Positions 1 through 64,000 of a stretch of 64,000 nucleotides of DNA are shown one piece after another. The stretch is from Squalus acanthias. Taxonomy: Eukaryota. The DNA is taken from positions 36,458,001 through 36,522,000 of the forward strand of contig CM059432.1 in NCBI GenBank assembly GCA_030390025.1, written 5' to 3'. Both the position numbers and the translations under genes were made by a program. Numbering within the stretch: position 1 is the first letter of the stretch; each line of letters starts with the position of its first letter. The notes below the pieces were generated by a model. That model was not told the origin of the DNA, searched no databases, and was given only the letters and a program-made list of their open reading frames with translations.

Positions 1-869
1 GGTGAAATATAAATAGCTATTGCATACTCGCACGTTGCATTCACTATTTATACACAAGGGTGTAAAGGAAATGCAATTAGTAATTAAAGTATTAATGTTG
101 GTTTTGATATGCTGAAGGAAGTTGAGCTGCTTTGATATGTATGAATAGTGCTGCAGACTGTGGGCAGCAAATCATTACTTTACCAAATACTGACTACAGT
201 TCCCTGCTCATCAATTTTGGGTGATTGCTCTAAACTTCCTGTAATTAATAATTGTGACATTTTTGAGGCCATCATCGTGTGTTAAATAAATGGGAGGCAG
301 TGTCTTACTGTCTAGCATGACGGGCAGGAATAAGAATGAAATAAAAAGGACCCACAAGCTTCTGTTGATTACATTTTTTTTTAATTCTCACTCGTATCCA
401 GAGTAATTAAAAAAATTTTTTTTAAATGTGGTCGATTTTCTCCCTGCTCCTCAAAACATTAACTCCTGCTGGTTTTATTTTAATATATTTGTCCCTCAGG
501 ATGTGACCGCACTGGCAAGGCTGCATTCATTGCCCATCCCTCTGTTTTTTTTATTAGGTAAGGGTATCCAGGGATATGGATCAAAGGCAAGTAAATGGAG
601 TTGAGGTACAGATCAGTCATGATCTTATAATTGAATGATGGAATGGGCTCGACGGGCTGAATGGGCTACCCCTGTTCCTGTGTCCTTTAGAAGGTGGCGT
701 TGAAGCTGAGTGGCTTGCTTATGCCATTTCCGAGAGAATTAAGAAGCAATCATGTTGTGTGGATCTGGAGTTGCATGAGGGCCAGACCCGGTAGCAGTAA
801 TGGAAATCAAACATACTCAATAGTATTCAGGCTGTTTTAAAGCCTCAGGCTTCGCTCTAGCTATTTGAT

Positions 870-1500
870 AACAGCAACAACTTGTATTTATATAGCGCCT
901 TTAACATAGTAAAACATCCCAAGACGCTTCACAGGAATATTATAAGACAAAATTTGACACCGAGCCACATAAGGAGGAATTGGGGCAGATGACTAAAAGC
1001 TTGGTCAAAGAGGTAGGTTTTAAGGAGCGTCTTAAAGGAGGATAGAGAGGTGGAGAGGCAGAGAGGTTTAGGGCAGGGAATTCCAGAGCTTAGGGCCTAG
1101 GCAACAGAAGGCACGGCCACCAATGGTTGAGCAATTATAATCCGGGATGCTCAAGAGGGCAGAATTAGAGGAGTGCAGATATCTCGGGCTGGGGGGAGGT
1201 GGTTGTGAGGCTGGAGGAGATTACAGTGATAGGGAGGGGCGAGGCTATAGAGGGATTTGAAAACAAGGATGAGAATTTTGAAATCGAGGCATTACTTAAC
1301 CGGGAGCCAATGTAGGTCAGCGAGCACAGGGGTGATGGGTGAACGGGACTTGGTGTGATTTAGGACACGGGCAGCAGAGTTTTGGATAACCTCAAGTTTA
1401 CATACTGTAGAACGTGGGAGGCCAGCCAAGAGTGCGTTAGAATAGTCAAGTCTAGAGGTAACAAAGGCATAGATGAAGGTTTCAGCAGCAGATGAGCTGA
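870..1500 (-). mobile_element. L2-type LINE 3' end fragment
   Basis: Minus strand ends in ...aaaggcgctatataaatacaagttgttg, an L2-like tail. Body is homologous to other L2 copies at 22200-25930, 32150-32930 and 33100-33800. Confidence 0.8.
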
Positions 1501-1534
1501 TGCTTATATCCCCTACTTAATGGTATCCAGTAAA

Positions 1535-2520
1535 CCAATATCACTTATAGTGAAATTCAATGTAGAGAAATGCAAAGTGCTTCAAATAGGGACAAAAACA
1601 TCCAGGAAGGGACTATTAACTTAAATGGAAAGAAAATAATCATGGAAAATGAGAGAGATCTGGGGGTCCTGATTTGACAATAAATTGTAGCTATCACAAC
1701 AATGCTCGGTGGCAGTGAGTAAAGCAAATCAGATATTGGGATGTATTAAAAGGTCACTATTGAGCCGAAATAGAAGGGTAAACCTGCACTTTATAAATCA
1801 TTGATGGGATTGTACTTACAGTACTGTGTACAGTTCTGGTTGCCAGAATATAAAAAGGATATTGCAGCTATTGAAAGGATACAGAACAGAAAAAGCAGAA
1901 TGATTGAGAGGATGGAGGGATTGGATTATGAGGAGCAATTATGTAAATTGGGCATGTTCTCACTGCAAAAGAGAAGGTTGAAAGGTGACCTGATTGCTGT
2001 TTGTAGGATTCTAAAGGGACTAGATAATGTAGACCATGACGAGCTGTTTCACCTTGTCCAGAACAGCAGAACCAGAGGACATGGCCTGTGCTTGAAGGAG
2101 ACAAATTCATAACTAATCTGCGGAAACAATATTTCAGTGAGTGAGTGGTCAATCTATGGAACAGGCTCGCTAGGGAGATGGTGGAAACAGTCAGTATTGA
2201 TGAATTCAAATGCAAATTAGATTTCTTTCAGAAATTAACATTTGGGATACAGTATATAAGCAATTTGAGATATGACAGATGGCAAGTGTAGCGTGCTTGG
2301 GGGGAACAGGTGACTTTAGACCTATTGTTCCCAAATCTCTCCACCACTTGGGTTTTTCTCAAGTCATGTCTGGGGCTCTTGTAGACTAATTGATGGAGAT
2401 TGATCGCAATGCTTAGACAACAACTTCTTTATCATTGTATCCTGCGACTACCAGGATGGTAGAAGACAAACTAAATGGACCGTGGTATTTTTTCATCCAG
2501 CAATTCCCATGTTCCTATGG
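1535..2520 (+). mobile_element. Decayed CR1 LINE, ORF2 C-terminus and 3' UTR
   Basis: ORF 1801-2112 has LQYCVQFW...KDI..IERIQ...RRLKGDLI...RTRGH, the CR1 ORF2 C-terminal signature. Confidence 0.85.
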
Positions 2521-3645
2521 TGCATGGCTTACTCCTATTAACTGGAGCTGCTCTGATGACTCAGTGGGTACGTTGACTGCACAGTTTATGATGAGCTGTA
2601 CAGACCAGGCATGTACATTGCTGATCAACCCCCATCATTATTCTGACGGAGAACATTGGGTCTCAGCAGTCCTAGGCTATGGAGGAGTAAAAGCGGCTTA
2701 TTCCCACTTTGGGCATCAAGTGTTGGTGCTAGACACCCAAGCCAGGTAGAGCACAAATTGAGTGAGTAACTGGCTCTGCTCTGATCCCAGTGTGATTCTG
2801 AGGAAATCATATGGGTGTTGCAGCACAGCAACAGGCCAATCACCCCATCAAATCTGTGTAGGTGTTCTCCACGTGAGCCACCTAGCCTACTCCAACTTTT
2901 CTTGCTTCCCATCCAATATTCCCCTTTTTAACAGCTATCTAATTTAATTTAAAGACTACTGATGGGTAGGTACTCAAATTGGAAGGAAGTGGCCTTGTGA
3001 TCTCCCACAAGGATCTGTGCTGGGGCCTCAACTAGTCACCACATTTATTAATGACTTAGATAATATAATAGAGAACCATATTATCTAAGTTAGCCAGTGA
3101 CACAGAGATTGGTGGCATAGTAAATAGTGTAGACGAGAGCATAAAATTAGAGACATTGATAGATTATGTGAGTGGGCAAAACTGTGGCAGATGGATTTCA
3201 ATGCTGGTAAGTGTGGGGTCATCCATTTTGGACCAAAAAAGGATAGATCTGAGTTTTTTAAATGGTGAAAAGATAGGAACAGTGAAGGTCCAAAGAGATT
3301 TATGGGTTCATGTACACAGATCACTAAAATGTAGTAGTCAGGTGCAAAAAAAAATCAAAAAGGCTAATGGAATGTTAGCAGTTATATATAGAAAGCTAGA
3401 ATATAAAGGGAAGTTTTGCTACAGCTATACAAAGCACTGGTTAGACCACATCTGGAGTACTGTGTACAGTTCTGGGCACCGCACCTTAGAAAGGATATAT
3501 TGGCCTTGGAAGGAGTGCAGTGGAGATTCGCCAGAATGTTACCAGGGTTCCATGGGTTGCCGAGGCCCGAAGCTCTGGAATTCTCTGCCTAAACCTCTCC
3601 ACCTCACTACCTCTCTTTCCTCCTTGAAGACGCTCCTTAAAACCT

Positions 3646-5107
3646 GTGGAGCGAGAAACAGAGTTAACGTTTCAGGTCGATGACCCTTCGCCAGAACTGG
3701 AAAAAGCTGGAGATGGAACAGGTTTTTAAGCAAGTGTAGGGACAGTGAAAGGGGGGAGGGGAGGAAAGAACAAAAGGGAAGGTCTGTGATAGGATGGAAA
3801 GCAGGATCGATGAAGAGACAAAAGGGATGATGGTGCAAGGCAAAAGGAGATGGTAATGGGACAAGTTAAGAAACAAAAGATGGCTCTATATGAAGTGTAA
3901 ATGGCGATAGCAGAATGAAAGACAGCTGTCATGTGAGAGAGGAGAAAAAAAATGGAGATAAAAAAGATAGGGGCAGAGGTTATGGTCTGAAATTGTCTGA
4001 CACGGCCCTTGACCGTGTCCGTTCTATTTCCCGCACTTCTGCTCTCACCCCTTCCCCTCCCTCCCGGAACCACGATAGGGTTCCCCTTGTCCTCACCTTT
4101 CACCCATCAGCCTCCACATTCAACGGATCATCCTCCACCATTTCTGCCACCTCCAGCGTGATCCCACCACCAAACACATCTTCCCCTCACCTCCCCTTTC
4201 AGCATTCTGAAGGGTCCGCTCCCTCCGCGACACCCTGGTCCACTCCTCTATCACCCCAACACCCCTTCCCCTTCGCCCGGCACCTTCCTGTGCAAGCACA
4301 GGAGATGTAACACATGCCCTTTTACCTCCTCCCTTCCCACTGTCCAGGGCCCCAAACACTCCTTCCAGGTGAAACAGCGATTTACTTGTTGTACTTGCAA
4401 TTTAGTATACTGTATTCACTGCTCACGAAGCAGTCTCCTCTACATTGGGGAGACCAAATGCAGATTGGGTGACCGCTTTGCGGAACACCTCCATTCAGTC
4501 CATAAGGGTGATCCCGAGCTTCCGGTCACCTGTCACTTTAATTCTCCGCTCCACTCCCACTCAGACCTCACCGTCCTCCGCCTGTTACGCTGTTCCAATG
4601 AAGCTCAAGGAACAGCACCTCATCTTTTGATTAGGCACTTTACAACCTTCTGGACTCAACATCGAGTTCAACAATTTCAGACCATAACCTCTGCCCCAAT
4701 CTTTTTTTTCCATTTTTTTTCCTCCTCTCTCACATGGCAGCTGTCTTTCATTCTGCCATCGCCATTTACACTTCATCTAGAGCCATCTTTTGTTTCTTAA
4801 CTTGTCCCATTACCATCTCCTTTTGTCTTGCACCATCATCCCTTTTGTCTCTTAATCTCTCCTGCCTTCCATCCTATCACAGACCTTCATTTTTGTTCTT
4901 TCCTCCCCTCCCCCCTTTCACTGCCCCTGCACTTGCTTAAAAACCTGTTCCATCTCCAGCTTTTTCCAGTTCTAACGAAGGGTCATCGACCTGAAACGTT
5001 AACTCTGTTTCTCTCTCCACAGATGCTGCCTGACCTGCTGAGTATTTCCAGCTTTTTCTGTTTTTATTTCAGATTTCCAGCATCAGCAGTATTTTGCTTT
5101 TGTATTA
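3646..5107 (+). mobile_element. Penelope-like element (Neptune-type), 5'-truncated, with inverted pLTR copy
   Basis: GIY-YIG endonuclease remnant NLVYCIHC..LLYIGETK.RLGDRFAEH (ORF 4369-4800), preceded by Cys-rich linker GTFLCKHRRCNTCP (~4280-4320). 3646-~3995 is the reverse complement of ~4670-5020. TSD ctccttaaaacct at 3633-3645 and 5108-5120. Confidence 0.88.
4968..5004 (+). ncRNA. Minimal type I hammerhead ribozyme, core mutated (CUAACGA)
   Basis: AGTT-CTAACGA-A-GGGTC-ATC-GACCT-GAAA-CGTT-AACT: stem I agtt/aact, stem II and palindromic stem III. A mirror copy on the minus strand at 3662-3698 has core CTGGCGA. Confidence 0.7.
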
Positions 5108-5298
5108 CTCCTTAAAACCTACCTCTTTGACCAAGCTTTTGGTCAATTGCCCTAATTTATCCTTATGTGGCTCGGTGTCAAATTTTTTGTCTTAAAATAC
5201 TCCTGTGCAGCGCCTTGGGACGTTTTACTACGTTAAAGGCGCTATATAAATACAAGTTGTTGTTGGATAAATTTTGGGGAGCGATTACATAAACTAGG

Positions 5299-5419
5299 AA
5301 TAAAAACAGAAAATGCTGGAAATACTCAGCAGGTCAGGCAGCATCTGTGGAGAGAGAAACAAAGTTAACGTTTCAGGTCGATGACCTTTCAGATTTCCAG
5401 CATCCGCACTATCTTGATT
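5299..5419. mobile_element. Tiny two-part inverted Penelope pLTR insertion
   Basis: Minus-strand pLTR piece followed by a plus-strand 3' end. Flanked by the 14-bp TSD ttacataaactagg (5285-5298 and 5420-5433). Confidence 0.8.
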
Positions 5420-7584
5420 TTACATAAACTAGGCTTGTATTCCCTGGAATATAGAAGGTTAAGGGGTGATTTAGTTGAGGTTTTTAGGATTTTGAAAGGA
5501 ATTGATAGGGTAGATAGAGAGAAACTTTTCCACTGGTGGGAGATTCTAGGACAAGGGGGACATAACCTTAAAATCAGAGTGAGGCTATTCATAAGAACAT
5601 AAGAAATAGGAGCAGGAGTAGGCAATAAGGCCCCTCGAGCCTGCTCTGCTATTCAATAAGATCATGGCTGATCTTTGACCTCAACTCCACTTTTCCACCT
5701 GATCCCCATATCCCTTGATTCCTTTAGAGTCCAGCTTCAGAAGAGGTTAGGAAGTACATCTTTAAGCAAAGGGTGGTAGAAGTGTGGAATTCTCTCCCAA
5801 AAAGCGCAGTAGGTGCTAGCTCAATTAATAATATTAAATCTGAGGTCGATAGATTTTTGCTAGCTGAGAGTATTAAGGGATATGGAGCCAAGGCGGGTAA
5901 ATGGAGTTAGGATACAGATCAGCCATGATCTCATTGAATGATGGAACAGGATCGAGGGGCTTAATGGCCTATTCATGTTCCTATGCACTCTGCTTCAACA
6001 GAGTTGTGGCAGAAAATATTGCATTGTAACCACCTTGTGTAAACAATTTTTTTGATAACCTCCCCTTTAATACTTTTTGTGATTATCTTAAATTAATGTC
6101 TCTTTACCATGTTGCCAAACAATGGAAGCAATCTATCATTATCCTATTGTAACCATTCCTAATCTTAAATACTTCTTATCAGCTCACCCCATAATCTTTT
6201 CACTTCCAGTGAAAATTGCTCTAACTTCTCAGCTTTTCTTCGTAACCAACCCTTCGTTCATAATAACATCCTGGTAAATCTATGCTTCACTTTTCAGATT
6301 ATTTTTATATCCATGCTTACCAACTACTGGCCTATAATTTCCAATAACCCAATTTTTTGAAGAGGTGTTATATTTGCTACTGCCTCACATAATTTTCCTT
6401 TTCACAGAATTTTGGAAAATTATGGACAGAACTTCCTTTTTTGTCCTTGCCATCCACTGATGTAAACCATTAGTCTTAGTGATAGTGTCTTTAGTATGAT
6501 CTCACTAACCGTCCCATATCCACCTCTGGAGGAAAATTCCAATATCCTCTGTGAAAATGAAATACTTATTTAATATCTTTGCCATTCCATCCGACCGTCT
6601 TGTGCTGCATTCTTGGGCACTGACTTCAATAATTATTTTGGACACTGTTGTTGAGTACTGTGAATTCCTAATCCAAAATATCATAACAGAAGAAAGGATA
6701 GAAATAGAAACAAGCCATTAGGCCTTTCAATGATAGTTTTTTTTCCAGATCAACCCCATCTTTCCAGGCTTTGTATCATAACCTTCAATCCTTTCTGTCT
6801 GCAGGAACATATCCAATTGTCTATTGAACTTGTCTTCTAATATCCACTTCAATAGTCGTCTGGTACCCAAGGCTGCTGTTGTATCTCCTCTACCTGCTCG
6901 TTCAACAAGTCTTGGATTACTTCCTAATAGCTGAAACCATCCTTTTTGAGAATGGCCACATGCCTTTGAGGCCTGCTCACTCAAGCTGAGTGTGGAACTA
7001 CGGCCTTCTATCGATGACAAGCTGAGCTCTCTAACTTCCATTCAGTCCGTTGCCAAAACTGCCTTCCATCTCTGGAATGTTGTGTGCTTCAACCTCTAGT
7101 TCACCCATTGCTGCCGAAGACCTCATCCAAACCTTCGCCAACTCAGTCATTTGACTTTTTTTTTGTTTTTCTCCTTGCCAGGCTCCCTGTTTTCAGCCTT
7201 CACAAACATCAAAGAATCAAGAACTCCATGGCTCCAGTCCCCTCTTGCACTAAGTTCTGCATACTCATCACTCCTGCTCTTGCCCAGCCTCACTGGCTCC
7301 CTGTACAATAATGGATCAATTTCAAGATCCCTTGCTTGGCTTTCATGGCCTCATCCACCCTACTTGGGAAATCACCAGCTGTACTTTCCTTCACCTTCTG
7401 TTCCTGTGACTCTCTTACTGCTCATTCCATGCTCAATTAGCAGAGATTGATACATCAACAACTAAACCCTTGCTGTCTGCAGCTCTCTTCCAAAGCCACT
7501 TACTTAACTTAGCTACCTCGCTCCCTGCTTTCAAATTCTTCGGAATAAACCCTGTTCCACAGTGTCTTGCTCTCATGGTGCAAC

Positions 7585-7880
7585 CAAAGCTGACACTACA
7601 GTGCAGTATTGAGTGAGTGCTGAAATATGGAGGTGCCGTTATTCAGGTCAAGCGTTAAACTGAGGCCCTGTCTGCCTATTCAGATGGACGTTAAAGATCC
7701 CTGTTTGAAGAAGAGCTGGGAATTCTCCTGGCCAACCTTGTTCCCTCAAGTGACGCCACCAAAAACTGATTAACTGGTTATTCATCTTTTTCCTATTTTG
7801 GGACCTCTTGTGTTCAAATGATTGCTGTGTTCACCTATGTAGCAGCAATGACTGTATGTGAATCACTATCTTGAGATGCC
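7585..7880 (+). mobile_element. Deu-domain SINE (SacSINE1/AmnSINE-like), decayed
   Basis: Homologous to the better-preserved copy at 35262-35729. Confidence 0.6.
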
Positions 7881-7899
7881 AAGCCTACCCCGAGTCTTA

Positions 7900-8960
7900 C
7901 AAAAGCAAAATACTGCGGTTGCTGGAAATCTGAAATAAAAACAAAGTGCTGGAAATACTCAGCAGGTCAGGCAGCATCTGTGGAGAGAGAAACAGAGTTT
8001 ATGTTTCAGGTCGATGACCTTTCGTCAGAACTGGAAAAGTAGGAGATATAACAAGGTTTTAAGCAAGTGCAGAGGCAGGGAAAGGGGGACAGTGGGGGAG
8101 GGGAGGAAAGAACAAAAGGGAAGGTCTGTAATAGGGTGGAAAGCAGGAAAGATTAAATGACAAAAGGTATGATTGTACAAGGCAAAAGGAGCGGAACACC
8201 TCCATTCAGTCCATAAGCATGACCCTGAGGTTCCGGTCGCCTGTCACTTTTTAATTCTCCGCTCCACTCCCACTCTGACCTCCCCCGTCCTCGGCCTCTT
8301 GCACTGTTCCAATGAAGTTCAACGTAAGTTCGAGGAACAGCACCTCTTCTTTCGATTAGGCACTTTACAGCCTTCTGGACTCAACATCGAGTTCAACAAT
8401 TTCAGACTATAACCTCGGACCCCATGTTTTCTTTTCTCTCTCACATGGCAGCTGTTGATGATTCTGCAATTGTCATTTACACCTCATCTAGAGTCATCTT
8501 TTGTTTCTTAACTTGTCCCATTACCATCTCCTTTTGCCTTGCACCATCGTCCCTTTTGTCTTTTAATCTCTCCTGCCTTCCAGCCTATCACAGATCTTCC
8601 ACACTTGCTTAAATATCTGTTCCAGCTCCAACTTTTTCCATCGACCTGAAACATTAACTCTGTTTCTCTCTCCACGATGCTGCCTGACCTGCTGAGTGTT
8701 TCCAGCATTTTCTGTTGTTTCAGATTTCCAGCATCCGCAGTATTTTGCTATTTTAAAAGGAGCTGGTAATGGGACAAGTAAAGAAACAAAAGATGTGTCT
8801 AGAAGAAATGTAAATGGGAACAGCAGAATCATCAACAGCTGCCGTCCAAAAAAAATGGGGGCAGAGGTTATGATCTGAAGTTGTTGAACTCTTGTTGAGT
8901 CCAGAGGGCTGTAAAGTACCTAATCGAAAGATGAGGTGCTGTTCCTTGAGTTTACGTGAA
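7900..8960. mobile_element. Rearranged Penelope-like element (-/+/- segments)
   Basis: Minus-strand pLTR ~7900-8190; plus-strand EN C-terminus (AEHLHSV...LGTLQPSGLNIEFNNF) and pLTR 8191-8752; then another minus-strand segment ~8760-8960. Confidence 0.8.
7996..8032 (-). ncRNA. Minimal hammerhead ribozyme, core intact, stem III mutated
   Basis: Minus strand reads AGTT-CTGACGA-A-AGGTC-ATC-GACCT-GAAA-CATA-AACT. Confidence 0.65.
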
Positions 8961-9994
8961 ATGCACGCTTCTAGCAGGGACCACTGGATAGCATACTGGA
9001 GCAAAAACCCTGCTGATTTTTTTCCCTTCTCTAGCTCGGCACCAAAGCTAATTGTAGTGGCTGCCCTCATCGACTGAGATTGGCTAATTCAGCACAGATT
9101 AGGGATTAAACCTGAGTTTAAACCTCAGTAGCTTTTAACCTGTATGCCTGTACATTTAATCCTTTCACCACAGTGAGTAATTTGAGTGGATTGGTTTTGT
9201 CAATCTGCTTCATAGTTGTGAAAACTTCAATTATCACACCTCCAAGTCTCCGTTGAGCCCAACTTCATCAACCTTTCCTCATAACTTGAATTCCCGATGC
9301 CCGGAATTGTCTTTTTTTAAATTTGTTCATGGGATGTGGACGTCGCTGGCAAGGCCAGCATTTATTGCCCATCCCTAATTGCCCTCGAGAAGGTGGTGGT
9401 GAGGCACCTTCTTGAACTGCTGCAGTCTGTGTGGTGAAGGTACTCCCACAGTGCTGTTACGGAGGGAGTTTCAGGATTTTGACCCAGCAACGATGAAGGA
9501 ATGGTGATATACTTTCAATAATTAATATGCAAATACAGCAACTTCGTGAAACCTCAAGGGGATGTTAAGTGCGAGATGATGTTTTTGTGAAGCTAACGGG
9601 GGAACAGTGCAAATCGTCAAGCAACTTGTGGCAATTCGCAATTCACAGGGTGTCTCTTCCTTGCCACAAGTTGCTGGACGATTTACATATTAATAACAGC
9701 AAATTCCTGCCCATTCTCTTATTTCCAAGCAAAAGTTTGTAGAAGAGCACTAATTTGTCAGTGAGAACCTCTAATTGGAGAATACCATGGTCAAAGGTCA
9801 TTGAATGGTTCTATTATTTGTGGTAAGTTTCTAAGTGATCTCCATTAGAATGTCACTCCCTCACTTTTCTCCATTCCATGGATAGTTAACATATTTATGT
9901 TGCAAATATGAGCAGAGCTATTCACCTATAAATGAGTAACTTATATCATTTTAAGCCTCTTAGGGAGCTCAGGTTGCTTTAGTGTATTGTACAG

Positions 9995-10550
9995 TACAGG
10001 AGTACTGCATACAGTTTTGGTCTCCTTATTTAAGGAAGGATATACTTGCATTGGAGGCAGTTCAGAGAAGGTTCACGAGGTTGATTCCGGAGATGAAGGG
10101 GTTGTCTTATGAAGAAAGGTTGAGCAGGTTGGGCCTATACTCATTGGAGTTTAGAAGAATGAGAGGTGATCTTATTGAAACATATAAGATTCTGAAGGGG
10201 CTTGACAGGGTAGATGCAGAGAGGATGTTTCCCCTCGTGGGGGAATCTAGAACTAGGGGGCATAATTTCAGAATAAGGGGGCACCCTTTTAAATCGGAAA
10301 TTAGGAGGAATTTCTTCTCTGAGGGTCGTGAATCTTTGGAATTCTCTTCCCCAGAGAGCTGTGGAGGCTGGGTCATTGAATATATTTAAGGTGGAGATAG
10401 ACAGATTTTTGAACGATAAGGGAGTCAAGGGTTATGGGGAGCGGACAGGGAAGTGGAGTTGAGGCCAAGATCAGATCAGCCATGATCTTATTGAATGGCG
10501 GAGCCGGCTCGAGGGGCCACATGACTTACTCCTGTTCCTACGTCTTATGT
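9995..10550 (+). mobile_element. CR1 LINE 3' fragment
   Basis: ORF 9982-10389 EYCIQFWSPYLRKDILALEAVQRRFTRLIP...RRMRGDLIETYKI; CR1 3' UTR follows. Confidence 0.9.
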
Positions 10551-10904
10551 AGGATGAACTCTTAACATAAAAAGGGCCATTATTTTTTTTAATGAGCTGC
10601 TACCAGTGAAAGTCGTCCTATAATTGTCTTGGCTCTTACTGTCTCTCATGCAAGCACAGTTGGTGCAGCGTGACTTTTGTTCTGTCTGGAATCTTACAGC
10701 AGGGAAGATGTGCACAGACCAACAATGTCAATGATGCATTTATATCCTGTCTGGTGGTGGGAGGGCATTGGGTTTCCGTTTCACAGCTTATCTCATAATA
10801 CTGACCGAAGGGGGCAGACATGACTCTCAGGACATCTATCTTTACTGCTGGTGGGGCTTTATCATCAGAGGCCACCCAGCCAAGCCCTGTCCAAAGGTAG
10901 TATC

Positions 10905-11357
10905 GTGGAATCTTACAGCACAGAGGGAGGTCATTCGGCCCATTGTGCCCGTGCCAGCTCTCTAACAGAGCTGTCCAATTTAGTTCCACAACTGAGCTTT
11001 TTCTTCATAACCCTGCAAATTAGTCATCTTCAAGTACATGTCCAAGTGCCTTTTGAAAGTTCCTGTGGAGTCTGATTCCACCACCCTTCAGGTAGTGCGT
11101 CCCACATCCTAAGACCCCTCTGTGTGAAAAAAATTCCCCTCTAGTTCTTTTGCCAATTATTTTAACGCCATGACCTTTGGTTACTGACCCACTTGCCAGA
11201 GGAAACAGCTTCTCCCTACTTGCTCTATCAAAACCCCTCATAATTTTGAATACCTCTATTGGGTCTCCCCTTAACCTTCTCTGCTCTAAGGCAAACAATT
11301 CCAGCTTCTCCAATCTCTCCACATAACTGAAGTCCCTCATCCCTGGTATCATCCTGG
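10905..11357 (-). mobile_element. CR1 LINE 3' fragment
   Basis: ORF 11020-11352 MIPGMRDFSYVERLEKL...RRLRGD. Confidence 0.85.
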
Positions 11358-11651
11358 AGAGGGGGGGGCGGGCAGAGGCTTTAAACTATGCAGTTTGGTG
11401 AGTGGGTGCATAATTAAACGTGAGTTTCTCTACAAAGTAGCGTGACTATAATTGGTGTGTCATTGTCTCCGGCTGGACGCTGCTTTCTTCTTCCCTTGTC
11501 CTCCCAAAAACTCTCTTGATTTTGTGTTTGGTCTTGTAACCTCCTCAAACCCATTTGTTAGGTTATTTGTGTCCTGCACAGTGGATATGCTGACTTGCTG
11601 CCAGTGTCTGCTTCTCACAAAGGCAAAAGTTATGTCACTTGTTTCCATAAG

Positions 11652-11756
11652 GAAGGAAAGTGATGGTGGAGCTGCAGTTCCCGCTATGTGTGAGTGGATC
11701 TCTACCTCCAGCGGGGAGATGTGGAACGCAGGCTTTTACTGAACTAGCTATCGGGG
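11652..11756 (+). CDS. Possible coding exon of the unidentified host gene (phase 1-1, 105 nt): xRKVMVELQFPLCVSGSLPPAGRCGTQAFTELAIG
   Basis: Acceptor cacttgtttccataag, donor G|gtgaga, open frame, length divisible by 3, non-repeat sequence. An alternative internal donor T|gtgagt exists near 11689. Confidence 0.4.
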
Positions 11757-12214
11757 GTGAGAATGCATTAAGCATTACAGCTATAACTGGATTAGATCCA
11801 GACGTCCTGTTGGCAGTGCACTGCAGTTTTCATGATCAGCCTGCCAGTTAGCCTGAGTATTTGCTGTATTTTTCCCTTCCTTTAAGCTGCTGGATTTTAG
11901 GTTGCTAGCTGGTTAGATCAGAGAAGCTTTTAAGTGATGTCTAGGATAGTGGAATTGGCATAAATGTATAATTTCTCTGAGGCTGATTAGTCTCCCCCCC
12001 CCCCCCTTCACTCATTATATTGTGCCTTAGAGAAGGGTGGTGTTCTGTGCAAAAATGTTCTAAGTCTGTATAAAGTCAAAGATCAATTCAGGTAGACTCT
12101 TCTAATCACTTGTGCTCTTATTGATATTGTTTTGGACAGTTCTTCTCTAAACTTTACCCTTATTCCTGCTGAACTGTGAATACACTGTACTACACTCCTT
12201 CCCCTCTAAGAAAG

Positions 12215-12632
12215 AAGGAAACAAAGACTTGCATTTATATAGCACCTTTCACAACCTCCCAACATCCCAAAGCGCTTTACAGCCAATGACTGTTAAAGTG
12301 TAATCTCAGTTGTAATGTAGGAAATGTGGCAGCTAATTTGCGCACTGCAAGGTTCCACAACCAGCAATGTGATAATGACCAGTTTTTTTTTTAGTAGTAT
12401 TGGTTGCAGGATAAATGTTGGCCAGGGCACACAGGAGAACTCTTCTTGCAATAGTGCCATGAGATATTTTACATCCACCTGAGAGGATAAACGGTTTAAC
12501 GTTTCATCTGAAAGACGGCACCTCTGACAGTGCAGCACTGGGAGTGTCAGCCTAGATTTTGTACTCGCCTGGGACGTGAACCCACGACCTTGTGACTCAG
12601 GCGAGGGTGCTACCACTGAGCCACGGGTGACA
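12215..12632 (-). mobile_element. Deu-domain SINE
   Basis: Same sequence blocks as 35262-35729 (gacttgcatttatatagc...gagggtgctaccactgagccac). Confidence 0.75.
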
Positions 12633-13039
12633 TCTATGTCCTTACTATGCTGAATTGCATGCTTTTCTACTTTAACTTGCTCTTTCTTAGTTGAAAACCC
12701 CAAACTCTTTACCTTTCTCAGTTTTCCCTTCCTAATGTAGTTGACAGGTTTTTAAAACCCAAACTTGGCATCACACAACCACTGCTTCCTGGTTTAACTT
12801 GTGTTCTTTCCTAGTTTTATTTCTTCCCAATTTCCTGACTTTCTCTCTTGCTGAGCCCCGGCCCAAACATGACCTGACATTCACAAACACGCACTTTCCA
12901 GCAGGAATCGCTGATAATGGTTTGGAGCAGGAACCCTGCCAGATTTTTTGTTCCCTCCCTAATCTAGGGGAACAGGGATAAATTGCAGTGCTCCTGCCAC
13001 AGGCACTCACTGTAGCTTGTAACATCTACAGTTTTTTGG

Positions 13040-13140
13040 AGGGATGAGAGAGACAGACAGACACAGGAGAAAGAAATACACGAGAGAGACAGACAGACAG
13101 ACATTGACAGTGGGGGAGAGGAGAAAGAGAGTGAAAAAGC
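13040..13140. repeat. Purine-rich (GA)/(GACA) microsatellite-like tract
   Basis: gagagagacagacagacac...cgagagagacagacagacagac. Confidence 0.7.
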
Positions 13141-13619
13141 AAACCCCTCTGGTGTAAGTGTGGACAGAGTTGTAAGTTTACTTGGGTGTGGGTTGTAGAT
13201 TTGATCTGTGCACCAGCATTTCTGGTAAATGATTTTAATGATGCATCAATTAAAAAATTTAAATCCATTTTGAATGTCTCAGCCAGCTGGTGCTGAGCTC
13301 GTGAGGCTGTCTGCAGACACTTGATCTGCCTGTAAAGAAGTCCACTTTTATCATTACTGTGTATTTTTGGTGGCTGGACAATGGACAGATGATTTTACAT
13401 GGCTCCGGGTAGGTAGGGTGTGCAAGCATCATGACCATATGGGACAGGCTAGATGGAACCAGTTGGTCTTTTCATGTCCATCTATTTCGTATGTTCTTTT
13501 TTAAGTCTGCTAAAGTACTTGATATTTCCTTGATTGAGAACAAAATATTCAACAAGTTTAATACATTGCAGGTCATAGATTTTTTTTTTTAATTTCCAAA
13601 AGTAAATCGGCAGTTTACT

Positions 13620-14565
13620 TGGATTACAAAGGATCTACGGCACAGAAACAGGCCATTCGGCCCAACCAGTCCATGCTGGCGTTTATGCTCCACTCGCGAG
13701 GCTCCCATCTTTCCTCATCTAACTCTATCAGCATAACCCTCTATTCCCTGCTCCCTCATATGCTTGTCTAGCCTCCCCTTAAATGCATCTATACTATTCG
13801 CTTCAACCACTCCCTGTGGTAGCGAGTTCCACATTCTCACCACTCTTTGGGTAAAGAAGTTTCTCCTGAATTCCCTATATGATTTCTTGGTGACTATCTT
13901 ATCTTCATAGAATCATAGAAATTTACAGCACAGAAGGAGGCCATTCAGCCCATCTTGTCCACGCCGGCCAGCAAAGAGCTATTCCCCCTAATCCCACTGA
14001 TACCTGGGATGGCAGGAATGACGTATGAAGAGAGATTGGGTCGATTGGACTTGTATTCGCTAGAGTTTAGAAGAATGAGAGGGGATCTCATTGAAACTTA
14101 TAAAATTCTAGCAGGACTAGACAGACTAGATGCAGGAAGGATGTTCCCAATGGCGGGCGAGTCCAGAACCAGGGGTCACAGTCTAAGGATAAGGGGTAAG
14201 CCATTTAGGACTGAGATGAGGAGGAATTTCTTCACCCAGAGAGTGGTGAACCTGTGGAATTTTCTACCACAGAAGACAGTTGAGTCCAATTCATTAAATA
14301 TATTCAAGAAGGAGTTGGATATATTTCTTAAGGCTAAGGGGATCAAGGGATATGGGGAGAAAGCAGGGACAGGGTACTGAATTTGGATGATCAGCCATGA
14401 TCGCATTAAATGGCGGAGCAGGCTCGAGGGGCCGAATGGCCTACTCCTGCTCCTATCTTCTATGTTTCCAGTACTTGGTCCGTAGCCTTGTAGGTTATGG
14501 CTCTTCAAGTGCATCTCCAAGTACTTTTTAAATGTGATGAGGGTCTCTGCCTCTACCACCCTAAC
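13620..14565. mobile_element. Cluster of nested CR1 3' tails (-, -, +)
   Basis: Plus copy ~13997-14466 (ORF 13955-14380, LEFRRMRGDLIETYKI) sits inside a minus-strand tail, next to another minus tail at 13620-13905. Confidence 0.8.
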
Positions 14566-14749
14566 CAATGCGTCCAGCTGTAACTTTTTTACTTTTGGAA
14601 GAACTCTGTCTGAAAGAACCAAAAAGTGTTCTCAAATTGAGCTGTGGGGAGACACTCAAAGTGGCTCTGAAGTTTATACAACAGCTGAACTAACGTAGTA
14701 TGAAGAGCTGTCCCTAGGATGTGTGTATAGACTAGTGATCTTGATAATA

Positions 14750-15105
14750 CAGGAAACTCTTTATTAACCGGCACCGACGGGACCGGCGTGGTGCCGGTTA
14801 ATCAAAAAGTCCGGATAACGGAGAGTTATATCTCCCAACGTACGAGAGCCCCGTACACACTGACATGCGCCTGCATTCGGAGCTCCGTCTCCCCGGGGAC
14901 CGCCAGCTGACAATCTGTCGTGTCCGCTGCCTACCCGGGCTGCACATTCCCCTCCCAATTCCGATACAAGGCAAATGCCTCGGGTTTTTTTTTAAAGTTA
15001 TTTTTAAAGGAGAGATGAAGGAAAACCCCGGTTACCTACTCAAGAATTTTGCCGGTTAAGAGAGATTTCCGGTTATTTGGGTGCTGGTTAAAAGAGAGTT
15101 TCCTG
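14750..15105. mobile_element. Tc1/mariner (pogo/Tigger-like) MITE
   Basis: TIRs CAGGAAACTCTTTATTAACCGGCACC and GGTGCTGGTTAAAAGAGAGTTTCCTG, TA on both sides. Near-identical inverted copy at 42308-42671. Confidence 0.9.
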
Positions 15106-16098
15106 TATATAGAACAGAGTGGATGTGTGTAGGTTATTTTGTGTAAAGCACTTTTCCCAGACATATTCTGTTGATACGGTACATATGGATGGATTACTTG
15201 CCAACTTTCTGCTGAAAGCCTTTCTTGAGGCCCACTTGCTGCACCAGCGTGCAATGGAACATCACGTTATACCTGTAATTCCCCCACAGGGAGGAGGGGA
15301 GAGGTGGATCTTGTAGGACAGATGGTTCTTCGTTGGCTGTAAAGCACTTTGGAATGTCCTGAGGTCGTGAAAGGCGCTATATAAATGCAAGTCTTTCTTT
15401 TTCTATTAAAGTTATACAGGGAAGGAACAATGCTGAATTACAATACAGCTGGGCAGGGCTGTGAATGGAGACCCAGAAACGTGTAGTGCAGCAGGTCTTC
15501 TGAAGGCCACAAGTGAAGGATGTGTAGTAGGTCTGGTGCATTAGAGGACCAATGTCCTATGTATATAAATCAGGGTGGGTGGCAATTGTCTCCATCTAGT
15601 TTGCAGATATCAGATTGGTCCAGGGGGCTGGTAAAACTCACCTATGATTGCACATGTGATCGTTCTGGATTGTGTGGTTGCCAGGGACCAGCTAAGCTTT
15701 CTGCTCAAGATTGTCTGCATTGCTGAGATACATATGTATCTACTTTGGTTTGGGAAGCCTTCAATCCTGGGCTACCTTCTGGCGTTTAGTCCTGTCCCAG
15801 CCCACCCTTCTCCGATGTATCAGTACCTTTCAGGGCAATAACTTGGCATCTAATACTGGCAGACCATCTGGCCTGAGGTAACTGTGTCTCTGCCTTTCTG
15901 CCCCCGGGGGGTGATTTGGGGTGGGGGGGGGGGGGTGGGGGAAGCGGGGAAGAAGAGTGTTTCCGTGAACTGGGGAGGGGAAAAGAAGTAGTCTCTGAAC
16001 CGTAGAAGTGGGATGAATGCCTCTGAATTGAAAGAAGGAAAAGGAGTGGCTCAATTAATTGGGATGGGGGGGGGGGGAAGAAGAATCCCTCTTAATTA

Positions 16099-16669
16099 AG
16101 AACATAAGAAATAGGAGCAGGAGTAGGCCATTTGGGCCTTCGAGCCTGCTCCGCCATTCAATAAGATCATGGCTGATCTTCTACCTCATCTCCACTTTCC
16201 TGCACAATCCCCATATCCCTTGATTCCCTTAATATTCAATAATCTATCGATCTCTATCTTGAATATACTCAACGACTGAGCCTCCACAGCCCTCTGGGGT
16301 AGAGAATTCCAACGATTCATCACCCTTTGAATGAAGAAATTTTTCCTCATCTCAGTCCTAAACGACCGACCCCTTATTCTGAGACTGTGACCCCTGGTTC
16401 TAGACTCCCCAGCCAGGGGAAACATCCTCCCTGCATCTACCCTGTCGAGCCCTGTAAGAATTTTGTATGTTTCAATGAGATCACCTCTCATTCTTCGAAA
16501 CTCGAGAGAATATAGGCCGAGTCTACTCAATTTCTCCTCATAGGACAATCTCCCCATCCCAGGAATCAGTCTGGTGAACCTTCGTTGCACTCCCCCTATG
16601 GCAAGTATATCCTTCCTTGGGTAAGGAGACCAAAACTGTACACAATACTCCAGGTGTGGTCTCACCAGG
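16099..16669 (-). mobile_element. CR1 LINE 3' fragment inserted in a minisatellite
   Basis: ORF 16186-16665 RPHLEYCVQFWSPY...; tail aagaacataagaa at the left end. Confidence 0.9.
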
Positions 16670-16850
16670 TTGGGAGGGGGAAGAAGAATCCCTCTGAATT
16701 GGGAGGGGGAAGAAGAATCCCTCTGAATTGGGAGGGGGAAGAAGAATTGTCTCTGAATTGGGAGGGGGAAGAAGAATCCCTCTGAATTGGGAGGGGGAAG
16801 AAGAATCCCTCTGAATTGGGAGGGGGAAGAAGAATTGTCTCTGAATTGGA
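16670..16850. repeat. 29/30-bp G-rich minisatellite, 6 units
   Basis: Unit ttgggagggggaagaagaatccctctgaa. Degenerate units continue at ~15945-16098 on the other side of the CR1. Confidence 0.95.
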
Positions 16851-18723
16851 AGGAAATCAGCTAGATTCAAACCCAGATCCAAAAGGTACAAGCATGGACT
16901 TATAACCTCTGGCTGTCTACATTTTGACTTTTGTGTCTCAATAGTTGGATATCTACTAAAGCTGTGAGCCTGCACTTTTTGGAGAGGGAGTACAAACATA
17001 CAACAGATACGGACCCTGTCAAATCTGAAGCATTAAATTGGCAGCAATTATCTTTGTGGGAGTCTGTCTCTCAAATTTAATCTTCAGAATTTATGTACAT
17101 GTGTAACCATTTAGCCCGGCAGTTGAGAAATTTCTTTTCAGTAAAATTAAAACAAACTGATTTCCCTCAACTCTTAGATCAAGTAAGTAGTTTGGTAACC
17201 CGCGTATTTACCCACTGAGCCATTGGAGGGAGCTTAACGCGTCCATTTATTTGTGTTCATGTGGTTTCACGCTCGAAGTGCATGAGGAAAACAAAGGAAA
17301 CACTGAGAATCTGCAGGAAAAGCCTGTTTGTGCTCTGCCAATATTGCTTTTATAGATGAGCAGAGCTGCTGAATAGTAGAGAATAGCTTGTCCTTAATAA
17401 AACCAGCCAGTCAGAAAATATATTGATCGGATCTGGTCATTCAGTTCATTAAACAGTGGTGTTGTGACTGTTTAACCGAGCTCTCTTCAGAATTAATAAC
17501 CAAGATTAATGTTGATGCTGAGATTTCATATCATGTCCACTTGAGCTGTGAAAAATGCCCAGTGTCACAATTGTAGATTTTACCCCTCCAAACTTGGGTG
17601 TCTGGAGAGAGCATTTTGAGTTGTAGAACAAGAAACTGGAGCACTGATGGTTGTAGGTCTCGCTCTAAGAGTGGGGGCAGTTTGAGGTGATGAGTTAAGA
17701 GTATTGGACAAGAAGTGATTGCACAACATTAAAGTGCATTGGTTCAAATGTTTGTTCACTATAGATTATTGGTACCAGTATGTTAAATAAACTAAATGAC
17801 AAAATGAAGGTGTAATGCTTGTCTTTATGCAGTGATTAGCAGAGACCAGATGTGTGCAATATGCGAAGTAATTTAATATCGGAATGTCTTTGTGTATTTT
17901 GGGCTCCACATAAACAGTACAGCTGTTGGTGTTCTTTGTAGAGAAAACAAAGCTTTGGGAGCCAAAGGTTTTGAATTAGGATGAAAGTTTAAAAAAAAAT
18001 GTTTTAATTCTTCTTTTGCACCTGTCACATTGAGAATCTCAAAGCGTTTTACATAATGAAATAATTTTGAAATGCAGTGTAGGCATATGTGGCAGCTGTT
18101 GTTCCAGCAACGCCTCACAAACAGTACTGAGATGAATGACCAGTTCATTTGTTTTTGTGGTGTTGGTTGAGGGAGGGATGTTGGCCAGGACACACAGATG
18201 ACTCCCTGCTCTTAGAATAGTGGCATGGGATTTTTAATATCCAGCAGTAGAGGTAGACAGGACCTCAGTGTTACAATTTGGGATCTATTCCCAACACTTA
18301 ACATGTTCACTCCTTAAAAAGGGCAGTTTCCATAAGCAGACATGAGTGTCCTATGACCTGAAACATGCACCTTTTTGTGAGATGTGAGTGAGAAAGTGTA
18401 ACCTTTTTGTATTGTGCACGAGAGACCACGTGGACTAACCACCATACTTTCCTGTCCACTCAAAGAAGGTGACATATGCCAGATGGTGACATTTAGGCTA
18501 AACTAGTAGATATATTTACAGGTAAAGTAATTACACAGAAGCAGCAGAACGCAGCAAGACACTGAATCGGTCCACAAGATTTTAAATGTCTTCAACATAT
18601 TTCTTACACCACCTGAATCTTCAAGACTTTTGGAGGGCACAGAAATTTGTAGACTTCCTGACGTGACGTGTGCCCGGGGGGGGGGAATGGGTACTACTAC
18701 TGGGTCTACTACATAGAGTCATA

Positions 18724-19531
18724 GGGCTGGATTTTGAATTTGGGGTCGGGAATCACACATTCTGGCTTGTGCACCCGCCTCCATCGAGATGTGGCCAACC
18801 CACTGTATTTTCCCTTGATTGACCTTGTTGAGCCCGCCCAGTGGGCTCAGCAGGCCAATTAAGGGCCACCCGGCAACAGGTGACGTCACAGACTGACATT
18901 TCATCTGTTAAGAGCTTTTGACAGATGAAATATCAGCGTTTGACAGCTCTGTGAAGCTGTCAAACACTCACAATATGATTTCTAACTTCAGTCCTTCCTC
19001 TCGGGCTGAGTTAGAAATAATTCCACCACAGAAAACAGAAGGCTGCAGGTTTTGACAGAACCACGGCTTTCCTGCTTTCTGTGCCGGTGAGATTTCTAAC
19101 TCCCGAGAACTGAAGGGCTGACACCTGCAGGAGGAAGTTAAGGTAAGTAAAACTTTTTCCAACACTTAGCACTTACCTTACACACTTACCTCTGCACACA
19201 TCACTCACCTGCCCACCGGACATATCGACCCCTCCAACCCCTGCAGACCCACGGCCCGCCCTGATAACTTGGCGTGGTTGCCACCTGTCGGGAAGCCCAC
19301 ACTTTTCTTTTTAAAATAGGGATTATGCAAAAAACTGCCTGTTAACTACCTGTTAACAGGCAGTTAATTGTCACTAATCCCTTCCCGCCTCGGGGAGTCG
19401 GGTCTCAGAACAGGTCGGGTACCCGCCGCCAGAGAAACTGGCATGGAGGCGGGATAGGGTCGGGACCCCCGAATCTGCAACTTTAACCCTCCCCCCCACC
19501 CCGACTCCACAGGTCATTGAAAATGCAGCCC
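18724..19531. mobile_element. Non-autonomous DNA transposon (MITE, PIF/Harbinger-like termini)
   Basis: Left gggctggattttgaat versus reverse complement of right end gggctgcattttcaat; CpG-richer interior with internal hairpins. Confidence 0.6.
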
Positions 19532-19596
19532 AAACTGTCAACTTTAGACGTGATTGAAACTGAACATAAAAATGTATATATCCCCCAATAACCAAA

Positions 19597-22194
19597 GGGC
19601 CGATTTTAACCCTACTTGTTCAGCAGAAACCTGGCGGGTGGGCAGTTAAAATCGCCCTGGCTCTTAACTGTCCGAAAGCTGCCATGATTACAACATCTGC
19701 AATTTTAACCTGCTCTCCTGAGCAGGCAGCAAGGATACGCGCCCAGAGCCAACAAGGTCCCTCTTTACATATGCATGTTTTTTAATTATTCGTTTATGGG
19801 ATGTGGGCATCGCTAGCAAGGCCAGCATTTATTGCCCATATCTAATTGCCCTTGAGAAGGTGGTGGTGAGCTGCTTCTTGAACCGCTGCAGTCCGTGTGG
19901 TGAAGGTACTCCCACAGTGCTGTTAGGGAGGGAGTTCCAGGATTTTGACCCAGCGATGTTGAAGGATCAGCGATATACTTCTAAGTCAGGATGGTGTGTG
20001 ACTTGGAGGTAGTGGTGTTCCCATGTGCCTGCTGCCCTTGTCCTTCTAGGTCGAAGAGGTAGCGGGTTTGGGAGGTGCTGCCAACGAAGCCTTGGCAAGT
20101 TGCTGCAGTGCATCTTGTAGATGGTACACACTGCAGCCACGGTACGCCGGTGGTGGAGGGAGTGAATCTTTAATGTGGTGGATGGGTTATCAATCAAGCA
20201 GACTGCTTTGTCCTGGATGGTGTCGAGCTTCTTGAGTGTTGCTGCAGCTGCACTCATCCAGGCAAGTGCAGAGTATTCCATCACACTCCTTACTTGTGCC
20301 TTGTAGATGGTGGAAAGGCTTTGGGGAGTCAGGAGGTGAGACACTCGCCGCAGAATACCTAGCCTCTGACCTGCTCTTGTTGCCACAGTATTTATGTGGC
20401 TGGCCCAGTTAAGTTTCTGGTCAATGGTGACCCGCAGGATGATGATGGTGGGGGATTCGGCGATGGTAATGCCGTTGAATGTCGAGAGGCGGTGGTTAGA
20501 GTCTCGCTTGTTCGAGATGGTCATTGCCTGGCACTTCTATGGTACGAATGTTACCTGCCACTTATCAGCCCAAGCCTGAACGTCATCCAGGTCTTGTTGC
20601 ATGCGGGCATGGACTGCTTCATTATCTGAAGAGTTGTGAATGGCACTGAACACTGTGCAGTCATCTGCGAACATCCCCATTTCTGACCTTATGTTGGAGG
20701 GATGGTCATTGATGAAGCAGCTAAAGATGGTTGGGCCTAGGACACTGCCCTGAGGAACTCCTGCAACGATGTCCTGGGGCTGTGATGATTGACCTTCAAC
20801 CACCACAACCATCTTCCTTTGTGCTAGGTATGACTCCCGCCAGTGGAGCGTTTTCCCCCCCGATTCCCATTGACTTCAATTTTACTAGGGCTCCTTGATG
20901 CCACACTCGGTCAAATGCTGCCTTGATGTCAAGGGCAGTCACTCTCATCTCACCTCTGGAATTCAGCTCCTTGTCATGGCTGCCCAGTTTTGAGCTGCTA
21001 GATCTGTTCTGAATCTATCCCATTTAGCACAGTGGTAGTGCCACACAACACAATGGAGGGTGTCCTCAGTGTGAAGACGGGACTTCGTCTCCGCAAGGAC
21101 TGTGCGGTGGTCACTGCTACCAACACTGTCCTGGACCGATGCATCTGCGACAGGTAGATTGGTGAGGACGAGGTCAAGTAGGTTTTTCCCCCTCGTGTTG
21201 GTTTTCTCACCACCTGTCGCAGGCCCAGACTGCCAGCTATGTCCTTCTGGTGCTACCGAGCCACTCGAAGTCCCCCACCCAGAGTACATTCTACTCAGTG
21301 CTTCTTCCAAGTGGTGTTCAACATGGAGGAGTACTGATTCATCAGCTGAGGGAGGGCGGTAGGTGGTAATCAGCAGGAGGTTTCCTTGCCCATGCTTGAC
21401 CTGAAGCCATGAGACTTCATGGGGTCCGAAGTCAATGTTGAGGACTCCCAGGGCCACTCCTTCCCGATTGTATATCACTGTGCCTCCAGCCCTGGTGGGT
21501 CTGTCCTGCCGCTGGGACAGGACATACCATGGGATGGTGATGGTGTAGTTTGGGACATTGGCTGAAAGGTATGATTCTGTGAGTATGACTATGTCAGGCT
21601 GTTGCTTGACTAGTCTGTGGGACAGCACTCCCAATTTTGGCACAAGTCCCCAGATGTTGGTGAGGAGGATTTGCAGGGTTGACTGGGCTAGGTGTGCCGT
21701 GTCCGTAGCCGGTGCCGAGGTCGATGCCGGGTGGTCCATCCAGTTTCATTCTTATTATTGTGTTTCGTAGCGGTTAGTTACAACTCAGTGGCTTGCTGGG
21801 CCATTTCAGAGGGCAGTTAAGAGTCAATCACATTGCTGTGGGTTTGGAGTCACATATAGGCCAGACCAGGTAAGGACGGCAGATTTCCTTCCCTAAAGGA
21901 CATTAGTGAACCAGATGGGTTTTTACGACAATCCGGTAGTTTCATGGTCACCATTACTGATACTAGCTTTTTATTCCAGATTTATTTAATTAACTGAATT
22001 TAAATTCCCCAGCTGCCGTAGTGGGATTTGAACACTCGTCTCTGGGTCATTAGTCCAGGCCTCTGGATTACTAGCCCAGTAACATTACCACTATGCTACC
22101 GTTCCCTGTTGCGGCCCAATGACATAATTGAGACCCAAATGTAATTTTAACTTGGGGCTGAGTGGGGAATCCACCTGGAGTTAAAATCGAGGCT
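19597..22194. mobile_element. Small hairpin-ended MITE split by a LINE insertion
   Basis: Left end gggccgattttaac...gttaaaatcgccc (19597-19657). Right end attttaact...agttaaaatcgaggct (~22144-22194). Confidence 0.5.
19778..22106 (-). mobile_element. APE-RT LINE of a second CR1/L2-group family ('family B') with tRNA-like 5' end and an internal deletion
   Basis: APE ORF 20963-21739 (PDIVILTESYL, YRPPS, LLDLVLTN, SDH). RT motifs [14 protein letters not shown] and IYKAQVRSVMEY. A/B boxes at 22088-22098 and 22024-22033. Confidence 0.88.
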
Positions 22195-22199
22195 ATTCT

Positions 22200-25100
22200 C
22201 TAAAAGTTCTTTATTCAATCAAAATATCCTAAGACGCTTCGTAGAGGCATAATCAAACAAAAATGAACGCCAAGACAAAGAAGGAGATTTTAGGAAGGGT
22301 GACCAAAAGCTTGGTCAAAGAGGTGGGTTTTAAGGAGGGTCTTAAAGGATGTGGGAAGGGGTTTAGGAGGGGAATTCCAGAGCATGGGCCCTAGACGGCT
22401 GAAGAAACTACTGCCAAAGGTGGAATGACGAGAAGGGGCTGCACAAGAGGCCAGCATCAAGAGGAATGGGGGTTGTTCGGGGGAGGTGGGTGGGTTTGTA
22501 CACCTGGACGTGGTTACAGAGATAGGGAGGAGCAAAGCTGTGTAGTGATTTAAATAAGAGAGTGAGAATTTTAAATTTCAGGTGTTGGGGGACCAGCAGC
22601 CAATGTAGGTCAGCAAAGACAGCGGCTAATGGATGAGCAGAATGGTGCCGGAATAGGATATGGGCAGCATAATTTTGGATGAGCTGGTGGAAAATGGGAG
22701 GCATGCCAGGAGAGGATTGGATTAGACGAGCCTGGAGGTGACAAAGGCATGTTTGAGGATCTCGGCAGTAGATGGGCTGAGGTAGGGGTGGAGGGGTGCG
22801 ATTTTATGGAGATGGAAGTGGGCGGTCTTTGTGTCTGAGAGGATATCGGGTCATAAAAGTCTCATGGCTTCAGGTCAAGCATGGGAAAGGAAACCTCCTG
22901 CTGATTACCACCTACTGCCCTTCCTCAGCTGATGAATCAGTACTCCTCCATATTGAACACCACTTGGAAGAAGCACTGAGAGTAGCAAGGGCACAGAATC
23001 TACTCTGGGTGGGGGACTTCAATGTCCATCACTAAGAGTGGCTCGGTAGCACCAGTAGTGACCGAGCTGGCCAAGTCCTGAAGGACATAACTGCCAGTCT
23101 GGGCCTGCGACAGGTGGTGAGAGAACCAACACGAGGGAAAAACCTACTTGACCTCGTCCTCACCAATCCACCTGTCGCAGCTGCATCTGTCCATGACAGC
23201 ATTGGTAGCAGTGACCACTGCACAGTCATTGTGGAGACGAAGTCCCGTCTTCACACTGAGGACACCCTCCATCGTGTTGTGTGGCACTACCACCATGCTA
23301 AATGGGATAGATTCAGAACAGATCTAGCAGCTCAAAACTGGGCATCCAGCAGCAGCAGAATTGTGTTCCACCACAATCTGTAACCTGCCCGTCATATCCC
23401 TCACTCTACCATTACCACCAAGCCAGGGGACCAACCCTGGTTCAATAAGGAGTGTAGAAGAGCATGCCAGGAGTTGTACCAGGTGTACCTAAAAATGAGG
23501 TGCCAACCTGGGGAAGCTGCAACACAGGACTACATGCATGCTAAAAAGCAGAAGCAGCATGCTATAGACAGGGCTAAGCGATCCCACAATCAACAGATCA
23601 GATCAAAGCTCTGCAGTCCTGCCACATCCAGTCGTGAATGGTGGTGGACCATTAAACAACTAACTGGAGGAAGAGGCTCCATGAATATCCCCATCCTTAA
23701 TGATGGTGGAGCCCAGCACGTGAGTGCAAAAGACAAGGCTGAAGCATTTGCAACCATCTTCGGCCAGAAGTGCCGAGTGGATGATCCATATCGGCCTACT
23801 CCTGAGGTCCCCGCCATCACAGAAGCCAGTCTTCAGCCAATTCGATTCACTCCACGTGATATCAAGAAGCGGCTGAGCGCAATGGATACAGCAAAGGCTA
23901 TGGGCCCCGACAACATCCCAGCTATCGTGCTGAAGACTTGTGCTCCAGAACTAGCCAAGCTGTTCCAGTACAGCTACAACACTGGCATCTATCCGACAAT
24001 ATGGAAAACTGCCCAGGTGTGACCTGTCCACAAGAAGCAGGACAAATCCAACCCGGCCAATTACCGCCCCATCAGTCTACTCTCAATCATCAGCAAAGTG
24101 ATGGAAGGTGTCATCGACAGTGCTATCAAGCGGTGCGTACTCACCAATAACCTGCTCACTGATGTCCAGTTCGGCTCCCGACCTCATTACAGCCTTGGTC
24201 CAAACATGGACAAAGGAGCTGAATTCCAGAGGTGAGATGAGAGTGACTGCCCTTGACATCAAGGCAGCATTTGACTGAGTGTGGCATCAAGGAGCCCTAG
24301 TAAAACTGAAGTCAATGGGAATCAGGGTGAAAACGCTCCACTGGCTGGAGTCATACCTAGCGCAAAGGAAGATGGTTGTGATGATTGAAGGTCATCATTG
24401 CAGGAGTTCCTCAGGGCAGTGTCCTAGGCCCAACCATCTTCAGCTGCTTCATCAATGACCTTCCCTCCAACATAAGGTCAGAAATGGGGATGTTCACAGA
24501 TGACTGCACAGCGTTCAGCGCCATTCACAACTCCTCAGATAATGAAGCAGTCCATGCCCGCATGCACCAACAACTGGACGACGTTCAGGCTTGGGCTGAT
24601 AAGTGGCAGGTAACATTCGCGCCACAGAAGTGCCAGACAATGACTATCTCCAACAAGCGAGAATCTAACCTCCTCCTCTTGATATTCAACGGCATTACCA
24701 TCGCCGAATCCCCCACCATCAACATCCTGGGAGTCACCATTGACCAGAAACTTAACTGAACCAACCACATAAATACTGTGGCAACAAGAGCAGGTCAGAG
24801 GCTAGGTATTCTGCGGCGAGTGTCTCACCTCCTGACTCCCCAAAGCCTTTCCACCATCTACAAGGCACAAGTAAGGAGTGTGATGGAATACTCTCCACTT
24901 GTCTGGATGAGTGCAGCTGCAACAACACTCAAGAAGTTCGACACCATCCAGGACAAAGCAGCCCGTTTGATTGGCACCTCATCCACCACCTTAAACATTC
25001 ATTCCCTCCACCACCGGCGTACCGTGGCTGCAGTGTGTACCATCTACAAGATGCACTGCAACAACTCACCAAGGCTTCTTCAGCAGTACCTCCCAAACCC

Positions 25101-25930
25101 GTGACCTCTTCCACCTAGAAGGACAAGGGCAGCAGGCGCGTGGGAACACCAGCACCTCCAAGGTCCCCTCCACCATCCTGACTTAGAAGTATATTGCCAA
25201 TCCTTCATCGTCGCTGGGTCAAAATCTAACAGCACTGTGGGAGTACCTTCACCACACGGACTGCAGCGGTTCAAGAAGGCGGCTCACCACCACCTTCTCG
25301 AGGGCAAATATGGATGACCTTGCCAGCGACGCCCAGATCCCATAAGCGAATATAAAAAAAAATTCAGCTCGGGGTTGAAAAGGATGCTGAGATTGCGAAC
25401 AGACTCGTTCTGTCTGAGACAATGGCAGGGGAGGGGGATAGAATCGGTGGCGAGGGTACTGAGTTTGTGGCAGATGCCAAAAGCGGTGGTTCAGTCTTCC
25501 CAATAGTTAACTGGAGGAATTTGAACTTGTCCAAGACAGGATATCGGACTAGCAGTCGGTCAACACAGGCAATAGAGGGATAAGAGTGGTGGAGCTGGGT
25601 GTCATAAGCATTCATGTGGAAGGTGATGCCATGTGTGGGGATGATGTCGCCAAGGGGCAGCTTGTAGATGAGGAAGAGGATGGGGTCCAAGAACAGATCG
25701 TTGGGGGATTCTGCTGGTAATGGTGCGAGGGCAGGAAAAGCAGCCATTGCTGGAGGTACTCTGGCAACAAACGGATAGGTAAGAGTGAAACCAAGCGAGG
25801 GCAGTCCCACTGAGCTAGACAACGGAGGAAAGTCTTTGGGGGAGGATGGTATGGTTGACTATGTCAATGGCTGCAGAGAGGGCGAGGAGTGATGGTGCGC
25901 CATATCATGGTCACAAAGGATGTCATTTGT
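22200..25930 (-). mobile_element. L2 LINE fragment split by the family-B LINE at 22852-25362
   Basis: ORF 22408-22704 LIQNYAA...ADLHWL.V...FKIL. ORF 25364-25822 P.LF.IY.LPLGDII..HGI.FH..DTQL. The host sequence is collinear across the insertion. Confidence 0.8.
22852..25362 (+). mobile_element. Family-B APE-RT LINE, 5'-truncated, frame-disrupted
   Basis: Successive ORF pieces: [51 protein letters not shown]-rich tail at ~25350-25362. Confidence 0.9.
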
Positions 25931-27779
25931 AAGCATCTGCCTGCAACTAGTGGGTAGCTGGCTCCAGTCCTCGCCTGTAGCCCAGCAGATGAAAACCACT
26001 TTATCTTAATCTTAGTTATTATTAAAAAATATATCCTCTATATGTATAGTCATGTATGTTTTATAAAAGCTCACTCAAATGCATTTTTCATGTATTTTTT
26101 TTTTTAAGTAGCTAAAGCCACTAGAAATCTTGCTTGCTGAACTGCCAAATAATCGAGGCAAAATCTTGCTGGCTCTGCTGTTGCTCCATTCCAGTTTCCC
26201 AGTTGGCTTAGTGGGTAAAGCTCAACCCAGTGTAATACTGTACCATACAGACAGAAGGTCCCAGCCACATACAGTACTTGATTTGTGCAGCTGTCAAGTT
26301 GAGGCATGTTTGGGGTTGGGTGAGGAAAGGAACTGGTTTAGCTGTGAAACGCCACTCTCCTTTCTCAGTACTGCTGTTGAAGAGTGTGCTGAAACTCTGT
26401 GTTCATGTTGAGGTACCAGATTATCACTGGCACCCATTTGCAACCCTGCAAATGTCAGTACTTTTTGGGAGGGTGTGGGAAGAGTTAGAGTTTGCAATAC
26501 TTTTGAGACCTGGAAGTGTGTTAAACACTTTGTAGAGTACAGTAAGGATGTGGTTAATTAATAGGAAATCAAAATTAATATGGGACATATTTATTTTTGG
26601 CTGCAAGTTGAAATGGAGTGTGTAATGCATTGCTTCAGGGTTGAAGAAACATCAATTCAGTGATGCAGAAGGTGGAGGGCTGGTATATTTGAGTGGAATT
26701 GGTCTGTAGTTGGATTGGAACACCAGAACAAGAGTGGAACATTCAGTCCCTCGAGCCTGTTCCTCGTCATTGTTTATAATTCTCTCAGCAGCCTTGCTCC
26801 ACCCTGCTTCTGGGCAGTTGTGCCCTTTCTCACTGCTTATTGCTAGCTGAGCCTTCAGTGCTCCCTTATTCTTTCAAACCATATGTATAAGCATAACCAT
26901 CTACAATACCCATTAGTAAATAATAATTTTTCAGATCCTTAATCTTTGAGGAATTGCCATTGCAACTCTCTGCTTAACCGTTCTAGTGACATGTGTTCCC
27001 TTCCCAATATGTAAAATATGCATTCCCGAATGACTCCACTGAAATAACAAAATCACCTTACATTTCTAACAGTGGCACATTTTTCTGTGATCAACATTCA
27101 TAGATAACGAAGACGTAGGTATTCTGCCTTATCAGCTTCTGGTTTTATTTGTTCTTGGGATGCAGGTGATGCTGGCAAAACTGCATTTATTGCCCATCCA
27201 TAGTTGCCCTAAGAAGGCATTGGGCTTTCTCCTTTAACCACTGCAGTCCTTCTGGTGACGTTGCTTCCATGATGGTACTAGGTAGGGAATTTCCAAGATT
27301 TGACCCAGCTCCAACAGCATTGGGCTCCCTGGCATCATGCCAAATTTATTCATATACCCATGCAGGCCCATTCCCCCATCACATCTAGATGTGCCTGCAA
27401 TCTATTTATCTCATCTAAGGGCCTTACACCTGCATATATCTTTGTAAATGAAAAATAAAATCAAGATCCAGCTAATAGAGCAAATGTAACAAGTAAAACA
27501 CTAGCCAAGGGATTAAAAATGAGAGTGCAATTAGAGAGTGTTGCGGGACACAGCCTGTGTATCCCCGTCAGGTATAACGGTCAGCGAGGCAGGTAGTCTA
27601 GATGTCATCCTGTGGTATGCAGTTGTCTTGCAGGATCGTGAGATGTGGCTTTGTTACCCACAAGACACTGAACCCATGTGTGAATGTAAACCGAATACTG
27701 AATAGCTAAAAGTTTGAAGTGCATGAAATTTATGTTCGTACCAAAGCAGTGAACATTCATACCCAAAGGATGTTTCTTG

Positions 27780-29740
27780 CAGAATCATAGAAACATAGAA
27801 AATAGGTACAGGAGTAGACCATTCGGTCCTTCGAGCCTGCACCGCCATTCAATGCGTTCATGGCTGAACATGCTACCTCAGTACCCCATTCCTGCTTTCT
27901 CGCCATACCCCTTGATCCCCCTAGTTGTGAGTGTTATATCTAACTCCCTTTTGAATATATTTAGCGAACTGGCCTCAACAACCTTCTGTGGAAGAGAATT
28001 CCATAGATTCACCACTCTCTGGGTGAAGAAGTTCCTCCTCAGCTCAGTCTTAAATGGCTTCCCCTTAATCCTTAGACTGTGACCCCTGGTTCTAGTTTTC
28101 CCTACCATTGGGAACATTCTGCCCGCATCTAATTTGTCTAAACCAGTCAGGATTTTAAATGTCTCTATAAGATCCCCCCTCATTCTTCTGAACTCCAGAG
28201 GATACAAGTTCAGTTGACCCAATCTTTCTTGATATGTCAGACCGGCCATCCCAGGAATCAATCTAGTGAACCTTCGCTGCACTCCCTCAATAGCAAGAAT
28301 GTCCTTCCTTAAGTTAGGAGACCAAAACTGCGCACAATACTCCAGGTGTGGCCTCACCAAGGCCCTGTACAACTGCAGCATCACCTCCCTACTCCTGTAC
28401 TCAAATCCCCTTACTATGAAGGCCATCATTCCGTTTGCTTTCTTGACTGCCTGCTGCACTTGCATTCCCACCTTCAGTGACTGATGTACCATGACGCCCA
28501 GGTCTCGTTGCACCGTCCCCTTTCCCTAATCTGCCACCATTCAGGTAATAGTCCGCCTCTCTATTTTTACCACCAAAGTGGATAACCTCACATTTATCCA
28601 CATTGTACTTCATCTGCCATACATTTGCCCATTCACCCAACCTGTCCAAGTCACTCTGTAGCCTCCTAGCATCCTCCTCATTGTTCACACTACCTCCCAA
28701 TTTAGTGTCATCCGCAAATTTGGAGATATTACATTTAATCCCTTCGTCCAAATCATTAATATATAATGTAAACAGCTGGGGTCCCAGCACCGAACCCTGC
28801 GGTACCCCGCTGGTCACTGCCTGCCATTCTGAAAAGTACCCATTTACTCCTACTCTTTGTTTCCTGTGTGCCAACCAGTTCTCAATCCACGTCAACACAT
28901 TACCCCCAATCCCATGTGCTTTAACTTTGCTCACCAATCTCTTGTGTGGGACCTTGTCGAAGGCCTTCTGAAAGTCCAAATACACCACATCTACTGGTTC
29001 CCCCCTGTCCACCCTATTGGAAACATCCTCAAAAAATTCCAGAAGATTTGTCAAGCATGATTTCCCTTTCACAAATCCATGCTGACTTGGACCTATCATG
29101 TCGCCACTTTCCAAATGGTCTGTTATGACATCTTTAATAATTGCTTCCATCATTTTACCCACGACCGATGTCAGGCTGACCGGTCTATAATTCCCTGCTT
29201 TCTCCCTCCCTCCTTTTTTAAAAAGAGGGGTTACATTGGCCACCCTCCACTCCATCGGAACTGATCCAGAGTCTAAGGAATGTTGGAAAATGATCGTCAA
29301 TGCATCCACTATTTCCAAGGCTACCTCCTTAAGTACTCTGGGATGCAGACCATCAGGCCCCGGGGATTTTTCAGCCTTCAGTCCCATCAATTTTCCCAAT
29401 ACCTTTTCCCGTCTAATAAGGATTTCCCTCAGCTCCTCCCTCTTACCAGATCCTCTGACCCCTTTTATTTCCGGCAGGTTGTGTGTGTCCTCCACAGTAA
29501 ACACCGAACCAAAGTACTTGTTCAATTGATCTGCCATTTCCTTGTTCCCCATTACGACTTCCCCTGTTTCCGACTGCAGGGGACCTACGTTTGTTTTTAC
29601 TAACCTCTTTTTACATATTTATAGAAGCTTTTGCAGTCCATTTTAATGTTCTCTGCAAGCTTCCTTTCATATTATATTTTCCCTGCCCTAATCAAACCCT
29701 TCGTCCTCCTCTGCTGAGTTTTGAAGTTCTCCCAGTCCCC
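27780..29740 (-). mobile_element. Young CR1 (HER1-like) LINE, 5'-truncated, RT domain nearly intact
   Basis: ORFs 28401-29552 ([48 protein letters not shown]) and 27878-28513 are joined by one frameshift. (tctatgtt/at)n tail. Confidence 0.95.
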
Positions 29741-30329
29741 GGGGATGCTCAAGAGGCCAGAATTGGAGAAGTGCAGATATCTTGAAGGAAAAATGCAACT
29801 GCTGGGAGTGCATAGCACAGGCACGTCAGCCAGCATCTGGAATTCCAGATTAACATTATGGCCAGTCCCTTCATTAACCTACCTTTTTCTGGCTGACTGA
29901 CCTGCTACTTGCACAGTGCCTTCTCTAGAAAGCATTATGATGTAACTCCTGTTGCAGTCAAGAGTTGGGAGACGCAAACTTCATGGTAATGCAGCTTATG
30001 TTAGATCATAGCATGGTCATATTGGAATAAGGCACCAACCATCAGGTAACAAGACTGAGGTTGTGGATTTATTTTTGGGGAATGGATATGATTGCCACCA
30101 ACTAATGTAACTTGGCCACTGTGTATGGAAGCTTCTCATCTGCAGGGCAGAGGTGTATATTATACCATTTGTCTGTGGCGACACAGTAACCTCACCCCTG
30201 CTCCCATTCAACAAAATTAATAAAACATAGCTGTTGTATCACTTGGCTGCATGTATTAAAACTGATAAGTGTATTTTTCCTTTTTTAGATCAATTTTTTT
30301 CTTTACAACCCCACCCCCTTTTACAGACA

Positions 30330-31450
30330 CAAAAACATTGGATAGGAAAAAACCAGCTGGTCCATCTAGCTTGTCCCATGCAGTTATGATGCCTTATGTA
30401 TTAGATCCACTAGGTGCCATATTGTGTCCTGGGAAAAGCGAAAAAACAGATCAAAAACCCAAGGCCAATTAGGGTGGGGAAAGATCTGAAAAATTCCTCT
30501 CTGATCTATCTAGGTGATCAAAACTAGTCCAGGAGATCACATTGACCATGAACTGCCTAACATCTAACCTATTTCTTCACTTGTGTAATTTATACACATG
30601 ATCCCTGGTCCTCCCCAACATATCAAATTGAAATAATTTGAGTGTGCTCACAATCTAGTCCTTTCATTTTTTTTTTAAGACCTCAATCAAATCGTCCCTG
30701 AGGCTATGCTTCTCAAGTATATAGACCTAGTTCCTTAGGCTATCTGGGTAGCTATGGTGTTTTAATCTGGGGATCATTCTTATGCCCCTCCCCTGAACCT
30801 TTTCCAAAGCCTCAATATCACCTGCCGTTTGAGGGTCAAAACTGGACACAGTACTCTAAATTAAATCTAACCAAGGTTTTGTACAAGGACAAAATAGTAT
30901 GTTTTGTTTTGTAATAGATAGTCCTGTGAATGCAGTCCAGTACTCTGTTTGCTTTAGCTATAGTTTTTGTGCATTGGTCGGGAACCTTCAGCGTTGTGAA
31001 TTAGGGTCTTTTTCTTTCACCACAGGCTTCAGTTGTGTTCCTTATAAGGTGCAAGTGTGCGTAGCGTTGGTCTTGCCCACATGCATAACGATGTATGTAC
31101 TTGTCGAAGTTAAATGCCATTTGGCAAACTTGGGGCCCATTTCCCAAACATATCGAGACCTGCTTGAGTTATTTAGTCTCCTCCACAGTCCTAACACTCT
31201 CACAAATGTTTGTACAGTATTATCCGCAAACATGCCCAAACCCCTTCATCTAAGTCATTAATATAGATAGTAAAGAGAAAAGGCCCTACAGTCTCCAAGC
31301 AGATCCACAGCCACCGATAACAATTTACTGCCTATGGGCATGCAGCCAATTCTTACTCCACTATAGCAGCTTCTCATATTTTCTCCCCAGTATTCTTGTT
31401 ACCGTTCTAACTCAGGGATGACACATTCGCCAAGTGTCCTCTGGTGTCTC
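30330..31450 (-). mobile_element. Old, highly decayed CR1 fragment
   Basis: ORF 31042-31239 contains MFADN and WHL...VMHVGK, resembling the RT thumb. Confidence 0.55.
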
Positions 31451-31694
31451 GCCGTTTTTCATATGAGCTTGTTAGTCAGTAGACTATTCAACTTTGGAAG
31501 GTTTACCAGCAAAGCTTGATTAGGGCACCAGTGCTGTACCCCAGCAGGGTCTTTAGGCAAGGAGGGGAGAAAAAAACAGGAAACAAATTTCGCTGAAAAA
31601 ATGTTATTAGAAGAAATTACTGCTTTACCAGCAATGCTTTGAGAAATAGGACATGGTGATAAATCTTGAACTCTTGTGTGCATTTATTTTACAG

Positions 31695-31823
31695 AAATAC
31701 ACAAGACGCCATTTGGTGTGGAGCTGCTGTCTTTTGGTGGTAATCATTACGGAGAAGGGACAATAATGGAGATGATGTCGCAGTCGGCACAGATGAGCAC
31801 AGAGCCTCCCTTCAGCCTTCTTG
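31695..31823 (+). CDS. Coding exon of unidentified host gene (phase 1-1, 129 nt): EIHKTPFGVELLSFGGNHYGEGTIMEMMSQSAQMSTEPPFSLL
   Basis: Acceptor catttattttacag, donor G|gtaagg, open frame, unique sequence, phase-compatible with the following exons. Confidence 0.75.
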
Positions 31824-32149
31824 GTAAGGATCCTAAAGTCTCAAACTTTAGGGTGATAGACTCAATTTTTTCAGTTATGGGGGAAGTAGAAAAAGGAAGT
31901 GTTTTCTACCATTTCTCTCCTGATGACTCATACCCCTATATTCCTCAGTTGGCAAGAGATCGGGAATGGGTTGTTAAGATGCAGGTGAGTGAACCCTGGT
32001 GTGGTTCTCTTGCTGCTCTTCCCCTGCACTGCCACCCACCTCCCAGCTCTCCTGTGGAGTATTGTGACCTATAGGTTGTATTTGGTGTGTTTACGAGATG
32101 GGAGGAGGGGAGAAGCTTTTAGACTTGTGTATTGCTTATACTATGTTTC

Positions 32150-32930
32150 AACAACAATTTGCATTCTTATAGCGCCTTAAATGTAGCAAATTGTCCCAAG
32201 TCACTACACAGGAGCGTTATCGAACAAAATTTGACACCGAGCCACATAATGAGGTATTAGGGCAAATGACCAATAGCTTGGTTGAAGAGGTAGATTTTAA
32301 GGAAAGTCTTAAAGGAGGAAAGAGAGGTGGAGAGGTTTAGGGAGGGAATTCCAGAGCGTAGGTCCTCGGCAGCTGAAGGCATAGCCGCAAGTGGTGGAGT
32401 GATTAAAATCAGGGATGCTCAAGAGGCCAGAATTGGAGAAGTGCAGATATCTTGGAGGGTTGTAGGGCCGGAGGAGATTACTTCACCCAGAGAGTGGTGA
32501 ACCTGTGGAATTCTCTGCCACAGAAGGCAGTAGAGGCCAATTCATTAAATAGATTCAAGAAGGAGTTGGATATATTTCTTAAGGCTAAAGGGATATGGGG
32601 AGAAAGCAGGGACAGGGTACTGAATTTGGATGATCAGCCATGGTCGCATTGAATGGCGGAGCAGGCTAGAGGGGCCGAATGGCCTACTCCTGCTCCTATC
32701 TTCTATGATTCTATGATACAGAGATAGGGAGGGGCGAGGCCATAGAGGTATTTGAAACCGAGAATGAGAATTTTAAAATCGAGGCGTTGCTCAACCGGGA
32801 GCCAATGTAGGTCAGCGAGCACAGGAGTGATGGGTGAACGAGACTTGGTTCAAGTTAGGATACGGGCAGCAGAGTTTAGGATGAACTTAGGCTTATGAAG
32901 GGTGGAAGATGCGAGTCCAACCAGGAGTGA
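32150..32930 (-). mobile_element. L2 3' fragment containing a + strand CR1 tail at ~32481-32716
   Basis: Homologous to 870-1500; the CR1 tail ends in tctatgattctatga. Confidence 0.8.
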
Positions 32931-33099
32931 GCTGTCTAAACCCCTTTGTTGCACTAATTGCACATTAGTGCTATTCAATAGAAAAAGGAAGGCTTATATT
33001 TATATAGCGCCTAATAATGTCTCTGAGAAACCATATTATGTATTACTTTAAAGTGCAATGACCATTATGTAAGTAGATATGGCAGCTATTTGCACAGCA

Positions 33100-33800
33100 A
33101 CAACTATTTGCATTTATATAGTGTCTTTGACATAGGAAAATGTCCCAATGCACTTCACAGACAAAAACTGACGCCAAGCTAAAGAAGGAAATATTAGGAC
33201 GGGTGAATAAAAGCTTGGTCAAAGTGGTAGGTTTAAAGGAGAGCCTTAAAGAAGGTGAGAGCTGGAGATGCGGAGAATTTTAGAGAGGGATTTCTAGAGT
33301 TTAGGACCAAGACAGCTGAAGGCATGGCTGACAATGGTGGGACGAAGGGAGTGGGGGATGCGATGCACAGGAGGCCAGAGTTGGAGGAACGCAGCATTAT
33401 TGGAGGGTTGTACGGCTGGAGGAGGTGACAAAGATGGGGAAGGGTGAGGCTATTGAGAAATGTGAACGCAAGGATGAGAATTTTAAAATTGAGGCTTGGT
33501 GGACTGAGTATCAATGTAGGTCAGCAAGCAACAGGATTATGGGTGAGTGGGATTTGGTGCGGATTAGGATACTGGCATCAGTTTTGGATCAGCTCTAGTT
33601 TATGCAGGATGAAAGATGCAAGGCTAGCCAGGAGAGCATTGGAATAGTTGAGTCTAGTGGTAAAAGCATTAATGAGGGTTTCAACAGCAGATGGACTGAG
33701 GCAGGGGCAGTGCTGGACAATGTTAGAGGTGGAAGTAGGCGGTCTTGGTGATGGAGAGGATATGAGGTCAGAAGCTCCGCTCAGGGTCAAATAGGATGCT
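33100..33800 (-). mobile_element. L2 3' fragment
   Basis: ORF 33578-33874 ETLINAF..RLNYSNALLA...LHKLELIQN. Confidence 0.8.
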
Positions 33801-34067
33801 GAGATCTCAAAATTCCGGCTCAACCATGAGAGCTTGATCCTCTTCAAGTTAACGCCAGTATCTTTAATATCCACCTAAACCATTGGGACAGGCAGATGGG
33901 TAACGTCTCATCCAAGGACAGCACTTCTGATAATTGAATGCTCCCTCAGTACTACACCGAAGTGACTGCCTAGATTGAGGTCAAATCACAACCATCTGGC
34001 TCGGAGGAGAGAGGGCTACCAACTGAGCCATGCTGACACCTGTAACAATTCTTGCTGTTTCCTGCAG

Positions 34068-34199
34068 ACACTATAGAAGGACGTGGTGTCGAGGAGCTGG
34101 TGAACTTCGAACCTATGCTACCTCCTGTACACGAGATGAAGGGTGCAACGACATCTTGCCCAGCACTGCAGCACCTAAACTCTCCGGCTGAAGTCGCAG
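34068..34199 (+). CDS. Coding exon of host gene (phase 1-1, 132 nt): DTIEGRGVEELVNFEPMLPPVHEMKGATTSCPALQHLNSPAEVA
   Basis: Acceptor ttcttgctgtttcctgcag, donor CAG|gtaggc, open frame, CpG-containing unique sequence. Confidence 0.8.
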
Positions 34200-34554
34200 G
34201 TAGGCAATGTCACAGGAGTGAAAACCATCTCTCTCTGCCTTGATTTTAAGTTTTAGTTTCCTGCATGAAACCCCAAATTATTCTTCAATTACAAAAATCT
34301 GCTTTGTTTGGTAGGTTCTAATCAGAAGGTTTCAGGGATAATCCGCACTCCTGAAAATGACACGATAAAGCTTTACAATACAGTATTTTAAATGGAGCAG
34401 GTCATTAAAGGGTGCAGTGGAAGCAGATACAAGACTATAAAAGCAAACAGAATCTTTGCTTTTATATCTAGAGGCACAGAATATAAAAGCAAGGAAGTTA
34501 TATTAAACTTTAGTTAGGCCACAGTTGGAGTATTGAGTTTTGGGCACCACAGTA

Positions 34555-34925
34555 TAAAGAAAGAACTTGCATTTATACAGCACCTTTCACAACGTCCCAA
34601 AGCACATTACAGCCAATTAAGTACCTTTTGAAGTGTAGTCAGTGTTCTAATGTACGAAACTTGGCAGCCAATTTGTGCACAGCCAAGACCCATGAGCAGC
34701 AATGTGATAATGACCAGATAATCTATTTTAGTGATGTTGGTTGAGATCTTTTATGTTCACCTGAGAGGGCACATGGGACCTCTTATAACATCTCATCCGA
34801 AAGTTGGCTCCTTCAACAGTGCAGCACTCTCAGTACTGCACTGGAGTGTCAACGAGATTATGCGCTCAAGTCTCTGGAGTGGGACTTGTACAACCTCTGT
34901 GCTACCACTGAGCCACAGCTGACAC
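34555..34925 (-). mobile_element. Deu-domain SINE inserted in a decayed CR1
   Basis: Homologous to 35262-35729. Confidence 0.7.
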
Positions 34926-35261
34926 GTTAGTCAGCCAGGAGGGATATGAACGTGTACATTGACTGGGATGTTATCAGGCATGAGGGGTTACAGTTATGAG
35001 GAGAGAGTTGAGAAGCTAGAGCTGTGATGGTTAAGGATGACCTTATAAAGGTCTTCAACATTTCAAAGGGTTATAAGATAGTGATACAGATTGTTTCCAT
35101 TGATCAGAAAGACACTAGTGAGAGAGCATAATTTTAAGCTAATTACATAGAATTAAAGGGGAAGTTAGAAAAAAATACTTAATTACATATTTTAACCAAT
35201 GTCTGTATTATCTGCCACAAATAGCTATTGAAGCAAGCTCTAATTTTTTTAAAAAGAATAA

Positions 35262-35729
35262 AAAGAAAGACTTGGATTTATATAGCGCCTTTCACGACCA
35301 ACGGACGTCTCAAAGCGCTTTACAGCCAATGAAGTACTTTTGGGGTGTAGTCACTGTTGTAATGTAGGAAACACGGCAGCCAATTTACGCACAGCAAGCT
35401 CCCACAAACAGCAATGTGATAATGACCAGATAATTTGTTTTTGTTATGTTGATTGAGGGATAAATATTGGCCAGGACACCAAGGATAACTGCCCTGCTCT
35501 CTTCGAAAAAGTGCCATGGGATCTTTTACGTCCACCTGAGAGAGCAGACGGGGCATCGGTTTAACATCTCATCCAAAAGACGGCACCTCCGACAGTGCAG
35601 CACTCCCTTAGTACTGCACTGGAGTGTTAGCCTAGATTTTTGTGCTCAAGTCTCTGGAGTGGGACTTGAACCCACTGAACCTTCTGACTCAGAGGCGAGA
35701 GTGCTACCCACTGAGCCACAGCTGACACT
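35262..35729 (-). mobile_element. Well-preserved Deu-domain SINE (SacSINE1-like)
   Basis: Minus strand starts with a tRNA-like head (TGGCTCAGTGG ... GGTTCAAGTCC). Central gatcccatggcact...ggtgtcctggccaatatttatccctcaa block; 3' end gaaaggcgctatataaatccaagtctttct. Confidence 0.85.
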
Positions 35730-36177
35730 GTTAAAAAGGGAACTTGATAATTGCTTGAAAAATAAATATTAAAGGATGTGGGGAGTGGGAATAGTCTAGG
35801 TTGGATATTGAAGGGTATGGGGAGAGGGTGGGAAAGTGGTATTAGACTGGGTATTAAAGAGTGGGATTAGACTCAGTGGCTAGTGGAGGATAGCTTCAGC
35901 ACAGACTTGATGGGTCAAATGCTTGTTTCTATGCTGTAACATTCTAGGATTCTATGAATGGCTTTATTCCAAGTAATACTCAAGTTATACCAATTCATAA
36001 TGAGGAAAACAACTTAACTGAGTCCAATCTGTCTGTCTTGGGTATTCCCACCCACCCTTTTTAATTGTCTCTTCTTGAACCTCTTTCTTTTTCCCCTAAG
36101 AGGTGACCAGTTTTAACATACAGTTCCATGGGAGCTGATAGCCCTCTGGTGCCTGACGCAAATGCCTGTTTAAAAAA

Positions 36178-36569
36178 AAATCATTCTCTGGATGTAGACG
36201 TCATTGGCAAGGCCGGCATTTATTGCCCATCGCTAGTTGCCCTGAGAAAGTGGTGGTGGGCCTTCGTCTTGAGTGGTTTGATACAACTGAGTAGTTTCTA
36301 GGCCACTTCAGAGGGCAGTTAAATTGGTGTGGTATTGGAGTCACATAAAGGACAGCAGGTTTCCTTCCATAAAGGACATTAATGAACCAGTTAGGTTTTA
36401 AACGACAATCTGACAGCTTCATCATGTTCACTTACTGATACCAGCTTTTCTTAAACTGAATTAAAATTCTCAAAATGCACTCATGAGTTTTGAACTCGTG
36501 TTCTCTGGATTATTAGTCCAGGCCTCTAGATTATTAGTCCAATAGCATAACAACTACATTATCGTACCC
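36178..36569 (-). mobile_element. Short SINE-like derivative of the family-B LINE (tRNA-like head + LINE 5' UTR + LINE 3' tail)
   Basis: ~36280-36569 matches 21780-22106 and ~36178-36270 matches the LINE tail at 19790-19880. Confidence 0.75.
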
Positions 36570-37146
36570 TTTCTTCATGTGTGTCCCGAGATGGTGAGTG
36601 CTGGCAGACCATTATTACCATGGAAGGCCCACAACCCACCTTTTCTTGCCCAATGTCCACTTTCCAGCAGGGATTGCAGAGTAGCAATTGGGAGCAGAAA
36701 TAATGGTTCTCTTTCCCATCCCTGCTCCCTCCCACTTCCACTAGTCCAGGGCATGGCGAGCAATATTAACTCTCTAACTACTGCGATCAACTAATTCAGA
36801 CCAGCAACCAGTACCTTCTGGCAGTATTATTCCAAGAGGAATAACTATTGCCCCAAAACTCTTATTTCTCTAATGCACTGTCTACCGGCCGTACCTGCAC
36901 AAAAAGAAAGACTTGCATTTATATAGCGCCTTTCACGACCACCGGATGTCACAAAGCGCTTTACAGCCAATGGAGTACAAGAAAAAAAATCTGACATGGG
37001 AGAACCACACAATTAAAAATGCTGCTGAAATGGTTAATAATTGTTTGCTGATGTATGAGCATCTTCTCCTTATTTCCAATTTTTTCCACTTCCTTTCACC
37101 AGCAATTTAGTTTTTGAGGTTGGGATCAGCTCATCATAAGGTGTGT

Positions 37147-37375
37147 TGTAGAGGGAGCTTTACTCTGTATCTGACCCATGCTTTACTTGCCCTGGGAGTG
37201 TTGGTGGGACAGTGTAGAGGGAGCTTTACTCTGTATCTGACCTATCTTGTACCTGCTCTGGGAGTGTTTGATGGGCCATGTAGAGGGAGCTTTACTCTAT
37301 ATCTAAATTGTTCTGTACTTGGCTTGTTAGCGTTTGATGAAGGTTGACTAGAGGGGGCTTTACTCTGTGTGCTGT
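37147..37375. repeat. 66-bp tandem repeat, about 3.5 units
   Basis: Unit tgtagagggagctttactctgtatctgacc...gggagtgtttgatggg starts at 37147, 37213, 37279 and ~37347. Confidence 0.9.
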
Positions 37376-38014
37376 GATTGGTTAAAATAAAGGTCAATCT
37401 TAAAAGTAAACTGAATCCACACATGAAGTAACAAAATTGTTTCCTTTTACATATTCCACCACAAGTCATGAATTGAAGAGAATGCTTGGAGCATTGTTGA
37501 AAATGATTGTGTGACACCAACTGTAGAGTCTTTTTGGATACAGGAGAAGATACGTAAATGCGACATACTGGAGGAATATTCATGATTTTTTTGTAACATT
37601 TTAAGTCAAGTCCATTATGTTTTAGAATGTGTTTGCTGTTGGGGACTTGAAGGATTTAGACTTGAGGACTCCAGTGTACATCAATAAAATACTGAATCAA
37701 AATGAAGCTTGTACCTCCCAGATGTCTGTCTGGATCAGTTACTCATTCAATGTGCAAATGATCCAAATAGACCAGGGAGGACTCGCCTTCACTCCCCAGT
37801 TTGTGCTGAGTTGGATGATCTCAGCTGGAGTGACTGTAGAGATGCTAAAACTAGCTGCAGTCCTAGGGTTAGGGACAGAAGTGTTCATGCTCCTCATTAC
37901 CTATCCTGTGATTCCTCTACTGGAAGTACATGTGTGTAGATGTTGGATCAGGATAATGAATCTTCCACTGCAGTCAAGTAGCCTTTGGCAATTGTTGGTC
38001 AGGTTTACAGATTG

Positions 38015-39262
38015 TGTTTGACTAATCTAATTGAATTTTTTGATGAAGTAACAGAGTGGATTGATGAAGGGAATGCAATGGATGTTATCTACATGGATTT
38101 TTGGAAGGTGTTTGACAAAGTACCACATAGAAGGCTGGTTAACAAATTGAGGCTCCTGGAATAGATGGGTCAGTGGCAGCTTGGATAAGGAATTGGCTTA
38201 AGGACAGAAAACAGCGAGTTGTGGTAAATGGCTGTTTTTCAGACTGAAGGATGGTAGACAGTAGTGTTCCCCAAGGGTCAGTGCTGGGGCCACTGCTTTT
38301 TTGATATATATAAATGACCTGGATATTGGAATACAGAGTAGAATTTCAAAATTTGCCAATGACACCAAACTTGGGGGGTGTGGCAAATAGTGAGGATGAT
38401 ACCAATCGACTGCAACAGGACATAGAAAGGCTAGCAGAATGGGCAAACAAGTGGCAGATGGAATTTAATACAGAGAAGTGTGAGGTGATGCATTTTGGCA
38501 GAAGGAACAGGGAGAGGCAATATACACTTAATGGCACAGTTTTAAAGAGTGTGCAGGGACAGATGGACCTGGGAGTTAGTGTGCATAGGTCCCTGAAGGT
38601 GGCAGGACATATTGAGAGAGTGGTTAACAAAGCATATGGGATCTTGGGCTTCATAAATAGAGGTATTGAGTACAAAAGTAGAGAAGTTATGCTGAACCTT
38701 TATAAAGTGCTGGTTAAGCCACAACTGGAGTATTGCGTCCAGTTCTGGTCACCACACTTTAGGAAGGATGTGAAGGCCCTTGAGAGGGTGCAGCGGAGAT
38801 TTACCAGAATGGTTCCGGGGATGGGGGATCTTCGCTACAAGGACACGTTGGAGAAGCTGGATTTGTTTTCATTAGAGCAAAGGAGGTTGAGGGGTGATTT
38901 GATAGAGGTGTACAAGATTATGACGGGTTTGGATAGGCTAGACGGGGAAAGGCTGTTCCCACTAGTTGATGGTACAAGGACTAGGGGACACAGATTTAAG
39001 GTTTTGGGCAGGAGATACAGGGGGGATGTGAGGAAAAACTTTTTTACGCAGCAAGTGGTGAGGACCTGGAATTCGCTGCCGACGGAAGTGGTGGAAGCGG
39101 AGACACTCAATGTTTTCAAGGGGAGACTGGATAGGCACTTGAGGGAGATAAACTTGCAGGGCTACGGATATAGAGCGGGGGAATGGGACTGACTGGATTG
39201 CTCTACAGAGAGCCGGCATGGACTCGATGGGCCAAATGGCCTCCTTCTGTGCAGTTATGACT
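38015..39262 (+). mobile_element. CR1 LINE RT/C-terminal part with 3' tail
   Basis: ORF 38314-39192 (292 aa) WQMEFN.EKCEVMHFG...LEYCVQFWSP...RRLRGDLIEVYK. Confidence 0.92.
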
Positions 39263-39704
39263 CTGACCTGTGAACAGTGGGCATTTTTGCGAGGTACTGG
39301 AGTGTGCCTGGCACCTGCAGAACAGACCACAACAAACCGAGAAGGAAGAAGGGCAGAGAGGGGGAAGTATTTCTGAAGTGTGTTCAGGAGAACTTTCTTG
39401 ATCAGTACTTTTCCAGCCCAACGAGGAAGGAGGCATTGCTGGATCTGGTTCTGGGGAATGAGGTGGGTCAAGTAGAACAAGTGTCAGTAGGGGAACATTT
39501 AGGGAACAGTGATCATAGTATCATAAGGTTTAGATTAGCTATAGAAAAGGACAAGGAGCAATCTAAAGTAAAACTACTTAATTGGAGGAGGGCCAATTTC
39601 AGTGGGTTGAGAACAGATTTGGCCCTGGTAAATTGGAATCAAAGATCGGCAGGCAAATCTGTAATCGATCAATGGGCTGCCTTTAAAGAGGAGATGGTTT
39701 GGGT

Positions 39705-40000
39705 ACCAAAAGTCCAAAAATGTGCAGGTTAGGTTGATTTGGCTATGATAAATTGACCCTTAGTGTTAGGGGGGGATTAAATATGTGGGGTTATGGGGAT
39801 AGGATGGGATATGTTAGGGGGAATTAAATACGTGGGGTTACGGGGATAGGGTGGGATATGTGTCGGTGCAGGCTCGATGGGGATTCTGTGTGAGAGAGCA
39901 GGGACAGGGTACTGGATTTGGATGATCAGCCATGATCGTATTGAATGGTGGAGCAGGCTCGACGGGCCGAATGGCCTACTCCTGCTCCTAGTTTCTATGT
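39705..40000 (+). mobile_element. HE1/V-SINE-like fragment with CR1-derived tail
   Basis: agtccaaaaatgtgcaggttaggttgatttggctatgataaattgacccttagtgt matches the V-SINE central domain as I recall it; the CR1 tail follows. Confidence 0.7.
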
Positions 40001-41384
40001 TAATCTATGTACAGTTGAGGTACATTCCCACGAGGGCATCGAAAGCCAGAGCTTCCTGGATGATGAAAGAGATAGAGAATAAGATAAAGCAGAAAAAGCG
40101 GGCGTATGGCAGATGTCAGGTTGAGAATACAAGTGAGAACCAGGCTGAATATAGAAAGTTCAGAGGGGAAGTGAAAAAGGAAATAAGAGGGGCAAAGAGA
40201 GAGTATGACAATAGACTGGCAGCTAACATAAAAGGGAATCCAAAGGTCTTCTATAGGCATATAAATAGTAGTAAGAGGCGGGATGGGGCCGATTAGGGAC
40301 AAAAAAAGAGACCTACGCATGAAGGCACAGGGCATGGTTGAGGTAATAAATGAGTACTTTGCATCTGTCTTTACTAAGGAAGAAGATGCTGCCAAAGTCA
40401 TAGTGAAAGAGGAGGTAGTTGAGATACTGGATGGGCTAAAAATTGATGAAGAGGAGGTACTAGAAAGGCTGGCTGTACTTAAAATAGATAAGTTAGCCAG
40501 ACCGGATGGGATGCATCCTAGGATGCTGAGGGAAGTAAAGGCGGAACTTGTGGAGGTACTGGCCATAATCTTCCAATCCTCCTTAGATATGGGAACGGTG
40601 CCAGAGGACTGAAGAATTGCAAATGTCACACCCTTGTTCAATAAAGGGTGTAAGGATAAACCCAGCAACTACAGGCCAGTCAGTTTAACCTCGGTGGTGG
40701 GGAAGTTTTTAGAAACAATTTTAACCCGGATTATCAACAGTCACTTGGACAAGTGTGGATTCATTGAGGAAAGCCTGTGCGGATTTGTTAAAGGCAAATC
40801 GTGTTTAACTAACTTGATCAAGTTTTTTGATGAGTTAACAGAGAGGGTTGATGAGGGCAATGCGGTTGATGTGGTGTACATGGACTTCGAAAAGGCGTTT
40901 GATAAAGTGCCACATAATAGGCTTATCAGAAAAGTTGAAGCCCATGGAATAAAAGGGCTAATGGCACCATCGATATGAAATTGGCTAAGTGACGGGAAAC
41001 AGAGTGTAGTGGTCAATGGTTGTTTTTTGGACTGGAGGAATGTATACAGTGGTGTTCCCCAGGGGTCGGTACTAGGACCACTGCTTTTCTTGATGTATAT
41101 TAATGACTTGGACTTGTGTGTACAGGGCACAATTTCAAAATTTGCAGATGAGACAAAACTTGGAAGTATAGTGAACAGTGAGGAGGTTAGTGATAAACTT
41201 CAAGAGGACATAGGCAGGCTGGTGGAATGGGCAGACACATGGCAGATGAAATTTAACTCAGAAAACTGCGAAGTGTTACATTTTGATAGGAAGAACGAGG
41301 AGAGGCAATATAAACTAAAGCATACAATTCTAAAGGGGGTGTAGGAACAGAGAGACCTGGGGGTATGTGTGCACAAATCGTTGA

Positions 41385-44300
41385 ACATAAGAAATAGGAG
41401 CTGGAGTAGGCCATTTGGCCCTTCAAGCCTGCTCCGCCGTTTAACAAGATTATGGCTGATCTTCTACCTCAACTCCACCTCCCCTCACTATCCCCATATC
41501 CCTTAATTCCCTTCATTCCCAAAAAATTATTGACCTTTGTCTTGAATATACTCAACAACTGAGCATCCACAGCTCTCTGAGGTAGAGAATAATTTCCCAT
41601 CTAACTTTGTATCATCAGCAAACTTGAATACGTTACACTCAGTCCCTTCATCTAAGTCATTAGTATAGATTGTAAATAGCTGAGGCCCAAGCACTGAATG
41701 TTGCGGTTCCCCGCGAGTTACAGCCTGCCAACCTGAAAAAGTCCCTTTTATTCCTACTCTCTGCTTTCTGTCCATTAACCAATCTTCAATCCATGCTAAT
41801 ATATTACCCCCAATACCATGAGTCCTAATTTTGTGTAATAACCTCATGTGTGGCACCTTTTCGAATGCTTTTCGAAAATCCAAATACACTACATCCACTG
41901 GTTCCCCCTTATCCATCCTACTAGTTACATCTTCAAAAAACTCTTAACAGATTTGTCAAATATGATTTCCCTTTCATAAAACCATGTTGACTCTGCCTAA
42001 TCATATTATGATTTTCTAAGTGTCCTGTTAACCACATCCCTAATAATAGATTCTAGCATTTTGCCTAATACTGATGTCAGGCTAACTGGCCTATAGTTCC
42101 CCGTTTTTTTCTCTTCCTCCTTCTTAAATAGCGGGGTTATGTTTGCTACCTTCCAATCCTTGGGGACTGTTCTAGAATCTAGGGAATTCTGGAAGATTAA
42201 TACCAGTGCATCCACTATCTCTGCAGCTACCTCTTTTAAAACCCTAGGATGCAGGTCATCAGGTCCTGGGGATTTGTCGCCACTTAATCCCATTAATTTC
42301 TCCAGTACAGGAAACTCTCTTTTAACCGGCACCCAAATAACCGGAAAAATCTCTTAACCGGCAAAATTCTTGAGTAGGTAACCGGGGTTTTCCTTCATCT
42401 CTCCTTTAAAAATAACTTTAAAAAAGACCCCGAGGCGTTTGCCTTGTATCGGAGCATGTAGATTGGGAGGGGAATGTGCAGCCCGGGTAGGCAGCGGACA
42501 CGACAGATGGTCAGCTGGCGGTCCCCGGGGAGACGGAGCTCCGAATGCAGGCGCATGTCAGTGTGTACGGGGCTCTCGTACGTTGGGAGATATAACTCTC
42601 CGTTATCCGGATTTTTTGATTAACCGGCACCACGCCGGTCCCGTCGGTGCCGGTTAATAAAGAGTTTCCTGTACTATGTCTTTACTTATACTGATTTCTT
42701 TAAGTTCCTCATTCTCTCTAGACCCTTGGTTCCCCATTATTTCCGGAATGTTTTTTGTGTCTTCTACCGTGAAGACAGATACAAATTATTTGTTTAATGT
42801 CTCTGCCATTTCCTTATTGCTCATTATAATTTCTCCTGTCTCTGCCTGTAATGGGCCCACGTTCACTAATCTCTTCCTATTTACATACCTATAGAAATGT
42901 TTACAATCTGTTTTTATGTCTCTTGCTAATTTTTCTCTTTCCTTTTCAATTTCTTGGTCCTCCTTTGCTGAATTCTAAAATCCTCCCAATCCTCAGGCTT
43001 ACTACTCTTTTTGGCAACATTATAAGCCTCTTCCTTTGCTCTAATACTATCTTTAACTTCTCTTGTTAGCCACGGTTGGACCACTTTTCTTCTGGGCTTT
43101 TGTGCCTTAAAGGGATATATATTTGTTGTAAAGTATGTATTAATTCTTTAAATGCTAGCCATTGCTTCTCTACCATCATACCTTTTAAGGTAGCTTCCCA
43201 ATCTACCTTAGCCAACTCGCCCCTCATACCTATGTAGTTTGCTTTGTTTAGATTTAAGACCCTAGTTTCGGATTGAACTAAATCACTTTTAAACTCAATA
43301 TAAAATTCTATGATATTATGGTCAATCTTCCCTAAAGGCCCCTTTACTACAAGGTTATTAATTAACCCTTTCTCATTGCACAATACTAGATCTAAAATAG
43401 CTTGTTCCCCAGTTGGTTCCTCAACATGCTGATCTTGAAAACTATTTTGAATGCATTTGTCCTCCACACTATTACTGCAAATTTGGTTTGCCCAGTCTAT
43501 ATGTAGATTAAAGTCCCCCATGATCACTGTATCACCCTTGTTGCATGCGCCACTAATTTCCTGATTTATACTCTGCCCTACATTACAACTACTGTTTGGG
43601 GGCCTATAAACAACTCCCACCAATGTTTTTGCCCCTTGCTGTTTCTTAGCTCCACCCAAACTAATTCTACTTCTTGATTTTTGGAGCCAAGATCCTTTCT
43701 CTCTACTGTCTTTATCCCATCCTTTATTATCAGGGCTACCCCTCCTCCTTTTTCATTTTAACTATCTCTTCTAAAAGTTAAGTATCCTGGAATATTTAGT
43801 TTCCAACCTTGGTCACTTTGCAACCACATCTCCGTAATGGCTATTAGATCAAACCTATTAATTTCTATCTGCATTATTAATTCATCTATTTTGTTGCGAA
43901 TGATTCGCGCATTTAGATATAGTGCCCTTAGCTTTGACTTTTTTCTATTTTTCCCTGATGTTACCGTAGTCACTGATGCCCTATTATGTTTGTTACTCTC
44001 TCTGTCCCTTCCTTGACCCACTCTGCTTATTTTTACCCAAAACTCTACTCTGCTCTAGAGCCTTGACATTTCTCTTGCTGCTTTTAAATTTACTCTTTCC
44101 TGAATCCTCCCACGCACCCCCCCCCCCCCCCCCCGGCCCCCTTTCATTAATTTAAAGTCTTGTCTACTGCCTTAGTTATTCAATTCGCCAGGACACTGGT
44201 CCTAGCCCGGTTTAAGTGGAGCCCGTCCCAATGGAATAGTTCCCTCTTTTCCCAGTACTGGTGCCAGTGCCCCATGAACTGAAATCCCTTCCTCCCACAC

Positions 44301-45605
44301 CACTCTTTGAGCCGTGCATTTAAACCTCCAATCTGTTTGTCTCTATGCCAAATTGCGCGTGGTTCAGGTAACAATCCAGAGATTATTACCTTTTGAGGTT
44401 CTGCTTTTTAATTTGGATCCTAGCTCCTCAAACTCCCTCAGCAGAACCTCATTCCTAGTTCTACCTATGTCGTTGGTTCCTACGTGGGCCACGACAACTG
44501 GATCCTCCCCCTCCCACTCCAAGTTCTTCTCCAGCTACGACGAGGTATCCTTAACCCTGGCATCAGGCAGGCAACACAACCTTCGGAACTCCCGGTCGCG
44601 GCTGCAGAGAACAGTATCTATTCCATTGACTATACTGTCCCCTACCACAACTACATTCCTTTTCCCTCCCCCCCACTTGAATGGTCAGTTTGCTCATCCA
44701 CCCTGCAGTCCTTGTTCTCATCCACGCAGGTAGCAAGTACCTCATACGTGTTGGTCAAAGACAAGGGCCGAGGCTCCTCCATCACTACATCCTGGGCCCC
44801 CATACCTTCCTGACTCGCAGTCACAACCTCCTGTCCCTGACCATTGACGAACTCTAACGTACTACTTAATCTAAGAGGTGTGACTGCCTCCTGGATCAAA
44901 GTGACCAGGTAACTCTCCCCCTCCCTGATGCCCCGCAATGTCTTCACCTCATACTCCAGCTCAACAACTCTGAGCCGAAGTTCCTCGAGCTGCAGACACT
45001 TACCGCCGATGTGGTTGCTCGGGAGCTCGCTGATCTCCACAAACTCCCACATGTTGCAGTTATGGCACACCACCTGCCCTGCCATGTCTATCTAATCTTC
45101 TTTATTTATTTGATTAGTTAATTAATGTTTTTCTCAATTTTAGTTTTATTACTCAAATGGTTTATCTAGTTTTAGTTACTAATTTAATAAAGTAAAGTTA
45201 TAGCAATTTAGTTTCTTAGCTAGCTTCGAGACTAAAAAAAACTGTAATACTCACCAACCAACCAATCATCTACCTGCTGCCCTGTGATGTCACTCCTTGA
45301 CTTTTCTGTTTGAAGGCTCTTTATAGCGCCACTGATCCCGCACACCTCACTGTTTAATTTTAATTAGTCAGTCGTTATTCAACGACTATTTATAGTTATA
45401 TTAATTAGTTTAACGAGTTAAGTTGTAAATTTAATAAAGTATGTTATAGTTTCCCGCTCCTAGTTTAAACCACTGTCCTAGGTTAGAGAGAAAATACGTT
45501 AGTACTCATGCACCAATCACCTACCTGCTGTCCTGTGACATCACTCCTTGGTTTTTGTTGTTGTTGAAATCGTCGGAGCTGCTGTCTCCTCCGATGTTGC
45601 TGCCG
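41385..45605 (-). mobile_element. Near full-length decayed CR1 LINE: 5' UTR, ORF1 (Cys motif, leucine zipper, SGNH esterase), ORF2 APE and RT, internal 3' deletion
   Basis: 44651-45085 C..C.MWE...KCLQLEELRLRVVELE. 44180-44374 LNARLKEWC...WDGLHLN (esterase). 43066-44021 APE (YLNAR, AITE.WL, YRPPN, MGDFN). 41527-42332 RT. Confidence 0.9.
42308..42671. mobile_element. pogo/Tigger-like MITE, second copy, inserted at TA inside CR1 ORF2
   Basis: TA|CAGGAAACTCTCTTTTAACCGGCACC...GGTGCCGGTTAATAAAGAGTTTCCTG|TA; reverse complement of 14750-15105. Confidence 0.92.
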
Positions 45606-46670
45606 ATTAGGTGGTAGGGCAGGTTGAGAAAGCTGTTAGAGAAAACAGTTTAAAAAAAAAAAGCATACAGGATCCTGGGCTTTATAAATAGAGGCATAGA
45701 GTACAAAAGCAAGGAAGTTATGATGAACCTTTATAAAACACTGGTTCGGCCTCAACTGGAGTATTGTGTCCAATTCTGGGCACCGCACTTTAGGAAGGAT
45801 ATGAAGGCCTTAGAGAGGGTGCAGAAAAGATTTACAAGAATGGTTCCAGGGATGAGGGACTTCAGTTATGTGGATAGACTGGAGAAGCTGGGGGTGTTCT
45901 CCTTTAGAGCAGAGAAGATTGAGGAGTTTTGATAGAGGTGTTCAAAATCATGGGTCTAGACAGAGTAGAAAGGGAGAAATTGTTCCTACTGGCAGATGGG
46001 TCGAGAGCCAGAGGACACAGATTTAAGGTGATTGGCAGAAGAACCAAAGGTGACGTGAGGAAAAAGTTTTTTACGCAGCGAGTGGTTATGATCTGGAATG
46101 CACTGCCTGAAAGGGTGGTGGAGGCAGATTCAATCGTGGCTTTCAAAAGGGTTACGGGGAAAGGGTGGGGTGTGGGACTAGCTGAAGTGCTCTTGCAGAG
46201 AGCCAACACGGTGTCGACGGGCCGAATGGCCTGCATCTGTGCTGTAACCATTCTATGATTCTAAGAACCTTGGAGGGAGTGGGGGTAGAGGACGAACAGA
46301 CTTTTAACAAAGATTCACTAGACTAATTCCTGGGATGAGTGGCTTGTCCTATGAGGAGCAATTGATTAGACGAGGCCTTTATTCCCTAGAGTTTAGAAGA
46401 ATGAGGGGTGATCCCATTGAAACATAAAATTCTTAAGGGGCTTGACAGGGTAGATGCTGGGAGGATGTTTCCCCTGGCTGGGTAGTCTAGAACTTAGGGT
46501 CACAGTTTCAGAATAAGGGGTCGGCCATTTAGGACCGAGATGAGAAATTTCTTCACTCAAAGGGTTGTGAATCTTGGAATTCTCTACCCCAGAGGGCTGT
46601 GGATGCTCAGTCGTTAAGTATACTCAAGACGGAGATCGATAGATTTTTGGATACTAAGGGAATCAAGGGA

Positions 46671-47885
46671 TTCATCGACAGTGCTATCAAGCGGCACTTA
46701 CTCACCAATAACCTGCTCACTGATGCCCAGTTTGGGTTCCGCCAAGACCACTCAGCTCCCGACCTCATTAGAGCCTTGGTCCAAATATGGACAAAGGAGC
46801 TGAATTCCAGAGGTGAGATGAGAGTGACTGCCCTTGACATCAAGGCAGCATTTGACCGAGTGTGGCATCAAGGAGCCCTAGTAAAACTGAAGTCAATGGG
46901 AATCGGGGGGGGAAACTCTCCTGGCTGGAGTCATACCTAGCACAAAGGAAGATGGTTGTGGTGATTGAAGGTCAATCATCACAGCCCCAGGACATCGCTG
47001 CAGGAGTTCCTCAGGGCAGTGTCCTAGGCCCAACCATCTTCAGCTGCTTCATCAATGACCTTCCCTCTAACATAAGGTCAGAAATGGGGATGTTCGCTGA
47101 TGACTGCACAGTGTTCAGTGCCATTCACAACTCCTCAGATAATGAAGCAGTCCATGCCTGCATGCAACAAGACCTGGACGACATTCAGGCTTGGGCTGAT
47201 AAGTGGTAGGCAACATTCACGCCACAGAAGTGCCAGGCAATGACTATCTCCAACAAACAAAAGTCTAACCACCGCCCCTTGACATTCAATGGCATTACCA
47301 TCGCCGAATTCCCCACCAACAACATCCTGGGGGTCACCATTGACCAGAAACTTAACTGGACCAGCCACATAAATACTGTGGCAACAAGAGCAGGTCAGAG
47401 GCTAGGTATTCTGTGGTGAGTGTCTCACCTCCTGACTCCCCAAAGCCTTTCTACCATCTACAAGGCACAAGTAAGGAGTGTGATGGAATACTCTCCACTT
47501 GCCTGGATGAGTGCAGCTCCAACAGCACTTAAGAAGCTCGACATCATCCAGGATAAAGCAGCCCACTTGATTGGCACCCCATCTACCACCTTAAACATTC
47601 ATTCCCTCCACCACCGGCGTACCGTGGCTGCAGTATGTACCATCTACAAGATGCACTGCAGCAACTCGCCAAGGCTTCTTCGGCAGCACCTCCCAAACCC
47701 GCGACCTCTTCCACCTAGAAGGACAAGGGCAGTAGGCGCATGAGAATACCACCACCTCCAAGTCACACACCATCCTGACTTTGAAGTATATCGCTGATCC
47801 ACCACCTTCTCAAGGGCAATTAGGGATGGGCAATAAATGCTAGCCTTGCCAACGACGCCCACACCCCATAAACGAATAAAAAAAA
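46671..47885 (+). mobile_element. Family-B LINE 3' half inserted in a CR1 tail (46305-46670 / 47888-47997)
   Basis: [31 protein letters not shown] and YKAQVRSVMEY motifs; A-tail near 47880. Confidence 0.88.
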
Positions 47886-49612
47886 TTGGGGTTAGGGTGG
47901 GAAAGTGGAGTTGAGGTAGAAGATCAGCCATGATCTTATTGAATGGCAGAGCAAGCTCAAAGGACCGAATGGTCTACTCCTGCTCCTATTTCTTATGTAA
48001 AATTTAAAGGACACCGGATAACGATCAGGAGTGGGAACTCTGGCCAACTTACATAAGAACATAAGAAGTAGGAGCAGGAGTAGGCCATACGACCCTTCGG
48101 GTCTGCTCCGCCATTCAATAGGATCATGGCTGATCCGAACCTAGACTCACGTCCACTTCCCTGCCCGCTCCCCATAACCCTTAATTCCCTTATCAGCTAG
48201 GAAACTGTCTATCTCCGTTTTAAATTTATTTAATGTCGCAGCTTCCACAGCTCTCTGAGGTAGCAAATTCCATAGATTTACTACCCTCTGAGTGAAGAAG
48301 TTTCTCCTCATCTCAGTTTTGAAACGGCAGCCCCTTATTATGCCCCCTAGTTCTAGTCTCACCCATCAGTGGAAACATCCTCCCCACATCTACCCGATCA
48401 AGCCCTCTCACAATCTTATATGTTTCAATAAGATCGCCTCTCATTCTTCTGTATTCCAATGAGTAGAGGCCCAACCTACTCAACCTTTCCTCATAAGTCA
48501 ACCCCCTCATCTCCGGAATCAACCGAGTGAACCTTCTCTGAACTGCCTCTAGAGCAAGTATATCTTTTCTTAAATATGGAAACCAAAACTGTACGCAGTA
48601 CTCCAGGTGTGGCCTCACCAGTACCCTGTATAGCTGAAGCAAGACTTCCCTGCTTTTATACTCCATCCCCTTGCAATAAAAGCCAAGATTCCATTGGCCT
48701 TCCTGATCACCTGCTGTACCTGCATACTAACCTTCTGTGTTTCATGCACCAGGACCCCCAGATCCCTTTGTACTGTAGCACTTTGCAGTTTCTTTCCATT
48801 TAGATAATAACTTGCTCTTTGATTTTTTCTGCCAAAGTGCATAACCTCACACTTTCCAACATTATATTCCATCTGCCAAATTTCCACCCACTCACTTAGC
48901 CTGTCTATGTCCTTTTGCAGGTTTTTTATGTCCTCCTCACTCACTGCTTTCCCTCCCATCTTTGTATCGTCTGCAAACTTGGATACGTTGCACTTGGTCC
49001 CCTCCTCCAAATCGTTGATATAGATTGTAAAGAGTTGGGGTCCCAGCACTGACCCCTGCAGAACACCACTAGTTACTGATTGCCAACCCGAGAATGAACC
49101 ATTTATCCCAACTCTGTTTTCTGTTAGATAGCCAATCTTCCACCCATGCCAGTATATTACCCCCAATCCCGTGATTTTTTATCTTGTGTAGTCATCTTTT
49201 GTGTGGTACCTTGTCAAATGCCTTTTGGAAGTCCAAATACACCACATCCACTGATTCCCCTTTATCCACCTTGTTTGTTACATCCTCAAAGAATTCGAGC
49301 AAATTTGTCAAGCATGATTTCCCCTTCATAAAACCATGCCGACTCTGTCCGATTAAGTTATGCTTATCCAAATGTCCTGTTACTGCTTCCTTAATAATGG
49401 ACTCCAACATTTTACCAACCACAGATGTTAGGCTAACTGGTCTATAGTTTCCAGCCTTTTGTCTACCTCCCTTTTTAAATAAGGGTGTTACATTAGCAGT
49501 TTTCCAATCTGCTGGGACCTTTCCTGAAGCGGAGATGCCGGTGTTGGACTGGGGTGGACAAAATTGAGAGGTCGCACAACACCAGGTTATAGTCCAACAG
49601 TTTTATTTGAAA

Positions 49613-49654
49613 TCACAAGCTTTCGGAGCTATCGATTGCTCCTTCCTCAGGTGA
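49613..49654 (-). ncRNA. Minimal type I hammerhead ribozyme (mirror copy)
   Basis: Exact reverse complement of 50293-50334. Confidence 0.8.
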
Positions 49655-50292
49655 AGTAAATTGGATACAGAATCGCCAGAGCATATATAGATGGAAAACA
49701 AAGCATGTGTACTTTACAATTGCAGACCAATAAATTAAATCATCCTGACTATCTGCCGAGGTGTGATAAAGTTAATTAAGTCAGCCAGGAAGGTACCACA
49801 TCAAAAGACATAGCAAGATACAACTGAGACAATGAGGTGTAGTCGCAGGGGTTCTAACGTGTCAAAAGCTGCCGTCTGTATGTAAAACGAAAAGCTTTAA
49901 AAAAAATTTACTTTTTTACTGGGAAAATTTTTACTTTTTTACTGGGAATCACATCTGTGAACAAGCTAACGTCGTCGTTAGCTTGTTCACAGATGTGATT
50001 CCCAGTAAAAAAGTAAAAATTTTCCCAGTAAAAAAGTAATTTTTTTTTAAAGCTTTTCGTTTTACATACAGACGGCAGCTTTTGACACGTTAGAACCCCT
50101 GCGACTACACCTCATTGTCTCAGTTGTATCTTGCTATGTCTTTTGATGTGGTACCTTCCTGGCTGACTTAATTAACTTTATCACACCTCGGCAGATAGTC
50201 AGGATGATTTAATTTATTGGTCTGCAATTGTAAAGTACACATGCTTTGTTTTCCATCTATATATGCTCTGGCGATTCTGTATCCAATTTACT

Positions 50293-50334
50293 TCACCTGA
50301 GGAAGGAGCAATCGATAGCTCCGAAAGCTTGTGA
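50293..50334 (+). ncRNA. Minimal type I hammerhead ribozyme
   Basis: TCAC-CTGAGGA-A-GGAGC-AATCGATA-GCTCC-GAAA-GCTT-GTGA: stem I tcac/gtga, CUGANGA and GAAA cores, stem II GGAGC/GCTCC, palindromic stem III AAGCTT, CUU cleavage triplet. AATAAA lies about 5 nt downstream. Confidence 0.8.
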
Positions 50335-52556
50335 TTTCAAATAAAACTGTTGGACTATAACCTGGTGTTGTGCGACCTCTCAACCTTTCCTGAATCCAGG
50401 GAGTTTTGGAAAATTACCACCAATGCATCCGCAATCCCTACCGCAACTTCTCTCAAGACCCTAGGATGTAAGCCATCAGGTCCAGGGGATTTATCCGCCT
50501 TAAGTCCCATTATCTTACCGAGTACCATCTCCTTAGTGATTTTAATCGTGTTTAGCTCCTCCCCCCCATAGCCCCTTGTTTGTCCAGTGTTGGGATATTT
50601 TTAGTGTCCTCTACTGTAAAGACTGATACAAAATATTTGTTCAGCGTATTTGCCATCTCCATGTTGCCCACTACTAATTTCCCGGTCTCGTCCTCTAAGG
50701 GACCAACATTCACTTTAGCCACCCTTTTTCTTTTTATATAACTGTTGAAACTCTTGCTATCTGGTTTTTATATTTTTTGCTAGTTTACTTTCATAATCTA
50801 TCTTCCCTTTCTTAATTAATCTTTTAGTTATTCTTTGCTGGTTTTTAAATGCTTCCTAATCTTCTATCCTCCCACTAGATTTGGCTACTTTATATGCCCT
50901 TGTTTTTAGTCGGATACTATCCTTTATTACTTAGCCACGGATGGCTGTCTTTTCTTTTACGCCCCTTTTTCCTCAGTGGAATATATTTTTCTTGAAAGTT
51001 GTGAAATACCTCCTTGAATGTACACCACTGCTCCTGTACCGTCTTACACCTTAATTTATTTTCCCAGTCCACTTTAGTCAACTCTGTTCTCATACCTTCA
51101 TAGTCTCCTTTATTTAGGCTTAGTACGCTGGTTTGAGATCCAACTCTCTCACTCTCCAACTGAATTTGGAATTCAACCATGTTATGGTCACTCATTCCAA
51201 GGGGATCCTTTACTAGGACATTTTTTATTAATCCTGTCTCATTACACAGGACCAGATCTAAGATTGCCTGCCCCCTGGTTGGTTCAGTAACATACTGCTC
51301 AAGGAACCCGTCCCTAATGCACTCTATGAACTCTTCCTCAAGGCTGCCCTGCCCAATTTGATTTGTCCAGTCAATATGAAAGTTAAAATCTCCATGATTA
51401 TAGCTGTTCCCTTATTACAAGCCCCAACTATTTCCTGATTAATACTCCGACCAATTGAGTTGCAACTGTTAGGAGGCCTATAGATTACGCCCACTAGTGA
51501 CTTTTTCCCCTTATTATTCCTTATCTCCACCCAAACTGTTTCACTATCCTGATCCTTTGACCCAATATCATTTCTCACTATTACAGTGATTCCATCCTTT
51601 ATTAACAAAGCCATCCCACCTCCCTTTCCTTCCTGTCTGTCCTTCCTAATAGTCAAATACCCCTGGATGTTTAGTTCCCAGTCATGGTCACCTTGCAGCC
51701 ATGTTTCTGTAATGGCCACCAGATCATACCCATGTGTAGTTATTTGTACCGTCAACTCGTCTATTTTGTTACGAATGCTGCGTGCATTCAGATAAAGAAC
51801 TTTTAAATATGTTTTGTGACAATTTATTCCTGCTTTTACCCCCTTTACTACTTTACCTTTATATATTCTGTCCCTTCCTGACACGCTCTGGTTTTTAATT
51901 ACCCCACTGCTACTTTGCTCTATTGCCTTCTCCGCTGACATTTTTATTTTTTGCTCTCTTGAAACCTCCCCCCCACTAATTAGTTTTCTTCTCCTCCTCT
52001 AGGCAGAGGTGCTGAAGCCAAGTGTAGTAGCTCCCTGTTGTCTGTGGAGGTGCATAGTGTGGTAACCGTTGAGGGAGGATTAGATAAATATTTGAGGGAG
52101 CAGCTGATTTCAGGGTAAAGTTTTTGGGCCTTTCTAGATGTCTAGAGTCTTTTCCAGTCCTCTACTTTTCCATGTTCTTCTGTTCCCAGCTGAGACCAGC
52201 AGAATGAGTGCAGATTGGGGGTTGAATTTTCTGATCTGTATCGCTCCGTACCACGTCATGCAGTAGATTTAACCTCTAAGAAGAAACAAATAACTTAGAT
52301 TTATGTAGCGCCTTCATGACCTCAGGACATCAAAATGCTGTGCAGCCAATGAAGTACTTTTGAACTGTAGTCACTGCTGTAATGTTAAAAAAAAACTAAG
52401 TCACTGGGGTGACCATTAAGAGAACATCTCTTATTCCAAGGTGAAGATCCACTGCACATTGATCTGCTGATATCTGTTGTATTGTTGTGTATGATAATCA
52501 TAATGAATCATCCATATTTTAATAAAAACAAAATTCCCCCCCTCGACAACCTGCAG

Positions 52557-52664
52557 AAGGGCCGACATTTGAAGAAAAGAGAAGCCCAGAATTGGCCCCG
52601 CCTCCTTTCAACGAAATGGCTCCTCCACAAGGACAAATGCTTGATTCCACGTGGCAGACCGCAG
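52557..52664 (+). CDS. Coding exon of host gene (phase 1-1, 108 nt): EGPTFEEKRSPELAPPPFNEMAPPQGQMLDSTWQTA
   Basis: Acceptor ttccccccctcgacaacctgcag, donor CAG|gtataa, open in the phase-1 frame. Confidence 0.75.
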
Positions 52665-53791
52665 GTATAAAGCGGAGAAAATTAGAGTGAACTCTGTGCA
52701 TTTGACTTGCTGTAACAGAACTTGATGGTGTTCAGCTTACTAGTCAAAGTTCCTTGTTTTTTTCAGTTCTTGGAAAAACTCAGTTTCTTAATTTCTCAAC
52801 ACAAGTTATCATCTCTTAACCTTTGATGGCTTCCCCTTGGACCTTCTTCCTCTATCAGTATTCTTAGTCTCACCATCTTGTCTTGCCTCGCCTTACATGG
52901 AGCTCCCACATCGCCTTCATTGTTAAAGCTGTCTCTAAGAAGCTCTGTTCTCTCTTTTGTGCTAAAATGTTATTTTCTCGTCGAGAACTTTTGAAACTCT
53001 TTAAGCCCAAATCTCTCCTAACCTTGATACTGCTGCCATATCTGGGAGTTTCTTCTAGCAACTGTCATACACATCTGAACAACACACAGGGTAAAGCTTG
53101 TCTGTAAGGTGATCCCTCTCACTTCTAGCCTCCAAAGCCATCCCCTGCCCCTATTGCAACCTTGCTTGTCTCTGCCTATTTCATGAGTATTGCTGTATCA
53201 GTGCTCCTTTCCGTGCTTTCCTTTCCTCTTCTTGTTTCAGGCTCTTAAAACCCAAGCTTGGCATCATCTAATCATTGCTCCCTGATTTCCCTCATCTTCC
53301 CTTTCATGTTTGGTGTGTGCATTATAGGGCTTGACCTGTAAACTAGGTTTCTCAGTAATAACTCCACACCCCCACAGAGCTTGTTCTTAAGCACTGATTT
53401 CAAAATGAACATTTTTTTAAACCATTCCCCATCTGTAGCCCTTGGCAGCAGCATTAAAATGCTGGGCCCTCAGTGAGAAGACCAAGGTTGAAGCTCCACC
53501 AACTTTTAAGACACGTATATTAATTTTTGAGAGATCAGAAAAAGACTGTTGAACCCATTTCTATTGTCTGCTTCAACTCTCTTACATGGTAACTTATTCC
53601 ACAACTCTATTACCCTTTAGGTGAAAATGTCCCAGCTGTTTGCTTCTTCATTTCCCTTGAACCCTTTGCCATAATGAACCATTCTGAACTTGTGGTTGTC
53701 TTATGTGGTTTATTTAGCAGAAAGAGTGGCGGGGACAATGGATAGATTGGTGAGCTATTCTCCCATTTTTCACTCCTCCCTCCCAAAGATG

Positions 53792-54410
53792 GACCTGGAA
53801 ATTGCGGTCGGAGGCTTGCCACATACGCCACCGAACCGAAAGAAAACTACATATTTACCTTGTGTCTCCGGAGCTTCGGACTCTTGCGGTCCTGGGCCTA
53901 CAGACGTACACATGCGTAAAGGCCTACGGATCCCAGGGGCGCATGCGGTTCGCAAGCGTCCCTGGGATCACGTGGGCCAGGCCGATCAATGACTATGGGG
54001 GATTCCTATTATGCTTATGGGGATTCCATTTAGGTTTGATCTTTTGAAAAATAAATTTAAACATTTTTAAACGGGACAAAATTTACCTAAACTAATTTTA
54101 AATGTAAATGAATGTTTAAATCATTTTTTTAAATTTATTTTAACATTTATTTTAACCCTTACACTAGTAAAAGAAGGCCTTTCGACTGCTTTTACCAGGC
54201 CATAAGGGTTTTGTGGGTATTCGCTGGGCAGTAGTTGCGCCAGCAAAAGTGAATTTACAGCGGATGCGGTGGATCTGTCCAAGCAAAATTTGACATCGCA
54301 AGTTCTGGGTTTTCGCGCATGTGGAAACCCGGAACTTGCGGGGCCATTCACAGCACTTACGACGGCGTACGCACAGCATACGTTGTCATAGGCCCCATAA
54401 ATTCCGGGCC
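53792..54410. mobile_element. CpG-rich MITE with imperfect short TIRs (PIF/Harbinger-like)
   Basis: Left gacctggaaatt versus reverse complement of right end ggcccggaattt. GC/CpG-rich ends around an AT-rich core. Confidence 0.6.
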
Positions 54411-54848
54411 ATTGTGACTCTGGCTGGGGTGTGACTCCAGAAGCACGAGCATCCCACCAGCACTTCGCCCAAGTGGCCATTCTTCATATATGAGCCTAGA
54501 TTTTGAGTGTCCAGTTATTTGACCGTGGATGTTACTGTAGCAAGCTCAATCTTTCTTCACCCAATACATATGTATGCACACACATTTTCCAGCAAGGTTG
54601 CTGGACTGTGGATGCGAGCGGGGATAGTGACTTTTAAAGAAAATTCCCCTCCCAAGTTCGAGGATGCAGAGGGCAGTTTTAATGCTCAACTGCTGCTAGA
54701 TTACATCCACTTAGCGCAGGCCAAGGATTGAACCTGGGACATCTGGTCTGTACCGCTCAGTACCTCCCAATGACATTCGAAAGAGGGCTCTTGTACAGTC
54801 GCGTTTTACTTTTTCTTTGGCTTACAAACCTTTATTGTACTTGTGCAG

Positions 54849-54959
54849 ATTCCATGCCTGCAGTTACAGCACCCTTAGCATTTGAAGAAGACCTTTGGGT
54901 TAATCAGGAGGAACTAACGAACAGCAGCACCACACTTTCACCAGCAGAGCAGGAATCGA
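54849..54959 (+). CDS. Coding exon of host gene (phase 1-1, 111 nt): DSMPAVTAPLAFEEDLWVNQEELTNSSTTLSPAEQES
   Basis: Acceptor ctttattgtacttgtgcag, donor GA|gtaggt, open frame. Confidence 0.75.
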
Positions 54960-55835
54960 GTAGGTAGAACGAAATTGCAGCAACTTCTACATGTGTTGTT
55001 GACATCTTTTCTGAATCAGTTTTGGGGTGAAAAGCTCTGGAGGCTTTCAAGTGGCTTGAGTTTCCAAATGATTGAAGACTAAGTTCTATGAATTACATGG
55101 TGATTAGTTGGCATTTCAAGGATTTGTGGAACTGACTAGTATAGATCATGAAAATCTCTGGTCTGTGAGTTTTCTGATTTCTGCTGGGGTAACAGTAGGG
55201 ATGCTGCAATTGGTCTCTGCATTTCCGTATATCTGTGCTAAGGAAAGCTGAGATTCATGCTCCTGATGCCCATAGAGTAACTCCTAATGGCAAAAGCGTG
55301 TGTGTGGACGTTGGGTGAGGTTGGGATTGAGTATTGCTGTGATTTTTCTTCAGTGCCCAGTATGTCTGCATACATTTTTTTTAAAGAAAAAGCCTAATTG
55401 TTGTTGATAAACAAGCACCGACCACGGTGTCAGTGACTTGGGGTCTTCAATTTTACATTGTCAGTACAAGAGTAAAGAGACAGGTTAGAAGAAATTTCTT
55501 GATGTAGAGGGTAGTTGGAGCATGGAATGCTTTGCCACGAAAGAAGGTTGAAGCAGAGACCATTGTATATTTTTATGGGAATAGTGGGTAAATATTTGAA
55601 GCAGAAGAAGATACACGGCTAAGGGGAGAGAACAGAGCAGTGGATTTGTTTTGGATTGCTCTAATAGAGAGCTGGCGCGGACACGATGGGCTGAATGGCA
55701 TCGTGCCGTAAACTTCTATATTTTTAATACAAAGTTGGAAATTACATCACTAACTGGCTTTCATTTTTATATGTAATCAGATGTGGACAGAAATGGTTTG
55801 AGATTTGTTTTGTAAATCTGCCACCCTGTTTGTAG

Positions 55836-55955
55836 TTACAGAACCTACAGGAAATCTGTTTGCTGAAGTAAAGCCATCGGAAAAAGAGGCAGCAGGGATG
55901 GAGCTGCCACTGACACCAGCTCGGGAGCACACTGAGTCTGCACAGGAAATAGCAG
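55836..55955 (+). CDS. Coding exon of host gene (phase 1-1, 120 nt; 114 nt if the acceptor at 55842 is used): (I)TEPTGNLFAEVKPSEKEAAGMELPLTPAREHTESAQEIA
   Basis: Acceptor ccaccctgtttgtag (alternative ttacag), donor CAG|gtaggc, open frame. Confidence 0.75.
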
Positions 55956-55999
55956 GTAGGCAGTGAAATTTAACATACAGCATTACTGAAAGCTCACCA

Positions 56000-56340
56000 A
56001 TAGCTTTGTGGGTAAGTACACTGGCCAGTATGCTGCTGAGTCATACATATCAGAAGGACCCTGGTTCAATCCCATATTTGTGCTGAGTTAACTATTCCCA
56101 GCCAGAACAGCAGTTAGAGTTGCAGTTGGTCTCTGCATCCCTGTATTAGGGAGGGTATTCTCAACCAAGGTTCCTGCTCTGATTGTTATCCAGTGACCCC
56201 TGCTGAAAGTGCACGCAGGATCGGGGCTTGGCTGCAATATTCCCACAGTTGATTTTGTCTAAAGGCACTAGCTGCCTAGGCTTACACATGCTGAATGGTC
56301 ACTAGGGCAAGGTATCCCAGCATCACCCATATCCTGAGAA
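56000..56340 (+). mobile_element. Old tRNA-derived SINE family, decayed
   Basis: B-box-like ggttcaatccc followed by gtgctgagttaact...ttcctgctctgatt.ttatccagtgacccctgct. Similar copies near 2550-2900, 8965-9120(-), 37740-38000, 55170-55350 and 58020-58370. Confidence 0.55.
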
Positions 56341-56591
56341 CTGTACCCCAGCAAGGAGTGCTTGCCTTCAGGAGAAGAGGGGGAAATATTTGGAGGGAAT
56401 AAGAGAAATAAAGATATCAGCCAGTTTACTACTAGGGTGAGATAATAAGAGTAGTTCCTTGGTTTATGTGGGTGTGTTGCGCAGGGAATAAAGAATGTTG
56501 TAAAAGGCAACAGGCCCAGTTGAAACAGTGCATTCAGTTTATTTTACTGTATTTTTTTTTTCTAATATAGTTAGAGAACTTGCTATTACTG

Positions 56592-56920
56592 TAAGGTATG
56601 GTGGGTTAGTAGTTATGATACTGAACCAGCAACCCTGCGATCATGAGTTCAAATCCCACCATGGCAAATTGTAGGATTGAATGCAATTTTAAATCTGGTA
56701 ATTTGTGGGTTGGCATCAGAAAATTGATGATAAAAGCTGCTGGATTGTTGTGACAACCCAACTTTTTCGCTAATGTCCTGAAAGGAAGGAAACTTGCCAC
56801 CCCTACCCAGTCTGGTCTGCATGTGGCTTCAGGCACACAATAGGTTGACTCTCGGTGCCCTCTCCATCACCTTCTTAGGGCAATAAATGTGGCCTTGCCA
56901 GCATCTTGAGAACAAAATAA
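56592..56920 (+). mobile_element. SINE-like derivative of the family-B LINE
   Basis: gagttcaaatcccacc head, gctaatgtcc..aaggaaggaaac body and caccttcttagggcaataaatg tail, as in 36178-36569. Confidence 0.65.
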
Positions 56921-57903
56921 AGATAGAAGCTCCTTGTATCATCCATCAATAAAATAATTTCTAACATCACTTATGGACTAATCGTGATACATAGGCTCCC
57001 CTTCCATACCCTAGCTTAATTGTCCATCCACAACCAGTATGGTACTTCCGACAAATAGAAAACTTGAACACTAAGTTTCTGTATGTTACACAAAATAACG
57101 CACTCTGGAGTCTGTTATAAGGCAGTAACCAGTGCTTCTGATGGTTGAGGTGATATTGATAAAACTGCTCGATCTTTGATCCTAGTAGCACCCCTATTTT
57201 ACCTCCCCCCGCCCCCTCCCCCCCAAATCTATGATAGCACACTGCGATGCTCTATATAATAATTGATTTAGTGACTCAAGCCTTGTGCATTGCAACCTTA
57301 GAATCCTTGCTGAAGGCAAGTGTAACATGAGGCTTGCTGTCACTTTTAAATTGATGATTTATGGCCACTGCTCACAAATGCAAGGGAAGCAGTTCTGCTG
57401 CTTGACAGGATCCGATCAAGGCGACAATATTTAGAGGGGAAAGAAACCATTTTTACTAAGCTTGCTGGGCCCAATGGCTTTCTCTTGTTCCTGTAAATGG
57501 CAATTACAGAACTTTTTTTTTGTACTGTATAAGAGATTGGTTAGGGAGAAGTTTCCCTTTTTGGGGGAAGGGGTGGCGGGGGATATGGGGAAATGGGTGG
57601 TGAGGGTTCCACTATCTGGAAGGCAGGCTAGTTGCAGAGATCTGACATTTTGGATGTATTTTAAGGTGAAATACAGATGAGAAAGCAAACTGTTGCAGTA
57701 AGATCGTAGTTTTTCCACTGTGGGCTGCCTGTTTCCTTGGCTTCCAACAAGCCTCGTCATTAAGCTGAACAATGGGGTGATTTTAATGCAAACACTCCTC
57801 TTGTCAAAACATTCATTGTTCATGTTTCTGTTTAGCTCAGTCTGAGTTGCATTAACACTTTATCCTAGTGTTCTTTTAAAGCAACTTTTAAACAAATCTG
57901 CAG

Positions 57904-57984
57904 CAGAACTGGTTGATCTGACTTTCTCTAACGGATCCTTGCAGTCACCAAATAGTGAGGGTTGTTTCACGGAACACATGCACG
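57904..57984 (+). CDS. Probable coding exon of host gene (phase 1-1, 81 nt): AELVDLTFSNGSLQSPNSEGCFTEHMH
   Basis: NAGNAG acceptor ctgcagcag with a weak pyrimidine tract, donor G|gtgggt, open frame. Confidence 0.55.
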
Positions 57985-58979
57985 GTGGGTTCAGTTGGCG
58001 AATGCACAACGTGGTGTAATATTAAGCCATGCAGACTGAGGTGGTCCCTAGTATTATTGAGTTAACTAACTACAGCAAGGCCTGCAGCAGGGCCAATAGA
58101 ATGGCCTTAGCTTCCTGGAGGGAAAAAATCGACCATGGTTCTTCCCCCTCCTCCTCCTCCTCATTACTATAAAGCTATTACGTGCAGGTGTAGATGCCTG
58201 GTGAGGACAGATGGAGCATGGCTGTGATGCTTTCTGCAGTCACATAGCCCACCAACACTGTTGACCGTACACACGTGAATAATGGCTACGTGGACCAGTA
58301 TTGGAACGCTGCCAGTGTTTGAAATGATCCTCAGCAGGACTCAACCTCTCAAGGGAGTCATGAGAAAATTGTTAGGGGGAGGGGGGGAAGAGGTCATATG
58401 CTTGTGGTGCAGTGTGTTGGTGTTACAATATGCTGTGCCAATGAATGGCGATTGAAGAGTGAAATCTGCAAGTTACTCGCCTGGCCATGCAGTCAGCAGT
58501 TTCAGAACATGGACTGGGCATTGCTGCACCGCAGGAAGGATGGGGAAATCAATGGGCACTGGTGTGCCACTTTGAAGCCAGGGGCAAGAGCACATCTGGC
58601 AAGTGTCACTGATGAGGAGTGACAATCACTCATTTTGTTTTTAAAATGTGACCTGTTTAGATGAGTGCCTGTCTGTGCTTTAAATTAATTTGCAATATGT
58701 CTCACTCTTCCTATTTGCTTGATAATGGCTTGATGAGGTAAGGAGTAGATGTCAAGGTAGTTTAATTTCTGTCATCGACTAGGAACCGGTGTATAAAGCA
58801 GAAATAAAAATTGGAGGGAGCAGGGAAATAGGTTTTAGTCAGCTTTTATGCTCTTTTTATCTCCCCTGTCCCACCTTCCCCTGAATGGATGGTAGGTTTG
58901 TTGCATCCTGGTGTGACACTATGCCTTAAAAACCAGAAGGCTTCTGGATTGTTCCACTGAATGGCCCAGTGGGCAAATG

Positions 58980-61400
58980 CATTACATAGAAGTTACAACA
59001 CAAACAGTTCATTCAGCCCAACCAGTCTGTGTTGTTTACCCTTCACATTTACCTACCCCACTCCCATATCCCTTTATCCCCATTTCCTTCATCTACATAT
59101 CCAATCTAATCTTGAATGTTGACATAGTTTCTGCCTCAACCACTAACCCTGGAATTCCACAGCCTCACAACTCTCTGTGAAGAAGTTTCTCTTGCTCTCT
59201 GTTCTAAAACTTAATTTTGTATCTGTGCCCCTTCTACATAGGATTACATTACATAGGATATACGGCACAGAAACAGGCCATTTGGCCCAACCAGTCCATG
59301 CTGGCGTTTATGCTCCACATGAGCCTCCTCCTGTCTTTCCTCATCTAAATCTATCAGCGTAACCCTCTATTCCCTTTTCCTTCATATGCTTGTCTAGCCT
59401 CCCCTTAAATGCATCTATACTATTCGCTTCAACTGCTCTCTGTGGTAGCGAGTTCCACATTCTCACCACTCTTTGGGTAAAGAAGTTTCTTCTGAATTCC
59501 CTATTGGATTTCTTGGTGACTATTTTATATTGTCAAATTTTTTGTCTTAAAATACTCCTGTGCAGCGCCTTGGGACGTTTTACTATGTTAAAGGCACTAT
59601 ATAAATACAAGTTGTTGTTCTTGTTGATGACCTCTAGTTATGCTCTTCCCCACAAGTGGAAACATTCTCTCTGTATCCACTCTCTCAAAATTTTTCATAA
59701 TTTTAAAGACCTCTATTAGGTCTTTCAAGAGAAAAGAAACCCAGCCTGTTCATCCTTTCCTGATATATATACCCTCGCATTTCTGGTATCCTTGTAAATC
59801 TTCTCTGCACCCTCTCCAGTGTGCCTCTATCCTTTTTATAATATGGCGACCAGAATTGTACGCAGTACTCCGTGTGGTCTAACCAAGGTTCGATACAGGT
59901 TTAGCATAACTTTCCTACTTTTCAATTCTATATCTCTAGAAATAAACCCTACTGCTTGGTTTGCTTTTCTTATGGCCTTGCTAATCTGTGTCGCAACTTT
60001 TAGTGATGTGTATTTGTACTCCGAGATCACTTTGTTCCTCTACCCCACCTAGACTCGCACCCTCCAAGTGATGTGACCTCCCTATTCTTCCTACCAACAT
60101 GTAATACCTCACATTTATCTGTGTTGAACTTCATTTGCCAATTATATGCCCATTCTGCAAGTTTATTAATGTCCTCCTGTAATTTGTTGCAGTCCTCCTC
60201 AGTATTGACTATTCCCACCCCCCAAATTTGGTGTCATCCGCAAATTTAGAAATTGTGTTTTTGATTCCAAAGTCTAAATCGTTAATGTGAATTGTGAACA
60301 GCAGTGGTCCCAGCACTGATCCTTGTGGAACACCACTACCCACCTTCTGCCACTATGAATAGCTACCCTTTACTCCTACTTTTTGCTTTCTGTCCTGAAG
60401 CCAGCCAGCAATCCATTCTGCTACTTGTCCCCTAACTCCGCATTCTCTGACCTTGTTCAGTAGTCTATTATGGGGTACCTTATCGAAGGCCTTTTGAAAA
60501 TCCAGATAAATTACATCTACTGCATTACCATTGTCTACTCTCTCTGTTACCTCTTCAAAAAATTCAATGAGCTTGGTCAAGCAAGACTTTCCCTTTTGAA
60601 ATCCATGCTGACTATTCATTATTATATTTTTGGTTTCTAGATGTTCTTCTATTTTCTCCTTTAGCGGGGATTCCATTATTTTTCCTACCACCGATGTTAA
60701 GCTGACTGGTCTATAATTCCCTGGACATGTTCTATCCCCCATTCTTAAATATCGGTATTACGTTAGCTATCCGCCAGTCCTCTGGTACTACACCTTTTTC
60801 TAACAAATTATTAAATATGCGTAATAATGCCTCTGCTATCTCTTCCCTAGATTCTTTTAAAATGCGTCGATGCAATCCATCCGGACCAGGGGTTTTATCC
60901 TCTGAGCTTGATTAGTTTATTTAATATATTCCCTTTTTTTATTTTAAATGCACTTATCTCATTACTAATCTTATCATCCACTATCATGTCCATCTGTTCT
61001 ATCTCCTTGGTAAATACTGAAACAAAATAATTATTTAATATTTCTGCCATCTCTCTATCGTTACCTATGGTATTATCCTGTCTATCCCTTAATGGCCCTA
61101 TTCCCATCCCAACCTTCCTTTTTTTAATGATGTGCCTATAAAATATTTTACTATTTTTGTTTTATGTTCCTTGATAATTTAATTTCATAGTTCCTCTTTG
61201 CCTCCCTAATTGTTTTTTTGACTTCTCTCCTAATCTTTTTGCATTTTCCCTTATCATGCACTCCCCTGTTGTCTGTGTACTTAATGTATGCCTCTTTCCT
61301 TACCCTCAATTGTTCCCTTATGGCTTTATTCATCCATGGAGTCTCATTATTGTTTAGTTGTTTAGACCCTTTAAATACTAGAAAGAGTCTGCTGCTATCT
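58980..61400 (-). mobile_element. CR1 LINE ORF2 fragment with nested tails, including an L2 tail at ~59531-59620
   Basis: 60353-60742 NYRPVSLTSVVGK...YLDFQKAFDKVPH; 60027-60218 WQMKFN.DKCEVLH. Confidence 0.88.
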
Positions 61401-62374
61401 ACCCTGTTCCATCTATTCCTAATTTTAAACACTTAGATTATATTGCCCCATAATCTGCGATAATGACCAAATAATATGTTTTTAGTGATGATCGTTGAGG
61501 GATAAATATTGGCCAGGACACTGGGGAACTCCTAGATTAGTGCTCAAATCTCGAGTGGGACTTGAACCCACAACCTTCTGGCTACCACAAACCATGGCTA
61601 ACACCATCGTGTTAGGAGATTGTGGGTTCAAGCCCCACTCCAGAGACTTGAGCACATAACCTAAGCTGACAATTCAGTACAGTACTGAAGTGCTGCACAG
61701 TTGGTGGTTCCGTCTTTTGGATGAGATGTTAAACCGTCTGCCCTCTTGGATGGGCGTAAAAGATCCCACGGCACTGAGAGCGAGCCCTGGACAGAGAAGT
61801 GGGACATGGCATCAAGGAAGAGAGGGCAAAGACATTCTAGGGAAGAGAAGCACAGGGCATCTACATCATGTCTTGCTAGACCAGCTTCTAGGTATGCAAT
61901 TGTAGCCAAAAAAAATCCCAGCTTACCCCACCAGCAGTCAACCTCAAACCCACAGCATTTGAACGAGTCAGCGATACCTTTAAACCAAATCAGTTATTGT
62001 GACTTAAGTGAACGTTAAAGATCTTATGGCACTATTCCAAGATGTACAAAGAGTTCTCCTGCGAGCATCGCTCCTTCAACCACCACCACTAAACACATAT
62101 TTACCCACTGAACAGTGACTACATTTCAAAGTAATTCATTGTATGCAAACTGCTGAGATTTTTGATATATAGATACTGCAAGTCTTAAGATTTTTTTCAT
62201 CATATTATATCTTTTTAAATATGACCAGTAAATAATACTGTGCATTTCTGTGAAAGTCTAGATAATTCCAGTAATTTGAAGAATAGCAAGCTCTTTGAGG
62301 CAGTCTTATTATACCAAGATGCAATCCAAAGACTTTGTTTATAGATTCAGCAATGTGGAAGCAAAACCAACATA

Positions 62375-64000
62375 GGAACATATGAGCAGGCATAGGCCAT
62401 TCAACCCCTCGAGCTGTTCAATTATATCATGGCTGATCTGTATCCTAACTCCATTTAGCTGCCTTGGCGCCATATCCCTTAATACCCTTGGCTAGCAAAA
62501 ATCTATTGATCACAGATTTAAAATTATTAATTGAGCTAGTATCTACTGCTTTTTGTGGGAGAGAGCTTCATACTTCAACCACCCTTTGTGTGAAGAAGTG
62601 TTTCCGAACTTCTCTCCAGATTATGTCCCCTTGTCCTAGACTCCTCCACCAGCAGAAAAAGCTTCTCTCTCTATATACCTGATTCATTCCTTTCAAAATC
62701 CTAAAAACCTCAACCAAATTACCCCATTAACCTTCTATATTCCAGGAAATTCAAGCTAAATTTGTGCAACTTGTCCTCATAATTTAACCCTCTAAGCCCC
62801 AGTATCATTCTGGTGAATCTGCGCTACACCCCCTCCAAAGCTATTACAGGTATATCCAACCTGAGGCGTGGTGCCCAAAACTGAACGCAGCATTCCAGAT
62901 GGGGTCTGACTAAGGCTGTATACAACTGAGGCATAACTTCCTCCCCTTTGTATTCCAGCCACCTTGAGATAAAGGCCAATACTCCATTAGCCTTTTAAAT
63001 TGCTTTTGTACCTGTCTACTAGCTTTAAATGATTTGTATACTTGGACTCCCAAATCACTTTGCTCTCTACAGTTCCCAGTTTCTCTCAATTTAGAAAATA
63101 CTCCGATTTATCTTTCTTGGGTCCAAAGTGAATGACCTCACACTTCCCCACATTGATCCCATTTTGCCATAGTTTTGTCCACTCACTTAATCTGTCTGTC
63201 CCTTTGCACCTTCCTGCTCCCTTCTGCACTACTTACTGTCCCTCCTAATTAAGTGCCATCTGCAAATTTGGATATACAACACTCTATTACTTTATTCAAG
63301 TCACTAATAAATATTGTGAAAAGTTGAAACTCCAGAACAGATCCCTCGGAAGCACCACTTGTCACATTCTGCCAATCTGAGTACATGCCCTTTATCTCGA
63401 CTCTGTCTCCTACCTCCCAACCAATCTCCAACCTAAGTTAAAAGGCTACCTCCAATTCCGTGCGCTTTCATTTTTGCCAATAATATTTGGTGTGGAACCT
63501 TATCGAATGACTTCTGGAAGTCCATCTGGATAACATCCAGAGACACTCCTTTGCGTACCTTATTAGTGACCACCTCAAAAAATTCAACTAGGTTAGTCAG
63601 ACATGAATACCTTTAACAAAGCCATGCTGGCTCTCTCTGATCAGATTATATTTGCTCAAGTGCTCAGTCACTCTATCCTTAATGACAGATTCATTCCCCT
63701 AGTGTCCACCCAACATTTATCCCTCAACACTTAAAACAGATGATCTAGTCATTTATTTCATTGCTGTTTGTGGGACCTTGCTGTGTCCAAATTGGCTGCC
63801 ACATTTCCCTACTTTACAACAGTGACAGCACTTCAATAGTACTTAATTGGCTGTAAAGTGTCTTGGGGTCATGAAAGGCACTAATAAATGCCAGTTCCTT
63901 CTGAAATGTGTGCTGGCTACTTCTATTTTCTCTGATTCCATCCTTAATTAGAGACTCTTAAATTTTCTCTACCACAGATGTTAAAACTAACCGGCCTGTA
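62375..64000 (-). mobile_element. Decayed CR1 RT and 3' part, with a Deu-SINE fragment at ~63700-63900; runs off the window
   Basis: 63249-63431 GSVL..QLFTIFI.DL...SKFAD; CR1 tail at ~62375-62480. Confidence 0.8.

Follow-up and report, generated by a model that had tools for sequence, protein, structure and literature searches.

The window, that is, the whole 64-kb stretch of DNA analyzed here, contains a palindromic insertion of 855 nt between two exact copies of a 12-nt TSD, ACCTTTCCTGAA, at positions 49517 to 49528 and 50383 to 50394. No third copy of this repeat occurs in the window. The two arms of the palindrome (49564 to 49971 and 49976 to 50383) are 408 nt each and pair with zero indels and a single mismatch around the center TCGT (plus strand). 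A further 35 nt extend beyond the arm on the left side (49529 to 49563), and the right TSD copy has its first base in common with the arm end (50383). The arms, the single mismatch, the center, the 35 extra nt, and the 12-nt TSD had been described in an earlier sequence-only reading of the locus and were reproduced here. The same is true for the absence of an ORF, as the longest stop-free run in the insertion was 67 aa in six frames.

Alignment to a full element of the parent family, numbered from the pLTR end as position 0, accounted for both arms and the 35 extra nt. The 35 extra nt (minus strand) correspond to element positions +1 to +35, the Penelope-like element (PLE) "tail" between the pLTR end and the ATG at +39, and are identical to positions 3737 to 3771 of locus L031. 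The tailed arm (49564 to 49971, minus strand) matches the element 3' UTR/pLTR from -407 to 0, while the untailed arm (49971 to 50383, plus strand) matches -412 to 0 and overlaps the tailed arm by 1 nt; in this arm, the TCGT "loop" is sense sequence copied from the template. The untailed arm begins 12 nt past the ORF stop codon (-426 to -424), and the insertion lacks an ORF because both arms stop short of this codon. The sole mismatch (49907 T and 50040 T, which is A versus T in element sense) lies at element position -343, at an A/T run; this position varies between A and T throughout the family, with exact-match counts of 543 for the A-form and 179 for the T-form.

We are therefore all but certain that the locus holds one recent Penelope-like insertion, made of two 5'-truncated 3'-end copies placed head to head between 12-nt TSDs. 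The copy is a dead stub without an ORF. Inverted 5'-truncated copies with a one-sided tail of 30 to 40 bp, a TSD, and junction palindromes have already been described for PLEs (PMC3846280, PMC8557442), and the locus is an ordinary example of this layout. It shares with the published inverted-pLTR units the inverted truncated neighbor copy, the tail at one end, the TSD, and the junction palindrome, and differs from the units described in those reports in that each of the two arms breaks off inside the 3' UTR, leaving no ORF.

The insertion splits a decayed LINE ORF2 on the minus strand, with approximate outer limits at 48618 and 51998. Pfam Exo_endo_phos and RVT_1 frames flank the site (endonuclease, 50920 to 51998; RT, 48618 to 49602), the translation runs across it, and the ORF2 already carries stops. 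The earlier assignment of the insertion to a LINE ORF2 was thus confirmed; the host LINE may be a CR1, as it was labeled there. A 157-nt contig from another sample of the same organism crosses the empty site with 2 differences and was considered as a polymorphic empty site. However, it is no proof of polymorphism, as there are many copies of the host LINE and the same join was seen in another organism. In organism B, the pLTR body had no coverage, which we do not read as absence.

Tubulin-binding-repeat exons lie 84 to 112 kb downstream on the plus strand, and a repeat-rich frame of 705 codons, with no Pfam or Atlas match, lies 17 kb downstream. Together, the exons and the frame suggest a MAP4/tau-family gene, which presumably is MAP4-like. 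No upstream exon of the putative gene was found with a MAP4 N-terminal motif in the window, in 10 kb on either side, or on C8. It is possible that the insertion is intronic. A weak WD40_alt match at 44654 to 45091 was considered as a host gene and rejected as a repeat-borne false positive, the true gene being on C19.

Parent family and hammerhead motif

The link to Penelope elements with pLTR hammerheads proposed from the sequence was borne out, and a full-length RT and GIY-YIG partner, which the reading had suggested looking for, was found. When one arm was searched against the genome of the organism itself, 985 candidates were obtained; the 40 that were scored yielded 44 matches, 43 of which were near full length at ~100% identity. 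Locus L031 is organized as pLTR-ORF-pLTR with a period of ~3140 nt, and the window arm is 99.8% identical to both pLTRs of the full element, as expected of the very recent insertion claimed earlier. Intact ORFs of 892 aa were present in five copies, at L158, L159 (two), L161, and L162. The 892-aa protein matched RVT_1 above the cut-off (E = 1.4e-8). GIY-YIG was not reported for the whole protein; in a search with the C-terminal part it scored 22.0 bits, just under the cut-off of 22.6 (E = 2e-4). The Atlas neighbors of the protein are RT/GIY-YIG proteins at 0.98.

The family has the hallmarks of endonuclease-bearing PLEs, namely, a single ORF with RT and C-terminal GIY-YIG, a tandem or partial-tandem pLTR organization (L031, L131, L158/159, L161, and L162), and a one-end tail (35 nt in the window) with an inverted truncated copy and a TSD. 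CCHH and DKG motifs, as defined in PMC8557442, were read by eye in the translation, and a C-x4-C-x2-C linker lies upstream of the GIY-YIG core. This linker fits the CX2-5CxxC form defined in that report for Neptune/Nematis-type PLEs; it is the linker of the Neptune clade and is also common to Nematis. By the criteria of PMC8557442, the linker points to Neptune or Nematis over Penelope/Poseidon. No microsatellite targeting was seen, and the TSDs are 69% A+T. On the basis of host range, we tentatively assume Neptune rather than Nematis.

Minimal type I hammerhead motifs are present in both arms, at 49613 to 49654 on the minus strand and at 50293 to 50334 on the plus strand. The cores (CUGAGGA...GAAA) begin at 49650 (minus) and 50297 (plus), and the remaining parts are stem I (UCAC/GUGA), stem II (GGAGC/GCUCC), helix III (AGCU), and the cleavage triplet CUU. 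The predicted cuts fall after 50330 and, in the mirror copy, after 49617. AATAAA, a putative poly(A) signal that had also been pointed out before, lies 6 nt past stem I in each arm (50340 to 50345, plus strand; mirror at 49602 to 49607, minus strand). A hammerhead 40-mer has 3602 exact copies in the genome (control, 0), which is a lower bound on hammerhead copies, as loop variants exist.

The conserved core, stems I and II, and the two-pair helix III place the motif among the minimal type I hammerheads, the features of which are listed in PMC4209133. Common to both are the type I core with an extra nucleotide between 9 and 10.1, the G10.1-C11.1 pair, the palindromic 15.2-16.2, and thousands of copies per genome. 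No essential difference in sequence from the account given there was seen. A hammerhead model search, suggested along with the earlier reading, was negative: an Rfam scan of 3001 nt at E ≤ 10 matched no hammerhead model and returned only hairpin-shaped chance matches below gathering scores. Likewise, the 61-nt hammerhead stretch folded no better than shuffled sequences (z = -1.6). As neither result lent support, the ribozyme is called from its motif, together with the published features of minimal hammerheads. The hammerhead claimed for each arm was confirmed as a motif on both strands, with its core, stems, and CUU, and is a predicted ribozyme.

A transcript read through either strand has a predicted fold of about -760 kcal/mol in which the hammerhead is completely paired. 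The long hairpin foreseen for read-through transcripts, which the earlier reading put forward as a potential Dicer, ADAR, or MDA5 substrate, was therefore recovered in silico for both strands, but the idea of a ribozyme "off-switch" that accompanied it is without support. Minimal hammerheads as single motifs showed no cleavage in vitro (PMC4209133), and the PAc hammerhead motif required protein (PMC11167929). Given that single minimal motifs are reported to be inactive and that any transcript of an inverted pair contains only one motif in sense, a switch would have hardly anything to act on. The hammerhead is conserved because the copy is young (99.8% identity to active copies), and we predict that the hammerheads are idle passengers of the pLTR.

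Inverted pairs across the genome

The first 100 hammerhead matches on C1 comprised 18 tail-out inverted pairs, 1 tail-in pair, and 62 single copies. These matches represent 80 loci and, with short second arms counted, 31 simple inverted pairs, of which 9 were near-perfect palindromes. Together with 17 pairs from the best BLAST matches and 19 from young copies, a set of 67 pairs was obtained; the samples were chosen by exact patterns and top BLAST matches and not at random. Excluded from this set were L054 (failed end call), an older second pair in L032, loci with an outer end eroded by more than 30 nt (L098, L100, L151, and L152), and rearranged loci (L039, L058, L103, L127, L135, L157, L158/159, and L161).

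Exactly one arm was tailed in 65 of the 67 pairs, with one end at +29 to +53 and the other at or before +10, and no pair (0/67) had two tails. A TSD was present in 64/67 pairs and was 12 to 14 nt long in 60/67, compared to 8 to 10 nt in the rotifer cases covered in PMC3846280 and PMC8557442. The inner ends lay no more than 10 nt apart, producing a near-perfect palindrome, in 20/67 pairs versus a permutation mean of 2.1 (P ≤ 1e-4 in each of three samples), and in 10 of these 20 they lay within 1 nt. Arms of at least 400 nt were found in 11 palindromes, the longest being 1650 nt. Across pairs, arm lengths formed a continuum from ~20 to 2900 nt, running into the ORF, and differences of more than 10 nt favored the tailed arm in 25/67 pairs and the untailed arm in 22/67, the latter by as much as 2.3 kb. 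Within its family, the window element is therefore a typical case and not an extreme one. Extrapolating from 9 of the 80 C1 loci over 3602 motif copies, we estimate that the genome contains a few hundred near-perfect palindromes of this family. Single-arm copies were mostly untailed (32/37); a search for inverted tail remnants at these copies gave weak 7- to 11-nt matches at about four independent copies, within the control range.

Near-perfect palindromes are a known type of artifact, and the four public sequencing runs examined consisted of short contigs, with no read or contig spanning the locus. An assembly or library chimera arising from a fold-back read is nevertheless highly improbable, as the TSD, tail, and junction follow the family-wide pattern, with the 12-nt TSD and the one-sided tail matching 60 and 65 of the 67 pairs, respectively. 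Furthermore, such an artifact would mirror the flank, whereas both flanks here continue the host LINE, and the arms differ by a genuine family variant.

The sequence-only reading had interpreted the palindrome as a non-autonomous, retrozyme-like element with a built-in off-switch. A dedicated palindromic element of this kind, moving in one piece and having its ribozyme silenced by the antisense arm, would be in keeping with the missing ORF, with the motif being intact on both strands, and with its masking by the hairpin in silico. However, the window junction (-407/-412) was found in none of the other 66 pairs, and arm lengths and centers vary continuously, which argues against movement as a fixed unit. 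Non-LTR retrozymes likewise are non-coding, a few hundred nt long, and equipped with a PLE-derived type I hammerhead, but they are defined by two or more non-coding units in tandem, every one of which has its own hammerhead (10.64898/2026.07.22.740005). The window has no such tandem and instead contains two inverted units, a one-off by-product, and the tandems seen in the genome are full coding monomers. The lack of in vitro cleavage by single minimal hammerheads (PMC4209133) also speaks against a retrozyme-like element, to which we give scarcely any credence. Rather, the palindrome belongs to an autonomous family, of which it is an inverted insertion lacking the 5' part.

Proposed origin of the inverted pairs

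To judge by their common variants, the two arms of a pair derive from one source. Arm haplotypes agreed in 468 of 472 diagnostic site comparisons over 59 pairs, and in the C1 sample, 0/132 site comparisons were discordant versus 20% expected from a permutation control. Private changes were common to both arms in 14 cases and confined to one in 34. Such haplotype sharing fits one RNA, two RNAs of one source locus, or later conversion equally well. The mismatch site -343 was discordant in several pairs, which could mean two RNA templates. As likely a source of this mismatch is a recurrent slip at the A/T run, which is favored by one giant insertion where the site also differs although its three full monomers are identical.

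We consider it probable that the inverted insertions are produced when two target-primed cDNAs are joined head to head, a mechanism deduced from the end products alone. The GIY-YIG endonuclease would nick both target strands 12 to 14 nt apart, and each target 3' end would prime cDNA synthesis on element RNA left uninterrupted at the hammerhead. The cDNA of the tailed arm would start ~35 to 45 nt downstream of the pLTR end, that of the untailed arm at the pLTR end itself. Both would stop early, often near the same point and likely sharing one RNA, and their 3' ends would be joined via 1 to 4 nt of microhomology or a short filler before host repair fills in. For the window, stops at -407 and -412 would yield the near-perfect palindrome. 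The scheme resembles LINE-1 twin priming, in which both target ends prime and the products show inversion, junction microhomology, and a TSD. In LINE-1, however, the two segments come from different parts of the RNA, whereas the insertion here copies the same 3' end twice and becomes a palindrome.

Several features of the pairs bear on these steps. The tail-out orientation and the 12- to 14-nt TSD are what priming from both target 3' ends would be expected to give, and the stops coincide more often than by chance, which suggests that the two cDNAs shared one RNA. All tailed arms cross the hammerhead site into the leader of the next monomer, which implies that the template was uncut or re-ligated there. 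The outer ends overlapped the TSD by means of 2.1 and 1.8 nt versus ~0.4 by chance, and the inner junctions showed an overlap of at least 1 nt in 38/67 pairs, no gap in 5/67, and filler in 24/67. End overlaps can also result from end-joining alone.

Previous research has shown for the purified protein of one PLE, a predicted dimer, that it cuts both target strands and extends them, using two start sites that bound the tail and without a need for hammerhead cleavage (PMC11167929). The same report on Poseidon PAc of the green anole thus resembles our proposal in the two RT start sites bounding the tail, the cutting and extension of both strands, and a template uncut at the hammerhead. In PAc, the beginning of the ORF contains both the tail and the hammerhead, while in the family studied here both are upstream of the ATG, and inverted insertions are not modeled for PAc in the available text of PMC11167929. 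A twin-priming model of PLE inversions was not found in the literature searched, the coverage of which was incomplete.

In contrast, PMC3846280 and PMC8557442, as far as their accessible text goes, favor self-priming or endonuclease resolution. The arms could accordingly stem from fold-back (snap-back) of one cDNA or from antisense-RNA self-priming (PMC3846280), with the tail set later by endonuclease trimming; fold-back or template switching had also been proposed in the earlier reading. It would explain why haplotype and private changes are common to both arms, why 20/67 junctions nearly coincide, and why several junctions center on natural element palindromes (10-nt overlap in L038 and 4-nt overlap in L149). 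It would account just as well for the ten palindromes whose inner ends lie within 1 nt of each other. However, a copy can neither outreach its template upstream nor gain a tail that the template lacks, and the untailed arm was longer by more than 10 nt in 22/67 pairs, by up to 2.3 kb. Moreover, the TCGT of the window is the sense continuation of the untailed arm, while fold-back of the tailed strand would leave antisense ACGA. Fold-back could be rescued by assuming an extra step in which the first strand loses its tail. We therefore regard it as unlikely, albeit with an appreciable residual chance, and the counts obtained here favor two primed cDNAs.

The joining of two primed cDNAs can be taken further, and here we are distinctly more hesitant. 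PLEs may insert by obligatory asymmetric twin priming, in which a dimer works on one RNA and its subunits start at the tail site and the pLTR end; we rate this somewhat below an even chance. Each subunit would be primed from one target strand, so that the two would transcribe one and the same part of the RNA in tandem and come to a halt together. Asymmetric starts, which the simpler joining of two primed cDNAs also assumes, are at odds with the PAc work, in which no difference in start site between strands and no target homology at the start were seen (as reported in the available part of PMC11167929). If true, asymmetric twin priming would account at once for the tail, for the inverted pLTR, and for the palindromes at the junction, all of which are listed in the field as lacking an explanation. 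From the one-tail rule, the symmetry of the arm lengths, and the haplotypes common to both arms, a specific prediction follows for the in vitro system that already exists for PLEs.

A single locus is of little weight, and the family matters more. Being young, with intact ORFs and clean TSDs, the family supplies counts on the making of inverted pLTRs and one-sided tails, a step called still undefined in PMC8557442. If asymmetric twin priming holds, the family would keep supplying its host genome with long perfect hairpins, in the hundreds, and if such palindromes sit in introns, they would be sources of dsRNA akin to inverted Alu pairs.

A multi-monomer insertion and a tandem array

A single giant inverted insertion of the Penelope-like (PLE) family lay on contig C1 of the S. 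acanthias genome (about 223.718-223.729 Mb), spanning two adjoining loci (L158 6384-10000 and L159 1-6800). Its untailed part consisted of one full monomer plus 413 nt, and its tailed part of two full monomers plus 371 nt. The three intact ORFs were identical to one another, and a 4-nt loop deletion was common to all five hammerheads. This structure fits one template, possibly circular, copied over multiple rounds. Locus L160 carried a tandem array (424-7309) with a period of 3,204 nt, each unit combining a 478-nt PLE stub (-433 to +45, relative to the pLTR end at 0) with about 2.7 kb of other sequence.

Arm ends and junctions

The outer match of the arms ended at -14 to -33 instead of 0 in L047, L149, L125, L150, and L103; in L047, both arms stopped at -21. 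Junction fillers in L073 (1593-1644) and L126 (3617-3634) were copies of the tail region, which points to template jumping that returned to the start region. Among the first 100 hammerhead matches on contig C1, 5' truncations clustered at the edge of hammerhead stem I, with 16 arms ending in the 9-nt bin from -89 to -97, which adjoins the selection limit of this sample, so that shorter arms were invisible to the count. The following four bins held 5, 5, 4, and 4 arm ends.

Genomic surroundings and target sites

A GIY-YIG remnant on the forward strand (window 4162-4800) belonged to a different, distant PLE family (36% identity to the family protein over 97 aa). Small inverted repeats at 47922-48135 (77-nt arms, 86%) and 53929-53969 (19-nt arms, 89%) lay within unrelated repeats. 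Downstream of the window, also on the forward strand, a repeat-rich 705-codon open frame (L166 3191-5308) and four tubulin-binding repeats (contig C8, 36592536-36619955) probably represent exons of a MAP4/tau-family gene.

Comparison of TSDs revealed that the family reused identical target sites at independent loci, such as one 12- to 14-nt LINE sequence in L053, L056, L106, L147, L138, L080, L087, and L132. This recurrence suggests that the family has preferred sites inside host LINEs.
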